Of a DNA stretch of 64,000 bases, positions 1 to 64,000 are shown piece by piece. A program made the translations under genes and the position numbers. Every line of letters begins with the position of its first letter. The first letter of the stretch is position 1. The stretch is taken from assembly GCA_050952625.1 (NCBI GenBank), contig JBMNLH010000001.1, positions 1,120,001 to 1,184,000 on the forward strand. The letters run 5' to 3'. Origin of the DNA: Bacillota bacterium. Lineage in GTDB: Bacteria > Bacillota > Ch66 > Ch109. The notes beneath the pieces are model-generated. The model did not search any database. It was not told the origin of the DNA and saw nothing but the letters and a program-made list of their open reading frames with translations.

Positions 1-370
1 CATCGGTATCGGCCCCGGTACCATAATATACACCCCGGCCATCCCAGGTAGGGTCACTATGGGAAGGCTCATCACTGGCCCGTATAGAATTTAAAACTAT
101 CGCTTCCCCTTCAGCCTTGGCATCTAACGTCCAGAGCTTGTTTCCGCCCAAATGATAAATTATATCGCCAATTAGCAGAGGTTGCCTCATGCTCCTTCCA
201 GTGCTGTGCATCCAATTCAACTGCACCGGCGGACCGATGGGATCAGTCGCTAGCCGATGGCGGTACGGACTGCCGCCGAATTCAGTCCAATCAGAAGCGA
301 ATGTAATTTGTGGAAAAATAAAGACGATGCACAAAAGCACCGCCAAAACCCGGCTTAATTTTGTTTTCAC
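1..370 (-). CDS. Secreted PQQ-like/BamB-type beta-propeller protein, 5' part only (runs off window)
   Basis: Not in the ORF track. GTG at 370 follows RBS AGGGAGG. Frame is open to base 1: MKTKLSRVLAVLLCIVFIFPQITFA|SDWTEFGGSPYRHR...LNW...LWTLDA. Signal peptide plus a DW..FGG...R start typical of PQQ-repeat proteins. Confidence 0.6.
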   Translation of the reverse strand, partial: MKTKLSRVLAVLLCIVFIFPQITFASDWTEFGGSPYRHRLATDPIGPPVQLNWMHSTGRSMRQPLLIGDIIYHLGGNKLWTLDAKAEGEAIVLNSIRASDEPSHSDPTWDGRGVYYGTGADTD

Positions 371-385
371 TGGCTCTTCCTCCCT

Positions 386-1033
386 TTATCTTAAGTCAGT
401 TTCTATATAACCAGGGGCCTTGCCAACAACTCCCCCGCCACCATATTCCATGTCAGCATCTATATATCTCGGATCCTGCCACCAGTGTTCATACTCGCCA
501 TCTTCATTAGGTTTCGGATCTTCCTTCGGTTCTTCCACTGGCGAAGTGATCATGGCCTTGCCTTTGCTCTCACCAGTCGGGGCAATCCATTTTACGTCAC
601 ATTTGAATACTTCAGAGATGAATCTAAGGGGCACCATGGTCCGACCGTTAACTAGTATAGCCGGGGCATCCAGAGTGACCTCTTCATCAATAAACTCCCG
701 GGGGTTATTCGGGTTTGGCTTATTAAGCGTCACGACATTAGAGTTAATCGGCATATAAATCCAAACGTTATCTTTATAGATCGACGCTTTTTGCTGTTCC
801 TGATTCCACCTCACGTCTTTTGCACCCAAGGCATCAGACACGAACCGCAGGGGTACCATGGTCCGGTTGGTTTCGGCATTGATGAACGGACCTTGATCGG
901 GGAAATTAATTTGTTCTTCATCTACGTAGACCTCGACGTTGTAGTTATAATCTGCCATAACCGGGGTGGTGGCAAACAAAAATACAAGCATTAACGAAAT
1001 AATCAGGTGAATACGTTTTTTCATCCAAAACAC
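386..1033 (-). CDS. Secreted copper amine oxidase N-terminal (stalk) domain protein
   Basis: Signal peptide; two RTMVPLRF(V/I)S motifs and LDAPAILVNGR, typical of this Firmicutes domain. Confidence 0.8.
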   Translation of the reverse strand: MFWMKKRIHLIISLMLVFLFATTPVMADYNYNVEVYVDEEQINFPDQGPFINAETNRTMVPLRFVSDALGAKDVRWNQEQQKASIYKDNVWIYMPINSNVVTLNKPNPNNPREFIDEEVTLDAPAILVNGRTMVPLRFISEVFKCDVKWIAPTGESKGKAMITSPVEEPKEDPKPNEDGEYEHWWQDPRYIDADMEYGGGGVVGKAPGYIETDLR

Positions 1034-1048
1034 TCCTTTATTAGTTTT

Positions 1049-1264
1049 TTAAAATGAAGTTACCGCTATATAATCCGCTTGGGCAATAGGTTCAGGAGCC
1101 GGAATACCATCTTCGATCAAACCCTCGAAGTGCATTGCAGCGGCATCCATAATTGCTTGTTTAACTTCCTCTAATGTTTTACCAGTAGCCCCGCAACCGG
1201 GAACGTCCGGAATGTAAGCAGAAAAATTCCCATTGGCCTTTTCAATGACAATTAAGTATTTCAA
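1049..1264 (-). CDS. hicB: HicB family antitoxin (short form)
   Basis: MKYLIVIEK..NFSAYIPDVPGCGATGKTLEEVKQAI..A..H..GL.EDG..P signature. Confidence 0.85.
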   Translation of the reverse strand: MKYLIVIEKANGNFSAYIPDVPGCGATGKTLEEVKQAIMDAAAMHFEGLIEDGIPAPEPIAQADYIAVTSF

Positions 1265-1362
1265 TTCTCTCGCCCCCTTTTCAATTGAGCTTGTTTAAAA
1301 ATACTGTTAAGAGTTCCCGGAGCCAAGTCGTCGTTAGGATGACCCGCTATTGTAACTCGCCC
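1261..1362 (-). pseudogene. hicA: 3' remnant of HicA toxin (N-terminal half missing)
   Basis: Reads GRVTIAGHPNDDLAPGTLNSIFKQAQLKRGREN*, with the stop overlapping the hicB TTG. There is no HicA-type N-terminus or GSH motif upstream in frame. Confidence 0.75.
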
Positions 1363-1808
1363 TTCAGATAAATTAAATCCCAAAACGCCAGTGCTTCTAA
1401 CCCTGGGATGATACCTCTTTCAATAGCAAAATATGGCCCCTCAGAATAATTTTCATCATCCGTTAGCACAAATTCTGCTCCAACTGCCTGAGCTAAAGCT
1501 ATAGCCCGTTTTTCTCCTTCATCTTTTGGAAGGAATAAACTATTCATGTCCTTTCGGTTAGCTTCATAAAGGGAAAACAAGACAGCCCTCTTTAAATCGC
1601 TTTTTTTGACTAACGATATGAATGAGACATTTGCCAAATCCTGGTCAAGCTCGTGAGCAATGTCCCTAAGCCTTCGATTCACCTCTCCGTATACAAATTC
1701 ATCTAAATATACAACATTAAAAAGATTACTGATCAAATACTTAGTGCCACTCCGGTACAAATGACCCAAAATATTTGCATCAGTTGAAGCTAAATTAATC
1801 TTCATCAA
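1347..1808 (-). CDS. PIN-like domain protein, probably C-terminally truncated
   Basis: PIN acidic motifs TDANIL, VYGEV, DEGEKRAIALA and VLTDD. The last codons run into the hicA remnant. Confidence 0.65.
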   Translation of the reverse strand: MMKINLASTDANILGHLYRSGTKYLISNLFNVVYLDEFVYGEVNRRLRDIAHELDQDLANVSFISLVKKSDLKRAVLFSLYEANRKDMNSLFLPKDEGEKRAIALAQAVGAEFVLTDDENYSEGPYFAIERGIIPGLEALAFWDLIYLKGELQ

Positions 1809-2649
1809 GATCCTTTAATAACTCGTCAAAATCAATCTCTTCGGGCAAAACTGGCTCTTTTTCTTCGAACCCTAATTCATCCGGCGTAACCCCCATTACC
1901 CGAAGTATCTCTTTAAGTACCGGATACGAAACATAACCATTTTCATAATTTTGTTCCAGACAACGGAAATATCTCGATGGGACCCATATCTGATTAGAAG
2001 GAACCAACAACGTTAATGATCCACCATGAACCCGACGGAATAATCCCTGCAGGTTATAGCCAGTATTCTCAAAGTAGTGATAAAAATATTGTGCCTTATC
2101 TTTATTTATCCACCCAAGCTCTGTTAATCTTCGGACCATCGCTCTGTAACTAACTCCAAATTCAACTTGGAGCCTTACTATATCCGAGTAACTTATTCCA
2201 TTGTCTTTAAATTTAAGTTCACTGGCTACCTCTTCAATTCCCTCGCGCGGCATAAGTAATTCAGCAGCAAAGCAATCTGCCCGATATTCAAGGGCATTGT
2301 TGGGAGTAAATTCACCTGTTTCCTGATCCCGAATCAGGGTAGGAGTAGTAAGTTGAATATCAAAAACATGATGGCCAATTTCATGGGCAACCGTAAATAT
2401 TTCTCTTGATAAAATCAATGAGGAGTTAGAAAATATCAGACGCTCGCCACGATAAACTGCCGAAAAACCCTGAAGCGATTCTTTGCCCAGGGGATAGCGC
2501 ACCAACAAATATTTCAGGGTTTGCTCAACAAACCTGAAAATATCTCCAAGCCCCCTAATCCCTAATGCATAACGCCTTCTGAGTTCAACAGCTTCTCGCT
2601 CAGCCAGTTTTTTGATTTCTTCAGCTGTCAAAGCCGCCTCTTTAGCCAC
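1795..2649 (-). CDS. ImmA/IrrE family Zn metallopeptidase (COG2856)
   Basis: FTVAHEIGHH (HExxH), EYRADCFAAELLMP and FGVS..AM.RRL. Confidence 0.9.
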   Translation of the reverse strand: MAKEAALTAEEIKKLAEREAVELRRRYALGIRGLGDIFRFVEQTLKYLLVRYPLGKESLQGFSAVYRGERLIFSNSSLILSREIFTVAHEIGHHVFDIQLTTPTLIRDQETGEFTPNNALEYRADCFAAELLMPREGIEEVASELKFKDNGISYSDIVRLQVEFGVSYRAMVRRLTELGWINKDKAQYFYHYFENTGYNLQGLFRRVHGGSLTLLVPSNQIWVPSRYFRCLEQNYENGYVSYPVLKEILRVMGVTPDELGFEEKEPVLPEEIDFDELLKDLDED

Positions 2650-3010
2650 GCGACAATACTCCCTTCTTTTCCTTCATGCGAAAATACAACCTTTCTTGAG
2701 CAGAAAATACATCTAGAATGTTTTCTGCAATTTCAAAGGCCCTTTCTGCATCTGGCGTGCAAAACTCATCCCGACAAAGTGCTTTTAGGGATAATGATTC
2801 ATCATCGTCAACATTTGTGATTAGACTGTAATGGATTCCTAAATAATCAGCTATTTTTTTTATCTCTATAAAAGTAACTTCCCTTGCTCCCTTTTCTAAA
2901 CGAATATAGGCCTGTCTTGAGATACCAAGGATATCAGCAATCTGCTCCTGAGTAAAACCCTTCTTTTCACGATGCTGGCGGATTCGATGTCCCAAAATCA
3001 CGCTGTCCAT
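2642..3010 (-). CDS. XRE family HTH regulator
   Basis: LGHRIRQHREKKGFTQEQIADILGISRQAYIRLEKG; overlaps the peptidase start. Confidence 0.9.
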   Translation of the reverse strand: MDSVILGHRIRQHREKKGFTQEQIADILGISRQAYIRLEKGAREVTFIEIKKIADYLGIHYSLITNVDDDESLSLKALCRDEFCTPDAERAFEIAENILDVFSAQERLYFRMKEKKGVLSRG

Positions 3011-3278
3011 TATTTGCCCCCCTAACTAAAATTCTAAACAGAAATGCCTATTGTAATAATTATACCACATAATATTGTTGTTTATAGCAAATATCACGCA
3101 ATTATGTAATATTATTTTTACATTATTTCTTTCTCAGTATTCAAACAGGCTTTTGGGGGCAAAATGATACGCGCGTGCTTCGCAATTTGATTTCCCAATT
3201 ATTTGGGAATATAATTAAAAAAGATAGCTTGCTGGAACAAGCTACCCTCAGCAGGAGATGCAGTATATCGGGCCTTCA

Positions 3279-3307
3279 TTGACGAATATTTTAATGCATG
3301 TTATCAT
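3279..3307 (+). promoter_or_regulatory. SigA promoter of a small antisense RNA
   Basis: TTGACG-17 bp-TATCAT with TGn extension; no ORF follows on the + strand. Confidence 0.6.
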
Positions 3308-3313
3308 ATAGCT

Positions 3314-3400
3314 AATAAGAGGAGTTGCCGCTTTTTGCGTGGCGGCAGGTCCGGAATAAACGGTTAGACCGCCTTAACTAAGGCGGTCGTGTTATTTTCT
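3314..3400 (+). ncRNA. Putative type I antitoxin sRNA
   Basis: Runs from the 3279-3307 promoter to hairpin GACCGCCTT-AACT-AAGGCGGTC (3367-3388), convergent with a small hydrophobic ORF remnant. Confidence 0.5.
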
Positions 3401-3468
3401 AAACATAATGTATAGAAAAATAACTCCTATGGTTACTAAGCAAAATTGCCATATGTAACTATAGGCAT
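3392..3468 (-). pseudogene. Frame-disrupted small membrane peptide (type I holin-like toxin)
   Basis: RBS AGGGGGTG precedes ATG. MPIVTY continues in a shifted frame as WQFCLVTIGVIFLYIMFRK*. The 77-nt span is not a multiple of 3. Confidence 0.5.
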
Positions 3469-3540
3469 CACCCCCTCGCGGGAAAGTGACCTTGACCGCC
3501 AAGCGGCAAACTCCTTGCTTTTTATTTTAGCATATTACTT

Positions 3541-5144
3541 CATTAGTGTTGCATTAACTTTTTAACAAAATACTAAGTTGTTCATTCATCATAGATGTTT
3601 AACGATTATACATGCGGATTACCATAATATAACTGGTCCTATAAGAAAAAACTCCTTATAATAGAGATGTACAGGTAGTCCTGTCCATAATCTCTAAAAT
3701 AAGGAGATCTGCTTATGGACAAGGATACCAGAAAATCTGCATTTCGTGAATGCCTTAAGCCTATATTTGTATCTAGTTTTCAAAAGCTACTTAAAACCTG
3801 GGACATTGACAAGTACGTCAAAAAGCTGTTCGCTAATAACTTTATCCTTTTAATGCTTTACGCCCAGATTGATTGCCTTGACAGTTTGCGCCATACGAGT
3901 CAGATATTGAAGGATAGTGAAAAACTTCAGGAACTTATTGGAATAACTTCTATAAGTGCATCACAGCTATCCAGAAAACTCAGAGAAATGTCAACCGAAG
4001 TTCTTGAAAAATTGTTTACTGAACTCGTAAAGGAGCTAGAAGCAACAATTGGTCATAAAGCAATGAGTCATCGTCTTAAAAGGATTTTCTTGGTGGATGC
4101 CTCGGTGATTAGCTTTTGTCTCTCCAATCACCTTTGGGCAACCTACCGGAAAACTAAGGCCGGGAGTCAAGCTTCACCTAAAACTAGCCTTTTATCCTGA
4201 AGTCGGGGTTTATCCTTATACGGCAATTATCACAACTGCTAAAGGTAACGATCGGACTCAAATGGATAACTTGGTCGTTGAAGAATCTGGAGATGCGCTT
4301 TACGTTTTTGACCGAGGTTACATTGATTACGAGAAGTTCGACAGCTATTGTGATAATAACAACCAGATCCGGTTTGTCAGCCGTTTAAAATCAAATGCGG
4401 TCAAGGAGTTAATCCTAGAGCAAAAGATCCTGGTTGATAATGAATGGGCACTGGAGCGAATTGTTCGTCTAGGCACACCGGGAGTTAACCAAATGAAACA
4501 TCCTCTACGGTTAATTGAAACCCGGGATACTCAAGGAAATGCCGTCACGATTGTAACCAATGACTTTGAACTAACTGCTCAAGAAATCAGTGATATTTAT
4601 CGGAACCGGTGGGCAATTGAACTATTTTTTAAATGGGTGAAGCAACATCTCAAGGTCAAAAAGTTTTATGGTAATAGCGAGAATGCCGTAAAGAATCAGA
4701 TTTGGCTAGCCCTCATATCCTTTTGTTTGATGACATTACTCCAATCAAAGGTAAAGTTCTCGGGAGAGCTCTTGAGTCTTCAACGTCTTCTACAATCTTG
4801 TGGATATGATTCTTTAGAACTTTTCCTCGACAAGTTGTTTAGGCCCACCAGCTCGTAAATCTAATGGAAGACGAAAGAATACATGGGAACAGGAATTCTG
4901 GCAGCTAAACGAACAAACATTGCTTTATGGGACTAGTATTCTAGATGAAACAACCTTAGATCTCATTTAACAAAATTAGGCAACGAAATGTGGTACAGGG
5001 CTATCTTTAATTGATCACTTGCTTTTAACATTTACGGGAAAAAATCCTGTTCAGAATATTCAATCTTAGTCTATTTAGCCCTATATATAAGCCAGTGTAA
5101 AATGCACTTAGAAGAAATGGGTTAAATTTTATGCATCACTAGTG
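3541..5144 (+). mobile_element. IS4-family insertion sequence (~1.6 kb)
   Basis: Imperfect terminal IRs: CATTAGTGTTGCATTAA at 3541, and CACTAGTGATGCATAAA as the reverse complement ending at 5144. They enclose a DDE transposase. No target duplication is visible. Confidence 0.8.
3715..4970 (+). pseudogene. IS4-family DDE transposase with two +1 frameshifts
   Basis: Motifs LVDAS, VFDRGY and IYRNRWAIELFFKWVKQHLK. An extra G near 4163 (should read AGVKLHL) and an extra C near 4845 (continues PARKSNGRRK...LDLI* at 4970) split the ORF. Confidence 0.8.
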
Positions 5145-5235
5145 AAAAAGAATATATAAAGGGATCAAACTTTGATATCTAAATCATTATAAACTTAATA
5201 GATAAGAACTATCCTTCAAGGTAACATTATCATAG

Positions 5236-5352
5236 AGTGAACTCGTTCAGCTTCGCTGAATATCGAGGCTTCAGATGGAGACTCTACTCCACCCAAAGTT
5301 TAAACAAAGTAACCCCCACTTATAGAAGTGGGAGTATTTTAATTCAGATAAA
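5236..5352 (+). repeat. ~120-bp dispersed MITE-like repeat, copy 1
   Basis: AGTGAACTCGTTCAGC..GCTGAA.ATCGAGGCTTCAGATGGAG...CCCCCACTTATAGAAGTGGGAG...ATTCAGATAAA; homologous to copies at 6591, 16174 and 43092. Confidence 0.85.
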
Positions 5353-5374
5353 CACATACTAAGTACTTTAGGGG

Positions 5375-5439
5375 TTGCGTTTTGATGTCCCTAGGCATAC
5401 AATATTAATAGATGTTTAGATGTTTAACTAATTGTCTAA
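5375..5439 (+). promoter_or_regulatory. sdpR promoter and ArsR-type operator
   Basis: TTGCGT-17-TACAAT, followed by imperfect palindrome TTAGAT...GTCTAA (5416-5439). Confidence 0.55.
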
Positions 5440-5498
5440 CGAATAGCCAGGTAAACAAAAGGTATTAGTTAAACATTGTTTTGAATGGGGTGGTGAAG

Positions 5499-5783
5499 AT
5501 GTCCTTGAGTCTTGTTTTCAAAGCCCTGTCAGACGGTACTCGACGAGAAATCTTGCACATGCTGCAAAAAGGAGACCTAACTGCCGGGGAGATTGCTAAT
5601 CAGTTCAATTTGACTAAGCCCAGTATCTCTCATCATCTTAATGTCTTAAAGCAAGCGGATCTGGTTCAGGATCTCAGGAAGGGACAGAACATCCATTACT
5701 CTCTCAACACCACTGTCTTTCAAGAGGTGCTCGGTTGGTTTATTGGCGTAATGGGCAATAGAGGTCAGGATAGTCAAGATTGA
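5499..5783 (+). CDS. sdpR: ArsR family autorepressor SdpR
   Basis: FKALSDGTRREIL.ML..GDLTAGEIA..F..TKPSISHHL..LKQA.LV...R.GQ.I.YSLNTTVFQE; adjacent to sdpI. Confidence 0.8.
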   Translation: MSLSLVFKALSDGTRREILHMLQKGDLTAGEIANQFNLTKPSISHHLNVLKQADLVQDLRKGQNIHYSLNTTVFQEVLGWFIGVMGNRGQDSQD

Positions 5784-5873
5784 AGTCAGGAAGGAAATAA
5801 TATATCAGCAGGCAATAATAAAAGGATGATCCATTACAGCCTAACTTGAGATCCTTTTAGAATAAGAAAGGGG

Positions 5874-6575
5874 ATGAGCATTATGCTAAGAAAAATAAAT
5901 AGAGATAATGAAAGGAACGGGTATCAATTAAGTTGGTCTACCCTGCGTCAAGAATGGCCGATTTGGTTGTTACTTCTGGGCGCTTTAATTGCCGGAATAA
6001 TTACCTATCCCCATTTACCAGATCAGGTCCCCAGTCACTGGAATTTTAAGGGTGAAGTTGATGCCTATAGTTCACGGGAGTTCGGAGCTTTTATGCTTCC
6101 TTTGATAAACATTGGGATGTATTTAATGATGCTCTTCCTACCGTTGATTGACCCGAAACGAGATAATTACGCCCGTTTTGCCGGTGCCTACCGTTTTTTA
6201 CGTTGCGCCTTGGCTATCTTCATGACTGCTATCTATGCCATTACCATCCTGAGTGCTCTTGGCTATCAAATTAATACCGGTTTGGTAGTTAAGGCTTTTG
6301 TCGCCTTGCTGTTTATGTTGATCGGTAACTTTATGGGGCAGATGCGGCACAACTATTTTGTAGGCATTAAAAACCCCTGGACCCTGGCCAACGAGGAGGT
6401 CTGGCAGGCGACCCACCGTTTCTCCGGCAAGTTATGGGTAATCGGCGGTTTGATAACCTTGTTATTGGCTCCAGTTCAAGCACTCTGGGGAGTTTATCTA
6501 TTCTTCACTGTCATTGTTATCCTGGTTGTGCTACCAATGGTTTACTCATATCTTCTTTTTCGCCGGCTTAGTTGA
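5874..6575 (+). CDS. sdpI: SdpI family immunity membrane protein (DUF1648 + SdpI)
   Basis: LPDQVPSHWNFKGEVD and NYFVGIKNPWTLANEEVWQATHRFSGK; multiple TM helices. Confidence 0.85.
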   Translation: MSIMLRKINRDNERNGYQLSWSTLRQEWPIWLLLLGALIAGIITYPHLPDQVPSHWNFKGEVDAYSSREFGAFMLPLINIGMYLMMLFLPLIDPKRDNYARFAGAYRFLRCALAIFMTAIYAITILSALGYQINTGLVVKAFVALLFMLIGNFMGQMRHNYFVGIKNPWTLANEEVWQATHRFSGKLWVIGGLITLLLAPVQALWGVYLFFTVIVILVVLPMVYSYLLFRRLS

Positions 6576-6590
6576 ACTGAAAGGAGGTCC

Positions 6591-6682
6591 CATTGGGGAC
6601 TTCAAATAAAGATTCTAATCCACCCGAAGTTTCAACAAAGCACCCCCACTTATAGATAATAGCATCTTTTAATTCAGATAAA
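6591..6682 (+). repeat. MITE-like repeat, degenerate copy 2
   Basis: ..CTTCAAATAAAGATTCTAATCCACCCGAAGTTT..CCCCCACTTATAGA..TTTTAATTCAGATAAA aligns with copy 1. Confidence 0.7.
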
Positions 6683-6738
6683 CCTAAGAAAAGAAGTAAG
6701 CTTGAGTAAACAAGTCGTCAGAAACAAGCGGAAGTGCC

Positions 6739-6767
6739 TTGACTTTCCTGGGTTATCTTGATAAAAT
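6739..6767 (+). promoter_or_regulatory. SigA promoter of tRNA-Pro
   Basis: TTGACT-17-TAAAAT. Confidence 0.7.
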
Positions 6768-6778
6768 ATCAAGTGCGT

Positions 6779-6856
6779 CGGGGCGTAGCTCAGTTTGGCT
6801 AGAGCGCTTGCTTGGGGTGCAAGAGGCCGGGTGTTCAAGTCACCTCGCTCCGACCA
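6779..6856 (+). tRNA. tRNA-Pro(GGG)
   Basis: Acceptor stem CGGGGCG/CGCTCCG plus ACCA; anticodon arm CTTGC-TTGGGGT-GCAAG; T loop TTCAAGT. Confidence 0.95.
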
Positions 6857-6907
6857 TGTATAATATAGTTTAAAGATTTTATTGAACTAATTGAGAACGA
6901 TATGTGA

Positions 6908-6935
6908 AACCAGTGCTTAATTGATGCACTGGTTT
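6908..6935 (+). terminator. Intrinsic terminator after tRNA-Pro
   Basis: AAACCAGTGC...GCACTGGTTT. Confidence 0.65.
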
Positions 6936-7169
6936 ATTAATTTCCTGAAAACAGTTTATTAGCCAAAGTTAAATATGAAATATGATTCAGTCTAATCCCA
7001 CTTGTGTCAAGGCAACCAAGAAAATGACAGAGCCGTACCACCCTCAATCAAGCTGTAATCGGCACCTTCTTTAGTAATTTGAGTAAACATAATGACAGAC
7101 CTAATCACTTGTCATATGAAAATCTTATACTTATACACTTAACTTTTTTGGAAACTATGGACATTTTAT

Positions 7170-7196
7170 GCAGGATAATCCAAACTATTGGAGAAT
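7170..7196 (+). promoter_or_regulatory. SigH-type promoter (crotonase gene)
   Basis: GCAGGA-17-GAAT. Confidence 0.5.
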
Positions 7197-7250
7197 CTCT
7201 AATTAGCTAAGCAATTATTCTTTTCTGATGCAAGTATATGAAAGGAGTGA

Positions 7251-8039
7251 ATGCTAATGGATTATACCTGTGTACTCGTGGACAAAAAAGAAAGAATCTG
7301 TACCATTACCCTTAACCGACCAAAGGCCTTTAACGCGCTGGATGTTACTTTGACCGAAGAAGTCGAACGAGCTTTGGAAGATTGTTCCAGCGATCCAAAG
7401 GTGCGGGTGGTTATTCTTACCGGCTCCGGGGCTGCATTCTGTGGAGGCGGAGACATTCAAGAATTCGATAGCAATCCCAAAGGAGCCCCTTATTGCTGTC
7501 ATGAAATTACTAAGTACCTGAATCGGGCTGTTATCGAGATTAGGAGGATGCCCCAACCGGTCATTGCTAGTATTAATGGTGGTGTTGGCGGAGGGGGCCT
7601 GAGCCTTGCCGCCGCCTGTGATTTGCGAATCGCCGCTTCTTCAGCCAAGTTTAGTCAAGGGTATACCAGAATCGGCTTGGTGCCGGATGGAGCCTGGACC
7701 TTAACCATACCTTTGCTTGTTGGCTGGGGACGAGCTTGTGAAATGTTCTTTACTAACCCAGTGTTAACGGCAGAAGAAGCCAAAGAATGGGGTTTAATCA
7801 ATTGGGTTGTGCCTTCAGAACAATTAAGTCAAGCAACTTGGGAACTTGCTAAGCAGTTGTCTGAAAGCCCCAGGCAATCATTCGCGATCGGTAAGCAAAA
7901 CTTAAATCGAGCCTGGATGACTTGTCTAGAAGCCCAGTTAGAAGAGGATCGACGAGGTCTAGTTATGGCAGCCCAAACTGCTGATGCCAGAGAAGGGTTT
8001 AGGGCCTTCCTAGAAAAAAGAAAGCCCCAATTCAGCTAA
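7251..8039 (+). CDS. Enoyl-CoA hydratase/isomerase (crotonase family, PaaG-like)
   Basis: ITLNRPKAFNAL, AFCGGGDI, LAAACDLRIA, IGLVPDG and EGFRAFLEKRKP. Confidence 0.9.
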   Translation: MLMDYTCVLVDKKERICTITLNRPKAFNALDVTLTEEVERALEDCSSDPKVRVVILTGSGAAFCGGGDIQEFDSNPKGAPYCCHEITKYLNRAVIEIRRMPQPVIASINGGVGGGGLSLAAACDLRIAASSAKFSQGYTRIGLVPDGAWTLTIPLLVGWGRACEMFFTNPVLTAEEAKEWGLINWVVPSEQLSQATWELAKQLSESPRQSFAIGKQNLNRAWMTCLEAQLEEDRRGLVMAAQTADAREGFRAFLEKRKPQFS

Positions 8040-8141
8040 TTGAGCTAAGGCATTGGTGGTTGTGCCTTGGGGACATGGATGGTTAATAAATAAAGCATAG
8101 GGCCCTAGAGATTGATCGTTAAAATCAAGCAGTCCATACAA

Positions 8142-8172
8142 ATCACCCTGTAAGAGTATCTTACAGGGTGAT
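8142..8172. terminator. Perfect 14-bp hairpin between convergent genes
   Basis: ATCACCCTGTAAGA-GTA-TCTTACAGGGTGAT. Confidence 0.65.
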
Positions 8173-8310
8173 GCTTCTAAATATATGCCAGCAAATAAGT
8201 ATCGCTGTTCAATCAATGCGGAATTGTCAGCTAAACCCAGTTGAGCCTTAGCCCAGAAGCAAGTTATAAAATAATAGTGGCTAGGCTTAATCTAATGGAG
8301 GAAAGGGCAT

Positions 8311-9141
8311 TTATTCGTCTTCTGCCAGGGTTCGGACAATGTCGGGAATAACTGTTTTGGCAACATCAGGATCGCCTCCGCCGCTGAGGGCCCAAAGCAG
8401 AGGCCGACCATTCGCGTACGTTTTCACCTTTTTCGCCAGCAACGGATAAGTAGGATCCCATAAACAAAAACCGCCATAATCCAGGTAATGAGAATCATGA
8501 CCGAATATCACAATCATTAGGTCGAAGTCATAGTCTGGTTTTAGAGAAACCTCTAGTGTCTCTAGAAATTCCTCATCCCAGCCCATCCTAAGGGCATAGT
8601 CGTAATTGTTCAGTTTCGAATCCAGATGGGAGGTCATCTCCTGGCAAAAATTAATGTGAATAACATCCGGATCATCGTGAAAAAACTCTCTGGTTCCGTC
8701 GCCAAAATGCGGATCAACATCAAGGATGAGAAAACGCTGCATTCCTTCTTGACGGAGCTTATTAATAGCTATTGCCGCATCATTCAAATAGCAGTATCCC
8801 CAAAATTTAGATCGACCGGCATGATGGCCGGCACAACCAGTATAAGAAAAAACAGATTTAAAGGTTTTGGAAGCAACGAGCTGGGCTCCTTGCAGAACGC
8901 TTGCCGCAGATAATAGCGCGTTGTTGTAGAATCCAGTCTGGATAACTTTTTGCAGGTATACAGGGGTATGTACTTGATTAACGGATTCTACAAGCTCTGA
9001 TGAAATCTGAGGAGTAAAAACTTTAATATTTTTTTCTTCAATAACCTTTTTGAGAGAATTGAATGACGGAATTATTCTTTTTTTTAAAACCGGGTCACCA
9101 AAAAGTCCAAATTCTTCGTGATAGGTAACTGCCACGCTCAT
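8311..9141 (-). CDS. Histone deacetylase/AcuC/acetylpolyamine amidohydrolase family protein
   Basis: GHHAG, GYCYLND.AIA, DVDPHFGDGT and GHDSH. Start placed at ATG 9141 after GGGAGGG. Confidence 0.8.
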   Translation of the reverse strand: MSVAVTYHEEFGLFGDPVLKKRIIPSFNSLKKVIEEKNIKVFTPQISSELVESVNQVHTPVYLQKVIQTGFYNNALLSAASVLQGAQLVASKTFKSVFSYTGCAGHHAGRSKFWGYCYLNDAAIAINKLRQEGMQRFLILDVDPHFGDGTREFFHDDPDVIHINFCQEMTSHLDSKLNNYDYALRMGWDEEFLETLEVSLKPDYDFDLMIVIFGHDSHYLDYGGFCLWDPTYPLLAKKVKTYANGRPLLWALSGGGDPDVAKTVIPDIVRTLAEDE

Positions 9142-9387
9142 TATATACCCTCCCGAAACCAAATATTTTTTGATAGGATTCAGGATAATCCATATTAGTG
9201 AACCACATAATAACATTATATTATTTTTATTGCCTGGCGACAAAGGTTATGTTAAGCCAGACGACCAAAATAATTAATGTCAGAATAGTCTGGTTAAATA
9301 CATGTGTATTTCTTTTGCTTGTGGTATAATAAGGTTAGTAAGAAAATGTAACTATTTCAAAGTAGGAGTCCGAAAGGAGGGGGTCGT

Positions 9388-9888
9388 ATGTCAAGTGTCA
9401 ATGATGCCCTGCTACCCATGACGACTCACTTGGAAGAAATCTCTAACGTCCTGCGGCAGACTTTGGATACGCCGATTGCCATGAATCCCGTTAATAAAAA
9501 AGAACAGGTGGACTTTTTATCCCGAACTTATTGGTGGAGAACCGATACAACTAATCCAGTCTTTAGGGGACAACGATCTTTTAACTATGTCCAGTTGCAA
9601 GTAGAGTTTGATATTGGGTTAAAAACTGTTTATATTGACTTTTTGTGTATCCCAGATGCTCAGAAGGGTCAGGGTAAAGGGAAAAGAATCATGGATAAAA
9701 TAATTGAGATCACTAGAATGCTGGGCTATACTTGCATAAAACTTGAAGCTCAAGAAAGTAGTGTGCCTTTTTGGCTTCGTGTAGGATTTAAGGCACTTGA
9801 TCCAACAAGTTCTCGCTTCCCCAAGGCTATGGTTTTTTTATTACAAAAGAAAGAATACGAAAACGATCGATATGCTATGGCTCAATAA
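9388..9888 (+). CDS. GNAT family N-acetyltransferase
   Basis: Acetyl-CoA motif QKGQGKGKRIM and SVPFWLRVGF; strong RBS AAGGAGG. Confidence 0.75.
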   Translation: MSSVNDALLPMTTHLEEISNVLRQTLDTPIAMNPVNKKEQVDFLSRTYWWRTDTTNPVFRGQRSFNYVQLQVEFDIGLKTVYIDFLCIPDAQKGQGKGKRIMDKIIEITRMLGYTCIKLEAQESSVPFWLRVGFKALDPTSSRFPKAMVFLLQKKEYENDRYAMAQ

Positions 9889-9966
9889 AATATTTAAGTA
9901 AATTCTTACCAAAAAATGCTATAGAAGATACTTCATATATAGGAGGAATCGTGGTATAATAGTAAC

Positions 9967-10340
9967 GAAGGCAGGGATAAGATGATAAGACGGGTTCCGA
10001 AAGGAACCAAATAAAGAGAAGGGAGGAGGGGTTACCGGCAAGTTGCAGTGCGGAATATCTTGTCTAAGGATGTCAACGGGAGATTGGTTGAATCAAGTTG
10101 CGAACAATCCTAAACAGGTCCGTTGCAGTTCCAAAATTAAGAGAAACGAGGTATCAAGCAAAAGCAAGTCGGTATCCTCAGGCGATTAGTGTTAGTGGTA
10201 GAACAAAAAGAGTATAACGCAGAATACGAAAGACCGTCCTGTTGATTTTGCTTCCAGAACTCACAAGGAAGCAGGTAGCCCTCCAAGCGGGTAGAATACA
10301 GGGCGGTCTTATATTGTCTGATGCATCTGTCCTTTATTTT
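9967..10340 (+). ncRNA. Unassigned large structured ncRNA candidate (~370 nt)
   Basis: Own promoter (TTCATA-17-TATAAT, TGn extended), no credible ORF, 5'/3' end pairing and several nested stems (see findings). Confidence 0.55.
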
Positions 10341-10351
10341 GGTTCTTATTA

Positions 10352-10882
10352 TCACATTTTATTTTTATCACATTTATTTACCGAGTGTTCTGATAAGATT
10401 AGTTTAACGGCCACTTCGTCACAATTAGGAAATTTAATACAGTTGACGCAGTCGACCCACACTTTTTGCGGAAATATATCTTTGGAGACAACCATAAACC
10501 CGCATTTTATAAAAAATTCCGGTTTATAAGTTAGAGCAAAGATATCCTTTACTTCTAGTTGAATAGCTTCCTTTTTCAAAAATTCTAAAAGCTGGCGCCC
10601 AATACCTTTTTTGGTTACCCCGGGTTCGACCGCGAGGGATCGCACTTCGCCTAAATTATCCCAAATTATATGAAGAGCTCCGGTGCCTACTAGGCGGTCA
10701 CCATCAAAGGCAACCACAAAATCGCGGATTGTTTCATACAAAACACCTAAAGAGCGGGGTAGCAATAATTCTTGTTGTGCATAGGAGTTCACCAAATTAA
10801 AAATCTCCGGAACATCTGATAGGGTGGCTTTACGTAAAATAATTTGATTGGTGGCTGTCATTAAAATGTGCCTTCCTTTCAT
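10352..10882 (-). CDS. Short ArgA-type amino-acid N-acetyltransferase (GNAT)
   Basis: LRKATLSDV..I..LVNSYA...LLLPRS, EVRSLAV, FALTYKPEFF and C-terminal WxDCxxCxKFPNCDE. Confidence 0.8.
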   Translation of the reverse strand: MKGRHILMTATNQIILRKATLSDVPEIFNLVNSYAQQELLLPRSLGVLYETIRDFVVAFDGDRLVGTGALHIIWDNLGEVRSLAVEPGVTKKGIGRQLLEFLKKEAIQLEVKDIFALTYKPEFFIKCGFMVVSKDIFPQKVWVDCVNCIKFPNCDEVAVKLILSEHSVNKCDKNKM

Positions 10883-11097
10883 GTACCAATATCTCGAGTG
10901 TTATCTTTTTCAGTAATAACTGGGTACTGCAATTAGCATTACAAATATTAACATCGTAGCGCAACCCATAATATACTGCTATTATGATAACAGATTTAAT
11001 ATCTCTAAGGGTAGCTTGATTAAGCATAAATTATATATTTTCTAATAATGAGAATAGACTAGCTGTTGCTGGGGAATAAAAACTAGGAGGGATTTAC

Positions 11098-11862
11098 GTG
11101 CTGTTAAGCCGTTTTATAGTTAACGATGCAGTGCGCTACGGAATAGTAGAGGAAGATATGATATCTCCCATCCAAGGAGATCCTTTTGGGGAGTTGGTTC
11201 GTACTGGCGAAAAACTAAAGCTGTCGGAGGTAATTCTTCTATCCCCGTGTCAACCAAGTAAGGTTGTTTGTGTTGGCTTGAACTATGCCGACCATGCTGA
11301 AGAACTGAACCTAAACTTATCAAAGGAGCCACTTTTATTTTTAAAACCTCCAAGTGCCGTTATTGGCCCGGGCGATTTTATTATCTGTCCAAACGCCTGT
11401 CAACAGTTGGACTATGAAGGAGAACTGGCCGTAGTAATACGGGAAAAGGCGAAAAATGTATCAGTCGAAGAAGTACATAAGATAATCTTAGGATATACTT
11501 GCGGCAATGATATTACGGCGCGAGATTTGCAGCGACTAGACGGACAGTGGACCCGAGCTAAATCGTTTGATACCTTCTGTCCGTTGGGGCCTTGGATAAA
11601 TAATGAGTTAGATCCAACGAAAATCGACATTAAATTATGGGTCAATGATGAGTTGAAACAAAATTCGAATACTAGTCAAATGATTTTTCCAGTCGATTTT
11701 CTAATAAGTTATATCAGTCGAATCATGACGTTATGCCCAGGTGATGTTGTACTAACGGGAACTCCATTTGGGGTGGGTTCGGTCAAGTCCGGGGACCGGA
11801 TAACCGTTGAAATTGAAGGATTGGGCCGGTTGACCAATCAGGTGAAAACCGAAGGATTTTAA
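11098..11862 (+). CDS. Fumarylacetoacetate hydrolase family protein
   Basis: KVVCVGLNYADH, DYEGELAVVI, NDITARDLQ, KSFDTFCPLGP and GDVVLTGTP. Confidence 0.9.
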   Translation: MLLSRFIVNDAVRYGIVEEDMISPIQGDPFGELVRTGEKLKLSEVILLSPCQPSKVVCVGLNYADHAEELNLNLSKEPLLFLKPPSAVIGPGDFIICPNACQQLDYEGELAVVIREKAKNVSVEEVHKIILGYTCGNDITARDLQRLDGQWTRAKSFDTFCPLGPWINNELDPTKIDIKLWVNDELKQNSNTSQMIFPVDFLISYISRIMTLCPGDVVLTGTPFGVGSVKSGDRITVEIEGLGRLTNQVKTEGF

Positions 11863-11981
11863 AAAAATCCGTTGACAAATTATGATAATATGCTAGAATT
11901 CTATTGTGATTGGAATGGATGCCCTTATTTGAGAAATAAGGAGGAAATTCCAGTTTCATTTTGTGGAGGGGGGAGATAGTT

Positions 11982-12356
11982 ATGAGTGCATTGGGCCGTC
12001 ACGTACTCGCAGAACTTCATGGATGCCGATTTGATGTACTCAACGATATTGACAAAGTTGAGAGAATAATGATCAATGCGGCACTTGAAGCTGGAGCAGA
12101 GGTGCGTGAGTATGTGTTTCATAAGTTTAGTCCACAAGGGGTAAGTGGGGTTGTGGTGATTTCAGAGTCCCATCTAGCTATTCATACCTGGCCAGAATTG
12201 GGATATGCAGCCGTAGATGTCTTTACCTGCGGAAACACGGTTAATCCATGGGATGCCTGCAACTACCTAACGGAACAATTTGAAGCAGGACATGTAACTG
12301 CTAATGAATTATTAAGAGGGCAGTTAGTTCCGCAAAAGGTAGCCGTAAATTTATAG
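11982..12356 (+). CDS. speD: S-adenosylmethionine decarboxylase proenzyme
   Basis: [17 protein letters not shown]|[21 protein letters not shown] (ESH autocleavage site). Promoter TTGACA-17-TAGAAT at 11872-11900. Confidence 0.95.
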
Positions 12357-12401
12357 GAGGGATATTTATTTTAGCCCGCAAAAAAAAGAATAAAGGTTAG
12401 T

Positions 12402-12452
12402 CTAAGCCCTTGTAACGCGATGAGACGAGTGTTACCAAGGGCTTTAGTTTTT
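12402..12452 (+). terminator. Terminator after speD
   Basis: AGCCCTTGTAAC...GTTACCAAGGGCT followed by a T-run. Confidence 0.55.
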
Positions 12453-12601
12453 TATGGGCTTGTAATAATTAGAGCTATTGCTTATTATATTGGAGGTAGC
12501 CATTGATAAGAATTTCAATTAACAGTAAACTTACTGAGATACCATTTACCGTTTTCAACGGAGGAGAATGGCCTTTTTGGCAAATGCTTTATACGAAAAC
12601 A

Positions 12602-12629
12602 GCAGGAATTTTGTGTTATCATGTAGAAT
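12602..12629 (+). promoter_or_regulatory. SigH-type promoter (quinone operon)
   Basis: GCAGGAATTT...GTAGAATA with 18-bp AGGA-GAAT spacing. Confidence 0.55.
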
Positions 12630-12663
12630 ATGATAATGCTTTGTCGAGAAAGGGGAAACGGAT

Positions 12664-13548
12664 GTGGGTGTTGGGGTGTGGGAATTATTTAGACCAGCGA
12701 TGATCAAAGGCAGACAAAACTGCGATAGCCTATTACGATTTAAAAATGGAAAGATTAGTGATTATTTAGAGGTTGATCTCGACTCTTTACCATTACGTTA
12801 CCTGTCAGCACTAGTACTTATTGGTGCTTATTATTATAGCAGTCGACAGATTGAGGGTAACGGTCTGGCTACTTGGTTGCGGGGAAACCCTATCAACCCA
12901 AATTTGACGGATTCAATATCGAATCATCAAGAAAAATTTTGGATTCAACAGGTAATTGGGATGGGAACTATTCTGCAGTTAATGTATTTGGCGGCCGAGG
13001 TGCATAACCAGATTAAAGACAATGAGGGTAGTTCCGCCCTTAACTCTGCGTTTAAAGAAGAAACTCCTCATTTTCCGGTGTTGTTTGGTGATTTCATTTT
13101 TGGCAAGCTGTTGAAGTTATTGGGTGAGATTGACTGTATTGATCGGGTTTCAGAACTAGCTGATATTATATGTCAGATTAATGAAGGCGCAATTCTAAGA
13201 AAAGAAATATTAGAAACCGGCCGAGGTGATCGTGAGAGTACTGTGGTAATTCTGGATAAGGAATTTGGTCATCTTTTTTTTGAGGCTGGTCAGATTGGTG
13301 TCTTAATGGCCGGTGGTTCTCTCGTAGAAGCTAATCATTTAGGCTGTTTTGGAAAACATCTAGGCATTATTATTGGGGCAATCGAAAGACGTTTTGATGA
13401 TTCTATCGTAGAACTGGGACGTCGAGAAGCTATTCGTAGTCTAGCCCTTTTGCCTGAAGGCTGGCTGCGCGAAGCAGCTCAACAGTTAGTAAGGGAAATG
13501 ACAATCGGTATTAATCACGAGAGATTGGCGGTAGCTAGCGGAGAGTAA
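12664..13548 (+). CDS. Polyprenyl synthase-like protein lacking DDxxD motifs (probable non-catalytic subunit)
   Basis: Fold remnants VLFGDFIF, ICQINEG and GCFGKHLG. The FARM position reads EVHNQIKD. Confidence 0.65.
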   Translation: MGVGVWELFRPAMIKGRQNCDSLLRFKNGKISDYLEVDLDSLPLRYLSALVLIGAYYYSSRQIEGNGLATWLRGNPINPNLTDSISNHQEKFWIQQVIGMGTILQLMYLAAEVHNQIKDNEGSSALNSAFKEETPHFPVLFGDFIFGKLLKLLGEIDCIDRVSELADIICQINEGAILRKEILETGRGDRESTVVILDKEFGHLFFEAGQIGVLMAGGSLVEANHLGCFGKHLGIIIGAIERRFDDSIVELGRREAIRSLALLPEGWLREAAQQLVREMTIGINHERLAVASGE

Positions 13549-13564
13549 TAATTGGAGCATAGGT

Positions 13565-14491
13565 ATGAGCAAACTAACTTCAACCCAATTGAATAATAAT
13601 GCGGCGTTTCCGTCACAATCAGCGATTGAAATAGGCTTACTAACTCGGATAGGTTATTTTTTGCGCATGGTTGACATCGGACATACACTATTTGCCTTGC
13701 CCTTTGCTTATCTCGGTGCTTTTTTAGCTGCCGGCGGAATTCACACTCTAACTGATTTATGGTGGATAACGGTGGCGATGGTTGGAGCAAGAACAGCTGC
13801 CTTATGTTTAAACCGAATGATTGACCGGCATATTGATGCTCGAAATCCGCGAACTGCTGGATGGATACTGCCCCAGAGACTGGTATCGTTAAGTGCTGTA
13901 TGGGGTTCAATTTTCGTTTCGTTTTTCTTAATGCTATGGGCTGCAGCTAAGCTTAACCCGTTATGTGTTAAATTAGCTCCTTTAGCCGTGATGGTGCTGG
14001 TAATCTACTCGTATACTAAACGGTTCACCTGGACCTGTCATTTGATTCTTGGTTTAGCTATTGGGCTAGGGCCATTAGGTGCTTGGATAGCCATTACAGA
14101 AAGCATAGCTTGGACACCAGTTTTAGTTTACCTGGCGGTCGCTTTCTGGATAGCTGGTTTTGATATGATGTATGCCTGCCAGGATGAAGAGTTTGACCGG
14201 CAGGAAGGTTTGTATTCCGTACCGGCGCGCTTCGGAACCCCGGCCACCCTCAGGATTTCAACAATATTACATGGGCTTACCATATGTCTATTAATAGGCG
14301 TAGGAGTTATCCAGGGGCTGGGTTGGCTATACTACATTGGAATAGGCATAGCTGCGACTATTCTCTGTTACGAGCATTGGTTGATAACGCCAAATGACCT
14401 TAGTAAGATGCATACGGCCGCCTTTCAGTTGAATCGATATGTAAGCTTAATCTTGTTTGTTTTTACCTTGATTGACTTAGTTTGGATTTAG
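13565..14491 (+). CDS. UbiA-family prenyltransferase (MqnP-like, menaquinone futalosine route)
   Basis: HTLFALPFAY, ARTAA..LNRMIDRHIDARNPRT, YSYTKRFT and GFD..YACQD.EFD. Confidence 0.85.
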   Translation: MSKLTSTQLNNNAAFPSQSAIEIGLLTRIGYFLRMVDIGHTLFALPFAYLGAFLAAGGIHTLTDLWWITVAMVGARTAALCLNRMIDRHIDARNPRTAGWILPQRLVSLSAVWGSIFVSFFLMLWAAAKLNPLCVKLAPLAVMVLVIYSYTKRFTWTCHLILGLAIGLGPLGAWIAITESIAWTPVLVYLAVAFWIAGFDMMYACQDEEFDRQEGLYSVPARFGTPATLRISTILHGLTICLLIGVGVIQGLGWLYYIGIGIAATILCYEHWLITPNDLSKMHTAAFQLNRYVSLILFVFTLIDLVWI

Positions 14492-14546
14492 AGTGGATTA
14501 ATCAATTTCATTTATTTATAAATACTGTCAGGAGGTCAGCTCCTCA

Positions 14547-15197
14547 TTGGGAGATTATATAATTGCGATAACCGGAGCCAGTGGATCAGCCTACGCTCGT
14601 CGTCTTGTAGAGTTGTTAATCAAAAAGGGGCATGATGTTCTGCTTACTATATCGAATGCCGGACAAATAGTGCTCCAGGAGGAGTTGGGATGGAAGGTTG
14701 CCGGTAATCCCGTTCAGATTGCAGAGCAACTGATGCGTTATCTGGGATTTGCCGAATTGCCAACCTTGCCGCATGTTCACAACGGGAAAAAGATAACGGG
14801 AAAATTAACTTACTACGATCCACAGAATATCGGGGCACCAATCGCCAGCGGTTCGGTACCGACAAAAGCAATGATTATCATTCCTTGCTCAATGGGCACC
14901 ATCTCTGGCATAGCTTGCGGAGCCTCGTCCAATTTGATTGAGCGGGCGGCTGATGTAGTGTTGAAAGAGAGGCGGCCGTTAATTGTGGTCCCTCGTGAAA
15001 CACCACTTAATGCTATTCACCTGCGTAATCTGTTAACTCTGGCAGAATTAGGCGTTCATGTTGTTCCAGCCATGCCGGCCTTTTATCATCGACCAGAGAA
15101 AATCCAGGATTTAATAGATTTTATGGTGGGGCGGATCCTTAATCTGCTGGAAATTGAACACAATCTTTTCCAACGTTGGCCGGGAGGTTCAAATTAA
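14547..15197 (+). CDS. ubiX: Flavin prenyltransferase UbiX
   Basis: AITGASGSAY, PIASGS, PCSMGT, RAADVVLKERR..VPRETP and PAMPAFYHRP. Confidence 0.92.
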   Translation: MGDYIIAITGASGSAYARRLVELLIKKGHDVLLTISNAGQIVLQEELGWKVAGNPVQIAEQLMRYLGFAELPTLPHVHNGKKITGKLTYYDPQNIGAPIASGSVPTKAMIIIPCSMGTISGIACGASSNLIERAADVVLKERRPLIVVPRETPLNAIHLRNLLTLAELGVHVVPAMPAFYHRPEKIQDLIDFMVGRILNLLEIEHNLFQRWPGGSN

Positions 15198-15203
15198 AAA
15201 GTA

Positions 15204-16172
15204 ATGAAGACCATTTATCTGTTTGAAGAAATAGCCGATGATATCCAGAAGGTTGAGGAAGAACTCCAAAACTTAGTTGAAACGGAGATTCAGATCTTAT
15301 CTAATGCATCTGCCCATCTGCTGCGAGCTGGTGGTAAACGGTTGCGTCCAGCCTTTGTTTTGCTAGCGGGTAAGTTTCACAATGATTCTCGGGATAAGCT
15401 GATACCTTTAGCGGTAGCCCTGGAACTGATTCATATGGCCAGTTTGGTACATGATGATGTTATAGATGCCTCGATGACTAGGCGAGGGGTTCCGACGGTT
15501 AAAGCCTGCTGGGGTAATCGGATTTCCATGCATACCGGTGACTATTTATTTGCTCGGGCCCTACAATTGGTCTCCCAGTACGATGATCCTCGAATTATCA
15601 GGATTCTAGCAGATGTAAGTGTTAAAATGGTTGAGGGTGAGATTCAACAGATTATTACTGCGTTTGATGTTGAACAGGGTTTAAAGGATTATTTATACCG
15701 GATTAAACGTAAGACCGCGATTTTAATCTCAACTAGTTGTGGTCTCGGGGCTATTGCCAGCGGAGCCCCGCCGGAAATAGTTCGCGGGTTAACACGTTAT
15801 GGGCACTATGTAGGGATGGCCTTTCAGATTACAGATGATTTGTTGGATTTTACTTCCACTGAAAAAGAGCTGGGTAAGGCAGTCGGCAGTGATCTAAGTC
15901 AGGGCATAATTACCTTGCCCGTAATCTATACCTTAAGATCGGGGTTTCCCGGTATAAGGCTACGTGAATTAATCAAGGACATTGAACAGGGAGGAGACGG
16001 CTTGGCTGAAGCCCTGGAAATTGTCCGTAAAGGCCCCGGTATTTTGGCTTCCTATAACTTGGTTGACCGTTATGTTGAGAAAGCCAAACAAGAACTGCGG
16101 TGGTTACCACCGACGCCAACCCGGGACACTCTGTCTAACATTGCTGATTTTATTAGCAACCGTCAGTTTTAA
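15204..16172 (+). CDS. hepT: Heptaprenyl diphosphate synthase catalytic subunit
   Basis: GGKRLRP, LVHDDVID..TRRG, KT motif and FQITDDLLD. Confidence 0.85.
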   Translation: MKTIYLFEEIADDIQKVEEELQNLVETEIQILSNASAHLLRAGGKRLRPAFVLLAGKFHNDSRDKLIPLAVALELIHMASLVHDDVIDASMTRRGVPTVKACWGNRISMHTGDYLFARALQLVSQYDDPRIIRILADVSVKMVEGEIQQIITAFDVEQGLKDYLYRIKRKTAILISTSCGLGAIASGAPPEIVRGLTRYGHYVGMAFQITDDLLDFTSTEKELGKAVGSDLSQGIITLPVIYTLRSGFPGIRLRELIKDIEQGGDGLAEALEIVRKGPGILASYNLVDRYVEKAKQELRWLPPTPTRDTLSNIADFISNRQF

Positions 16173-16173
16173 C

Positions 16174-16289
16174 AGTGAACTCGTTCAGCATTGCTGAACA
16201 TCGAAGCTTCAGATGGAACTCTACTTCACCTGAAGTTTTAACAAGGTAACCCCCCACTAATAGAAGTGGGAGTCTTTGATTCTGATAAA
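16174..16289 (+). repeat. MITE-like repeat, copy 3
   Basis: Close match to copy 1; begins immediately after the hepT stop. Confidence 0.85.
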
Positions 16290-16314
16290 ACGCTAACCGG
16301 AGAGGGGTTCGACT

Positions 16315-17064
16315 GTGGCTGTAGAAAAGTCGATGTCCTGGATTGCTCATTTGGAGGAATTGAGACGGGTATTAGTAGTTTCACTAATCGCTTTATTAGT
16401 CGCAACTTTTGGTTGTTTTTTTTACAGTAACTATTTATTAACCTTGCTGGAGCGACCAATCGCTTCCTTAAATCTGCCTTTGTATTTTACCGCAGTTGGG
16501 GAAGGTTTTTTTGTAAAAATTAACCTTGCCCTCTACGCCGGGTTTGTTGTTGCCTTCCCAATTATTGCCTGGCAGATTTGGCGCTTTATTGTCCCGGCTC
16601 TCTATCCGCATGAAAAACGATATATCATGATTTTGGTACCAGTTTCCGTCCTCTTGTTTGGCACCGGCGTTGTTTTTTCTTACTTTTTTGTTTTGCCGGT
16701 GGCGATTAAAGTCCTAATTCAAATAGCTGGTCAATTAGAACCTATCCTGACCGTCAAACAGTACCTGTCTTTTTGCATGACTTTTTTAATCCCCTTTGGC
16801 CTTGTTTTTGAAATGCCGATCATCGCTATGTTTTTAACGCGGATTGGTGTGGTGACTCCGAAATGGCTGGCCAGTAAAAGAAAGTACGCCTTGCTGATTA
16901 TCTTCATTTTAGCCGCCGTGTTAACCCCCGGACCTGATCCGCTGTCGCAACTGCTAATGGGCGGACCAATGTATGTCTTGTATGAAGTTAGCATTCTCGT
17001 ATCTTATTTAGTCAGGGTTAAGAAGAAAAAAGCAGAAGAAATGTTTGCGGATCAAAGCGAATAA
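16315..17064 (+). CDS. tatC: Twin-arginine translocase subunit TatC
   Basis: HLEELRR, QIWRFIVPALY.HE, FGLVFEMP and AAVLTPGPDP.SQ..M..PM..LYE. Confidence 0.95.
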   Translation: MAVEKSMSWIAHLEELRRVLVVSLIALLVATFGCFFYSNYLLTLLERPIASLNLPLYFTAVGEGFFVKINLALYAGFVVAFPIIAWQIWRFIVPALYPHEKRYIMILVPVSVLLFGTGVVFSYFFVLPVAIKVLIQIAGQLEPILTVKQYLSFCMTFLIPFGLVFEMPIIAMFLTRIGVVTPKWLASKRKYALLIIFILAAVLTPGPDPLSQLLMGGPMYVLYEVSILVSYLVRVKKKKAEEMFADQSE

Positions 17065-17101
17065 ATAAATGAAGAACTGTCGAAAAAAAGCGATTATGCG
17101 A

Positions 17102-17128
17102 GAAGGATTTTAAAGGATTATATTGAAT
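17102..17128 (+). promoter_or_regulatory. SigH-type promoter of the fdn operon, with upstream Spo0A-like box
   Basis: GAAGGA-17-GAAT; TGTCGAA at 17078. Confidence 0.45.
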
Positions 17129-17277
17129 AAATAATATGGTGTATAACTCTGTCTTTTGGACAATTGAATAAACAAGTTTAGTCCGATAACCTTGATGTGG
17201 AGGGTGGTGATATATCAACTAGCGCGACCTTGTTTTTTGTGTTTTCAAGATGTTGGGAGGGAAAGGAGAGAGATGTA

Positions 17278-20200
17278 GTGAAGGTAACCCGTAGAGATTT
17301 TTTGAAAATCTCCGGAGCCACCGCTGCCACCTTTGCTATTGCTGATCTAGGCTTTAATGTCTCCAAAGCAGCCGCTAGTATTGGAGAATGCCGGATTAAA
17401 AATGTAAAAGGCATTCCGACGATCTGTCCTTACTGCGGTTGCGGCTGTGGATTGGTAGCCTACTCAGTGCAGGACCCAGCAACTAAAAAATTTGTTCAGT
17501 TGTTGAGTGTTGAAGGTGATCCTGATCATCCGATCAGTCAAGGTGGTGCTTGTCCGAAGGGAGCGGCGCTATTCCAATTACGGCAAATTGGTCCTGATTA
17601 TGTTAATGATGTTAATCCAAAGAGATTAACCAAGCCACTATATCGGGCACCAGGCAGCGATAAGTGGGAAGAAAAGGATTGGGATTGGGTTTTAGATGAA
17701 ATAAGTAAAAGGGTAAAAACAACTCGTGATCAAGGGTTTACGCTGACCCAAAAGGTAAAAACAAAAGATGAAGCCGGTAACGAAATAGAGAAAGAAATTC
17801 CTGTTTACCGGACTGAGAACATCGCCAGCTTGGGTGGGGCTGCTCTTGATAATGAAGAATGCTATCTGCAGACTAAGATGCTGCGGGCTCTCGGAGTGGT
17901 CTTCCTTGAGCACCAGGCCCGTATCTGACACTCGGCCACGGTTGCCGGTCTGGCACCTGCATTTGGTCGAGGCGCGATGACTAATCACTGGAATGATCTA
18001 AAGAATACCGATTGTGCTCTAATTATGGGCGGAAACCCGGCTGAAAACCACCCCATGGCTTTCCGCTGGTTGCTGAAAGCCAGGGAAGAGCGGGGAGCCA
18101 AGGTATTGGTAGTTGATCCCCGGGTGAGTCGTTCAGCCTCCCAAGCTGATCATTATTGTCGGTTACGATCCGGTACGGACATTGCTTTCATCGGCGGAAT
18201 CTTCAAGTATGTTTTGGACAACAAATTATACTGGGAAGAATACGTCGCGAACTACACTAATGCCTCATTTATTATTGACGATAAGTTTAGCTTTAATGAT
18301 GGTTTGTTCTCCGGCTACAACCAGGAAAAACGAACCTATGATCCAGCCAGTTGGGCATACAAACTAGGGCCAGATGGACAGCCTCTACGGGATATGACCT
18401 TGCAAGATCCACGCTGTGTTCTGCAATTAATGAAACAGCATTATTCTAGGTACGATGTTGATACAGTCTGTAAAATCACCGGGGCTGATAAAGAAGACTA
18501 CCTGAAAATTTGCGAAACCTACGCTGCTACCGGTAAACCGGATAAAACTGGTGTAATCTTATACGCCATGGGGATTACCCAGCATACCGTTGGTTCGCAA
18601 AATGTCCGGGCATTTGCTATGCTGCAGCTTTTACTGGGTAATATCGGGGTACCCGGCGGCGGGGTAGCCGCCATGCGTGGTGAGTCTAACGTTCAGGGAT
18701 CTACGGACATGGCTCTGTTGTTCCATCTGTTGCCCGGTTACGTGGGATCCCCAGATGCCAAGATCCAGCATGAAAACCTGGCTGCCTATAACGCGACCGA
18801 AACCCCGGCCACCGGCTACTGGCAGAACAAGCCTAAATTTTTAGTCAGTATGTTGAAGGCCTGGTGGGGCGACGCAGCAACCAGAGAAAATGACTTTGCG
18901 TACCACTATCTGCCCAAGAAGGATCCAGGTCGTCTAGGCGGCTACTCCCATATCGCCTTGTTCGAAGCAATGCACAAGGGGGATATTAAGGGACTCTTCA
19001 TTTTTGGTTCCAACCCAATAGTCGGTGGACCGAACGCCAACAAAGAGCAAGAGGCTCTTTGCAACCTGGACTGGATGGTGGCGATTGACCTGTGGGAAAC
19101 CGAAACCTCACAATTTTGGAAACCCGAGGCTTGGGCCAAGTCTGGCGTAAAGGCCAGGACACCTAAGGATATTAATACGGAAGTATTCCTGCTGCCGGCC
19201 TGCAGTTCCTATGAAAAGGAAGGAACAATCTCCAACAGCGGGCGCTGGATGCAGTACCGTTGGAAGAGCGCGGAGCCAGTGGGCGAGTCCAGGTCCGATC
19301 TTGAGATCATCGACCAATTGACGAAGCGGATTAAAAAGCAGTACGAAGGCAGTAACGATCCTAAGGATCGGCCGATATTGGATCTTACCTGGGATTATGG
19401 TCACGGTCATGAGCCTGACTTGATGATGGTGGCCACCGAAATGAATGGGGTTGACCTGACTACTGGCAAGAGAGTGGGAACTTTTGGTGCTTTGAAGGAT
19501 GACGGCACAACTGCCTGTGGTATCTGGATTCTCGCTGGCTGCTACCCCGAGGGTCAAGATTATTTACCCAAGCGGCGCAGCTTGGAAGATCCCTCGGGCT
19601 TAGGACAGTATTCTAATTGGTCCTGGTGTTGGCCGGTTAACCGACGCATTCTCTACAATCGTTGCTCAGCTGACTTGAACGGCAAGCCATGGGACGAGTC
19701 CCGCAAGTTAATCTGGTGGGATCCTAATGCAGTTGATGCCGCTACTGGCACGGCTGGCAAATGGGTGGGTTATGACGTCCCGGACTTCGGGGTTACAACT
19801 AATCCGAGTGCCCCAGGCGGCCGGAATCCGTTTATTATGCGGGCCGAAGGAGTTGGGTGTTTATTCGCAACCGGATCTCAGATGAAAGAAGGTCCTTTCC
19901 CTGAACACTACGAGCCTTGGGAAAGCCCAGTCGTAAATCTGTTGAATAGTCAACCTTTCAATCCAGTGGTCATGGTATGGGAACCTGATAAACAGGGTAA
20001 AAAAGATCAATATCCGATTATTGGTACCACTTATCGGGTGACTGAACACTGGCAGGCTGGAGCCATGACCCGGAATTTACCATGGCTAGCTGAACTAGTT
20101 CCCAATGTCTATGTAGAAATGAGTGAGGACCTAGCCAAAGAAAAAGGGATTAAGGGTGGCGACCAGGTGATCATTGAGTCGGCCCGGGGTTCAATCACGG

Positions 20201-20400
20201 CCTACGCCATGGTGACCAAACGGATTAAACCCTTTATTATCAACGGTGAAAAATATCATCAAATCGGAGTTCTCTGGCACTTTGGGCACTCGGGATTTGC
20301 GGTAGGTGAACCAGCTAACCGACTTACTCCGCACATAGGCGACGGGAATACGATGATTCCTGAGTACAAAGCCTGGCTGTGTAACATAAGGAGGGCGTAA
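17278..20400 (+). CDS. fdnG: Formate dehydrogenase-N alpha subunit, selenocysteine-containing, Tat-exported
   Basis: ORFs 17197..17928 and 17977..20400 share one frame, joined by TGA 17926-17928 in HQARI-U-HSATV. Tat motif TRRDFLK; CPYCGCGCG...C [4Fe-4S]; GTG start after AAAGGAG. Confidence 0.93.
17926..17970 (+). promoter_or_regulatory. Bacterial SECIS element
   Basis: TGACACTCGGCCACGGTTGCCGGTCTGGCACC resembles the fdhF/fdnG-type SECIS directly 3' of the UGA. Confidence 0.75.
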
Positions 20401-20402
20401 GA

Positions 20403-21260
20403 ATGGAATATATTAACCTCTATGACGTTACCAAATGTACGGGCTGTCGGGGATGTCAGGTTGCCTGCAAGCAGTGGAATCAACTACCGGCCAATATCGT
20501 GCCTTTCTCCGGTGGCTATAGTACAAAAGAAGACACTGATGCTAAAACTTTTACGATTATCAAGTACTTTGAAGAAGAAGATGCTAACGGCAAGGTAACT
20601 TGGCGGTTCCGGAAACACCAGTGTTTGCACTGTGGTGACCCAGCCTGTATGAAGGTTTGTCCACGGGAAGCCATTTTCATAACAGACTTTGGCGCAGTTG
20701 CTAAGGACTATGACAAGTGTGTGGGTTGTAAGTACTGTGTCGCAGCTTGCCCCTTCGAGATTCCCAAGTATGATGGGGAAATAGATAAAGTAACCAAATG
20801 TGAGATGTGTGTTGATCGGATGAAGGTCTTTATGGAGAAGCCAGATAGTACCGACCCGGCTAAACAAAGGGATAAGTACAACTATGTTCCGGCTTGTGCC
20901 AAAACCTGTGTGACTGGGTCGATCAAATTTGGGCCAAAAGATCAATTGCTCAAAGAAGCAGAGGCCCGAGTAGCCTTTCTAAAGGCTAATGGTTCTCCCA
21001 ATGCCAACATCTACAATCCGTCTGGTGTCGGCGGGGTTCACAAGGTCTATGTCTTGGCAGATGCGCCTGAAAAGTATGGACTCCCCAGCAACCCGACCAT
21101 TCCGTCTTACATCAATGTCTGGCAGCCATGGATTAAGCCTTACGGCGGGATCCTGATCGGGCTGGCAGCGTTGGGTGCAGTCGGCAGTTTCTTCAGTACC
21201 CGGATAATTAAAGCGATGAGGATTGGGGAGCATGAAGGGGGGAAGACACATGACGCATAG
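20403..21260 (+). CDS. fdnH: Formate dehydrogenase iron-sulfur subunit
   Basis: CTGCRGCQVAC, CLHCGDPACMKVCP, CVGCKYCVAACP and KCEMC...PACAKTC; C-terminal TM anchor. Confidence 0.9.
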   Translation: MEYINLYDVTKCTGCRGCQVACKQWNQLPANIVPFSGGYSTKEDTDAKTFTIIKYFEEEDANGKVTWRFRKHQCLHCGDPACMKVCPREAIFITDFGAVAKDYDKCVGCKYCVAACPFEIPKYDGEIDKVTKCEMCVDRMKVFMEKPDSTDPAKQRDKYNYVPACAKTCVTGSIKFGPKDQLLKEAEARVAFLKANGSPNANIYNPSGVGGVHKVYVLADAPEKYGLPSNPTIPSYINVWQPWIKPYGGILIGLAALGAVGSFFSTRIIKAMRIGEHEGGKTHDA

Positions 21261-21939
21261 TGCCCAAGCTGTAAGGAGAAGTGGTCCTCCAAGAGTTGTG
21301 CGTTTTAGCAAGGCAGCCCGGATAGCGCACTGGGGTCATACCGTTACTTTTCTGATTTTATTGCTAACCGGTTTGCTATTATTTGCTCCTAAAGTATTCG
21401 GCTGGGTCGGACCGGCTTTCCTGGGTGCCAACAGTGCTGGTACTGTTCACCGGGTTATGGCCGTTTTCTATACCATAATCCCCCTAGCTTGCTTGTTTGC
21501 CAACCCTAAGGGCTTTATTGGCTGGTGGAAGGATGTCTTTTCCTTTGGCATGAATGATATTAAGTTTCTCATGGTGTTTCCTTTGGAGTTCTTCGGTTTC
21601 CCGGTCAAAATACCACCGCAAACTCAATTTAACGGCGGGGAAAAAATGAACTCGGTAATTACAACCACTTCTTGTGTGTTGCTGGCGATTAGTGGATACA
21701 TCATGTGGTTTCCGGAGTTCTTTCCGCTTGGCTTGGTTCGATGGATGCCTCCGCTGCATGATATCACTATGATCTTGGCAACCACGATGGTGTGCATGCA
21801 CTCTTACCTGGGTTCATTCCATCCTGGTTCAGGGGAATCCTTCTGGGGAATGTGGAAAGGGACAGTCCGTAAAGATTGGGCCGCCCATCATCACGCGAAG
21901 TGGTTGGAAAAGGTTACTGGAGAGAAGATCGATCACTAA
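21250..21939 (+). CDS. fdnI: Formate dehydrogenase cytochrome b (gamma) subunit
   Basis: RF...RIAHW, VHR, FNGGEK, LHD, MHSY and W..HHH.KW; four TM helices. Confidence 0.88.
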   Translation: MTHSAQAVRRSGPPRVVRFSKAARIAHWGHTVTFLILLLTGLLLFAPKVFGWVGPAFLGANSAGTVHRVMAVFYTIIPLACLFANPKGFIGWWKDVFSFGMNDIKFLMVFPLEFFGFPVKIPPQTQFNGGEKMNSVITTTSCVLLAISGYIMWFPEFFPLGLVRWMPPLHDITMILATTMVCMHSYLGSFHPGSGESFWGMWKGTVRKDWAAHHHAKWLEKVTGEKIDH

Positions 21940-22048
21940 AACGATCACTAAAACTTAGTTGCTGCAAAATTTAATTTCAGCGAAAAGACTCTTTCTTGGG
22001 CTTCAATGGATCGCTTATCACGAGCACGGACAGAGAGGCCGGAAAGAA

Positions 22049-22080
22049 GAGGGGGGTCCCAGAAAGGGGCTCCCCTTGTT
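22049..22080 (+). terminator. Hairpin after fdnI
   Basis: GAGGGGGGTCCC-AGAAA-GGGGCTCCCCTT. Confidence 0.55.
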
Positions 22081-22201
22081 AACTTCTAGGTTAATTACTT
22101 AACTTTCTGACTTTACACTTCGACAAGATTCTGGGATAATAGACATAGTCAATTTACAATAAAATAAAAAATGCTGATCGAGGGCAATAGGAGGTAATAT
22201 T

Positions 22202-23041
22202 TTGAGCGGAGCCAAAGGAAATCCGATTGAAGTTCCTGAGGAGTTGCTTAGTTTTTATAACGAATTAGCTGTTATCCAAGATAAGTTGCTCGAAAGTGCC
22301 CTGATTCCGGAACAGAAAGTAGAAGAAGAAGAAATAAGACAACACCGTACAGAGCGGAAGTTCTGGTTGCAAATCCTAAAGTTCCCGGAGGTGCTGAAAG
22401 GTTTTCGTGAGAATATACGGGTGATGGCGGAATTTACGAAAAATAACCGACCTCAGATTGCGGAGCAAATCAATCAGATAATGGAAGCTATCGAAAACGA
22501 AGATTTGACTGAAATCTTAGATCGAACAGTTTGGTTGGATACTCAGTATTTTGATAGATTGGCCCATGAAAAGGGATTGTCCGCCGGACTTATCGTATTT
22601 TTGGTCGAAAATGCCTTGCGTCCATATTTGCGTGCCTGGGGCCAGGAACTAATTAAATATTTAGATGAGGATAATTGGCTAAAACCAATTTGCCCAATCT
22701 GTGGCCACAAAGCCCGAATTTCACGTCTCCGACCGGGAGATGGTAGTCGGTTAATGTTTTGTACTCACTGTTTTACTGAATGGCAATACCGACACCTGTT
22801 TTGTCCACACTGTGAGAATGAGGACCCGATGTCTTTGAACATTATCACCATTGAAGGTGATGAAGTTGATCAGATTTATACCTGTGATAAGTGTAAAGGT
22901 TACTTAAAAACCATTAACGATAAACAGGGAGGCCTATCACGCAATATGCTGGTTGAGAGTGCCCGGACCTTTTTTCTCGACCTGTTAGCGGAGCGAGAGG
23001 GATTCTCTCAGCCTTTAGATGATCGAACCAAACTAAATTGA
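22202..23041 (+). CDS. fdhE: Formate dehydrogenase maturation protein FdhE
   Basis: CPICG, R...CTHC.TEW...CPHCEN and CDKCKGYLK. Confidence 0.9.
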   Translation: MSGAKGNPIEVPEELLSFYNELAVIQDKLLESALIPEQKVEEEEIRQHRTERKFWLQILKFPEVLKGFRENIRVMAEFTKNNRPQIAEQINQIMEAIENEDLTEILDRTVWLDTQYFDRLAHEKGLSAGLIVFLVENALRPYLRAWGQELIKYLDEDNWLKPICPICGHKARISRLRPGDGSRLMFCTHCFTEWQYRHLFCPHCENEDPMSLNIITIEGDEVDQIYTCDKCKGYLKTINDKQGGLSRNMLVESARTFFLDLLAEREGFSQPLDDRTKLN

Positions 23042-23110
23042 AGATTAAAGCTAAATTACTGTTAGGTTAATAAAAGAGTTTATGTTATTTGTGGTGGTGG
23101 GGGTGAGTTT

Positions 23111-23311
23111 ATGTTTGGTTTATTACCGTTTACTGTTGGGCCCTGGGAACTAGTTCTTGTTTTAGTCATAGTATTAATAATCGTTGGTCCTGGAAAACTG
23201 CCTTCAGTAGGGAAATCCATAGGTAAGGCAATAAATGAATTTCGCAAATCACGAAATGAAACAGACGAAAACGAATCAATAGAGGAAAAAGCCGGAGCAG
23301 CCAAAAGATAA
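23111..23311 (+). CDS. tatA: Twin-arginine translocase TatA/E
   Basis: GPWELVLVLVIVLIIVGPGKLP.VGKSIGKAINEFRK. Confidence 0.93.
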   Translation: MFGLLPFTVGPWELVLVLVIVLIIVGPGKLPSVGKSIGKAINEFRKSRNETDENESIEEKAGAAKR

Positions 23312-23504
23312 TCTACTGCTTGAAACCCAGGTTTACAGGATACCTATAGATAACTCGGGCCAACCAATAAGGTTGGCCTGTACTACTACTTATATCAGTT
23401 TACCAAATATAAGAAAATGGACCATCTATAAACAAGGGGCCAATAAGGACATGAAATTATGATATATTTAATGACTTAAATAAGAAAAAATAAGGTTAGT
23501 ATCG

Positions 23505-23577
23505 TGTCATTCTGAGCGAAGCGAAGAATCCTTCCCACGCTGAGAAGTAATATCCCTCGCTAACGCTCAGGATGACA
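23505..23577. repeat. REP-like palindromic element
   Basis: TGTCATTCTGAGCGAAGCGAAGAATC...CCTCGCTAACGCTCAGGATGACA long imperfect inverted repeat. Confidence 0.7.
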
Positions 23578-23653
23578 TATGTGCCACTATCATTAGCGGT
23601 TGTGGCCTTGGGACATGGGAGGTTAGAATAGATAAAAGGATGAATCAATCATT

Positions 23654-24307
23654 ATGGACCATCTGTATCCAATTTATTTAAAGCTTAATCAGGTAAAGTG
23701 CCTGGTAATTGGTGGCGGGTCGGTAGCTGAACGTAAAGTCACTACGTTATTACAGTATGGAGCGAGAGTACTAGTAATTGCTCCGGAGATCACAATTGGT
23801 TTAGAAGAAAGGGTTTTACGCGGAGAAATCGCATATTGGTCAAGGGCATACCAGAGCGGTGATCTTGATTATTTAGAAGCCGGTCGGTCCTTAGTTTTTG
23901 TCGCTACTAATCAACCCGAGGTTAATCATCAAGTATTTCGGGAGTGTCAAGCTAGGGGAATATTGGTAAATGTAGTAGATGATCCGGTGCATTGTTCTTT
24001 TTTCGTCCCAGCCATAGTTAGGCGCGGTTCCTTATGTTTGGCCATTTCAACAGAGGGTAAAAGTCCACTGTTAGCTCGAAGAATGAGGGAAAAACTGGAA
24101 AAGGAGTTTGGCCCTGAGTATGAGGAATTTCTAAATATTTTAGGGGAATGCCGGCAGAAGATTTTACACCGAGTATCAGATGAACGCCAGCGCCGAAAGT
24201 TATTTGAACAATTGCTTGATATGGATTTGTTGGAACTGATTAGAGAGAAAAAAACTGATCTGGTGAAGGAGCGGGTATCCCAATGTTTATCATTGTGGTT
24301 GGATTAA
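23654..24307 (+). CDS. Precorrin-2 dehydrogenase/sirohydrochlorin ferrochelatase (SirC/CysG N-terminal)
   Basis: VIGGGSVAERK, VNVVDDP..CSF..PA and ISTEGKSP. Confidence 0.9.
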   Translation: MDHLYPIYLKLNQVKCLVIGGGSVAERKVTTLLQYGARVLVIAPEITIGLEERVLRGEIAYWSRAYQSGDLDYLEAGRSLVFVATNQPEVNHQVFRECQARGILVNVVDDPVHCSFFVPAIVRRGSLCLAISTEGKSPLLARRMREKLEKEFGPEYEEFLNILGECRQKILHRVSDERQRRKLFEQLLDMDLLELIREKKTDLVKERVSQCLSLWLD

Positions 24308-25593
24308 ATCACCGAACAGCACCAATTGATGTACGGGAAAAACTGGCTTTAACCGGGACAACCTTGAATAAGGCTCTCTGTGAGCTAAAAGAGATGCCTG
24401 GAATCGAAGGGTGCGTTATTCTTTCTACTTGCAATCGGTTTGAGATTTATTGTGCTGTTCGAGAAATTGAACAGGGATTGAAAACAGTCAAAGATTTTAT
24501 ATCTAGCCAACTTGCCGTTCTGAACACTGAATCAGCTGGTTTTGATCAGTACTTATATGCTCCTACCTGTCATGACGCGATTAGCCATCTATTTCGGGTA
24601 GCCGCCGGACTAGATTCGATGGTGATTGGAGAAAGCCAGGTCTTAGGTCAGGTACGTGATGCCTATGAGTTAGCTCTCAACCAGGAAGTCACCAATGGAG
24701 TTATCAACACCCTCTTTCAACAGGCAATTACGGTCGGTAAAAGAGTAAGGACGGAAACAGCAATTGACCGGAGTGCGGTATCTATCAGTTATGCGGCAGT
24801 CGAACTGGCTAAACAAGTAATTGGTCAGCTTAAGGGACATACTGTACTCATTATTGGGGCTGGAGCGACCGGCGAATTAACCGCTCGTCACCTGGTTGCT
24901 AACGGAGCTAATTCCGTTATGGTTTCCAATCGTTCCTTTGACCGGGCCTTGGAATTAGCTCAAGAATTTAAGGGTCAAGCTAAACGATTCGAGCAATTAG
25001 AGGAGTCGCTTGCAGAGGCGGATATTGTCATTAGCTGTACGGCGGCTTGTCATTATGTTCTTCAGTTAGACCAAGTGCAAAAAGCTATGGCTGTCCGTTC
25101 TGAGCGCCCCCTGATGATTATTGACATTGCGGTTCCCCGAGATGTTGATCCACTTGTCTCTAAGTTAAAGGGGGTCCATCTTTTTGATATTGATGACCTA
25201 AAAAATGTGGTTGATGTTAATTTTAAGGAGCGACAACTTGAAGCGATCAAGGCGGAACGGATTGTTCGCGAGGAATTGGCGGAGTTTAATAATTGGTTAA
25301 ATACTTTATTTGTCGTGCCAACGATTGTCGCGTTAAAGGAAAAAGCAGAAAAGATTAAGCAGACTGAATTAACCAGAGCCTTTAACCGTTTAGGAAGTAT
25401 TAACGCCCGTGAGGAGAAAGTGATTACTTCCTTAGCGAATTCGATTGTTAACCAATTGTTACATGACCCAATTATTCAGCTTAAGGTCTATGCTTCAGAT
25501 CAACAAGGACATCTTTACACGGAGGTCCTTCAGAATCTTTTTCGTTTAGAACTAAATGAAAATCAGGCTGAATATAAGAAAAAGGTTTTATAA
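24283..25593 (+). CDS. hemA: Glutamyl-tRNA reductase
   Basis: GLNHRTAP..VRE, LSTCNRFE, GLDSMVIGESQ.LGQ and DIAVPRD. Confidence 0.95.
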   Translation: MFIIVVGLNHRTAPIDVREKLALTGTTLNKALCELKEMPGIEGCVILSTCNRFEIYCAVREIEQGLKTVKDFISSQLAVLNTESAGFDQYLYAPTCHDAISHLFRVAAGLDSMVIGESQVLGQVRDAYELALNQEVTNGVINTLFQQAITVGKRVRTETAIDRSAVSISYAAVELAKQVIGQLKGHTVLIIGAGATGELTARHLVANGANSVMVSNRSFDRALELAQEFKGQAKRFEQLEESLAEADIVISCTAACHYVLQLDQVQKAMAVRSERPLMIIDIAVPRDVDPLVSKLKGVHLFDIDDLKNVVDVNFKERQLEAIKAERIVREELAEFNNWLNTLFVVPTIVALKEKAEKIKQTELTRAFNRLGSINAREEKVITSLANSIVNQLLHDPIIQLKVYASDQQGHLYTEVLQNLFRLELNENQAEYKKKVL

Positions 25594-25643
25594 AAAAACG
25601 CGTTTCTGTTAAATATCTGTGCTCCTATAGAGGAGGTTAAAAA

Positions 25644-26648
25644 TTGTTGCCAACTTTGAAAATCGGAACACGCGATAGTGTGCTGGCCCTATGGCAAACC
25701 AAATGGGTGGTTAATGAATTAAAGAAGGTTTGGCCTAATCTAGACTGTCAGGTTATCGCGGTTAAGACCAAGGGAGATAAGATCTTGGATGTCTCTCTGT
25801 CCAAGATAGGCGATAAAGGACTTTTTACCAAAGAGCTGGAGACCAGCTTGCTGGGAGGGCAGATCGATCTAGCGGTCCATAGTTTGAAGGATTTGCCAAC
25901 TGAACTGCCTATTGGCTGTTCTTTAGGGGCTATTTGTCGTCGAACTGAGCCGGGAGATGTACTTATCTCTAAAGTGGGGCGAACCTTAAAAGAATTACCG
26001 CCAAGTTCCCGGATCGGCACGAGCAGTCTGCGTCGAAAGGCCCAAATCTTATACTATCGACCAGATTTGCAAATTAAAGACCTCCGGGGTAATATACCGA
26101 CCAGATTACAAAAATTAGAGCAAGCTGACTTAGATGCGATTGTGATAGCGGCAGCTGGAGTTGAGCGTCTTGGCCTGAGGGAAAGGATTGCTGAGTATCT
26201 GCCGTATGAGATATGTCTTCCGGCGGTTGGTCAGGGGGCTATTGCCCTGGAACAAAGAACCGGGGATCATCAAGTTAGGCGATTGATCGCACCCCTTCAT
26301 GATGAAGAAAGTGCAGTCACTACCTTGGCCGAACGAGCCTTGCTGCGACGACTTGAGGGCGGATGCCAGATTCCGATTGCCGCCCTAGGCCGCCGGGACA
26401 ATGGTCGGCTCATCCTGGACGCTCGCGTTGCCAGTATCGACGGCAGTCAGATGGTTATGGGGACCAGAGAAATTGATTGGCCGATCAGGCCAATAATTCA
26501 AGCAAACTCGGCAGTGATAGACGATAACGATTCTAACTTTGAATGGTCTTACCAAGCCATTGTCGAGCAAATAGGCCGGGAGCTGGCGGAAGAACTCCTT
26601 GATCAAGGAGCTAGATCAATTCTTGAGACAATTAGAGCCTGTTCCTAG
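25644..26648 (+). CDS. hemC: Hydroxymethylbilane synthase
   Basis: IGTR.S.LALWQ, KGLFTKELE, AVHSLKD, GTSSLRR and LEGGCQ.P. Confidence 0.95.
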   Translation: MLPTLKIGTRDSVLALWQTKWVVNELKKVWPNLDCQVIAVKTKGDKILDVSLSKIGDKGLFTKELETSLLGGQIDLAVHSLKDLPTELPIGCSLGAICRRTEPGDVLISKVGRTLKELPPSSRIGTSSLRRKAQILYYRPDLQIKDLRGNIPTRLQKLEQADLDAIVIAAAGVERLGLRERIAEYLPYEICLPAVGQGAIALEQRTGDHQVRRLIAPLHDEESAVTTLAERALLRRLEGGCQIPIAALGRRDNGRLILDARVASIDGSQMVMGTREIDWPIRPIIQANSAVIDDNDSNFEWSYQAIVEQIGRELAEELLDQGARSILETIRACS

Positions 26649-26754
26649 TGAACAAGATGAAAAATCATCACTACAAGCATTGATAATTGATAATTGATAA
26701 AGGAGGGAACCGGCCAATCTGTGCTGATCCGTAGCGGTTGATGGCCGGGTTAAG

Positions 26755-28317
26755 ATGAGCAATCGTTCCGGAGTGGTATTTCTGATTGGAGCTGGGCCCG
26801 GGGATCCGAAGTTAATAACGTTGAGAGGACTTGAATGTTTACAAAAGGCAGATGTCCTGGTTTATGACCGATTAGCCAGCCCGCATTTATTGAGTTGGGT
26901 ACATCCTGAAGCAGAGCGGATTTATGTTGGTAAAGGGCCAGACCGCCACACCCTCCGGCAAGAAGAAATTAATCAATTATTGGTGAAGAAGGCCCGGGAG
27001 GGAAAGGTCGTCGCGCGGCTCAAAGGCGGGGACCCCTTTGTCTTCGGGCGAGGCGGAGAAGAAGCGGAAGCCTTAGTTGAAGCGGGGATTAGATTTGAGA
27101 TTGTACCCGGGGTTACTTCAGCCGTGGCGGTGCCGGCTTATGCCGGAATTCCGGTGACCCATCGAGACTTTACTTCCACCTTGGCAATTGTCACGGGACA
27201 CGAGGACCCGCTCAAAGAAAGCTCCAGCATAGCCTGGGAGCACTTAGCTCAGTCAGCCGGGACCATTGTTTTTCTAATGGGAATGGAGAATTTGCCGCAA
27301 ATCGTGCAGCAATTAATGAAATATGGTCGTAAAGGAGATACTCCCGTCGCCCTCATTCGCTGGGGAACTAGGCCGGACCAATTAGTAGTGACCGGGATTC
27401 TGGAGAATATTGTTGACAAAGCCAGGAAGGCCGGGTTAACCTCACCGGTCGTGATCGTAGTCGGAGAAGTTGTCACCATGCGGCAAAAACTACAGTGGAT
27501 CGAAAAACGGCCATTGTTTGGCCGACGTGTCGTAGTCACCCGTTCGCGGGCTCAGGCTAGTGTTCTTACTCGTCGTTTGGAAGACTTGGGAACAGAGGTT
27601 TGGGAGTTTCCGACTATTGAAATTGTGCCGCCGGCTGATCTGTTGCCCCTCGAACAACGTCTAAAGCAGTTGAGTGATTATCAATGGGTCATTTTTACCA
27701 GCGTGAACGGGGTGGAATCTTTCTTTCGGTGCCTTTGGGCTATCGGAGGAGATATTAGGGAACTGCAAGGAGTTCAGTTAGCGGCGATTGGCCCGGCGAC
27801 CGGGAAGTCCTTGGAGGATCGAGGACTTCGAGTGAATTATATCCCCGATGAATTTAGGGCGGAGGCCATAGCGGATGGCTTGACGAAGAGGGTTAAACCG
27901 GGGGATAAAATATTGTTGCCGCGTGCCCGGGAAGCTAGATCGGTCCTGCCTGAGATGCTGCGGAAGCTAGGGGCACTGGTTGATGAAGTAGTAGCCTATG
28001 AAACAGTGGCCGGGACCGGCAATGCTCAAAAGCTGCGGCAATTGCTGAAGCATAAACAAATCACTGCTGTTACCTTTACCAGTTCGTCGACGGTCCGCAA
28101 TTTTCTGTCTCTGCTCTTGGAAACTGAGCAACCGATTGAATCGGGGAAACCTTTAGTCATACCCGAATTGGAGGGCGTAGTAATCGCCTGTATTGGTCCA
28201 ATCACCGCGCAGACTGCCCAAAATTTAGGCTTAAAGGTTGACGTTGTTGCCGAACAGTATACTATAGATGGACTGGTGGAAGCCTTGACCAATTATTTAA
28301 TAACCCACAGGCCCTAA
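26755..28317 (+). CDS. cobA: Fused uroporphyrinogen-III C-methyltransferase / uroporphyrinogen-III synthase (CobA-HemD)
   Basis: GAGPGDP.LIT and [16 protein letters not shown], followed by the HemD domain (VTR, FTSVNGV, FTSSSTV, CIGPITA). Confidence 0.93.
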
Positions 28318-28586
28318 ATGTTTACCTTATTAGCAATTAGCTTGTTGACATCAAGGTGTGTACTAGCCTCGACATCTTTACAGTCCGATATTTTAATCCC
28401 AGGTTCGTCACTTTATTATAAAACGCCGGTATCAAGGCTTTCAGGATATGCCCGAAAAATGTAAATAGCCCGGGAAGCCGCTTTGCTGTAGCACCCATTT
28501 TTTTAACATGCCACCTGTATTAAAGTCAGCGTCCATCAACCTTAAATAAACGCTAAGTAAATATATAAAAGGGGGAGCCAATTCTA

Positions 28587-29768
28587 ATGATAGGATGCAC
28601 TAAGCTTTTGTGTGGAACTGCAACCGTGTCTGAGGCTTTAAAATATCAGCGTGATTCACGGCAGTTGCGTCCGCAAATGCTTCAGTTTTCCACAGACGAG
28701 AGGCCGTTGGTCGTTTGGAATACTACTAATCGGTGCAATTTGCGTTGTCAACATTGTTATCTAGATGCGGAAGATCGAGATTATAGTGGTGAATTAACTA
28801 ATGAGCAGGCCCGGGAGTTTATCTATGATCTCGCGGATCTTAAAGCTCCGGTTTTATTGTTTTCTGGTGGAGAGCCGCTTCTGCGCCGGGACCTTTTTGA
28901 ACTAGGCCGATTAGCGGCTGATCTGGGCCTAAGACCGGTGCTGTCGACCAATGGAACCTTAATTACCATAGAAAAGGCTCAAAAAATCCTTGATGCTGGT
29001 TTTCAATATGTAGGGGTGAGTATCGACGGGGGTCAAGTCATTCATGACCGTTTCCGGGCAAAAGAAGGGGCGTTTGCGCAGGCTCTCCAGGGGATTAGTA
29101 ATGCGGCGAAGGTGGGACTTAAGACCGGCATCCGTTTTACGGTTAACCGCCTGAATCAAGAAGATCTGAATGAAGTCTTGGAGGTTGTGGAACGGGAAGG
29201 AATCCCTCGTTTTTGTATGTATCATCTGGTGTATTCAGGCCGGGGTCGGGAGTTAGCTAACCTGGATACCTCGAAAGAAGAAAAGCGGCAGATTATGGAG
29301 AACATAGTCAGCCGAACGCTTGATTTGTATAAGCGTGGGGTTGAGGTAGAGATCTTAACCACTGATAACCACGCAGATGGGGTTTTTCTCTATAATTATG
29401 TCTTAACTCATCAGCCGGAAAGAGCGAAGGAAATTTTAACTCTGCTGGAAATGCATGGTGGTTGTTCAGCCGGGACCAAGTTTGCCAATGTCGATCCTCA
29501 AGGCAACGTGCATCCCTGCCAGTTTTGGCAGCATTATACCCTGGGTAACGTCAAAGAACGTAAATTTAGCGAGATCTGGTTAGATAAAGAAGAGCCTTTG
29601 TTGGTTGCTTTGCGTAAGAAGCAGGATCTGGTCAAAGGTCGTTGTGGAGACTGCCGGTATAAGGCCTACTGCGGCGGCTGTCGCATCCGGGCCGAAGCGG
29701 TGACTGGCGATATCTGGGCGGAGGACCCGGCCTGTTACTTGACTGATCAAGAAATTGGCTTATCTTAA
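28587..29768 (+). CDS. ahbC: Radical SAM Fe-coproporphyrin synthase AhbC (NirJ1)
   Basis: MIG.TKLLCG, PLVVWN.T.RCNLRCQHCY, LTTDNHADG and SPASM cysteines; heme operon context. Confidence 0.85.
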   Translation: MIGCTKLLCGTATVSEALKYQRDSRQLRPQMLQFSTDERPLVVWNTTNRCNLRCQHCYLDAEDRDYSGELTNEQAREFIYDLADLKAPVLLFSGGEPLLRRDLFELGRLAADLGLRPVLSTNGTLITIEKAQKILDAGFQYVGVSIDGGQVIHDRFRAKEGAFAQALQGISNAAKVGLKTGIRFTVNRLNQEDLNEVLEVVEREGIPRFCMYHLVYSGRGRELANLDTSKEEKRQIMENIVSRTLDLYKRGVEVEILTTDNHADGVFLYNYVLTHQPERAKEILTLLEMHGGCSAGTKFANVDPQGNVHPCQFWQHYTLGNVKERKFSEIWLDKEEPLLVALRKKQDLVKGRCGDCRYKAYCGGCRIRAEAVTGDIWAEDPACYLTDQEIGLS

Positions 29769-29774
29769 GGGGGG

Positions 29775-30809
29775 GTGAATATGGGTTTTCCAGTTATGCG
29801 GCCGCGACGTCTACGGGAAAAGAGTAATATTAGGGAGTTGTTTAGCGAAACCACGGTATTGCTCAAGGATTTAATCTACCCGTTGTTTGTGATCCAGGGA
29901 CGCAAGATTAAAAACCCGGTGGCCGCTATGCCGGGGATTTATCAACTATCAGTTGATTACTTAATGAAGGAGACCCGTGAGTTGATCGAAATGGGCATTC
30001 GGTCCGTGATCCTCTTTGGGATTCCTGAGTATAAGGATGCGGTCGGTTCTAGCGGCTATCAGCCCCATGGCGTGGTTCAGGAGGCCGTTGGGGTTCTAAA
30101 AAATCGGTATCCTAATCTGGTTGTAATCACTGACGTTTGTTTGTGCGAATACACCGATCACGGCCACTGTGGCGTTGTGCAAGATGGACGAATCTTAAAT
30201 GATCCTACTCTGGAACTTTTAGCTCAAATGGCGGTCTCTCACGCTGAAGCCGGGGCAGATATGGTCGCCCCTTCGGACATGATGGACGGACGGGTTGCCG
30301 CCATCAGAAAAGCCTTAGACCAAAATGGCTTCACTGATTTGCCGATTATGGCCTATTCGGCTAAGTATGCTTCCGCTTTTTATGGACCGTTTCGCGAGGC
30401 AGCTGGTTCTGCTCCCCAGTTTGGCGATCGGCGCAGTTATCAGATGCATCCACCGAATTCAGATGAGGCCTTGCGGGAGGTGGCCCTGGATATAGAGGAA
30501 GGGGCCGATATCGTCATGGTTAAACCGGCTCTTCCCTATCTGGATATTGTGCGGAGGGTTAAGGATAGCTTTAATTGCCCAGTGGCTGCCTATAATGTTT
30601 CCGGAGAATACTCAATGATTAAGGCAGCCGTTGAACGCGGCTGGCTGGATGAAAAACGGGCAGTCTGGGAGATGCTGACCGGGATCAAACGGGCCGGGGC
30701 TGATGTGATCTTAACCTACTTTGCTCCGCAGGTAGCCCGGTGGATAAATGAGGGAAAATGGCCGGAGAGAGGGAGGGAAGAGCTTGATCGTTTCTTGGAA
30801 CACCACTAA
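29775..30809 (+). CDS. hemB: Porphobilinogen synthase
   Basis: [35 protein letters not shown] and MVKPA. Confidence 0.95.
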
Positions 30810-31785
30810 CCATTGCAACATGTTTTGTGAGCATTGCTATCGGGAAGCTGGTGCCAAGGCAGATGAAGAGCTGAATACCGAGGAGGGGAAACGCCTCCTT
30901 GAGCAGATCGCCCGAGCTGGCTTTAAGATCATGATTTTTAGTGGTGGCGAACCTTTAATGCGGACGGATATTGTTGAATTAGTGACATACGCTGCTTCCT
31001 TGGGCCTGCGGCCGGTTTTTGGCACGAACGGTACTTTAATCACCCTGGAAATGGCCGAGCGTCTCAAACAGGCTGGGGCCATGGGCATGGGCATTAGCCT
31101 GGATAGTCTGGATGCAGAGAAACATGATCGGCTGCGTAAATATCAAGGTGCCTGGCAGCAGGCGGTTCAGGGAATGAACAATTGCCGCGCCGTTGGTTTG
31201 CCTTTTCAGATCCATACCACGGCCATGGAGTGGAATGAAGGCGAGATTGAGGCAATTACCGATTTCGCGGTTGAACTCGGGGCCGTGGCTCACCATATCT
31301 TTTTCCTGGTTCCCACCGGTCGAGCGGTTGAGATTGAGGAAGAAGCACTGCGAGTAGATAAATATGAACGTCTGTTGCAGCGGATTTTAACCAAACAGCA
31401 GCAGGTAAAGATTGAGCTCAAACCAACCTGTGCGCCGCAATTTGTGCGAATGGCCAAGCAACGAGGGATGAATCTCCGTTTTCAAAGAGGCTGTCTGGCC
31501 GGTATCTCCTATTGTATTATTAGCCCAAGGGGGTTAGTTCAACCGTGCGCCTATCTTGACCTGCCGGTGGGCAATGTTCGAGAGCAGCCTTTCGATGAAA
31601 TTTGGCAAACCAGTCCGGTTCTCCAACGTCTGAGAACTCAGGACTATGGTGGTAAATGCGGTGGATGTCAGTATATTTCCGCCTGTGGCGGTTGTCGGGC
31701 GAGAGCTGCTTTTTATCATGAAGGGGACTATATGGCGGAAGATGAATGGTGTCGTTATCCGGGGGGAAGATTACCGGTAGAGTAA
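30784..31785 (+). CDS. ahbD: Radical SAM heme b synthase AhbD (NirJ2)
   Basis: TTG start after GGGAGG: [37 protein letters not shown] and CGGCRARA. Confidence 0.85.
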
Positions 31786-31908
31786 TGCCTTCATCATCGC
31801 AACCTCAGTAGTCTATTGACGTTGGAACAGCGGGGTAGGTTTAAAATATTTCAATCACTTAAAAAATAAAGGTATTACAGTCTTATTGGCAGGGAGTGGG
31901 ATATTTTC

Positions 31909-32355
31909 ATGGACGATTTAGATAGACAACTCCTTAATCGATTACAAAGTGATTTTCCGTTGACTTCTGCTCCCTATCAACTTCTGGGGGAGGAGCTAGG
32001 TCTAAATGAAGCCGAGGTTTTGGAACGTATTAGTCGGCTTAAGGAGCAGGGGATTATTCGTCGCATCGGGGCTAGTTTTAATTCAAATGGATTGGGTTAT
32101 GTCAGTAGTCTGATAGCCCTAAAGGTGCCAGAGGCACAATTAGCCACAGTCGCTTCTGTCGTTAATAGTTATCCAGGAGTGACTCATAATTATCAACGAA
32201 ATCACGCTTATAACCTCTGGTTTACTCTAATCGCTCCATCCTCGGCTGAACTGGTGAATACTTTAAAGGAGATTCAAGCAAAGATCGGCGATTTGCCTTA
32301 TCTAAATCTACCGGCCCGACGGGTGTTTAAAATTAAGGCCCAATTTTCCTTTTAG
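31909..32355 (+). CDS. ahbA: Siroheme decarboxylase subunit alpha
   Basis: AsnC-like; GVTHNYQR...YNLWFT. Confidence 0.85.
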   Translation: MDDLDRQLLNRLQSDFPLTSAPYQLLGEELGLNEAEVLERISRLKEQGIIRRIGASFNSNGLGYVSSLIALKVPEAQLATVASVVNSYPGVTHNYQRNHAYNLWFTLIAPSSAELVNTLKEIQAKIGDLPYLNLPARRVFKIKAQFSF

Positions 32356-32378
32356 AAGGATTTTTTTGGGGGGAGCAA

Positions 32379-32846
32379 ATGCAAACTGATCAAGACATTG
32401 CTATTGTTCGAGCATTACAGGGAGATATTCCGCTAGTAGCCCGACCTTTTATTCAAATTGCTAATCAATTGGGTATCGGTGAAGCTGACTTGCTGCAGAA
32501 GATTAATGAGATGCAAAATAAAGGCGTTATTCGGCGTTTTGGGGCTATCCTGCGTCACCGTCAAGCCGGAATAACCGCCAACGCCATGGTAGTATGGCGA
32601 GTGCCAGCTGAAGATATCGAACGGGTCGGAACCATAATGGCTCAATCACCAGCCGTTACTCATTGCTATGAGCGACCAACCGGCCCAGATTGGCCTTACA
32701 ACCTTTACACTATGATCCATGGTCGATCAACCGTGGAGTGCGAAGAAGTTGTGCAGAAACTAGCGCAGATAGCTGATGTAAAAGAATACCAACTGCTATA
32801 TGGGATTAAGGAATATAAAAAGACTAGTATGCAGTATTTTAAATAA
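32379..32846 (+). CDS. ahbB: Siroheme decarboxylase subunit beta
   Basis: RRFGAILRHR.AG..NAM, VTHCYER..WPYNLYTMIH and EYKKTSM.YF. Confidence 0.88.
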   Translation: MQTDQDIAIVRALQGDIPLVARPFIQIANQLGIGEADLLQKINEMQNKGVIRRFGAILRHRQAGITANAMVVWRVPAEDIERVGTIMAQSPAVTHCYERPTGPDWPYNLYTMIHGRSTVECEEVVQKLAQIADVKEYQLLYGIKEYKKTSMQYFK

Positions 32847-32981
32847 GAATAATATTTGATAGATTTAATTGTTCTGGATGAATGTTCCAGGCTTGTTTAG
32901 CATTGGCGTTCATCTACTAATTCTATTATAATTAATTATTAAATATAATAGATAGTTTAAGTCGAGCGGAGGCAGATAGAG

Positions 32982-34379
32982 ATGTCACAGCAGCACAGTC
33001 GACAATTACGCCAGGATAAGTCAGCATCGCTTTTTGCGGAAGCCGGCCATTATATGCCCGGGGGGGTCAACAGTCCAGTTCGCGCTTTTCGAGCCGTTGG
33101 CGGTACACCAGTGTATATGCAAAAAGGAGAAGGGGCTTATCTTTGGGATGTTGACGGGAATCAGTTTATTGATTTATTGTCATCTTGGGGGCCGCTCATT
33201 CTCGGGCACCGGCATCCACAGGTGATGGCAGCGATTCAGCAAACGCTAGAAATTGGCACCAGTTTTGGTGCGCCAACGGAATTAGAAACCCGCATGGCCA
33301 CTTTAATAATTGAAGCCTTGCCGGCGATGGAAATGGTGCGGATGGTTAGTTCCGGAACCGAGGCGACGATGAGTGCCTTGCGACTCGCCCGTGGATATAC
33401 CGGCCGAGATAAGATCGTCAAGTTTGAGGGTTGCTACCATGGTCATGCGGATTCCCTTTTGATAAAGGCTGGCTCTGGTTTATTAACCCTCGGTGTCCCG
33501 ACCAGTCCTGGAGTACCTGCTGATTTAGCTGCCTCGACGGTTGTGGCTCCCTATAACGATTTAGATAATCTGAAAGAACTATTTGCCGCCATTGGAAACG
33601 AAATTGCGGCGGTTATTGTTGAGCCAGTCGCTGGGAATATGGGAGTAGTGCTGCCTGAGCCCGGGTTTTTGGCAGGATTAAGAGCACTGACTAAAGAATA
33701 TGGTACGCTGCTTATTTTCGATGAAGTAATCACTGGGTTTCGGGTAGCCTATGGTGGAGCCCAGACCCGGTTTGGTATTGAACCGGATTTAACTTGTCTC
33801 GGCAAAATTATTGGCGGTGGTTTGCCTGTTGGGGCCTATGGCGGCCGACGTGAAATAATGGAAAGCATTGCGCCGAATGGACCAGTATATCAGGCCGGCA
33901 CTCTTTCCGGCAATCCACTAGCTATGGCAGCCGGTATTGCCACTCTCGAGGTCCTGAAACAGCCAGGGTTTTATGAAGAGTTAGAAAAAAAATCAGCTTA
34001 CTTAAGCCAGGGCTTGGCAGAGGCGGCAGTACGTAGCGGTTTATCAACTAAAATTATGGAAATTTCAAGTAGCGATAATAAATTGAACTTAAAAAGAATA
34101 TATTTGCCGAAATCTAATGATGCGGACGCAGTCTGTCTGACTCGTATCGGCTCCATGCTTTGTACCTTTTTTACTCACAAACCAGTAACTGATTATCAAT
34201 CAGCTTCTACGGCGAATACTGATCAGTATTCTCGTTATTTCTGGACAATGTTGCAGGAGGGGGTCTATCTGGCCCCAGCTCAGTTTGAGGCGTCTTTTGT
34301 ATCGTCAGCCCATACCTATAATGATTTAGATCGGATTATTGAGGCCAGCGAGCGAGCGTTTGTCGCTGCAAGGGGTTAA
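32982..34379 (+). CDS. hemL: Glutamate-1-semialdehyde 2,1-aminomutase
   Basis: [39 protein letters not shown] and QAGTLSGNP. Confidence 0.95.
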
Positions 34380-34461
34380 CTTATTATCATTTTCAAAATA
34401 CATCACAAATCGCATGCAGCTAGGAAGCACAAATTGTGAAGGGAAAAAACAAAAAAACAAT

Positions 34462-34923
34462 TTATTCCTCAGTTAATAGTGACCCGACTCTAAAGAAGGT
34501 TCCTCGACTGATAGCGATTAATTGGTTCTGAAGATTATATACCTCAGTTTGAGCAATTACCACCTGACTGCCAATATGGACTGCGTCGGAACAAGCCCGA
34601 AGTATTTCCCCAACACAAACGCGTCCGAGAAAATTAATATTCATCTCTAAGGTGACTACCCGCATATTTAATGTACGAAAAACGACTCCCATTGCCGAAT
34701 CAACTAAGGTGGTAATGATTCCACCGTGTGCCATTCCATAAGAATTAGTAAACTCGGGACCAATTGGCATCTCCAATTCAGCCCGACCCTGAGCTAATAA
34801 AAGTAGGGTTATCTGCAAATTTTGATGCGCCGGGATTCTATTAGAAATGTTTACAACCGCATTAAATAATTCCTCATCAAGACCAAAGTTTTTTATTGAT
34901 TTAGTTTCTTGAGGTTTATGCAT
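34462..34923 (-). CDS. PaaI family hotdog thioesterase
   Basis: N..GMAHGG...TLVDSAMG and VTLEMNINFL. Confidence 0.85.
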   Translation of the reverse strand: MHKPQETKSIKNFGLDEELFNAVVNISNRIPAHQNLQITLLLLAQGRAELEMPIGPEFTNSYGMAHGGIITTLVDSAMGVVFRTLNMRVVTLEMNINFLGRVCVGEILRACSDAVHIGSQVVIAQTEVYNLQNQLIAISRGTFFRVGSLLTEE

Positions 34924-35146
34924 AGAAGGTGTCTTCTCCTCTTTTGTATATTTTGGTGCATCAGTATCGGCTTGAACACTATTAGGTAAATTGCTTCTAT
35001 CCGAATTATTGTGTTTTTCTTTTAAGTTAGATGACAGTTAATAAAATGTCAACTATGTAAAAGAAACCGGGAACTTACGTTCTGGAGGAATTTCTTCAAT
35101 AACGGCGAATTAGGTAACGGTCAGAGGGGAGGGAAACCGGTCGAGT

Positions 35147-35920
35147 ATGCATGATAAATACCAATGGTTTATTAAAAAGGTACAGGAACGGACCGGCATT
35201 GACCTCGCTAGTTACAAAAGACCCCAAATGGAACGTCGCATTAATAGTCTGATGCGTTCCCAAAATGTAGGGAATTATGAAGAATATGTTCAACTTCTAA
35301 CTAAGGACCCTGCCCAATATCGAAAATTTTTAGAGCATATAACCATAAATGTCTCTGAATTTTTTCGAAACTTTTCGCATTGGGAGGTTTTACAAAATCA
35401 AGTTTTACCCGATTTATTAAGCCGTAGCAGCACCCTGAAGATATGGAGTGCTGGCTGTTCTACTGGGGAGGAACCATATTCATTGACCATAACTCTGTTA
35501 GAAAAAGCAGCTAGCCGTTTTCATAAAGTCATTGCGACCGATATTGATCGTCAAGTTATAGAGAGAGCACAAAAGGGAATATACGGCTCAAAAGCAGTAA
35601 GCTCTGTTCCAGAACCTTGGCTAAAAAAATATTTTCTGCAAAACGAAGGTAACTTTATTATTAAGGATGAGGTCAAGAAGTGGATTAGCTTTCAACAACA
35701 TGACTTACTAAAAGATAACTATCCGAGTAATTGCGACCTTATCTTATGTCGAAATGTTGTTATTTATTTTACCGAAGAGGCGAAAACCCGATTGTACCAG
35801 CGATTTCAACAAGCATTAAAAAAAGGTGGGGTTTTATTTATTGGCAGTACTGAACAAATCTTTCAGGCGCGCGAATTAGGCCTGCGATCCATTGCTACGT
35901 TTTTCTATCAAAAGATTTAA
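35147..35920 (+). CDS. cheR: Chemotaxis methyltransferase CheR
   Basis: ITINVSEFFRN, IWSAGCSTGEEPYS, ATDID and DLILCRNVVIYF. Confidence 0.93.
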   Translation: MHDKYQWFIKKVQERTGIDLASYKRPQMERRINSLMRSQNVGNYEEYVQLLTKDPAQYRKFLEHITINVSEFFRNFSHWEVLQNQVLPDLLSRSSTLKIWSAGCSTGEEPYSLTITLLEKAASRFHKVIATDIDRQVIERAQKGIYGSKAVSSVPEPWLKKYFLQNEGNFIIKDEVKKWISFQQHDLLKDNYPSNCDLILCRNVVIYFTEEAKTRLYQRFQQALKKGGVLFIGSTEQIFQARELGLRSIATFFYQKI

Positions 35921-35944
35921 AGTAGATAAAATTTTAAAACCTAG

Positions 35945-35973
35945 GCAGGAATTTGTTCGCTTTATGTAGAAAT
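35945..35973 (+). promoter_or_regulatory. SigH-type promoter upstream of the etf operon leader
   Basis: GCAGGAATTT...GTAGAAAT with 18-bp spacing. Confidence 0.5.
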
Positions 35974-36054
35974 AGAATGAAAAAAGTTCTGTGTCTAATT
36001 AATGCTTCAGTCATGGAGACGGGCTTTTTTTGTGGCTATAAGAAAGAAAAATTT

Positions 36055-36302
36055 GGCCCGGTTTATTCTGGGTAAATTAAAGCAAAGTCCTTCGAGATTA
36101 AGACACTGGAGGACTGATAATCTTGTCAGTCGAGGAATGAATCGGCTGAAAAAGGAGGGCCCTTCTAAAGAAGAAAAGGGATGTCCATGATTAGTCTTAA
36201 TAGCTTTGACAGTTTCTGGTCATCCTGGATCTGAAAAGGGTTAAAGGCTTCTTCTGCAAACATGAAGCAGAGTTTAAATAGTTGCAGAGTGAAGACCGGG
36301 CC
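36055..36302 (+). ncRNA. Unassigned structured RNA / leader element upstream of etfB
   Basis: Closing stem GGCCCGGT/ACCGGGCC, several internal stems and a possible pseudoknot (see findings). Confidence 0.5.
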
Positions 36303-36462
36303 AAAGATAACTGAAGGGTCCCACTAACTCAGAAAACTCGGTTGGGGGTGGTGAAAGAGGGTTCGTTCACGTTTTTAGGTATTTAGTAGTCGGATTATAG
36401 TGTAAAACAGTCGGGATTTAGGATTGAAAAAATGCAAACCATTCTCAAAGGAGGAAAGAGCT

Positions 36463-37209
36463 TTGAAAATAGCTGTATGTGTTAAGCAAACTTTTGACAC
36501 CGAAGCTAAAATCGTCCTCAAAAACGGAAAAGTCAGCGATGATGGGATTAACCTGATTATTAACCCTTACGATGAAGTAGCCGTGGAAGAAGCTCTCCAA
36601 ATTAAGGAGAAGCAAGGTGGAGAAGTTTTAGTCGTATCTGCTGGTTCTGATAAAGCCCAGGATGCAATTCGTCAAGCATTAGCCATGGGAGCAGATAAAG
36701 GAGTTCTAATCAGTGCTGATACAGAAGCTGACGAATACGCTCGCGCTGGTATTCTGGCTAAAGTAATAAGCGGCCTAGGTGCTGAACTAATTCTGTGTGG
36801 ACACGTTGCCGCTGATGATGGTTCCTCCCAGGTTCCGACTCGGTTGGCTGAAATCCTGAACCTTCCCCACGTTAACGTAGTACGTAAACTTGAACTGAAC
36901 GGTAATACTGCTGTCTGTACTCGTGAAACTGACGGTGGAACAGAAATTATCGAGGTAAAATTACCAGCGATCATTACCTGCCAGGTTGGAATGAACGAAC
37001 CCCGGTATCCTTCCATGAAAGGTATTATGCAAGCTAAGAAGAAACCGATCGACAAAGTTGCTGGCGAGGCAATTGCTTCTAAAACTTCTATAGCTTCCGT
37101 ATTCATTCCACCTCCAAAAGCTGCTGGTAAGAAAATCGAGGCAGAACCGGCTGATGCTGCAGCTCAAGTAGTTAACTGGTTAAAGAACGAAGTTCGGGTA
37201 GTCGGCTAA
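36463..37209 (+). CDS. etfB: Electron transfer flavoprotein beta subunit
   Basis: TTG after AAGGAGG; MKIAVCVKQ, INPYDEVAVEEA, ALAMGAD and NEPRYPS..GIM.AKKK. Confidence 0.93.
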   Translation: MKIAVCVKQTFDTEAKIVLKNGKVSDDGINLIINPYDEVAVEEALQIKEKQGGEVLVVSAGSDKAQDAIRQALAMGADKGVLISADTEADEYARAGILAKVISGLGAELILCGHVAADDGSSQVPTRLAEILNLPHVNVVRKLELNGNTAVCTRETDGGTEIIEVKLPAIITCQVGMNEPRYPSMKGIMQAKKKPIDKVAGEAIASKTSIASVFIPPPKAAGKKIEAEPADAAAQVVNWLKNEVRVVG

Positions 37210-37248
37210 TCTGAATGGAATTCACGAACAAAGGAGGAGAATAGTCTA

Positions 37249-38205
37249 ATGGCAAAAGGTACATGGGTTGTTGTTGACCAACGTGACGGCAAAATCCGTA
37301 AAGTCTCGCTCGAATTGATTAGCAAGGCTCGTGACTTCGGCGATGAGGTTGCCGCTGTTATTATGGGTCAAGGTATCGAAGGTCTAGCTGCTGAAGCTGG
37401 TAAAGCTGGGGCAGATAAGGTTTACATTGTAGACGATGCAAAATTTGCACAGTACAATACGGGTGCTTACGCTGCTCAACTAGCCGCTATGGCGAAAAAG
37501 TATGACCCGGCAACTATTATCTTTGGGCATACTGCAATGGGTAAGGATCTGGCTCCTCGGACCGCTCAAAAGTTAGATGCTGGTCTGGTAACAGACTGCA
37601 CTGACATAGAAGTAGATGGCGGCAAGCTGACCTTTGTCCGCCCAATCTATGCCGGTAAGGCCTTTGCAAAGGTTAATGTTGATTCCACCCCAGTTATGGC
37701 TACTATTCGGGCAAACATTTTTGACGTAGCCGATGCTGGAAAATCTCCTGAAGTAATCAAGGCTGACGTAGCTGTAAGCGATGCAGACCTATATCAGACT
37801 GTCAAAGAATTTATCGCGACTGTTTCCAGCCGACCAGAGCTTTCTGAAGCAAACTTCGTTGTATCCGGCGGCCGTGGAGCTAAAGGACCAGAAGGCTTCA
37901 AAATGCTTGAAGAGCTGGCGGACATCTTTGGGGCTGCAGTTGGTGCTTCCCGGGCAGCTGTCGACTCTGGCTGGATTGATAATCAGTACCAGGTTGGCCA
38001 AACTGGTAAAGTGGTTAACCCTGTACTCTACGTAGCGGCTGGTATCTCTGGTGCAATTCAGCACGTAGCCGGCATGTCTTCTTCCAAGAACATTGTTGCT
38101 ATTAATAAAGACCCCGAAGCACCGATTTTCAGTATTGCTGACTTCGGTATTGTTGGGGATATGCATGCCGTTATTCCAGAGATGATTAAGCAACTAAAGA
38201 AGTAA
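37249..38205 (+). CDS. etfA: Electron transfer flavoprotein alpha subunit
   Basis: [30 protein letters not shown] and AINKD. Confidence 0.95.
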
Positions 38206-38342
38206 TCAGGGTTTAGAGATAAAGGGTATTTCGAGTACTCTAGGTCCTAATTAGAAAATGATGCTGGATATGCGCCACGCACCCTATAACCTGCCTCGCA
38301 TATCCAGTATTCATGTACAAAAAATGCCAAGGGGGGTATAAA

Positions 38343-40550
38343 ATGGAGGGTCTGTTGCATTTTTTTAGCTACTCAGCTAGTTTTGCAGAAGCATCCGAGG
38401 AGGCTGTAAGGCTGATCACTCGTGTTTCCCCCACCAACATTCCCTGGGCCCATATGTATCTGTTAATCATGTGGATTCCGCTGCTTGCTTTCCTTTACGG
38501 TTTTTATATCCGGTGCCGGATGTATGGCGTAGGAAAACCTGAGATGCGGACAGACGAGGTGGGAACACGTATCGGCTCCTGGTTAAAGTATACCTTTGGA
38601 CATGGTCGAATTACCCGGGAAGCTTTACCTGGCTGGAGCCATTTTGCACTATTCTGGGGCTGGGTACTGATGTTTGCCCTAACTGGAACAGTTGCTATTA
38701 CCTCAACCGTACGTGAAGTAAGTGAAATGTTATTTGGTATTCATATACCGAAAATGACCGGTAACTTCTTTATTGGTTTCCATTTAATTGGGGAAATTGC
38801 TGGTATTGTCGCGATTATCGGTGTTTTGTATTTGATTTATCGACGTTATGTCATCAAGCCTGATCGGCTCAATGATACGCGAGAGGAAGACGGTTGGATA
38901 CTCGCACTTGTTTTGGTAATTATGCTAACCGGATATTTTATAGAAGCTCTCCGGATCACTGGTCAGTTGATGGCTATGGGTGGCGGAGTAGTTACTGCTA
39001 CAGCATTAGCCCAACTAGCACCGATAGATAAAGCTGCTCATCCAATTGGTTGGACCATCGCAACTCTCTTCTATAATTTACCTTTTGACACTGTTACCAT
39101 CTGGCACCGGATGCTATGGTGGTTCCATATGTTTATCGCCTTCCTGTTTATTGGCTTGATCCCTCAAACCAAATTATGGCACATCATGGCCGGTATGCTA
39201 AACTATTTCTTCCGCAACCTCGGACCCAAAGGTGCAGTTAAACCAATTCCAAATATTGAAGAAGCGGAAACTTTTGGGGTAGAAGCAATTGAAGAGTTTA
39301 CTTGGAAGGATATGCTGGATTTTGATACCTGTATCCGTTGTGGACGTTGTCAGGATAACTGCCCAGCTTACCTAACTGGTAAGGCTTTGAACCCGAAAAT
39401 GTTAATTCAAGATCTTAAGGAGCACTGGCTAGAAAAGGCCCCGTATTTACTGGCTCAGAAGAAAGCTGCGGCCGCCGATGCCGGAGAAGCAGTAGGGGCT
39501 ATGTCTGATGAGGGTGCTGTAGACGTGATGGAAAAGGCCTTGATCGGCGATGTGATCTCAGAAACAGCGATTTGGGATTGCACTAACTGCCGGGCTTGTA
39601 TGGAAATGTGCCCGATGTTCATTGAGCATATTCCGAAAACTATTGAAATGCGCCGGAATTTGGTTATGTGGCAGAGTTCCTTCCCGAGTGAAGCACAACT
39701 GGTCTTCCGGGGTATGGAAAATAATAGTAACCCCTGGAACGTGGGTTGGGCTGACCGAGATAAGTGGGCTGAAGGCTTAGATGTCCCGTTGTGGTCTGAG
39801 ATTCCGGAAAACGAACGACACAATTATTATCTCTACTATGTCGGTTGTTCCGGTGCGTTTGACGATCGCAATAAGAAAGTCGCTAAAGCTGTCGTCCAGA
39901 TTCTGAATAAAGCTGGCATTAAATTTGCTATTCTGGGTACCGAAGAAAAATGCTGTGGCGACTCAGCTCGACGCTTGGGGAATGAGTACCTGTATTATCA
40001 GTTAGTCACCGAAGCCGTTGAAACAATGAATGGCTATGGTGTCCAAAAGATCATTGCTGCTTGTCCGCACTGTCTGAATACCCTGAAAAATGAGTATCCA
40101 CAGTTTGGAGGCAATTATGAGGTAATTCACCATACCCAATTAATTGCTGATTTAATCAAGAGCGGTAAGATTCGTTTAACCAAGCCGTTGAACAAAACCT
40201 TAACCTATCATGACTCTTGTTTCCTAGGCCGTCACAATGATGAGTATGATGCCCCCAGACAAATTCTAGCAGCTATTCCAGGAGTTAAACTTGAAGAAAT
40301 GGATCGGAACCGTGAAAAAGGCTTCTGTTGCGGTGCCGGTGGTGGCCGGATGTGGCTGGAAGAACACGTTCACGAAGGACAAAAACGGATCAATATTGCT
40401 CGGACGGAGCAAGCTTTGGACAAAAATCCTGAAATCATTGCCGCTAATTGTCCTTTCTGTATCCAGATGTTTGAAGATGGTGTGAAATCTAAAGATCTCG
40501 AAGAATTCCCGGTCCGAGATCTGGCCGAATTGGTCGTAGAGGCGATGTAG
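38343..40550 (+). CDS. Membrane Fe-S/heme b oxidoreductase (DUF224; ETF:menaquinone oxidoreductase-like)
   Basis: N-terminal NarI-like TM domain with His residues, CIRCGRCQDNCP and CTNCRACMEMCP, two CCG domains (EKCCG, FCCGAGGG); directly follows etfBA. Confidence 0.85.
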   Translation: MEGLLHFFSYSASFAEASEEAVRLITRVSPTNIPWAHMYLLIMWIPLLAFLYGFYIRCRMYGVGKPEMRTDEVGTRIGSWLKYTFGHGRITREALPGWSHFALFWGWVLMFALTGTVAITSTVREVSEMLFGIHIPKMTGNFFIGFHLIGEIAGIVAIIGVLYLIYRRYVIKPDRLNDTREEDGWILALVLVIMLTGYFIEALRITGQLMAMGGGVVTATALAQLAPIDKAAHPIGWTIATLFYNLPFDTVTIWHRMLWWFHMFIAFLFIGLIPQTKLWHIMAGMLNYFFRNLGPKGAVKPIPNIEEAETFGVEAIEEFTWKDMLDFDTCIRCGRCQDNCPAYLTGKALNPKMLIQDLKEHWLEKAPYLLAQKKAAAADAGEAVGAMSDEGAVDVMEKALIGDVISETAIWDCTNCRACMEMCPMFIEHIPKTIEMRRNLVMWQSSFPSEAQLVFRGMENNSNPWNVGWADRDKWAEGLDVPLWSEIPENERHNYYLYYVGCSGAFDDRNKKVAKAVVQILNKAGIKFAILGTEEKCCGDSARRLGNEYLYYQLVTEAVETMNGYGVQKIIAACPHCLNTLKNEYPQFGGNYEVIHHTQLIADLIKSGKIRLTKPLNKTLTYHDSCFLGRHNDEYDAPRQILAAIPGVKLEEMDRNREKGFCCGAGGGRMWLEEHVHEGQKRINIARTEQALDKNPEIIAANCPFCIQMFEDGVKSKDLEEFPVRDLAELVVEAM

Positions 40551-40608
40551 GGTTTAGAGAAAACTTAATTCAGGATATTGCTTGAGACGAACGTGTCAAA
40601 TAAGATAT

Positions 40609-40639
40609 TTAGTGACAGCCCCATAAAGGCTGTCACTAA
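40609..40639. terminator. Hairpin terminator after the etf-EMO operon
   Basis: TTAGTGACAGCC-CCATAAA-GGCTGTCACTAA. Confidence 0.65.
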
Positions 40640-40704
40640 CACCATCAATGTGTTCCAAAACATTAGAATCTAACTCAAAGATTTGACAGAAAATGCTGGA
40701 AGCA

Positions 40705-40732
40705 GCAGGAATTTTGGAGAACCTTGTAGAAT
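40705..40732 (+). promoter_or_regulatory. SigH-type promoter (thiolase)
   Basis: GCAGGAATTTT...GTAGAATA with 18-bp spacing. Confidence 0.55.
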
Positions 40733-40918
40733 AAATACACCTTAAGGCAAAGTTTATACAAGGATACTGCCTTCTCTTCTCAGAGTCCAGAAGTAAAAGG
40801 CTAAGATTAGACAAGAACGAAGGAGGTGAAGGGTGGCTGCACCTCGTGGAGGAGGGTTTCGAGTTTTAACAAAGATGTATTAAGACCCTGAGAAATTAAA
40901 AAATGGAGGTTAGAAATC

Positions 40919-42109
40919 ATGGCAAACGCTGTAATCGTTAGTGCAGTTCGGACACCGGTTGGAAGTTTTGGCGGTAGTTTAAAGGGACTTGGCGCATGCA
41001 AAATAGGGGCTATTGCGATTAAGGAAGCTTTAAATCGGATTAATCTGGATCCGGCAAAAGTCGAAGAAGTAATATTTGGTTGTGTTCTCCAGGGTGGATT
41101 AGGTCAGAATATTGCTCGTCAATGTTCACTTGCTGCAGGGATCCCAGTGGAAGTACCGGCAATGACGATTAATAAAGTTTGTGGCTCTGGCCTACGAAGT
41201 GTATCTATTGCTGCTCAGTTCATTCAAAACGGCGACGCTGATATCATCGTCGCCGGTGGTACCGAAAACATGTCCGATGCTCCCTTTGTTCTGGATGATG
41301 CTCGTTGGGGCTTCCGGATGGCCAGTCCGAAAACTGGTTTTGGCAAAGTAAAAGACATGATGATTTATGATGGGATCTGGGATGTATACAACCAGTACCA
41401 CATGGGCAATACAGCTGAGAATGTGGCTGCCCAGTATGGCCTGACAAGGGATGAGTTAGATGAGGGCGGGGTTGCCAGTCAGAATAAAGCGGAAGCAGCG
41501 ATTAAAGCTGGTAAATTTAAAGATGAAATCGTTCCGGTAGAAATCAAGACCAAAAAAGGCACAGTCGTATTTGATACCGATGAGTTTGTCCGTTTTGGGG
41601 CCACCAAAGAAGCCCTTAGCAAGCTAAAACCAGCTTTTAAAGATGGCGGCGTTGTAACAGCCGGTAATGCTTCTGGGGTTAATGACGGTGCTGCAGCAAT
41701 CGTTGTTATGTCTGAAGAAAAAGCAAAAGAATTAGGATTGACCCCACTTGCTAAAATTATTGGCTGGGCTTCCGGCGGTGTTGATCCGAAGGTTATGGGT
41801 CTTGGCCCGATTCCAGCTGTACGGAATCTTATGGCTAAAACCGGCCTGAAAGTTGAAGACTTCGATCTGATTGAAGCCAACGAAGCTTTTATGGCTCAAT
41901 GGATCGCTGTAGGCCGAGAGCTAGGCTTTGACCTCAGTAAGGTCAACGTTAATGGTGGCGCAACGGCCATCGGTCACCCAATTGGGGCATCCGGTGCCCG
42001 GATTTTAGTAACCCTGCTTTATGAAATGAAACGTCGGGGAGCGAAGAAAGGTCTGGCTACCCTCTGCATCGGCGGCGGCATGGGAACTGCGCTAGCAGTC
42101 GAAATGTAG
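40919..42109 (+). CDS. thl: Acetyl-CoA C-acetyltransferase (thiolase)
   Basis: [33 protein letters not shown] and LCIGGGMG. Confidence 0.93.
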
Positions 42110-42503
42110 GTTAGTATTTGTCAGTCATGTAAGAGTTATCGAGCCTTCATCTAGACGGTTAATGTAAAACCAAGATGGTACCACGGGTTTACCGACCGTC
42201 GAAGAACCAGGACAAGATAATTGTAAAGTAGATGTATGATAGGGTGTCCCCTTGGAGCCGGGGCCATCGGACAACCTGTAGGGCTGTTCAAGCACCGTAA
42301 TCCAACCGGGACACCCGCTTTGTTTACATAATTGTAATGGCATTTATACAATTCATTAATTTCGGAAAAAATACTTTATATAAATAGCTAATAAGGTTAA
42401 TAATTAACTGAAACAAGTTCGAAAATATGGTTTGTCTGGGGTCTTACCCGGGCAGCCTGTGTATATGCGAATGTCGGAATGCCAAAAAGGGGGATGCAAA
42501 ACA

Positions 42504-42995
42504 TTGAAAATCGGCGTCTACCCGGGGAGCTTCGATCCAGTTACAAATGGACATCTGGATATACTGGAGCGGGCGTCGAAGCTATTTGATCAAGTCATTG
42601 TGGCGGTAATTCATAATCCACAAAAAAACGGTTTTTTTTCAATTGAAGAAAGAGTAGCACTTTTAGAAGAAGTGACCCGGCATATTCCGAGGGTAATAGT
42701 GGACTCTTTTACCGGGTTGTTGATGGACTATGTGGTTAGTAAAAAGGCACAAGCAGTTATTCGGGGTTTAAGAGCGGTTAGCGACTTTGATTACGAAATG
42801 CAAATGGCTCTGATGAATAATAAACTTTGTCCATCAGTCGAGACGATTTTTATTATCTCATGTCCCCAGTATATTTATTTGAGCTCGACTAAAATTAAAG
42901 AAGTGGCTATATTAGGTGGATCAATCAATGGTTTGGTTCCTAAGCATGTGGAACAAAAACTAATCGATAAAATACGTAATACTAATAAGTTCTAA
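42504..42995 (+). CDS. coaD: Phosphopantetheine adenylyltransferase
   Basis: YPGSFDPVTNGH, IRGLRAVSDFDYE.QMA and LSS..IKE; TTG start after AAGGGGG. Confidence 0.95.
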   Translation: MKIGVYPGSFDPVTNGHLDILERASKLFDQVIVAVIHNPQKNGFFSIEERVALLEEVTRHIPRVIVDSFTGLLMDYVVSKKAQAVIRGLRAVSDFDYEMQMALMNNKLCPSVETIFIISCPQYIYLSSTKIKEVAILGGSINGLVPKHVEQKLIDKIRNTNKF

Positions 42996-43091
42996 TGTTA
43001 ACAAAGATATTAAAAATATTATTATGCATTAATTTACGCTAAAGATGTGTTTTTTTTCACAAATTTAAAAGGCATAAGTAATAGTTTTTTA

Positions 43092-43207
43092 AGTGAACAT
43101 GTTGCTTTGTTGAACATCGAGGCTTCAGATGGAGAATCTACCTCTCCTAAAATTTAACAAGGGTAACCCCCAATTATAGAAGTGAGAGTCTTTTTAATTC
43201 AGAGTAA
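43092..43207 (+). repeat. MITE-like repeat, copy 4
   Basis: AGTGAAC...TGAACATCGAGGCTTCAGATGGAGAATCTAC...GTAACCCCCAATTATAGAAGTGAGAGTC..ATTCAGA. Confidence 0.8.
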
Positions 43208-43291
43208 CCGGAGGGCTTAACAATGAAGGCCTAATCAGGTTATGGCAAGATTATATTAGCTTACTTAAACCATTTTTTCTAATGCGATAGC

Positions 43292-43320
43292 TTGACAACT
43301 ATCTGCGAAGGGATTATACT
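43292..43320 (+). promoter_or_regulatory. SigA promoter of tRNA-Leu
   Basis: TTGACA-17-TATACT. Confidence 0.75.
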
Positions 43321-43341
43321 ACATATCGTGAGCTAGGAAAT

Positions 43342-43429
43342 GCGGCAGTGGCGGAATTGGCAGACGCGCTAGATTCAGGGTCTAGTGGCTCTTGGGGTCG
43401 TGGGGGTTCAAGTCCCTTCTGCCGCACCA
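43342..43429 (+). tRNA. tRNA-Leu(CAG)
   Basis: Acceptor stem GCGGCAG/CTGCCGC plus ACCA; anticodon arm CTAGA-TTCAGGG-TCTAG; long variable arm. Confidence 0.95.
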
Positions 43430-43438
43430 ATTGAATGT

Positions 43439-43479
43439 AAACCGAAGTCAATTAAACATTAGACTTCGGTTTTTATTTT
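43439..43479 (+). terminator. Intrinsic terminator after tRNA-Leu
   Basis: AAACCGAAGTC...GACTTCGGTTTTTT. Confidence 0.75.
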
Positions 43480-43697
43480 AATCAAAAATATGTACTTATA
43501 TCTGAGTAAAAAAGTATTTTCTTTTTGACTCTAAGTTATTATTATAGTATTAATGTCCAGTTTGGTAATCATTTCGGTTAGTATATACAACAATGTATAC
43601 ATATAATGTATACGTGCTTGTGCAAAAACCGACAATTATTGACATCTGGTTAGGGTTTGTGGCACAATGCATGTTATAGAAAGGAGGGATATAGGGA

Positions 43698-44054
43698 ATG
43701 ACTAATGAATTTGCGGGTATAGGTGTCTTTTTTTTAGTAGCACTAATTTTTGGAATTTTAGCGATTGCGACTGCTCGGCTGATTAATCCAAAACGACCAA
43801 ACCCTATTAAACAGGATACTTATGAATGCGGTTTGAAAACCGAAGGAGAGACTTGGGTTCAGTTTCGTTCACAATATTTCTTATATGGTCTGGTGTTTGT
43901 GGCCTTTGACGTTGAATGTGTATTTCTGTATCCATGGGCAGTCAAATTTCAAAGCCTTGGCTTATTTGCTTTTATAGAAATGATCATTTTTATCGCGATT
44001 TTATTATTAGGCCTGTGGTACGCTTGGAAGGAGGGTGCTTTAGAATGGGTATAA
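43698..44054 (+). CDS. nuoA: NADH-quinone oxidoreductase-like subunit A
   Basis: K..TYECG, FDVE..FLYPWA and [10 protein letters not shown]. Confidence 0.95.
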
Positions 44055-44566
44055 ATGCCGAGCAACCGGCAGATGCCAAGCAGTTACTTAAGCACAACAT
44101 TATTTTAACCTCAATTGAGAAAGTATTAGACTGGGGTAGAGCTCATTCTTTATGGCCGTTGACATTTGGAATAGCCTGTTGTGCGATAGAAATGATGTCG
44201 ACGACAAATTCACGCTATGATCTTTCCCGTTTTGGTTCCGAATTATTTAGACCATCACCGCGACATGCAGATTTAATTATAATTCCCGGATCAGTTAACA
44301 AAAAACTTCAGCCTTTGGTTGAAAGGGTATACAACCAAATGGCTGATCCAAAGTATGTTATAGCTATGGGCAATTGCGCCATTAGTGGCGGGCCATACCG
44401 CGATTCATATGTAGTTTTACCTGGGGTAAATACCTTTCTTCCAGTAGATGTCTATATACCTGGCTGCCCCCCGCGACCGGAGGCTTTAATCTACGGTGTA
44501 TTGAAACTTAGAGAAAAAATTATGCATCCCGAAAGAGCGGTGAAGGTGAGTCAAGATGAGCAATAA
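44045..44566 (+). CDS. nuoB: Complex I subunit B
   Basis: [28 protein letters not shown] and [10 protein letters not shown]; ATG at 44045. Confidence 0.93.
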
Positions 44567-45002
44567 TTTAATGCATCCTGAAACAATTAGTAAACTGGCC
44601 TCACGATACTTTAGTCTCACAATAATTCCCGATCAACATACTACGAAGATTCAGGTTGAAGAAAACGATATGGTATATCTGATGGAGCAATTAAAAAATG
44701 CTCCAGAACTACATTTTGAACTGTTGCTTGACATTACTGCGGTTGATTATAAAGACCATTATATGATTGTTTATAATCTCTTTTCATTAAAACACGGCCA
44801 TAAAATTATGGTAATGTGTCGGATTGGACATGAAAACCCCTCAATCGTAACCATTTCCGATCTTTACCCAGCTGCCGAGGTGTTAGAGTGTGAGGTTTAT
44901 GATCTTATGGGAATAGAATTTATTAGTCATCCCAATTTGCGACGGATATTACTTTCAGAAGATTTTGAGGGATATCCTTTAAGAAAGGATTTTAAAAATT
45001 AA
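44556..45002 (+). CDS. nuoC: Complex I subunit C
   Basis: DITAVDY and [27 protein letters not shown]. Confidence 0.92.
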
Positions 45003-45031
45003 ATTAATAATACCTGATTGGAGGTGAGTCT

Positions 45032-46129
45032 GTGCCAAGAACTCAGGAATTGAATTTGAATATGGGACCACAACATCCTAGTACTCATGGTGTTTTTCGA
45101 TGTGTCATAACCCTCGATGGAGAGACAGTTACCAGGGTGGAAAACCATATTGGCTATCTGCACCGGGGAATAGAAAAAATCGCCGAATCAAAAACCTATC
45201 CTCAATTTATTCCGTACACTGATCGAATGGACTATCTTTGCTCGATGGTTTATAACCAGGGCTATGTAGAAACCATTGAACAAATGCTGGGTATTGAGGT
45301 ACCTGAGCGAGCAGAGTACATTCGGGTAATCATGGCGGAACTGTCTCGGATCGCTTCCCATCTAGTCATGGTGGCCACTATGGCTATTGACTTAGCCGGT
45401 ACCTCTAACTGGATGTATTGCTTCCGGGAAAGAGAGAAGATCTTGGATCTTTTTGAAATGACTTGTGGGTCGCGGATGACCTTTAGTTATATGCGATTCG
45501 GTGGAGTGTCTGAGGATCTTCCCGAAGAGTTTATTCCGGCTTGTAGAAAATTTATTAACGAGTTTCCGGAAAAGATGAATGAAGTTCACGAATTATTGAC
45601 GGGTAACGAGATTTTTCAGGCCCGGACCAAAGGGATAGGTGTTTTGCCCCCGGACATGGCTGTGGCTTACGGTATTACTGGGCCGAACTTGCGCGCCAGT
45701 GGTGTTCCTTATGATGTCCGTAAGAATCAACCTTATAGTATTTATGAACGATTTGATTTTAAACTGCCCGTCCGTTTTAACGGCGATTGTTTTGATCGGT
45801 ACCTTCTTCGTTTTGATGAAATGGAACAGAGCTGCCGAATTATTGAACAAGCTTTAGATAGCTTGCCAGAAGGAGAGATAAAGGGTAAAGTACCCAAGAT
45901 GATTAAAGTCCCGCCAGGCGAGGTTTACCATCAGGTAGAGTCATCCAAAGGAGCATTGGGTTTTTTCTTGGTTAGTGACGGTTCCAATAAGCCATATCGA
46001 TTACATGTTCGCGGCCCATCATTTGTCAATATGGGGGTCTTTCCGGAATTGGCCAAAGGTTGGAAAATACAGGATGTTATATCAATACTAGCTTCCCTTG
46101 ATCCCGTTCTGGGTGAGGTGGATAGGTAA
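45032..46129 (+). CDS. nuoD: Complex I subunit D
   Basis: [21 protein letters not shown] and DP.LGEVDR; no NiFe CxxC motifs. Confidence 0.95.
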
Positions 46130-46135
46130 GGAGCA

Positions 46136-47188
46136 GTGGGCATGGAACTACTCGAACGCCTTTTTGTAAATATTGCTGGATTAGCCCGAACGCTTATGGC
46201 CGGGTGGTCAATACCGAATAGCGTCATTGAATTAGTGGTGTTAATCTTAGGGATTATCGCCATAATTGGCTTGATTATTGTTGATGCTATAATTTTAGTT
46301 TGGTTGGAACGAAAAGTAGCCGGATTTATTCAAGAACGTCCGGGACCGAATCGGCTAGGACCGGCTGGATTCTTTCAAACGATAGCTGATACCTTTAAGT
46401 TATTAGGGAAAGAAGATGTGATTCCGCGTTCTGCAGACCGTTGGGTCTTTAGGCTGGCCGCCCCTTTGGTCTTTGTCCCGGCGATAATGCTCTATGCGGT
46501 TATTCCTTTTGGCAAAGATATGGTACCAGTTGATCTTAATGTGGGCCTTTTCTATTGTTTTTCGATCGCCTCTTTGGGTACCATGTCATTTTTGATGGCC
46601 GGGTGGGGTTCCCATAATAAATACTCTCTCCTCGGCGGAATGCGAACCGTTGCCCAGATGATCAGTTATGAGATCCCGCTTCTGCTCTCTGTGCTTGGGG
46701 TAGTGATGATTGTTGGTTCACTAAACCTTTCAGATATTGTCGCGGCCCAAAAAAATGTTTGGTTTATCATAATTCAACCGGTTGCATTTGTAATCTACTT
46801 AATCGCCGCAACAGCTGAGCTGAACAGAGGGCCATTTGACCTCCCCGAGGGAGAACAGGAACTAGTAGCCGGAGTCTATACTGAATTTAGTGGGATGCGC
46901 TGGGCTCTTTTCTTCCTGGCCGAGTATACTAACATGGTTGCTACGGCAGCCATCGCCGTTACCCTGTTCTTTGGCGGTTGGCACGGACCCTGGTTACCTT
47001 CTTGGATGTGGTTTTTCCTAAAAGTCTATCTTATTATCTTCTTTTTTATGGTCATTAAATGGACTTATCCCCGCATTAGAGTGGACCATTTAATGCACTT
47101 TGGGTGGAAATTTTTGATTCCTTTGTCTTTGGCTAATCTACTGCTAACCGGAGTAGGGATTGAGATTTATCGGGTTATGAGGGGGTGA
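46136..47188 (+). CDS. nuoH: Complex I subunit H
   Basis: ERKV...Q.R.GPNR.GP, AQMISYE and [14 protein letters not shown]. Confidence 0.95.
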
Positions 47189-47192
47189 GCAA

Positions 47193-47588
47193 ATGTATGG
47201 AGAAGGTCTTATAAAGGGATTAAGGGTAACCTTAAAACACTTTTTTGGCCCGCATCTTACCCAGTATTATCCGGAAGAACGACCAATTCTCCCTCCTCGG
47301 TTTCATGGCTTTCTTGCATTTGACCCGGAGAATTGTATTGTCTGTGGACTTTGTCAGACTGCCTGTCCTAACCGCGTTATTTCTTTAAAGTCAGAAAAAG
47401 GTGGGGAGGACGGCAAGAAAAGAATACTTACCGAGTATGTGATGGACTTTCGCTATTGTATGTTTTGTGGCTTGTGTATTGAGGCATGCCCAAAAGGTTG
47501 CTTAAAATTTACTCATGAGTTTGAAAAAGCAACGTATCACGCAGATGAAATAAGCCAGGTAATGCACAGGAAGAAGGTGGAAGAATGA
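47193..47588 (+). CDS. nuoI: Complex I subunit I
   Basis: CIVCGLCQTACP and CMFCGLCIEACP. Confidence 0.92.
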   Translation: MYGEGLIKGLRVTLKHFFGPHLTQYYPEERPILPPRFHGFLAFDPENCIVCGLCQTACPNRVISLKSEKGGEDGKKRILTEYVMDFRYCMFCGLCIEACPKGCLKFTHEFEKATYHADEISQVMHRKKVEE

Positions 47589-48088
47589 GCGTATCAACCA
47601 TAGTATTTTGGATTATTGCGGCGGTAATTTTAGGATCAGCGATATCTGTCGTCACTGCTCAGAATCTGGTACATGCAGCCCTATTTATGGTGCTCACCTT
47701 CTTCGGCGTCTCAGGCTTATATGTTTTACTTGAAGCAGACTTCTTGGCAGTGGTTCAAATATTAATTTATGTTGGAGCTATCGCTGTTTTGATGGTTTTT
47801 GGAGTGATGCTGACCCAAAGAAAAGGTATGGAAGAAACGAATGTTTCATCTAGCCATAAATGGGTAACCGGGATTCTAGTCACGGCTCTAATGGTAATTT
47901 TAGCCTATGCGGTTACTCGGACACCTTGGCAGGTAATTGATCAAGCAGCCCCTGAATCAACGGTCGGTCTAATAGGCGAGTTGATGCTAACTAGATTTGT
48001 GATACCTTTTGAAATCGTAGGCATTTTATTGCTAGTAGCCGTACTCGGAGCGATTATCCTGACGAAAGGAGCGAGGAGATTGCCATGA
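47585..48088 (+). CDS. nuoJ: Complex I subunit J
   Basis: A.FLAVVQILIYVGAI.VL and PFE...LLL.A..GA. Confidence 0.92.
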   Translation: MSVSTIVFWIIAAVILGSAISVVTAQNLVHAALFMVLTFFGVSGLYVLLEADFLAVVQILIYVGAIAVLMVFGVMLTQRKGMEETNVSSSHKWVTGILVTALMVILAYAVTRTPWQVIDQAAPESTVGLIGELMLTRFVIPFEIVGILLLVAVLGAIILTKGARRLP

Positions 48089-48396
48089 CCATTACCCTCA
48101 ATCACTACCTGCTTCTGGCGGCAATGCTTTTTTGTATTGGTTTATATGCGGCCCTAGCTAAAAAGAATGCCATATCTATTTTAATGGGTATTGAGTTGAT
48201 GCTTAATGCCTGTATCATTAATCTGGTGGCATTTAACCGATTTATGGCTCCAGACATGGTAGTTGGACATGTTTTCGGCGTCTTTGTCATTGCCTTGGCT
48301 GCGGCGGAGGTTGCCGTCGGTCTAGCTTTGGTCCTGACCGTATACCGAGACTTACTATCAGTCAATATAGATGATTTTAACTGGTTGAAATGGTAG
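48085..48396 (+). CDS. nuoK: Complex I subunit K
   Basis: LM.IELMLNA and AAAEVAVGLA. Confidence 0.93.
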   Translation: MTITLNHYLLLAAMLFCIGLYAALAKKNAISILMGIELMLNACIINLVAFNRFMAPDMVVGHVFGVFVIALAAAEVAVGLALVLTVYRDLLSVNIDDFNWLKW

Positions 48397-48417
48397 GCTT
48401 TTTTCAGAATAAGGCAG

Positions 48418-50322
48418 GTGAATTTTGCTAGAATGACTCAATTTGCAATAGACAATTCCTGGTTAATCCCCTTTATGCCGGCCTTGGCCTTTATTATGAT
48501 TGTTTTTTTCCTTCGTAAAGCACCCCAGGCTAGTGCCCTGTTTTCGATAGCTTGTATTTTTACCTCTTTTGTTCTGGCTTTGGGCGTAGTGGGCGGAATC
48601 CTGGCGAACCCGACCACCACGGAACATAGCCTATCTTGGTTTAGTATGCCAGGGATATCGTTGGAGATGGGAACTCTGATTGACCCGATCTCTGGTATGA
48701 TGGTCTTTGTAGTGACCTTAATCGCTATGCTAGTCCAGGTATATTCAATTGGCTATATGGAAAATGATCCCGGTTACTCAACTTATTTTGCCTATCAATC
48801 ATTGTTTGCAATGTCTATGCTGGGACTAGTTGTGGCCAATAATTTTTTGCAGATGTTTGTTTTTTGGGAACTAGTTGGTCTATGTTCCTATTTGTTAATT
48901 GGTTTCTGGTTTTTTAAACACTCAGCTCGCGAAGCCGCCAAGAAGGCTTTTATCACTAATCGGGTCGGTGATTTTGGTTTCTTGTTGGGAATTCTGTTAT
49001 TACAAATTCTTTTTGGTACCCTTAATTTTACCGATTTAGCCGATATTATTCCTACGTATTCAAATATCGGTCTCTTGACTGTAGTTGCATTATTAGTTTT
49101 TGCCGGGCCGATTGGCAAGTCCGGCCAATTTCCTCTACATGTATGGCTGCCTGATGCTATGGAAGGACCTACGCCAGTTAGTGCGCTTATCCATGCGGCA
49201 ACCATGGTCGTAGCCGGGGTTTACTTAATTGCGCGAGCCTTCTTTTTATTTGTTGCTGTTCCGGATGCCCTGATGGTTATTGCTTATGTAGGTGGCTTTA
49301 CAGCTTTCTTTGCCGCCACAATTGCGATCACCCAAGACGATATTAAACGCATTTTAGCTTACTCTACTTTAAGTCAGCTGGGCTATATGGTGATGGCCTT
49401 GGGAGTAGGCGGCTTAACCGCCAGTATGTTTCACTTGATGACCCATGCTTTTTTCAAGGCCTTATTATTTTTGGGTGCTGGCAGTGTTATCCACGCCCTG
49501 CATAATAAACAGGATATTTGGGAAATGGGGGGTCTGGCCCCGAAAATGCCCGTAACCACCAAAACCTTTGTTATCGCCGCTTTGGCTTTAGCCGGTATTT
49601 TCCCTCTAGCAGGGTTTTGGAGTAAAGATGAGATTTTACTAGCTACCTTGAGTAATGGTTATACCGGTCTTTATTTAGTCGGCACATTTGTTGCCTTTCT
49701 CACAGCCTTTTATATGTTCCGGTTAGTATTTGTTGCCTTTTATGGCAAGCCTAATCCAGAAAACCAGCCGCATGAATCACCAAAGGTAATGACTGTTCCT
49801 TTAATAGTTCTTGCGTGTTTGTCGGTAGTGGGCGGATTAGTTGGTATGCCTTGGTTGGAAACTAATTTTGGCAGTTACATTTATTTTGGCGAAGCGCATC
49901 ATGGTTATAGCTTAAGCATTATGCTTACTTCAACGTTAGTGGCTTTAGCGGGAATCTATCTAGCCTACTTAATGTACTATAAAAAAACTATCTCAGCCTC
50001 GGCAATTGCTCATCGATTTCAGCCGATCTACAAACTGCTCTATAACAAATACTATATTGATGAAATCTATCAATGGTTTATTAACCGGGTGGTGGATGGA
50101 GCCGGCCGGGTAGCCTACTGGGTTGATCTATACGTAGTTGATGGAGTTGTTAATGGTCTTGCCAACGGAACCAAATGGGGAGGCTATTTGGTTCGTTACC
50201 TGCAAACTGGACAAACTCAGCATTATGGGATGGTCCTGATTGCCGCCGTAGTAGTAATTGTTATCCTATTAGGTTTAATTGACCCTTCAATGGGGATTTT
50301 TGCCGGGGGAGGTGCTAAATAA
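48418..50322 (+). CDS. nuoL: Complex I subunit L
   Basis: WELVGLCSYLLIGFW, KSGQFPLHVWLPDAMEGPTPVSALIHAATMV and HAFFKALLFL. Confidence 0.95.
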   Translation: MNFARMTQFAIDNSWLIPFMPALAFIMIVFFLRKAPQASALFSIACIFTSFVLALGVVGGILANPTTTEHSLSWFSMPGISLEMGTLIDPISGMMVFVVTLIAMLVQVYSIGYMENDPGYSTYFAYQSLFAMSMLGLVVANNFLQMFVFWELVGLCSYLLIGFWFFKHSAREAAKKAFITNRVGDFGFLLGILLLQILFGTLNFTDLADIIPTYSNIGLLTVVALLVFAGPIGKSGQFPLHVWLPDAMEGPTPVSALIHAATMVVAGVYLIARAFFLFVAVPDALMVIAYVGGFTAFFAATIAITQDDIKRILAYSTLSQLGYMVMALGVGGLTASMFHLMTHAFFKALLFLGAGSVIHALHNKQDIWEMGGLAPKMPVTTKTFVIAALALAGIFPLAGFWSKDEILLATLSNGYTGLYLVGTFVAFLTAFYMFRLVFVAFYGKPNPENQPHESPKVMTVPLIVLACLSVVGGLVGMPWLETNFGSYIYFGEAHHGYSLSIMLTSTLVALAGIYLAYLMYYKKTISASAIAHRFQPIYKLLYNKYYIDEIYQWFINRVVDGAGRVAYWVDLYVVDGVVNGLANGTKWGGYLVRYLQTGQTQHYGMVLIAAVVVIVILLGLIDPSMGIFAGGGAK

Positions 50323-51848
50323 TGAATTTTTTAACTGAACCTAGCTTCCCCTATCTATCAGTCATCCTGCTCGCTCCGCTTGTCGGCGCATTAGCCACGA
50401 TTTTTGTCCCGCGTGAAGAGGTTTGGACGATTAAGGCGGTAGCTGCTATATCAACTTTGGTATCACTAGCGCTAAGTGTGCTGATCTATATTGCCTATGA
50501 TCCAGTAGTTGGCGGGATGCAATTTAAGGAAGATATTCTTTGGATTCGTGACCTAGGAGTCAGTTACTCGCTTGGGGTTGATGGGATTTCCTTGCCCTTA
50601 CTCCTCTTAACGAACCTGATCGGTTTCTCAGCCGTTTACGCTTCCTGGAACGTTAAAGAACGGGTTAAAGAATTCTTTGTTTTATTACTTATCTTAATTA
50701 CCGGGGTTATGGGTACTTTCTTAGCCCGTGATCTGTTTATCTTTCTTTTGTTCTATGAGGTAGTAGTCATACCCATTTACATTATGGTGATTATCTGGGG
50801 TAGTACCAAACGCGTGACCAAAGAATATGCCGGGATGAAGCTGACGATTTACCTTTTGATTGGAAGTGCCTTTCTGCTAGCCGGCATGATTGCGTTGTAT
50901 GTTAATGCCTATCAACTAACCGGGGTTCGGACAATGGACATCGAATCCTTAATGTTAGTGTCTTTTCCTGAACAATTTCAGATTATCGGGTTTTTGCTAA
51001 TGGCAATTGGTTTCTGTACCTTAATCTCCATGTGGCCTTTCCATTCTTGGTCGCCCGATGGTTATGCCGGTGCTCCGACAGCGGTGAGTATGATTCACGC
51101 CGGGGTTTTAAAGAAAATAGGCGGATATGGACTTATTCGGATCGGTCTATTCATTTTACCGGCCGGGGCTAAATTTTGGGCCCCTGTAATCGCCTTATTG
51201 GCTGTGGGTAATGTTGTTTATGCGGCCTTGATTTGCTTGGTACAGAAGGACCTAAAATATGTCGTTGGGTATTCAAGTGTTAGTCACATGGGCTATGTCT
51301 TAATCGGTTTTGCCGCTCTAAATATAGTCAGTATCAACGGAGCAGTGGCCCAGATGTTTGCCCATGGGGTCATGGCTGCCTTGTTCTTTGCGATGATCGG
51401 TAATCTGTATGAAAAAAGCCATACCCGAAATATTTCGGATTTCGGAGGTTTGGCTAATCAGGTGCCAATTCTGGCGGTCGGGTTTATGCTAGCCGGCTTC
51501 GCTTCCCTTGGTTTGCCCGGACTGGCCAGTTTTCCAGCTGAGTTCACGATTTTTGTCGGTGCCTTCAACGTTTATAAGGTATTCACTATCCTGGCGATCA
51601 GTGGGATAATTTTTACAGCAGTCTATATTTTGCGAATGCTTGGGAATATCTTGTTTGGGCCAAGGAAACCCGAATGGGATAAATTAACGGATATCAAAGG
51701 GCCAGAGTGGGTGCCTTTGATAGTACTTGGCTCGGTCTTGGTTGTTTTCGGTATTTTCCCATCTCTGCTGATGGATATGGTTAATAGTGGAGTTACCTCT
51801 CTGTTTGCCAGACTTGGACTTAGCGCGATCGTAGGAGGTGGCTTCTAG
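50322..51848 (+). CDS. nuoM: Complex I subunit M
   Basis: LGVDGIS, PFHSW.PD...APT..S and YSSVSHMG. Confidence 0.93.
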   Translation: MNFLTEPSFPYLSVILLAPLVGALATIFVPREEVWTIKAVAAISTLVSLALSVLIYIAYDPVVGGMQFKEDILWIRDLGVSYSLGVDGISLPLLLLTNLIGFSAVYASWNVKERVKEFFVLLLILITGVMGTFLARDLFIFLLFYEVVVIPIYIMVIIWGSTKRVTKEYAGMKLTIYLLIGSAFLLAGMIALYVNAYQLTGVRTMDIESLMLVSFPEQFQIIGFLLMAIGFCTLISMWPFHSWSPDGYAGAPTAVSMIHAGVLKKIGGYGLIRIGLFILPAGAKFWAPVIALLAVGNVVYAALICLVQKDLKYVVGYSSVSHMGYVLIGFAALNIVSINGAVAQMFAHGVMAALFFAMIGNLYEKSHTRNISDFGGLANQVPILAVGFMLAGFASLGLPGLASFPAEFTIFVGAFNVYKVFTILAISGIIFTAVYILRMLGNILFGPRKPEWDKLTDIKGPEWVPLIVLGSVLVVFGIFPSLLMDMVNSGVTSLFARLGLSAIVGGGF

Positions 51849-53263
51849 TGGATTATACTTTGCTTGTTCCGGAAATTTTCGTCGCTTCTTTAGCCTGCTT
51901 ATTGCTCGTCCTAGGTTTAATTGCGCCGAAGGGTGAAAAACGAGGCCTAGTGTTATTTGCGATTGTGGGCATAATTGCTTCCATCGTGGTTGTAGCGGCG
52001 CACTTCAATATGTTCGATGGTTTTCTGGGGCGGATGTACCTGGTTGATTCTTACGCCAGCTATTTCAAGGTACTATTCTTAGTTTCTGCCTTGTTGGTCT
52101 GTCTTACCACGACCAGTTATTATAAACCTTTGGCCGGTGAAGGTAGCGAAGCTTATGCCATCATGCTGTTTGCTACCTTAGGGATGATGGTTTTGGTTTC
52201 TGCTGGCGAACTCATTACGCTGTACGTTGGCATGGAATTAATGACAATTTCTTTCTATATCCTTACCGCCAATTTAGCCGGTGAGGATGCGCGATCGTCG
52301 GAAGCCGGGCTGAAATACTTGATTCTCGGGGCCATATCTTCGGCCGTCATGCTTTATGGTTTTACTTTACTATATGGAGTAACCGGCACTACCCTTATTC
52401 ATCAGATTGCGTTGCATAGCGACAGCAGTCCGGCCTTCTGGTTGGGAGTAGTTTTTGCTCTTTCCGGTTTCGGCTTTAAAGTAGCCATGGTACCCTTTCA
52501 TATGTGGGCTCCCGATATTTATGAGGGTGCTCCAACCCCAGTTACTATTTTTCTAGCTGTTGCCTCCAAGGCTGCCGGGTTTGCTGTTTTTGTGCGCGTT
52601 TTTCTGACCGCTTTTCCGTACCATGCCGATCACTGGGTACCAATAATTGCTTTTTTGGCAGCAATTACCATGATTTTAGGCAATCTAGCGGCTATACCTC
52701 AACAGAATATTAAACGAATGCTGGCTTATTCTAGTATTGCCCAGGCTGGTTATCTGCTAGTCGGTCTTGTGGCTGCAAACCAGTTAGGCGTTAAAGGCAT
52801 TCTGTTTTATACGATGATCTATGTCTTCGCCAATGTCGGTGCGTTTGCCGTGACGATTGTTTTCAACAATGTTTCAGAGAGTGATGATATTGCTGATTAT
52901 TCTGGCTTAGCCCAGCGTTCACCACTATTGGCTGCCACATTATTAATATGTATGTTATCAATGGCCGGGATTCCTCCCCTAGCCGGGTTCGCCGGCAAAT
53001 TTTACTTGTTTTCAGCCGTTATTGACCAAGGATTTTTATGGCTGGCGATTATTGGCCTAGTTATGAGTATGATTTCAGTTTATTATTACTTATCCGTTGC
53101 CCGGGTGATGTACCTTGGTCAAGTAACTGACTATAGTGCGATTAAGGTAAATGGTTCAATGAAGTTGCTTTTGTACGGGTGTATGATTCTGAGCATTATT
53201 TTGGGGGTTTATCCTGATGCATTAGCCAAAATTGCTAATACTGCCGCTAAATTTATGTTTTAG
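51848..53263 (+). CDS. nuoN: Complex I subunit N
   Basis: EAGLKY, PFHMWAPDIYEGAPTP, KRMLAYSSI and AGIPPLAGF.GK. Confidence 0.95.
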   Translation: MDYTLLVPEIFVASLACLLLVLGLIAPKGEKRGLVLFAIVGIIASIVVVAAHFNMFDGFLGRMYLVDSYASYFKVLFLVSALLVCLTTTSYYKPLAGEGSEAYAIMLFATLGMMVLVSAGELITLYVGMELMTISFYILTANLAGEDARSSEAGLKYLILGAISSAVMLYGFTLLYGVTGTTLIHQIALHSDSSPAFWLGVVFALSGFGFKVAMVPFHMWAPDIYEGAPTPVTIFLAVASKAAGFAVFVRVFLTAFPYHADHWVPIIAFLAAITMILGNLAAIPQQNIKRMLAYSSIAQAGYLLVGLVAANQLGVKGILFYTMIYVFANVGAFAVTIVFNNVSESDDIADYSGLAQRSPLLAATLLICMLSMAGIPPLAGFAGKFYLFSAVIDQGFLWLAIIGLVMSMISVYYYLSVARVMYLGQVTDYSAIKVNGSMKLLLYGCMILSIILGVYPDALAKIANTAAKFMF

Positions 53264-53316
53264 AGGCGCAGTGTTTTAACTAAGTTCAGTGATTAGCGAT
53301 TTACATCATTAATTAA

Positions 53317-53338
53317 AACCCTTCCTTCGGGAAGGGTT
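53317..53338. terminator. Terminator hairpin of the nuo operon
   Basis: AACCCTTCC-TTCG-GGAAGGGTT. Confidence 0.75.
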
Positions 53339-53442
53339 AAGCCATTATTAGTGATCCGGCAAAAATCTCCTGTATCTAAGTCAATTATTTTATCGTTAAA
53401 ATGTAAGAGGGGGTTTTTTGGCTAGATAAAGGACGTGAGTTA

Positions 53443-53985
53443 GTGCAAACGTTTTCTAAAGAAGACGACTTAATCAGACGAGCCAAGGATGATCCCGATG
53501 CTTTTGGAGAGCTTTACGAGATGCACTTTCGCCAGATATATCGGTACGTTTATAGTCAGGTGAGAAGTCATCCGGAAACTCAAGACATTGTATCGGATAC
53601 CTTTCTGAAGGCCTTGAGGGCGATCGAATCTTATACTCCCACTGGTAAGCCATTTATCGTATGGCTGTACCGGATTGCCCGAAATACAACTATTGATTAT
53701 TTTCGGCGGGCTAACCGGGAAGTTGAGGTAGATTGGTTGGAATTAATGGCTGAGGAAGCTCAACTTGAACAGATAGAGTATCGCGATTGGTTGGACCAGG
53801 CAATGAAACATTTGACTGAGGACCAACGAGTCATCCTCCGACTTCACTACATACAAGACATGAAGTTTAAAGATATTGCAAAAGTTACCAATCGTACTGA
53901 GGGTGCAGTTAAGGCCATGGCCTTACGGGCTATTGGTCGGCTTCGATCGGTAATGGTGAAAGAAGAGGTGACTTATGGAGCATAG
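53443..53985 (+). CDS. ECF sigma factor
   Basis: AFGELYE, DIVSDTFLKA and WLYRIARN..ID..R; region 4 IA......GAVK...RA...LR. Confidence 0.9.
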   Translation: MQTFSKEDDLIRRAKDDPDAFGELYEMHFRQIYRYVYSQVRSHPETQDIVSDTFLKALRAIESYTPTGKPFIVWLYRIARNTTIDYFRRANREVEVDWLELMAEEAQLEQIEYRDWLDQAMKHLTEDQRVILRLHYIQDMKFKDIAKVTNRTEGAVKAMALRAIGRLRSVMVKEEVTYGA

Positions 53986-55390
53986 AGAAATCCGCCAATT
54001 ATTGGAAGATGAAATTATGGATGAACAAAAAAAGATTGATTTCTTAACCATTGAGCAGGAATTGAATGAATATTTCAAAAGTCAACCTTCAGAAGACTTT
54101 CGCCACCAATTAAAGCAGTTTCTATTAAAAGAGGCGGGGGTAACTAGGAGGGCAAAAATACGCGGACTTAAGGATTCTTTTTATAGATTTTGGCCGGTCG
54201 CAACCGCTGCTGCAGTAGCAGTAATAATGGTACTATCATTTGTCAATTCACAGGTCTGGAAAAAGCATTGGCCAAGTTTCCAAAGTCCTGACAACGGGGC
54301 AATATTAGTTAGCTTAAAGGACGATGCAGTTTTGCCGGAAAGCCAGGAAGTAAAAAGTCAGGACGTAAAAGGTCAGGATGTAAGCAAAAGTAGTATTGTT
54401 GAAAACAATATCAATAGTGAAAGTAACACTGATAGTAAAACCAACTCAAATGCCCAGGAAATCGCCGTAGAATCGAGTATGAAAAGAGCCCTTAGTCAGC
54501 CTGATCAGCTTGACAATCAAGAAAAGGTAATTACTCCAGAAAATTATACTGATGATTCAGCAGCATCTCGGAACAAGGAAGACGTTTTTGCGGAGTCACT
54601 TTCAATGAGTCCATCGGGTGAATCGGGTGCATTGGGTGCATCGGGTGGATCGGCGACCCGGGCTGGGATCAATCGTAATGAACAAACTGAGATACTATCT
54701 CATGGGATAGATTATAGGCAAGATAAAGTCAGGGTATATAGAGATAAGAATGTTTTCATAGAGACCACGGAAGCCTGGAACTTAGCGCAAAGGTTCGGCT
54801 TACTCAAAGAAGGATTATTATACGAGAATGATCTGGAATATCGATTTGTCCAGGATGACCAAACTTTAACTTTATCGTATAATAAAATGCCAATAAAGAT
54901 CCACTACCAAAAAAAAGGCCCTAGTGATAAGCACCCAAGACAACTTAATAAGGATCAAGCCGTGCAAAAAGCCAGAGAGGCCTTAACCACTCTTCCTTGC
55001 TTTAAAATAGTACCGGATCTAGTTAGCCCGATCACCCTAGTTGAGGATGATTACGTAATCACATTTTGGCAACAAATTGACGGTCTAAGACTATTAAGTG
55101 ACGGTGTCCGGGTCAGAGTTGATGGGGAATCCGGAACTATAATCGAAATTAAGGGCCCGATTCATCAATTCGAAACCGTGGCTGAATACCCGCTTCTAAC
55201 CATAGATCAAGCAGTCACAGGTTTATTTGAAAACAGAAAAGATATAGATATCCAACAAGTTGAATTAATCCAATCTTTACAGTTTAATGGACCTAATGAC
55301 ATTCTGGCTGTTCCTGGCTATTATATAACCGGTCACTACCCTGATGGGAGGCCTTATGAAACCACAGTACCGGCGATTAAACTGCAATAA
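53975..55390 (+). CDS. Putative anti-sigma factor (single TM, large extracellular domain)
   Basis: Overlaps the sigma stop; PSEDFR..LK cytoplasmic part, TM AAAVAVIMVLSFV, low-complexity linker, PepSY/YcdB-like C-terminus. Confidence 0.6.
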   Translation: MEHREIRQLLEDEIMDEQKKIDFLTIEQELNEYFKSQPSEDFRHQLKQFLLKEAGVTRRAKIRGLKDSFYRFWPVATAAAVAVIMVLSFVNSQVWKKHWPSFQSPDNGAILVSLKDDAVLPESQEVKSQDVKGQDVSKSSIVENNINSESNTDSKTNSNAQEIAVESSMKRALSQPDQLDNQEKVITPENYTDDSAASRNKEDVFAESLSMSPSGESGALGASGGSATRAGINRNEQTEILSHGIDYRQDKVRVYRDKNVFIETTEAWNLAQRFGLLKEGLLYENDLEYRFVQDDQTLTLSYNKMPIKIHYQKKGPSDKHPRQLNKDQAVQKAREALTTLPCFKIVPDLVSPITLVEDDYVITFWQQIDGLRLLSDGVRVRVDGESGTIIEIKGPIHQFETVAEYPLLTIDQAVTGLFENRKDIDIQQVELIQSLQFNGPNDILAVPGYYITGHYPDGRPYETTVPAIKLQ

Positions 55391-55463
55391 TACTGCAATA
55401 ATATAGAAAATAAAGGGTTATAGTCTTGTTAAATATCTTTTTCTTAGTTATAATGTTATTTAG

Positions 55464-55560
55464 AAAGTCAAGTTCTATTTTTTAATAGAGCCGGGCCTTA
55501 GGCAACGGGGAGAATTAAGAACCCGTGGGACTTCGTATATTTTTTACGAAGTCCTTTTTT
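55464..55560 (+). promoter_or_regulatory. NiCo (czcD) metal riboswitch with overlapping terminator
   Basis: AGCCGGGCC-TTA-GGCAACGGG...CCCGTGGGAC matches the NiCo core. Terminator GGACTTCGTA/TACGAAGTCC-T6 overlaps P1. Promoter TTGTTA-17-TATAAT upstream; CDF gene downstream. Confidence 0.75.
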
Positions 55561-55592
55561 ATTCGTAAGATTTTGACAAAGGAGAATGAGCA

Positions 55593-56504
55593 ATGGAAAT
55601 TAAAACCAAAGTTGCTGCCCTTTCAGTAGTCTCAAATACCTTGCTGGTTATTCTGAAATTAGTCGTTGGTCTAATGATTGGCTCAGTCAGCGTGGTATCC
55701 GAAGCGATTCATTCTGGCTTAGATTTAGTGGCAGCGATGATTGCTTTCTTCTCCGTCCGCACTTCGTCTTTACCTCCTGACCAGGAACACCGTTACGGTC
55801 ATGGTAAAATCGAAAATGTGTCGGGTACTATTGAAGCACTCTTAATCTTTGTTGCGGCCATTTGGATTATTGTAGAGGCCGGCAAAAAAATTATCGGGAA
55901 TGTTGAAATCGAGGCCGTAGGACCTGGTCTGGTGGTTATGGGAGTATCAGCTTTAGTGAACCTTGGCGTTTCCAGTATTCTGTTTAAAGTAGCTAAACAG
56001 ACTGATTCTATTGCTTTGGAAGCAGATGCTCTTCACCTAAGAACCGATGTCTATACTTCGTTGGGGGTTTTTGCTGGCTTGGGTCTAATTGAGCTTACTG
56101 GCTTTACAATTTTTGATCCTCTAGCGGCCTTTGGTGTTGCATTGCTCATTATTAAGGCTTCTTGGGAACTTACTCGAAGGGCCTTTATGCCGTTAGTAGA
56201 TGTGGCTCTGCCAAACGCTGATGAAGCTGTAATTACTGATATCTTGGGAGACTACCAAGTTTCGGGATCAATCATTGGCTACCACAAACTGAGAACCCGG
56301 CAAGCTGGAGCAGAACGTCATGTTGATTTACATGTCCAGTTGCCGGGAAACTTAAATCTTTCTACGGTCCACAGTCTAAGTGACTCAATTGAAAAAGACA
56401 TTAAAGAAAAGCTAGCCAATACCTCTATCGTCATTCATATGGAGCCCTGCTGTAATGAAGATAAGGATTGTAATAACTGCGAGTACCGTAAATCCATGAA
56501 TTAG
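55593..56504 (+). CDS. Cation diffusion facilitator (FieF-like)
   Basis: SEAIHS..D, PPD.EH.YGHGK.E, ADALHLRTD and H.LRTR..G....VDLH. Confidence 0.92.
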   Translation: MEIKTKVAALSVVSNTLLVILKLVVGLMIGSVSVVSEAIHSGLDLVAAMIAFFSVRTSSLPPDQEHRYGHGKIENVSGTIEALLIFVAAIWIIVEAGKKIIGNVEIEAVGPGLVVMGVSALVNLGVSSILFKVAKQTDSIALEADALHLRTDVYTSLGVFAGLGLIELTGFTIFDPLAAFGVALLIIKASWELTRRAFMPLVDVALPNADEAVITDILGDYQVSGSIIGYHKLRTRQAGAERHVDLHVQLPGNLNLSTVHSLSDSIEKDIKEKLANTSIVIHMEPCCNEDKDCNNCEYRKSMN

Positions 56505-56603
56505 TCTAATTAGTCTAATAAGACACCAGCCAGCCTGGTCATCCCCCTTACTTGACAATCGGGAACCCCTCACTTATGATGTACTTATCAAGGCTGGAGG
56601 TGA

Positions 56604-56936
56604 GTGGTTATATTAGGAGTAATGCGAAAGGCTTTTTACCTCGGTCTGGGTGGGTTTTCTGTTACACGAGAAAAGACAGAGAAACTGATAGATGAATTAA
56701 TAAAGAAGAAGAACCTTAATCCGACTGAGGCTAGCGGGTTGGTTAAGGAATTAGTCGAAAAAGGCGAACAGGAACGAGAAGCTATGATTGGTTTCATTCG
56801 TAAAGAGGTTGGCCAACTCCGTTCCGAATTGGGATTAGTGACCCACTCCGAGATCAGTCAAATCGAAGATCGCTTACGAGTAATCGAGGAACGGATACAG
56901 ATCCTTGAGAATAAGGTTGGAGCAAACCCTCACTAG
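56604..56936 (+). CDS. Phasin-like/coiled-coil protein
   Basis: K.FYLGLG....TREK.EKLIDELI and LGLVT..EI..IE.RL..IE; typically precedes ABC1 kinases. Confidence 0.65.
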   Translation: MVILGVMRKAFYLGLGGFSVTREKTEKLIDELIKKKNLNPTEASGLVKELVEKGEQEREAMIGFIRKEVGQLRSELGLVTHSEISQIEDRLRVIEERIQILENKVGANPH

Positions 56937-56987
56937 CATAGTATTAATTATTTGAGTAAAAACGGGAGATAACATACCAGGATTTTA

Positions 56988-57018
56988 AGCCCCTAGCTAG
57001 TCTGGCTAGGGGCATTTT
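56988..57018 (+). terminator. Hairpin terminator
   Basis: GCCCCTAGCTAG/CTGGCTAGGGGC. Confidence 0.55.
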
Positions 57019-57186
57019 CAGATTAGACTGCTATACTACTAAACAAGTACTTTGGAGAAATGAAATTATGGTCGCGCATTATTTTAACGAGGTCAGTGAT
57101 TGGCGATTGACAGCATTTTATTATTTTCGCTCCTGGTCTAGCCGGCTGACTGAGTTGAATACAAGCGTTGATTAGGGGAGGTAAAT

Positions 57187-58851
57187 GTGCCTCTAGTTAG
57201 ACGTTATCGCCATCTGACTCGATACCGTGAGATTGCTAATGTCCTGGCTCGCCACGGGTTCGGCTTTCTTTTTGACCAGGCCGGCTTACGTGATCTTCTT
57301 CAACGCAAAAGTATGGCAGAAGGGGTTAAACGCAAGGGGCACCTGACAGCACCTGAGCGAGTGTTCCATGCTTTAAACGAATTAGGCCCTACCTTTGTGA
57401 AGATGGGTCAAATCTTAAGTACACGGCCTGATATTATCCCCTGGTCCTATCTTGAACAACTGGAAAAACTTCAAGATATGGTTCAACCGTTTTCTTTTGC
57501 TCAGGTTCAGGAGGTTTTTTACCAAGAACAGGACAAGACACTTGACGATGTTTTTATAAAATTTGAGCCTGAACCTATTGCCTCCGCTTCTATTGCCCAG
57601 GTGCATAGAGCCTTTTTAATAACCGGCGAAGCAGTTGTGGTCAAGGTCCAGAGACCAGATATCCAACGCACAATTGAAATTGATTTAGAAATCCTTTTTG
57701 ATCTCGCCCGTCTCCTGGAGACAAAAACGGTCTGGGGAAAACACTATGGATTAGTAGATATTGTCGAAGAGTTTGCTCAATCATTAAGAGCGGAACTTGA
57801 TTTTACTGCCGAAGGACGTAATGGTGAGCGTTTTGTCAATTTATTCAAAGATGATCCAACCGTGGTAATCCCTCGGGTTTATTGGGAATACTCAACCCGT
57901 CATGTGCTAGTTATGGAATATATTGACGGCATCAAAATGTCGGCGACGAACCGGTTACGCGAGGCTGGGTATGACCTGCGGCTAATTGGCCAAAATTTTG
58001 TTAATGCGATAATGAAGCAGATTTATATATTTGGTTTTTTTCACTCTGACCCCCATCCCGGGAATCTGTCTGTTCTTTCGGGTGAACGCGTCGTATTTAT
58101 GGATTTTGGCCAGGTAGGTCGAATCGATGAACCAACTAAGCAAAAGGCCGTCAATTTGGTTCTAGCCATGGTCCGCTATGATGTAGATGCTGTCATGCGA
58201 GGTCTGCTTGACATAGGAGTGGTCCAACGTAAAATTAACTGGGCCCATCTCCGGCGGGATATTAGTCGGTTGCAGCAAAAATATTACGGATTACCTTTTT
58301 CGGAGATTTCTGTAGGTGAGGCCTTGCGAGAGCTTGTCGATATTTCTTTTCGTTATAAAATTCGAATTCCGCCTGAATTTGCCTTGGCCATCAAGTGTTT
58401 AGTTACTAGCGAGGGGGTTTTGCAGCAGTTAGATCCTCAAATTAGTCTCCTTGAATTGGCCGAGCCCTTTGCCAGACGGATTGTCCGACAACGAATGGCC
58501 CCGACGGAGATTAAGCGTACTCTTGTGCGCTCAGCCCTAGAGTTTTCTGAATTTGCCCGTCGTTTACCTAGGCAAGTGGAAAATATCCTCGGCCTAATGG
58601 AGGAAGGGGAGTTTAAAATACAGCTTGAACATCAAAATCTGCAGCGGTTTTCCCTACGACTGAATATGATCGCGAATCGAATTACGCTTAGTATCTTAAT
58701 CGCCAGTCTAATTGTTGGCTCTTCATTGATTGTTAATCGGACTCAGGGTACGTTTCTCAGCAATTTGCCGATTGCTGAGGTTGGTTACGTTTTTGCGGCA
58801 GCTATGGGTTTCTGGCTAGTTGTGTCAATAATTCGCTCAGGCAGATTCTAG
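57187..58851 (+). CDS. ABC1/UbiB (AarF) family kinase
   Basis: LGPTFVK.GQ.LSTRPD, ASASIAQVH.A, VVKVQRP, FFHSDPHPGN and DFG. Confidence 0.92.
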   Translation: MPLVRRYRHLTRYREIANVLARHGFGFLFDQAGLRDLLQRKSMAEGVKRKGHLTAPERVFHALNELGPTFVKMGQILSTRPDIIPWSYLEQLEKLQDMVQPFSFAQVQEVFYQEQDKTLDDVFIKFEPEPIASASIAQVHRAFLITGEAVVVKVQRPDIQRTIEIDLEILFDLARLLETKTVWGKHYGLVDIVEEFAQSLRAELDFTAEGRNGERFVNLFKDDPTVVIPRVYWEYSTRHVLVMEYIDGIKMSATNRLREAGYDLRLIGQNFVNAIMKQIYIFGFFHSDPHPGNLSVLSGERVVFMDFGQVGRIDEPTKQKAVNLVLAMVRYDVDAVMRGLLDIGVVQRKINWAHLRRDISRLQQKYYGLPFSEISVGEALRELVDISFRYKIRIPPEFALAIKCLVTSEGVLQQLDPQISLLELAEPFARRIVRQRMAPTEIKRTLVRSALEFSEFARRLPRQVENILGLMEEGEFKIQLEHQNLQRFSLRLNMIANRITLSILIASLIVGSSLIVNRTQGTFLSNLPIAEVGYVFAAAMGFWLVVSIIRSGRF

Positions 58852-58889
58852 TGATAAATAATATGTTGTATACCGCCAATCGCTAACCG

Positions 58890-60824
58890 GTGTTAAAAAC
58901 ATGGTACGATTGGGTTTTCAAGATGTATGATTGTTTTGGGAGGAATTTAATGGGTGGGACAATTGAAACCGGGTGCGTTGAGGCGAAAAATGATGATTCG
59001 GATAATCCGGTAATAATTCTGGGGGCTGGAACAACGGCAGCCCTGGTTGCTCAACATTTGGCTGAGAATTTCCCGGTTCTACAAGTTGAATGGGGAACAG
59101 TTTCAGACTTCCCCTTGTTTAATGTGTTAAGTGACAAACGAATTAAGAACATTCAACGACATCTAAAATGGAATAGGGTAAAAGCGGCTGCGTTACTGGA
59201 TTGGTCGGGTCAAATCGGAGAATTTCAATTACGGATCAAACTTGATGATGGGTCCATTAAGACTTTTTGGGGTCAAGCGGTTGTGATCGCGCTAGATTGT
59301 CCATCTGGCCCAGTTGAATTAGCCCGATTTTCTAAAGGATTAGGCGATTCCTTGCATTCGTTTGTTAATCCTTCAAATCCTAATCCTTCAAATCCTAATC
59401 CTCCAAAGACTGGCTGGAGCAACCCTTCAGAAAGCTTGTCTATATTGGGTTCAATAAAAGACCATTCAGTAATTGCTTTCATCTTGGGTTCCGGCGGTTT
59501 GGAAGCGGTAGCCCCAACTTATCTAGCTTTAGATTATGCCTATAAACTAAGAGTACAGGACGCTTACTCGGTTTGCATTTTCCACGGAGAGTTGCCGTTA
59601 GCGGCTGACCGCCTGGAAGAATTATATCAGGCCGGACGATCGGCCGGGGTGGAGTTCTACCGCTATCAAGAGCCGCTACTTATTGATGATCAGGGCGGGC
59701 ATAAGAGGGTAGTCTATCGTGATCCTTTCTTGCCCAAACATTTTCCGCCTTTGGACATTAAAGTTGATCAAGTAGTTATAGCTGAGGATTTCTTACCACC
59801 ATTGGAGATTAGAAAAATTGTTGCCCTGACTGGTCTGATGGTCGGGTCAGACGGTTTCTTATCACTTGAAGGATTACCTGGCAGTTCAGGACAAACAAAC
59901 CGGCCGGGTATTTATTGTGTAGGAATGGCCCATGGTCCAGCGCGAATTCTAGAACTATGGGATGAGATCGAAGCGGTTAGAATAGATTTGCTCGTTAAGG
60001 ATATGTCTATTAAAGCCTCAAGAGATTCGGCTAAAATCCCACTATTTACGCCACAAAACGTAACTGCAGGAAAAGCATTAGGTCTCGTGGCTCAGGTCGA
60101 TCCTTCTCGCTGCGCCTTATGTTTAACCTGTCTGCGACTATGTCCACATCGAGCCATAGAATTAAACGAGTGTCCAGAACGGATCGACCGCGGTCAACTC
60201 TATCGGCAAACTGCTTGGATTCATCCTCTGGGCTGTCTGGGCTGCGGAATATGTTTAGCCGAGTGTCCGGCGCAAGCGATCAATTGGGTTGATCTTTCTG
60301 CCCAGACAGCTAACGAAGATTTGATTTTGTTATTATATGAAAACGGTCAGCTTTATCGTCAAGGCAAACAAAACCAGGATTCAATAGAGAGAGGCCTTAA
60401 GAAGCCAGTATTCTCTTTACTTGGCTTGGCCTGTTCTCAGTCAGGATTTTTGGCCGCCAGCAGTCTTCCCCTGCTAGCGGATGATGCCTCAAACAGCAAT
60501 CAACTGTTGGCAGAGGTTCGGGTCCAAGCAGTTCCCTGTGCCGGACAAATCGATGAACTAATGGTTCTTCAGGCACTGTCCGCCAAAGTTGATGCTGTTT
60601 TAGTCTGGCCTTGTTACCCTGAAGCGTGTCATCACCAGTATGGTAATCTACGGGCTCGGCACCGGCTTAGGCTAACTGAGCGAAGATTAGAGGAAATCGG
60701 TTTATCTGAACGAATAGCGGTGGCTCCACTGTCCGGCTTGAGTCAGAGTCTGCTTTTAGACAGTATAACGAAAATGGTTGATCGGTTGAAGCTGCCGAAA
60801 CCGGTAGTCATTAAAAATACTTAA
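58890..60824 (+). CDS. HdrA-like flavoprotein / 2x[4Fe-4S] / MvhD fusion (QmoB-like)
   Basis: Degenerate GAG Rossmann motif, TNRPGIY..G..HGP, CALCLTCLRLCP and CLGCGICLAECP, MvhD-type VPCAG.ID and C...ACHH..GN. Start codon uncertain. Confidence 0.7.
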   Translation: MLKTWYDWVFKMYDCFGRNLMGGTIETGCVEAKNDDSDNPVIILGAGTTAALVAQHLAENFPVLQVEWGTVSDFPLFNVLSDKRIKNIQRHLKWNRVKAAALLDWSGQIGEFQLRIKLDDGSIKTFWGQAVVIALDCPSGPVELARFSKGLGDSLHSFVNPSNPNPSNPNPPKTGWSNPSESLSILGSIKDHSVIAFILGSGGLEAVAPTYLALDYAYKLRVQDAYSVCIFHGELPLAADRLEELYQAGRSAGVEFYRYQEPLLIDDQGGHKRVVYRDPFLPKHFPPLDIKVDQVVIAEDFLPPLEIRKIVALTGLMVGSDGFLSLEGLPGSSGQTNRPGIYCVGMAHGPARILELWDEIEAVRIDLLVKDMSIKASRDSAKIPLFTPQNVTAGKALGLVAQVDPSRCALCLTCLRLCPHRAIELNECPERIDRGQLYRQTAWIHPLGCLGCGICLAECPAQAINWVDLSAQTANEDLILLLYENGQLYRQGKQNQDSIERGLKKPVFSLLGLACSQSGFLAASSLPLLADDASNSNQLLAEVRVQAVPCAGQIDELMVLQALSAKVDAVLVWPCYPEACHHQYGNLRARHRLRLTERRLEEIGLSERIAVAPLSGLSQSLLLDSITKMVDRLKLPKPVVIKNT

Positions 60825-60857
60825 GTATCCTTAAGTCATGCCAAGGAGTTGGGGTAA

Positions 60858-61562
60858 TTGATTATCGCCGAAAGGAAACCTTTAACTGAGATCTGGCGGT
60901 TGATTGAGTCTTATCGTCAAATATTAGTGGTTGGATGCCGGGGTTGTGTGACAGTCTGTTTGGCTGGCGGAGCGAGGGAGGTTGCTAATCTTGCCAACTT
61001 ATTACATCTAGCAGCGCGTGAGCATGGATATCCGATGACAATTCTGCAACACACGGTCGAGAGGCAATGCGAGTATGAGTTTGTTCAGCCCTTGGCTGCG
61101 TATGGTCAAGAAGATTGTCCGATCGAAGCAGTAGTCTCGTTGGGTTGTGGTATTGGGGTCCAGGCAGTTGCCGAATGTTTGCCTGACATACCAGTATACC
61201 CAGGGCTGAATACCAGCTTTTTGGGGATGCCAGAACGATCTGGCCGCTGGGTCGAACGCTGTCATGCTTGTGGTCAATGCCTACTGGATAAAACCGGGGG
61301 GATTTGTCCCATCGCCCGTTGTGCGAAAAACCTGCTAAACGGACCCTGTGGCGGTTCGCAAGAAGGAAAGTGTGAAATAGGAGGCGGGACAGACTGCGCC
61401 TGGCAATTAATCTATGACAAATTATCTCGACTAAACCAACTAGACCGCCTCAAGGAAATTGCTCTTCCAAAAGATTGGTCAAAGGATCGGGATGGTGGAC
61501 CGCGTCGATTATGTAGAGAAGACTGGGAGGAGGATCATTTCACAGATGAAGTCAGAGAGTAA
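60858..61562 (+). CDS. metV: Methylene-THF reductase small Fe-S subunit MetV
   Basis: MII.E.KP, GC.GC..VC..GG, RQC, C..CG.C.L..TGGICP..RC.K...NGPCGG and CAW. Confidence 0.85.
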   Translation: MIIAERKPLTEIWRLIESYRQILVVGCRGCVTVCLAGGAREVANLANLLHLAAREHGYPMTILQHTVERQCEYEFVQPLAAYGQEDCPIEAVVSLGCGIGVQAVAECLPDIPVYPGLNTSFLGMPERSGRWVERCHACGQCLLDKTGGICPIARCAKNLLNGPCGGSQEGKCEIGGGTDCAWQLIYDKLSRLNQLDRLKEIALPKDWSKDRDGGPRRLCREDWEEDHFTDEVRE

Positions 61563-62463
61563 TCTGGAAAAGGTCTTGCGGGCAGGTCATTTTGCTGTTA
61601 CGACCGAAATTGGGCCTCCTAAAAGCTGTGATGCTGAGGTGGTTCGCCGGCACGGTGAAACTTTACGTGGCTATGCTGATGCCTATAATGTAACCGATAA
61701 CCAAACCGCTATTGTGCGTTTGTCAAGTGTGGCTGCCTGTGCCATTTTAACTGGAATGGGGCTTGAACCAGTGCTGCAAATGACTTGCCGAGATCGAAAT
61801 CGGATTGCCCTGCAATCGGATCTGTTAGGCGCAGCGGCCTTGGGAATCCGCAACGTACTGTGTTTAACCGGTGACCACCAGAGTTTCGGCAATCACCCCG
61901 ACTCCAAAAATGTCTTTGACTTGGATTCCATTCAGTTAATTCATACTGTTCGCCTGATGCGGGATAAGGGGCAATTTTTGTGCGGCGAAGAAATGAAGGT
62001 TAAGCCCCGTCTGTTTATTGGCGGTGTGGTTAATCCGTTTGCCGATCCTTTTGAATTTAGAGTAACCCGGTTAGCCAAAAAAATTGCGGCCGGGGCCGAC
62101 TTTGTTCAAACTCAGGCTATTCTAGATATGCCAAGATTTGAACGATTCATGAAAAAAGTTAGAGAGGTTGGCTTACATGAACAGGTATTTATCCTGGCTG
62201 GTTTAATGCCAATCAAATCGGCGCGGATGGCCAGATACATGCAAAAGAATGTTGCTGGGATGATGGTCTCAGAAGAAATCTGCCAGCGTTTAGAAAGAGC
62301 CGAAGATGTCAAGGCTGAGGCTGTCAAGCTAGTAGTGGAACAGATCGAACAGATCCGACAGATTGAAGGAGTGGCTGGGGTTCATCTAATGGCTGTAGCC
62401 TGGGAAGAAATTATTCCGGCAATTGTGGAGCAGGCTGGCTTATACCCTCGGCCATCTTTATGA
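61546..62463 (+). CDS. metF: Methylenetetrahydrofolate reductase
   Basis: ATG at 61546; T.E.GPP, NVTDNQ, QMTCRDRNR, LTGDH, KK..AGADF.QTQ and GVH.M. Confidence 0.9.
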   Translation: MKSESNLEKVLRAGHFAVTTEIGPPKSCDAEVVRRHGETLRGYADAYNVTDNQTAIVRLSSVAACAILTGMGLEPVLQMTCRDRNRIALQSDLLGAAALGIRNVLCLTGDHQSFGNHPDSKNVFDLDSIQLIHTVRLMRDKGQFLCGEEMKVKPRLFIGGVVNPFADPFEFRVTRLAKKIAAGADFVQTQAILDMPRFERFMKKVREVGLHEQVFILAGLMPIKSARMARYMQKNVAGMMVSEEICQRLERAEDVKAEAVKLVVEQIEQIRQIEGVAGVHLMAVAWEEIIPAIVEQAGLYPRPSL

Positions 62464-62524
62464 TTTTAATAAATCAGTTAATGACAACCCACAGAAAAGA
62501 GGTGGCGAGGCGTAGCCGTGACCA

Positions 62525-63634
62525 ATGAAATACCCGATAATTATTATTGGCGGAGGAATAGCGGGCATGGCCGCTGCTCTGGAAATAGCCAAAGCCGGCC
62601 TAGAAGTGTTACTTATTGAAAAAAATGAATCATTGGGAGGCCAAGCCGCGGCCTTTGCCTGCATGGCGACGAATCAATGTCAAAAGTGTGGTGCTTGTTT
62701 CGCTCTTCAATTAAAGGCTGAAGTGGCAACCCAACCAAAAATAAAAGTAATGACTAGTTATGAAGTGATTGAGGTTGCGGTTAACGCTCCTACAGTTGAA
62801 AAATCAGATCGGAAAAGCTCGTCAACCCAGTACTTGGTTAAAATGCAACTAGTTACGGGCAAGCCGGATAATTCCAGGACATCGATAGTTGTCTTTAGGA
62901 CAGAAGTAGTTTTAATTGCTTCTGGTTACCAGCCGTTTTCTGCTGAAGTCCGGGGAGAATACGGCTATGGTCGCTATCTTCGGGTTGTTACTAGCTTAGA
63001 CCTTGAACAGGTTTGGCGAAAACATGGAAATCTTAAGTCGGCATATGGTCATTTAAGCCAAGTAGCTTTTATTCAGTGTATTGGTAGTCGGGATCGCAGA
63101 ACGGGCAATCCTTACTGTTCAAAGGTTTGCTGCGGTTATAGTTGGCGAATGGCCCGGCGGATGCAATGGGATTATCCAGAGGTTGAGATTAATATTTTTT
63201 ATATGGATTTCCAAGGGAGCAGATGTGATTTCCTCTCGGATTTAAACCCACGACGTTTAAATAATAAAAAGATATCCTTGGTTAGAAGCATTCCTTCACG
63301 GGCTTATCAACTTCCCGGACAAAAGGTAGTGTTAGATTGGGAAGCAACTGAGTCGGGACAAAAAGCCCAAGCGGAATTTGACCTGGTAGTTCTGTCTGTT
63401 GGGATTGTGGCTAGTGATTTTAATTATAAGCTCAACCAGCAGTTAAACTTTCCGATTGATAAAGGAGGATTTCTCTTGCCGGGGAGCAACTGTCGGGAAA
63501 GGCCTCAAGGCGACTTGCTAGCTGGAGTTTTCTGCGCTGGCACCTGCAGTGGAGCGGCTGATATTTGGACAACGATAATTCAGGGTAAAAGTATAGCGGG
63601 TCAAATAGTGGATTTTTTAAATTCTAACCATTAG
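62525..63634 (+). CDS. hdrA: HdrA-like FAD/Fe-S subunit (QmoA-like, short)
   Basis: IIGGGIAGMAAA, EK...LGG, FIQCIGSRD....YCSKVCC, DLVVLSVG and GVF.AG.C.G. Confidence 0.75.
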   Translation: MKYPIIIIGGGIAGMAAALEIAKAGLEVLLIEKNESLGGQAAAFACMATNQCQKCGACFALQLKAEVATQPKIKVMTSYEVIEVAVNAPTVEKSDRKSSSTQYLVKMQLVTGKPDNSRTSIVVFRTEVVLIASGYQPFSAEVRGEYGYGRYLRVVTSLDLEQVWRKHGNLKSAYGHLSQVAFIQCIGSRDRRTGNPYCSKVCCGYSWRMARRMQWDYPEVEINIFYMDFQGSRCDFLSDLNPRRLNNKKISLVRSIPSRAYQLPGQKVVLDWEATESGQKAQAEFDLVVLSVGIVASDFNYKLNQQLNFPIDKGGFLLPGSNCRERPQGDLLAGVFCAGTCSGAADIWTTIIQGKSIAGQIVDFLNSNH

Positions 63635-63688
63635 TGTCATTTTTTTACCGCCTGTTGAATAGCAATTAATTGAACAGGTGGTGAAAAT

Positions 63689-64000
63689 ATGAATTGGTTA
63701 ATTGAAGAGTCAATAACCAAGAATCAGACTGAAGCTGAAATTCTCGAAAAAGTTGATTGGCTCATTGCTTATCTTACAGCCAGTGAACTGGCGAATCAAA
63801 CCCAACGAAACCAGGAATTAGAACCTCATGCAATTGAGATTGTGCAAGAAATAATCGAACTTTTTTTAGATAGATTTCCTCAGGCAGAACCATATTTGGA
63901 TATTGCCTTAAACCAACTAGTAAATCAAAAGCTTACAGAACCAGATTTGCTGCTGCAAAACTTAGATCTCTCGGCTAGTCTGGACCGGATAGTTAAAGAG
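63689..64000 (+). CDS. Hypothetical protein, 5' part only (runs off window)
   Basis: ATG after AGGTGGTG; frame open to the end of the window (MNWLIEESITKNQTEAEILEKVDWL...). Confidence 0.55.
   Translation, partial: MNWLIEESITKNQTEAEILEKVDWLIAYLTASELANQTQRNQELEPHAIEIVQEIIELFLDRFPQAEPYLDIALNQLVNQKLTEPDLLLQNLDLSASLDRIVKE

What the first reader, a model, noticed from the sequence alone, without database searches (positions are those of the whole stretch)
9932..10345. Free-standing ~370-nt highly structured RNA gene that matches no family I recognise
Seen: a good SigA promoter (TTCATA-17-TATAAT, TG-extended, 9932-9960) drives a purine-rich stretch with no credible ORF. The ends pair (AAGGCAG 9968 / CTGTCCTT 10327). 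It has a GAAA-tetraloop hairpin (GGTTCC/GGAACC, 9993-10008). A large domain is closed by GAGGGGTTACCGGC 10026 / GTCGGTATCCTC 10168 and contains CAACGG/CCGTTG and GATTG/CAATC. A second multibranch domain is closed by a 13-bp stem (AAGACCGTCCTGT 10230 / ACAGGGCGGTCTT 10298) with TGCTTCC/GGAAGCA inside. GTTGC recurs three times. G-U pairs favour the + strand. Known: it lacks the hallmark motifs of RNase P, tmRNA, SRP, 6S and T-box RNAs. Inference: this is a novel large ncRNA in the spirit of OLE/ROOL/raiA, possibly partnered with the upstream co-oriented GNAT.
Basis: partly seen in the sequence, partly recalled or inferred. Interest (0 to 1): 0.8.

Follow-up and report, generated by a model that had tools for sequence, protein, structure and literature searches.

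The report
New abundant structured RNA gene
This is a real, transcribed, roughly 345-base structured RNA gene that matches no described RNA family and is confined to one small group of uncultured bacteria from anaerobic digesters; what it does is still unknown.

Summary
The core of the finding holds. Window ~9966-10315 (+) encodes a non-coding RNA with its own conserved TG-extended promoter. It matches none of 4227 Rfam 15 families. The genome's 6S, RNase P, tmRNA and SRP RNAs lie elsewhere.

Homologs are syntenic in 6 of the 7 species of this GTDB class, one of them cut by a contig end, and on one metagenome contig. None was found in about 145 other genomes of the phylum.

The architecture is a 5' hairpin, an exposed Shine-Dalgarno-like purine tract, a large domain 1 and a three-way-junction domain 2 with a U-rich tail. 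Domain 2 folds the same way in all 7 sequences and shows compensatory changes. Covariation is thin among the five close sequences: 44 of 53 pairs never vary.

No ORF is conserved. RNA-library contigs from 14 studies hold the sequence. One 330-nt contig spans 9973-10302 exactly.

The 3' end is nearer 10310-10320 than 10345. The link to the upstream GNAT gene is frequent but not obligate.

Function is inferred only. My best guess is a stable trans-acting RNA that works through its purine-rich strands.

The parts
9932..9960 (+). Promoter: -35 TTCATA (9932-9937), 17-nt spacer, TG-extended -10 TGgTATAAT (9952-9960)
   Evidence: Conserved as TTCAYW-17-TGnTATAAT in G001, G002, G005, L010 and G003.
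9966..9991 (+). 5' leader. Predicted start is near 9966-9968. It begins with the conserved (U)GAAGG.
   Evidence: The RNA-library contig of run X4 begins at 9973.
9993..10008 (+). P1 hairpin, 6 bp, with a variable loop (GAAA here)
   Evidence: 6 of 6 pairs hold in 5 sequences, one with a change on both sides. G003 keeps it with further changes.
10009..10033 (+). A-rich linker (CCAAAUAAAG) followed by a Shine-Dalgarno-like purine tract, AAGGGAGGAGGGG (10019-10031). The 3' half of the tract enters P2.
   Evidence: Invariant in 5 sequences; AAGAAAGGAG in G003. It is the best duplex with the genome's own 16S 3' tail at the same position in 6 of 6 homologs, -14.9 to -16.3 kcal/mol.
10026..10179 (+). 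Domain 1. P2 closure is 10026-10039 with 10168-10179. P4 is 10075-10080 with 10119-10124. P3 is tentative: 10058-10061 with 10139-10144. A conserved purine block GAGAAnnGAGGUAUCAAGCA lies at 10141-10160. The apex (10081-10118) is variable.
   Evidence: In G003 the interior is replaced by 27 nt. The P3 register is ambiguous.
10180..10229 (+). Linker between the domains, with the conserved single-stranded AAAAAGAGUAUA (10205-10216)
10230..10310 (+). Domain 2, a three-way junction. P5 is 10230-10242 with 10298-10310. P5a is 10249-10255 with 10267-10273. P5b is 10278-10281 with 10289-10292.
   Evidence: The same architecture appears in 7 of 7 independent single-sequence folds. All positions of P5 pair, with compensatory changes in G002, G005, L010, G003 and G004.
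10311..10322 (+). U-rich tail after P5; likely region of the 3' end
   Evidence: 6-8 U in the 12 nt after P5 in G000, G002, G005, L010, G003 and G004, read. Contigs of X1 and X4 end at 10302 and of X2 at 10290. The terminator scan finds no canonical terminator on the + strand.
9388..9888 (+). GNAT1, a 166-aa orphan GNAT acetyltransferase. It is the upstream, co-oriented, frequent neighbour.
   Evidence: Pfam PF13673 and PF00583; no NCBIfam match. Contigs of X1 and X2 join it to the RNA. Orthologs were found only in family f1.
10352..10882 (-). GNAT2, a 176-aa N-acetyltransferase (NF005840/PRK07757). It is convergent and is the constant neighbour of the RNA's 3' end.

Best explanation
SHOWN. 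Window ~9966-10315 (+) is a gene for a non-coding, highly structured RNA of about 345 nt that belongs to no described family. It has its own conserved TG-extended sigma-70-type promoter. It also lies on RNA-library contigs that continue from the upstream GNAT1 gene. It consists of a 5' hairpin, an A-rich linker, a conserved Shine-Dalgarno-like purine tract, a large domain 1 whose interior is dispensable (absent in G003), an A-rich linker, and a three-way-junction domain 2 whose 13-14-bp basal stem is followed by a U-rich tail. It is kept at one syntenic place in a single small lineage.

INFERRED. It is a stable trans-acting RNA. The 5' hairpin and the basal stem of domain 2 protect its ends, and that stem with its U-rich tail probably also ends transcription. 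The parts conserved in sequence, rather than only in pairing, are exposed purine-rich strands. These are AAGGGAGGAGG, GAGAAnnGAGGUAU and AAAAAGAGUAUA. I therefore think they are the working surface. The most specific guess is that the Shine-Dalgarno mimic docks on the 3' tail of 16S rRNA in the 30S subunit, as a STAB-SD element does. That would shield the RNA from 5' exonuclease and could hold back 30S subunits.

ODDS. Real new ncRNA gene: about 0.9. Trans-acting through the purine strands: about 0.45. 30S docking in particular: about 0.25.
For: - Not a known RNA. No Rfam 15 family reaches gathering score in the window. Nothing relevant appears at E<=10 on 9800-10500 or at E<=1 on four homolog loci. 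6S, tmRNA and large SRP RNAs are found elsewhere above cut-off, and an RNase P match lies elsewhere.
- Homologs. 4 of 61 genomes matched by DNA search. 5 of 151 matched model R1. 5 of 7 genomes of the class matched. G004 has domain 2 up to a contig end (11.9 bits; 30.5 bits, E 1.1e-05). One of 2 metagenome stretches scores 245 bits.
- Conservation. The RNA is 78-83% identical between genera, against 70-77% for GNAT1, GNAT2 and FAH. In a strain variant seen in runs X1 and X2, 21 of the 22 listed substitutions lie upstream of 9941 and one lies in the RNA.
- Structure. z -3.95 and -2.93. 98.9% of 261 cells pair, against 37-51% when partners are slid. Domain 2 folds into the same junction in 7 of 7 sequences, with compensatory changes in P5, P5a and P5b in G003 and G004.
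- Not coding. The longest ORFs differ in frame and extent between homologs.
- Expression. 22 RNA runs from 14 studies hold 40-60% of the sampled words. I laid 4 of the 22. Contigs span 9973-10302 (330 nt, 0 differences), 9328-10302, 9358-10290 and 9858-10172.
- Shine-Dalgarno mimic. The 16S 3' tail was read from the genome. The best duplex falls at positions 54-68 in 6 of 6 homologs, -14.9 to -16.3 kcal/mol. No start codon at a usable spacing is conserved.
- STAB-SD precedent: PMC4113751, passages of section 3.2 read.
Against: - Covariation is thin among the five close sequences. 44 of 53 pairs never vary and only 3 pairs change on both sides; 161 of 500 shuffles reach that count. The real support comes from two divergent sequences, G003 and G004, aligned partly by eye.
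- The sequences are few and related: 7 in all, from one class.
- The Shine-Dalgarno duplex is only modestly better than chance for so purine-rich an RNA. 8-14 of 200 shuffles do as well. Its 3' half is also paired inside P2, so it is not fully exposed.
- Contigs cannot show strand, level or true ends, and RNA libraries can contain DNA. No DNA run or silent stretch was laid as a control.
- No canonical terminator was detected on the + strand.
- No partner, target or phenotype is known. Trans action is not shown.
Confidence: 0.45

Rival explanations
1. Scaffold of a dedicated ribonucleoprotein, as OLE RNA is for its Oap proteins. The RNA binds one or more proteins, possibly the co-transcribed GNAT1, and localises or regulates them.
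For: GNAT1 lies directly upstream in G000, G001, G002, G005 and L010 and is consistent with that position in G004. Two RNA-library contigs join GNAT1 and the RNA. GNAT1 orthologs and the RNA were both found only in family f1. The helices are conserved but the loops are not, which is typical of a scaffold.
Against: In G003 the GNAT1 ortholog (45% identity) is on another contig with no RNA beside it, while the RNA stays beside GNAT2. GNAT1 is a generic GNAT fold: its best PDB matches are SACOL1063, PaiA and SpeG at TM about 0.43-0.46, and nothing is RNA-related. Sharing a family-level range is weak evidence of partnership.
Confidence: 0.2
2. A cis-acting module rather than a trans-acting RNA. 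It would be a structured 3' UTR that stabilises and terminates the GNAT1 message, and that insulates it from the convergent GNAT2 transcript.
For: Contigs of X1 and X2 run from just after the GNAT1 promoter region (9328, 9358) to 10302 and 10290. No terminator is predicted between GNAT1 and the RNA. The RNA's 3' end lies 21-42 nt from the GNAT2 stop codon in G000, L010 and G003.
Against: The RNA has its own promoter, conserved in all six loci where the 5' side is known, including G003, which has no GNAT1 upstream. A contig covering only the RNA occurs in run X4. 345 nt with conserved single-stranded blocks is far more than a terminator needs.
Confidence: 0.15
3. A ligand- or signal-sensing RNA (an orphan riboswitch) whose terminator decides whether transcription reads antisense into GNAT2.
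For: The layout is a promoter, a structured RNA, and a stem with a U-rich tail facing a convergent gene. Domain 1 holds long invariant stretches in five sequences.
Against: No co-oriented ORF lies downstream. The interior of domain 1 is missing in G003, which a ligand pocket would not tolerate. The junction nucleotides of domain 2 are not conserved. No alternative anti-terminator pairing was seen. There is no Rfam riboswitch match.
Confidence: 0.06
4. It encodes a small protein: either the 48-aa ORF at 10043-10189, or a leaderless ORF starting at the 5' AUGAAGG.
For: The 48-aa ORF is intact in G000 and G001. The three substitutions between them at 10097-10107 are all synonymous in its frame. 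G001, G002, G005 and L010 begin with AUGAAGG.
Against: The 48-aa frame stops after 7-8 codons in G002 and L010 (read). The region has 1-nt and 4-nt indels between homologs and is absent in G003. The 5' ORF has ACG in G000 and stops at codon 7 in G000 and G001; elsewhere it runs 33-60 aa. The same three substitutions also re-register a hairpin, from GATTG/CAATC to ATTGG/CCAAT.
Confidence: 0.04

Closest known systems
Orphan structured bacterial ncRNAs found by comparative genomics (raiA, OLE, ROOL, HEARO and similar motifs)
   Same: It is free-standing and multi-domain, much longer than a typical base-pairing sRNA, conserved in structure, of unknown function, and found in anaerobic Firmicutes-like bacteria.
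   Different: It has no sequence or structure match to any of them in Rfam 15. It is smaller than OLE, ROOL and GOLLD (sizes recalled, not from a call). Its range is very narrow: 6 of 7 species of one class. It has few conserved junction nucleotides, and half of it is dispensable in one species.
STAB-SD 5' stabiliser of Bacillus thuringiensis cry3A mRNA (PMC4113751, section 3.2, passages read)
   Same: A Shine-Dalgarno-like tract near the 5' end that is complementary to the 16S 3' tail and does not start translation. The host is Gram-positive, where 5' exonuclease decay matters.
   Different: STAB-SD sits in the leader of an mRNA. Here it sits in a non-coding RNA, about 55 nt from the 5' end, and is partly paired in P2. 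Binding to 30S and any effect on stability are untested.
6S RNA and other abundant housekeeping RNAs
   Same: It appears to be an abundant, stable, structured, single-copy chromosomal RNA gene with its own promoter.
   Different: The genome has a canonical 6S elsewhere (97.9 bits). This RNA lacks the long bulged-hairpin shape of 6S and is not widely distributed.

Membership tests
Any Rfam 15 family (incl. OLE, ROOL, GOLLD, raiA, HEARO, T-box, riboswitches) | Covariance-model score at or above the family's gathering score | tested here: not met
   only two tRNAs elsewhere in the window; the best hits on 9800-10500 are SAM-II at 17 bits (cut-off 44) and SNORD125 at 14.7 bits, all with E>=2; nothing on the RNA in four homolog loci.
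6S RNA | Match to RF00013; one canonical copy per genome | tested here: not met
   the genome's 6S is at C1:639058-639238 (97.9 bits), not here.
RNase P RNA | Match to the bacterial RNase P models | tested here: not met
   the only match to RF00011 is at C1:88547-88890 (54.1 bits, below the type-B cut-off of 97). It is probably the type-A RNA, but RF00010 was not run. There is no hit at this locus.
tmRNA / SRP RNA | Match to RF00023 / RF01854 | tested here: not met
   tmRNA at C3:129661-130045 (182 bits). SRP RNA at C4:263951-264214 (224 bits).
Cis-regulatory leader (riboswitch, T-box, attenuator) | A co-oriented ORF directly downstream | tested here: not met
   the next gene (10352-10882) is on the opposite strand. 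The same holds in L010, G003 and G002.
STAB-SD-like stabiliser (works like, not homology) | Shine-Dalgarno-like tract complementary to the 16S 3' tail, without a start codon at working distance | tested here: met
   -14.9 to -16.3 kcal/mol at the same position in 6 of 6 homologs (8-14 of 200 shuffles as good). No conserved start codon.
STAB-SD-like stabiliser (works like, not homology) | 30S binding that blocks 5'-3' exonuclease and raises RNA half-life | not testable with these tools
   Needs 30S binding or toeprint assays and decay assays.
CsrA-sponge RNA (CsrB/RsmZ-like) | Many GGA motifs, enriched and presented in hairpin loops | tested here: not met
   8 GGA in 400 nt of G000, where base composition predicts about 9 (my arithmetic); 3 in G003. 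CsrA genes do exist.
Intrinsic terminator at the 3' end | G+C-rich stem directly followed by a U tract | tested here: inconclusive
   The P5 stem of 13-14 bp is followed by 6-8 U in 12 nt in six sequences. The stem encloses a branched junction, and the scan reports no + strand terminator.

The most novel reading that the evidence does not exclude
This RNA founds a new class of ribosome-directed regulatory RNA. It would be an abundant structured RNA that presents a Shine-Dalgarno mimic and other purine strands on a rigid two-domain scaffold, to dock on the anti-Shine-Dalgarno tail of 30S subunits. It could thereby tune or park translation capacity in slow-growing syntrophic bacteria, possibly together with the co-transcribed orphan acetyltransferase GNAT1.
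Probability: 0.12. Interest if true: 0.8.

Novelty: new member of a known kind. Interest (0 to 1): 0.52.

Why it matters
Structured RNAs longer than about 300 nt that are neither ribosomal, RNase P, tmRNA, SRP nor mobile-element RNAs are rare. Those studied so far have tended to show unexpected biochemistry.

This one comes from an uncultured lineage of anaerobic-digester bacteria. It is present in RNA libraries of 14 studies, and it is conserved at least as well as the protein genes around it. It adds a new RNA family for annotation of such genomes and metatranscriptomes, where it would otherwise pass as intergenic sequence.

It also offers a compact natural test case. One species (G003) lacks the whole interior of domain 1.

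Its narrow range and unknown function limit the immediate impact.

Tried and rejected
- Divergent housekeeping RNA: rejected.
- Phage or mobile origin: 0 and 1 exact-pattern stretches in viral contigs, and neither the one viral stretch nor L011 matches R1. The RNA is single-copy in its genome.
- CsrA sponge: GGA is not enriched.
- GNAT1 as an RNA-acting enzyme: only generic GNAT matches by sequence and by fold.
- RNA beside the GNAT1 paralogs or beside G003's GNAT1 ortholog: 0 matches at E<=1 in 8 loci.
- G006, the other family of the order: the space after GNAT2 holds a terminator-like hairpin and a convergent ORF, with no RNA.
- Exact 17-mer in genome contigs: 40 stretches. Only 3 match R1. 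The 'Syntrophomonas sp.' contig L021 was a chance hit.
- Metagenome stretch L011 was a chance hit.
- MAFFT misaligned domain 2 of G000, G003 and G004. The alignments made from models R1 and R2 were polluted by antisense hits of the near-palindromic stems. Neither was used for counts; scripts were used instead.
- Interior of domain 1: two incompatible registers for P3 (AUAUCUUG/CGAGGUAU in G000 against UCUCU/AGAGA in the alignment). This is left unresolved.
- A-rich linker pairing with the U-rich 3' tail: complementary stretches were seen by eye in G000, G003 and L010 but not in G002 or G005. They lie beyond the contig ends. Not claimed.
- Depth and cover: in the four runs laid, nothing covered 10326-11000, and X4 and X8 had nothing before 9858. 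X1 and X4 (two studies) both stop at 10302 without a loose end, but no DNA run was laid beside them, so this is at most a weak hint of a 3' end.
- Literature: searches (0 papers; 1 paper, on plants; search too broad; none of the 12 listed papers mentions Syntrophomonas) gave nothing relevant; term searches of the main text of PMC11109978 and PMC8632094 found no 'Syntroph', 'GNAT' or 'Clostridia'. The one 'acetyltransferase' passage in PMC11109978 concerns aceF. Supplements are closed, so their full motif lists, which might hold a related candidate, were not seen.

Full report
WHAT IS THERE. Between the GNAT-family gene at 9388-9888 (+) and a convergent GNAT-family gene at 10352-10882 (-) lies about 460 nt with no credible ORF. 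The region as a whole is not enriched in promoter-like sites (7 found, 5.9 expected). What speaks for this one is that the same TTCAYW-17-TGnTATAAT arrangement stands before every homolog whose 5' side is known. The + strand folds clearly better than shuffled sequence. For 9965-10345 z is -3.95, and for 9966-10318 it is -2.93, with 0 of 100 shuffles as good in each case. The - strand gives -2.09.

NOT A KNOWN RNA. A scan of all 64 kb against the 4227 families of Rfam 15 gave only two tRNAs elsewhere. A permissive scan of 9800-10500 gave four chance-level hits (E 2 to 9.2, 11-17 bits against cut-offs of 34-80). A permissive scan of four homolog loci gave nothing on the RNA. The genome's own 6S, tmRNA and large SRP RNAs are elsewhere and above cut-off. 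An RNase P match is at C1:88547-88890, at 54 bits on the type-B model; the type-A model was not run. Text searches gave nothing relevant. Supplements of the Breaker-laboratory surveys could not be opened.

RELATIVES AND RANGE. A DNA search found the RNA in 4 of 61 related genomes. The covariance model R1 (319 positions, 62 pairs) found it in 5 of 151 genomes and in 5 of the 7 genomes that make up the whole GTDB class. A sixth genome, G004, has domain 2 running into a contig end, and its GNAT1 ortholog sits at another contig end. The seventh, G006, belongs to the other family and has nothing beside its GNAT2. One metagenome contig, L010, carries a full copy at 245 bits. Public titles of three of the contigs read 'Syntrophomonadaceae bacterium' MAGs. 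No copy is on viral contigs, and the RNA is single-copy in its genome.

SYNTENY. The usual order is GNAT1, then the RNA, then the convergent GNAT2, then a fumarylacetoacetate-hydrolase-family gene, then S-adenosylmethionine decarboxylase. G003 differs upstream: it has a glycosyltransferase and a tRNA, then the RNA, then GNAT2 and FAH. Its GNAT1 ortholog is on another contig without an RNA. The constant neighbour is therefore GNAT2, not GNAT1.

STRUCTURE. Five sequences align end to end (A7). On a curated set of 53 pairs, 98.9% of 261 cells pair, against 37-51% when the partners are slid by 1-3 columns. However, 44 of the 53 pairs never vary, and only 3 pairs show changes on both sides. On these five sequences alone the covariation is therefore weak, and the tool's shuffle control says the same (161 of 500 shuffles reach 3 such pairs).

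The stronger evidence comes from the two divergent members. All seven domain-2 sequences, folded one by one, give the same three-way junction. Every position of the 12-14-bp basal stem pairs in each, with different letters in G003 and G004. By my reading, hairpin P5a reads GUCCUU/AAGGAC in G003 where the other full-length sequences read GCUUCC/GGAAGC. Hairpin P5b runs ACCC/GGGU, GCCC/GGGC and ACCUAA/UUAGGU.

G003 also keeps P1 and the inner part of P2, but replaces the 123-nt interior of domain 1 by 27 nt. That interior is therefore dispensable. Inside domain 1, P4 (AACGG/CCGUU) is solid, P3 has two competing registers, and the apex is lineage-specific. Eighteen paired cells are G-U, including two invariant ones in P2. 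This fits the + strand only.

SELECTION AND CODING. Between genera the RNA is 78-83% identical, while GNAT1, GNAT2 and FAH are 70-77% identical at the DNA level. A strain variant seen in two RNA libraries has 21 listed substitutions and one insertion between 9385 and 9940, and a single substitution in the RNA. ORFs are not conserved. The 48-aa ORF of G000 and G001 stops after 7-8 codons in G002 and L010, and lies in a region with 1-nt and 4-nt indels. The 5' AUG-led frame is absent in G000 (ACG) and stops at codon 7 in G001.

EXPRESSION. Twenty-two RNA runs from 14 studies of biogas, digester and sludge communities hold 40-60% of the sampled words of a 501-nt query, of which the RNA makes up about 70%. 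I laid four of the 22.
- X4, a very small run, has a 330-nt contig covering 9973-10302 with no difference.
- X1 and X2 have contigs covering 9328-10302 and 9358-10290, which join GNAT1 to the RNA.
- X8 covers 9858-10172.
These are contigs, so they show presence in RNA libraries and what is joined. They do not show strand, level or true ends, and no DNA control was laid. They fit a start near 9967 plus read-through from GNAT1. They also fit an end near the foot of P5 rather than at 10345.

HOW IT MAY WORK. The helices are conserved mostly as pairings. The loops and the domain-2 junctions are not conserved. The blocks conserved as sequence are purine-rich and largely unpaired: (U)GAAGG at the 5' end, CCAAAUAAA, AAGGGAGGAGG, GAGAAnnGAGGUAU and AAAAAGAGUAUA.

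The central tract is a strong Shine-Dalgarno look-alike. Against the genome's own 16S 3' tail it gives the best duplex in the whole RNA, at the same position in all six full homologs, at -14.9 to -16.3 kcal/mol. Because the RNA is purine-rich, 8-14 of 200 shuffles do as well. No start codon follows at a conserved, usable distance.

In Gram-positive bacteria such non-initiating tracts (STAB-SD) bind 30S and block RNase J1 (PMC4113751, section 3.2). My best reading is therefore a stable trans-acting RNA whose ends are protected by P1 and P5, and whose purine strands are the working surface, with 30S docking as the most specific guess. This step is inference throughout.

The rivals are a protein scaffold (perhaps with GNAT1), a cis-acting 3' UTR and insulator module, an orphan riboswitch, and a small protein. 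They are weighed in their own sections. A CsrA sponge is unlikely because GGA is not enriched, although the genome has two CsrA genes and Hfq.

VERDICT. It is smaller, narrower in range and less ornate than the comparison with OLE and ROOL suggests. Three of the listed structural details do not survive comparison. The GNAT partnership is not obligate.

Noticed in passing
L004 1-302 (G005, just downstream of its RNA copy): A 105-nt unit repeated 2.9 times in tandem at 98% identity, running to the contig end. Its nature is unknown.
   Followed up: partly
L003 ~762-830 (G002, downstream of its RNA copy): A long near-perfect hairpin of about 30 bp between the RNA and GNAT2, next to a run of N. It looks like a two-way terminator and gives spurious microRNA-family hits.
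   Followed up: partly
L009 1266-1340 (G003): A tRNA gene (59 bits) lies about 130 nt upstream of the RNA's promoter, in place of GNAT1.
   Followed up: no
window 10097-10107: The three substitutions between G000 and G001 here are all synonymous in the 48-aa ORF frame. They also convert the hairpin GATTG/CAATC into ATTGG/CCAAT. One of them (10105 C>T) recurs in the strain variant of runs X1 and X2.
   Followed up: partly
window 8311-9243 (-), 9388-9888, 10352-10882 (-), 11961-12356: A histone-deacetylase-family gene, two GNAT acetyltransferases and S-adenosylmethionine decarboxylase cluster together, which hints at polyamine acetylation and deacetylation. GNAT1's nearest folds include SpeG and PaiA at low TM-score. 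The deacetylase is not kept next to the RNA in L010.
   Followed up: partly
G000:C1:1516016-1516465 and paralog loci L075-L079: Each genome of the family also has a second, 25-37% identical paralog of GNAT1 elsewhere, without an RNA beside it.
   Followed up: partly
window 4262-4858: A 198-aa ORF matches only the C-terminal part of a DDE transposase (PF01609). It is probably a fragment.
   Followed up: no
window 12664-16172: Downstream lie an ORF with no Pfam family, then UbiA prenyltransferase, a flavoprotein (PF02441) and a polyprenyl synthetase. This looks like a quinone-type prenylation cluster.
   Followed up: no
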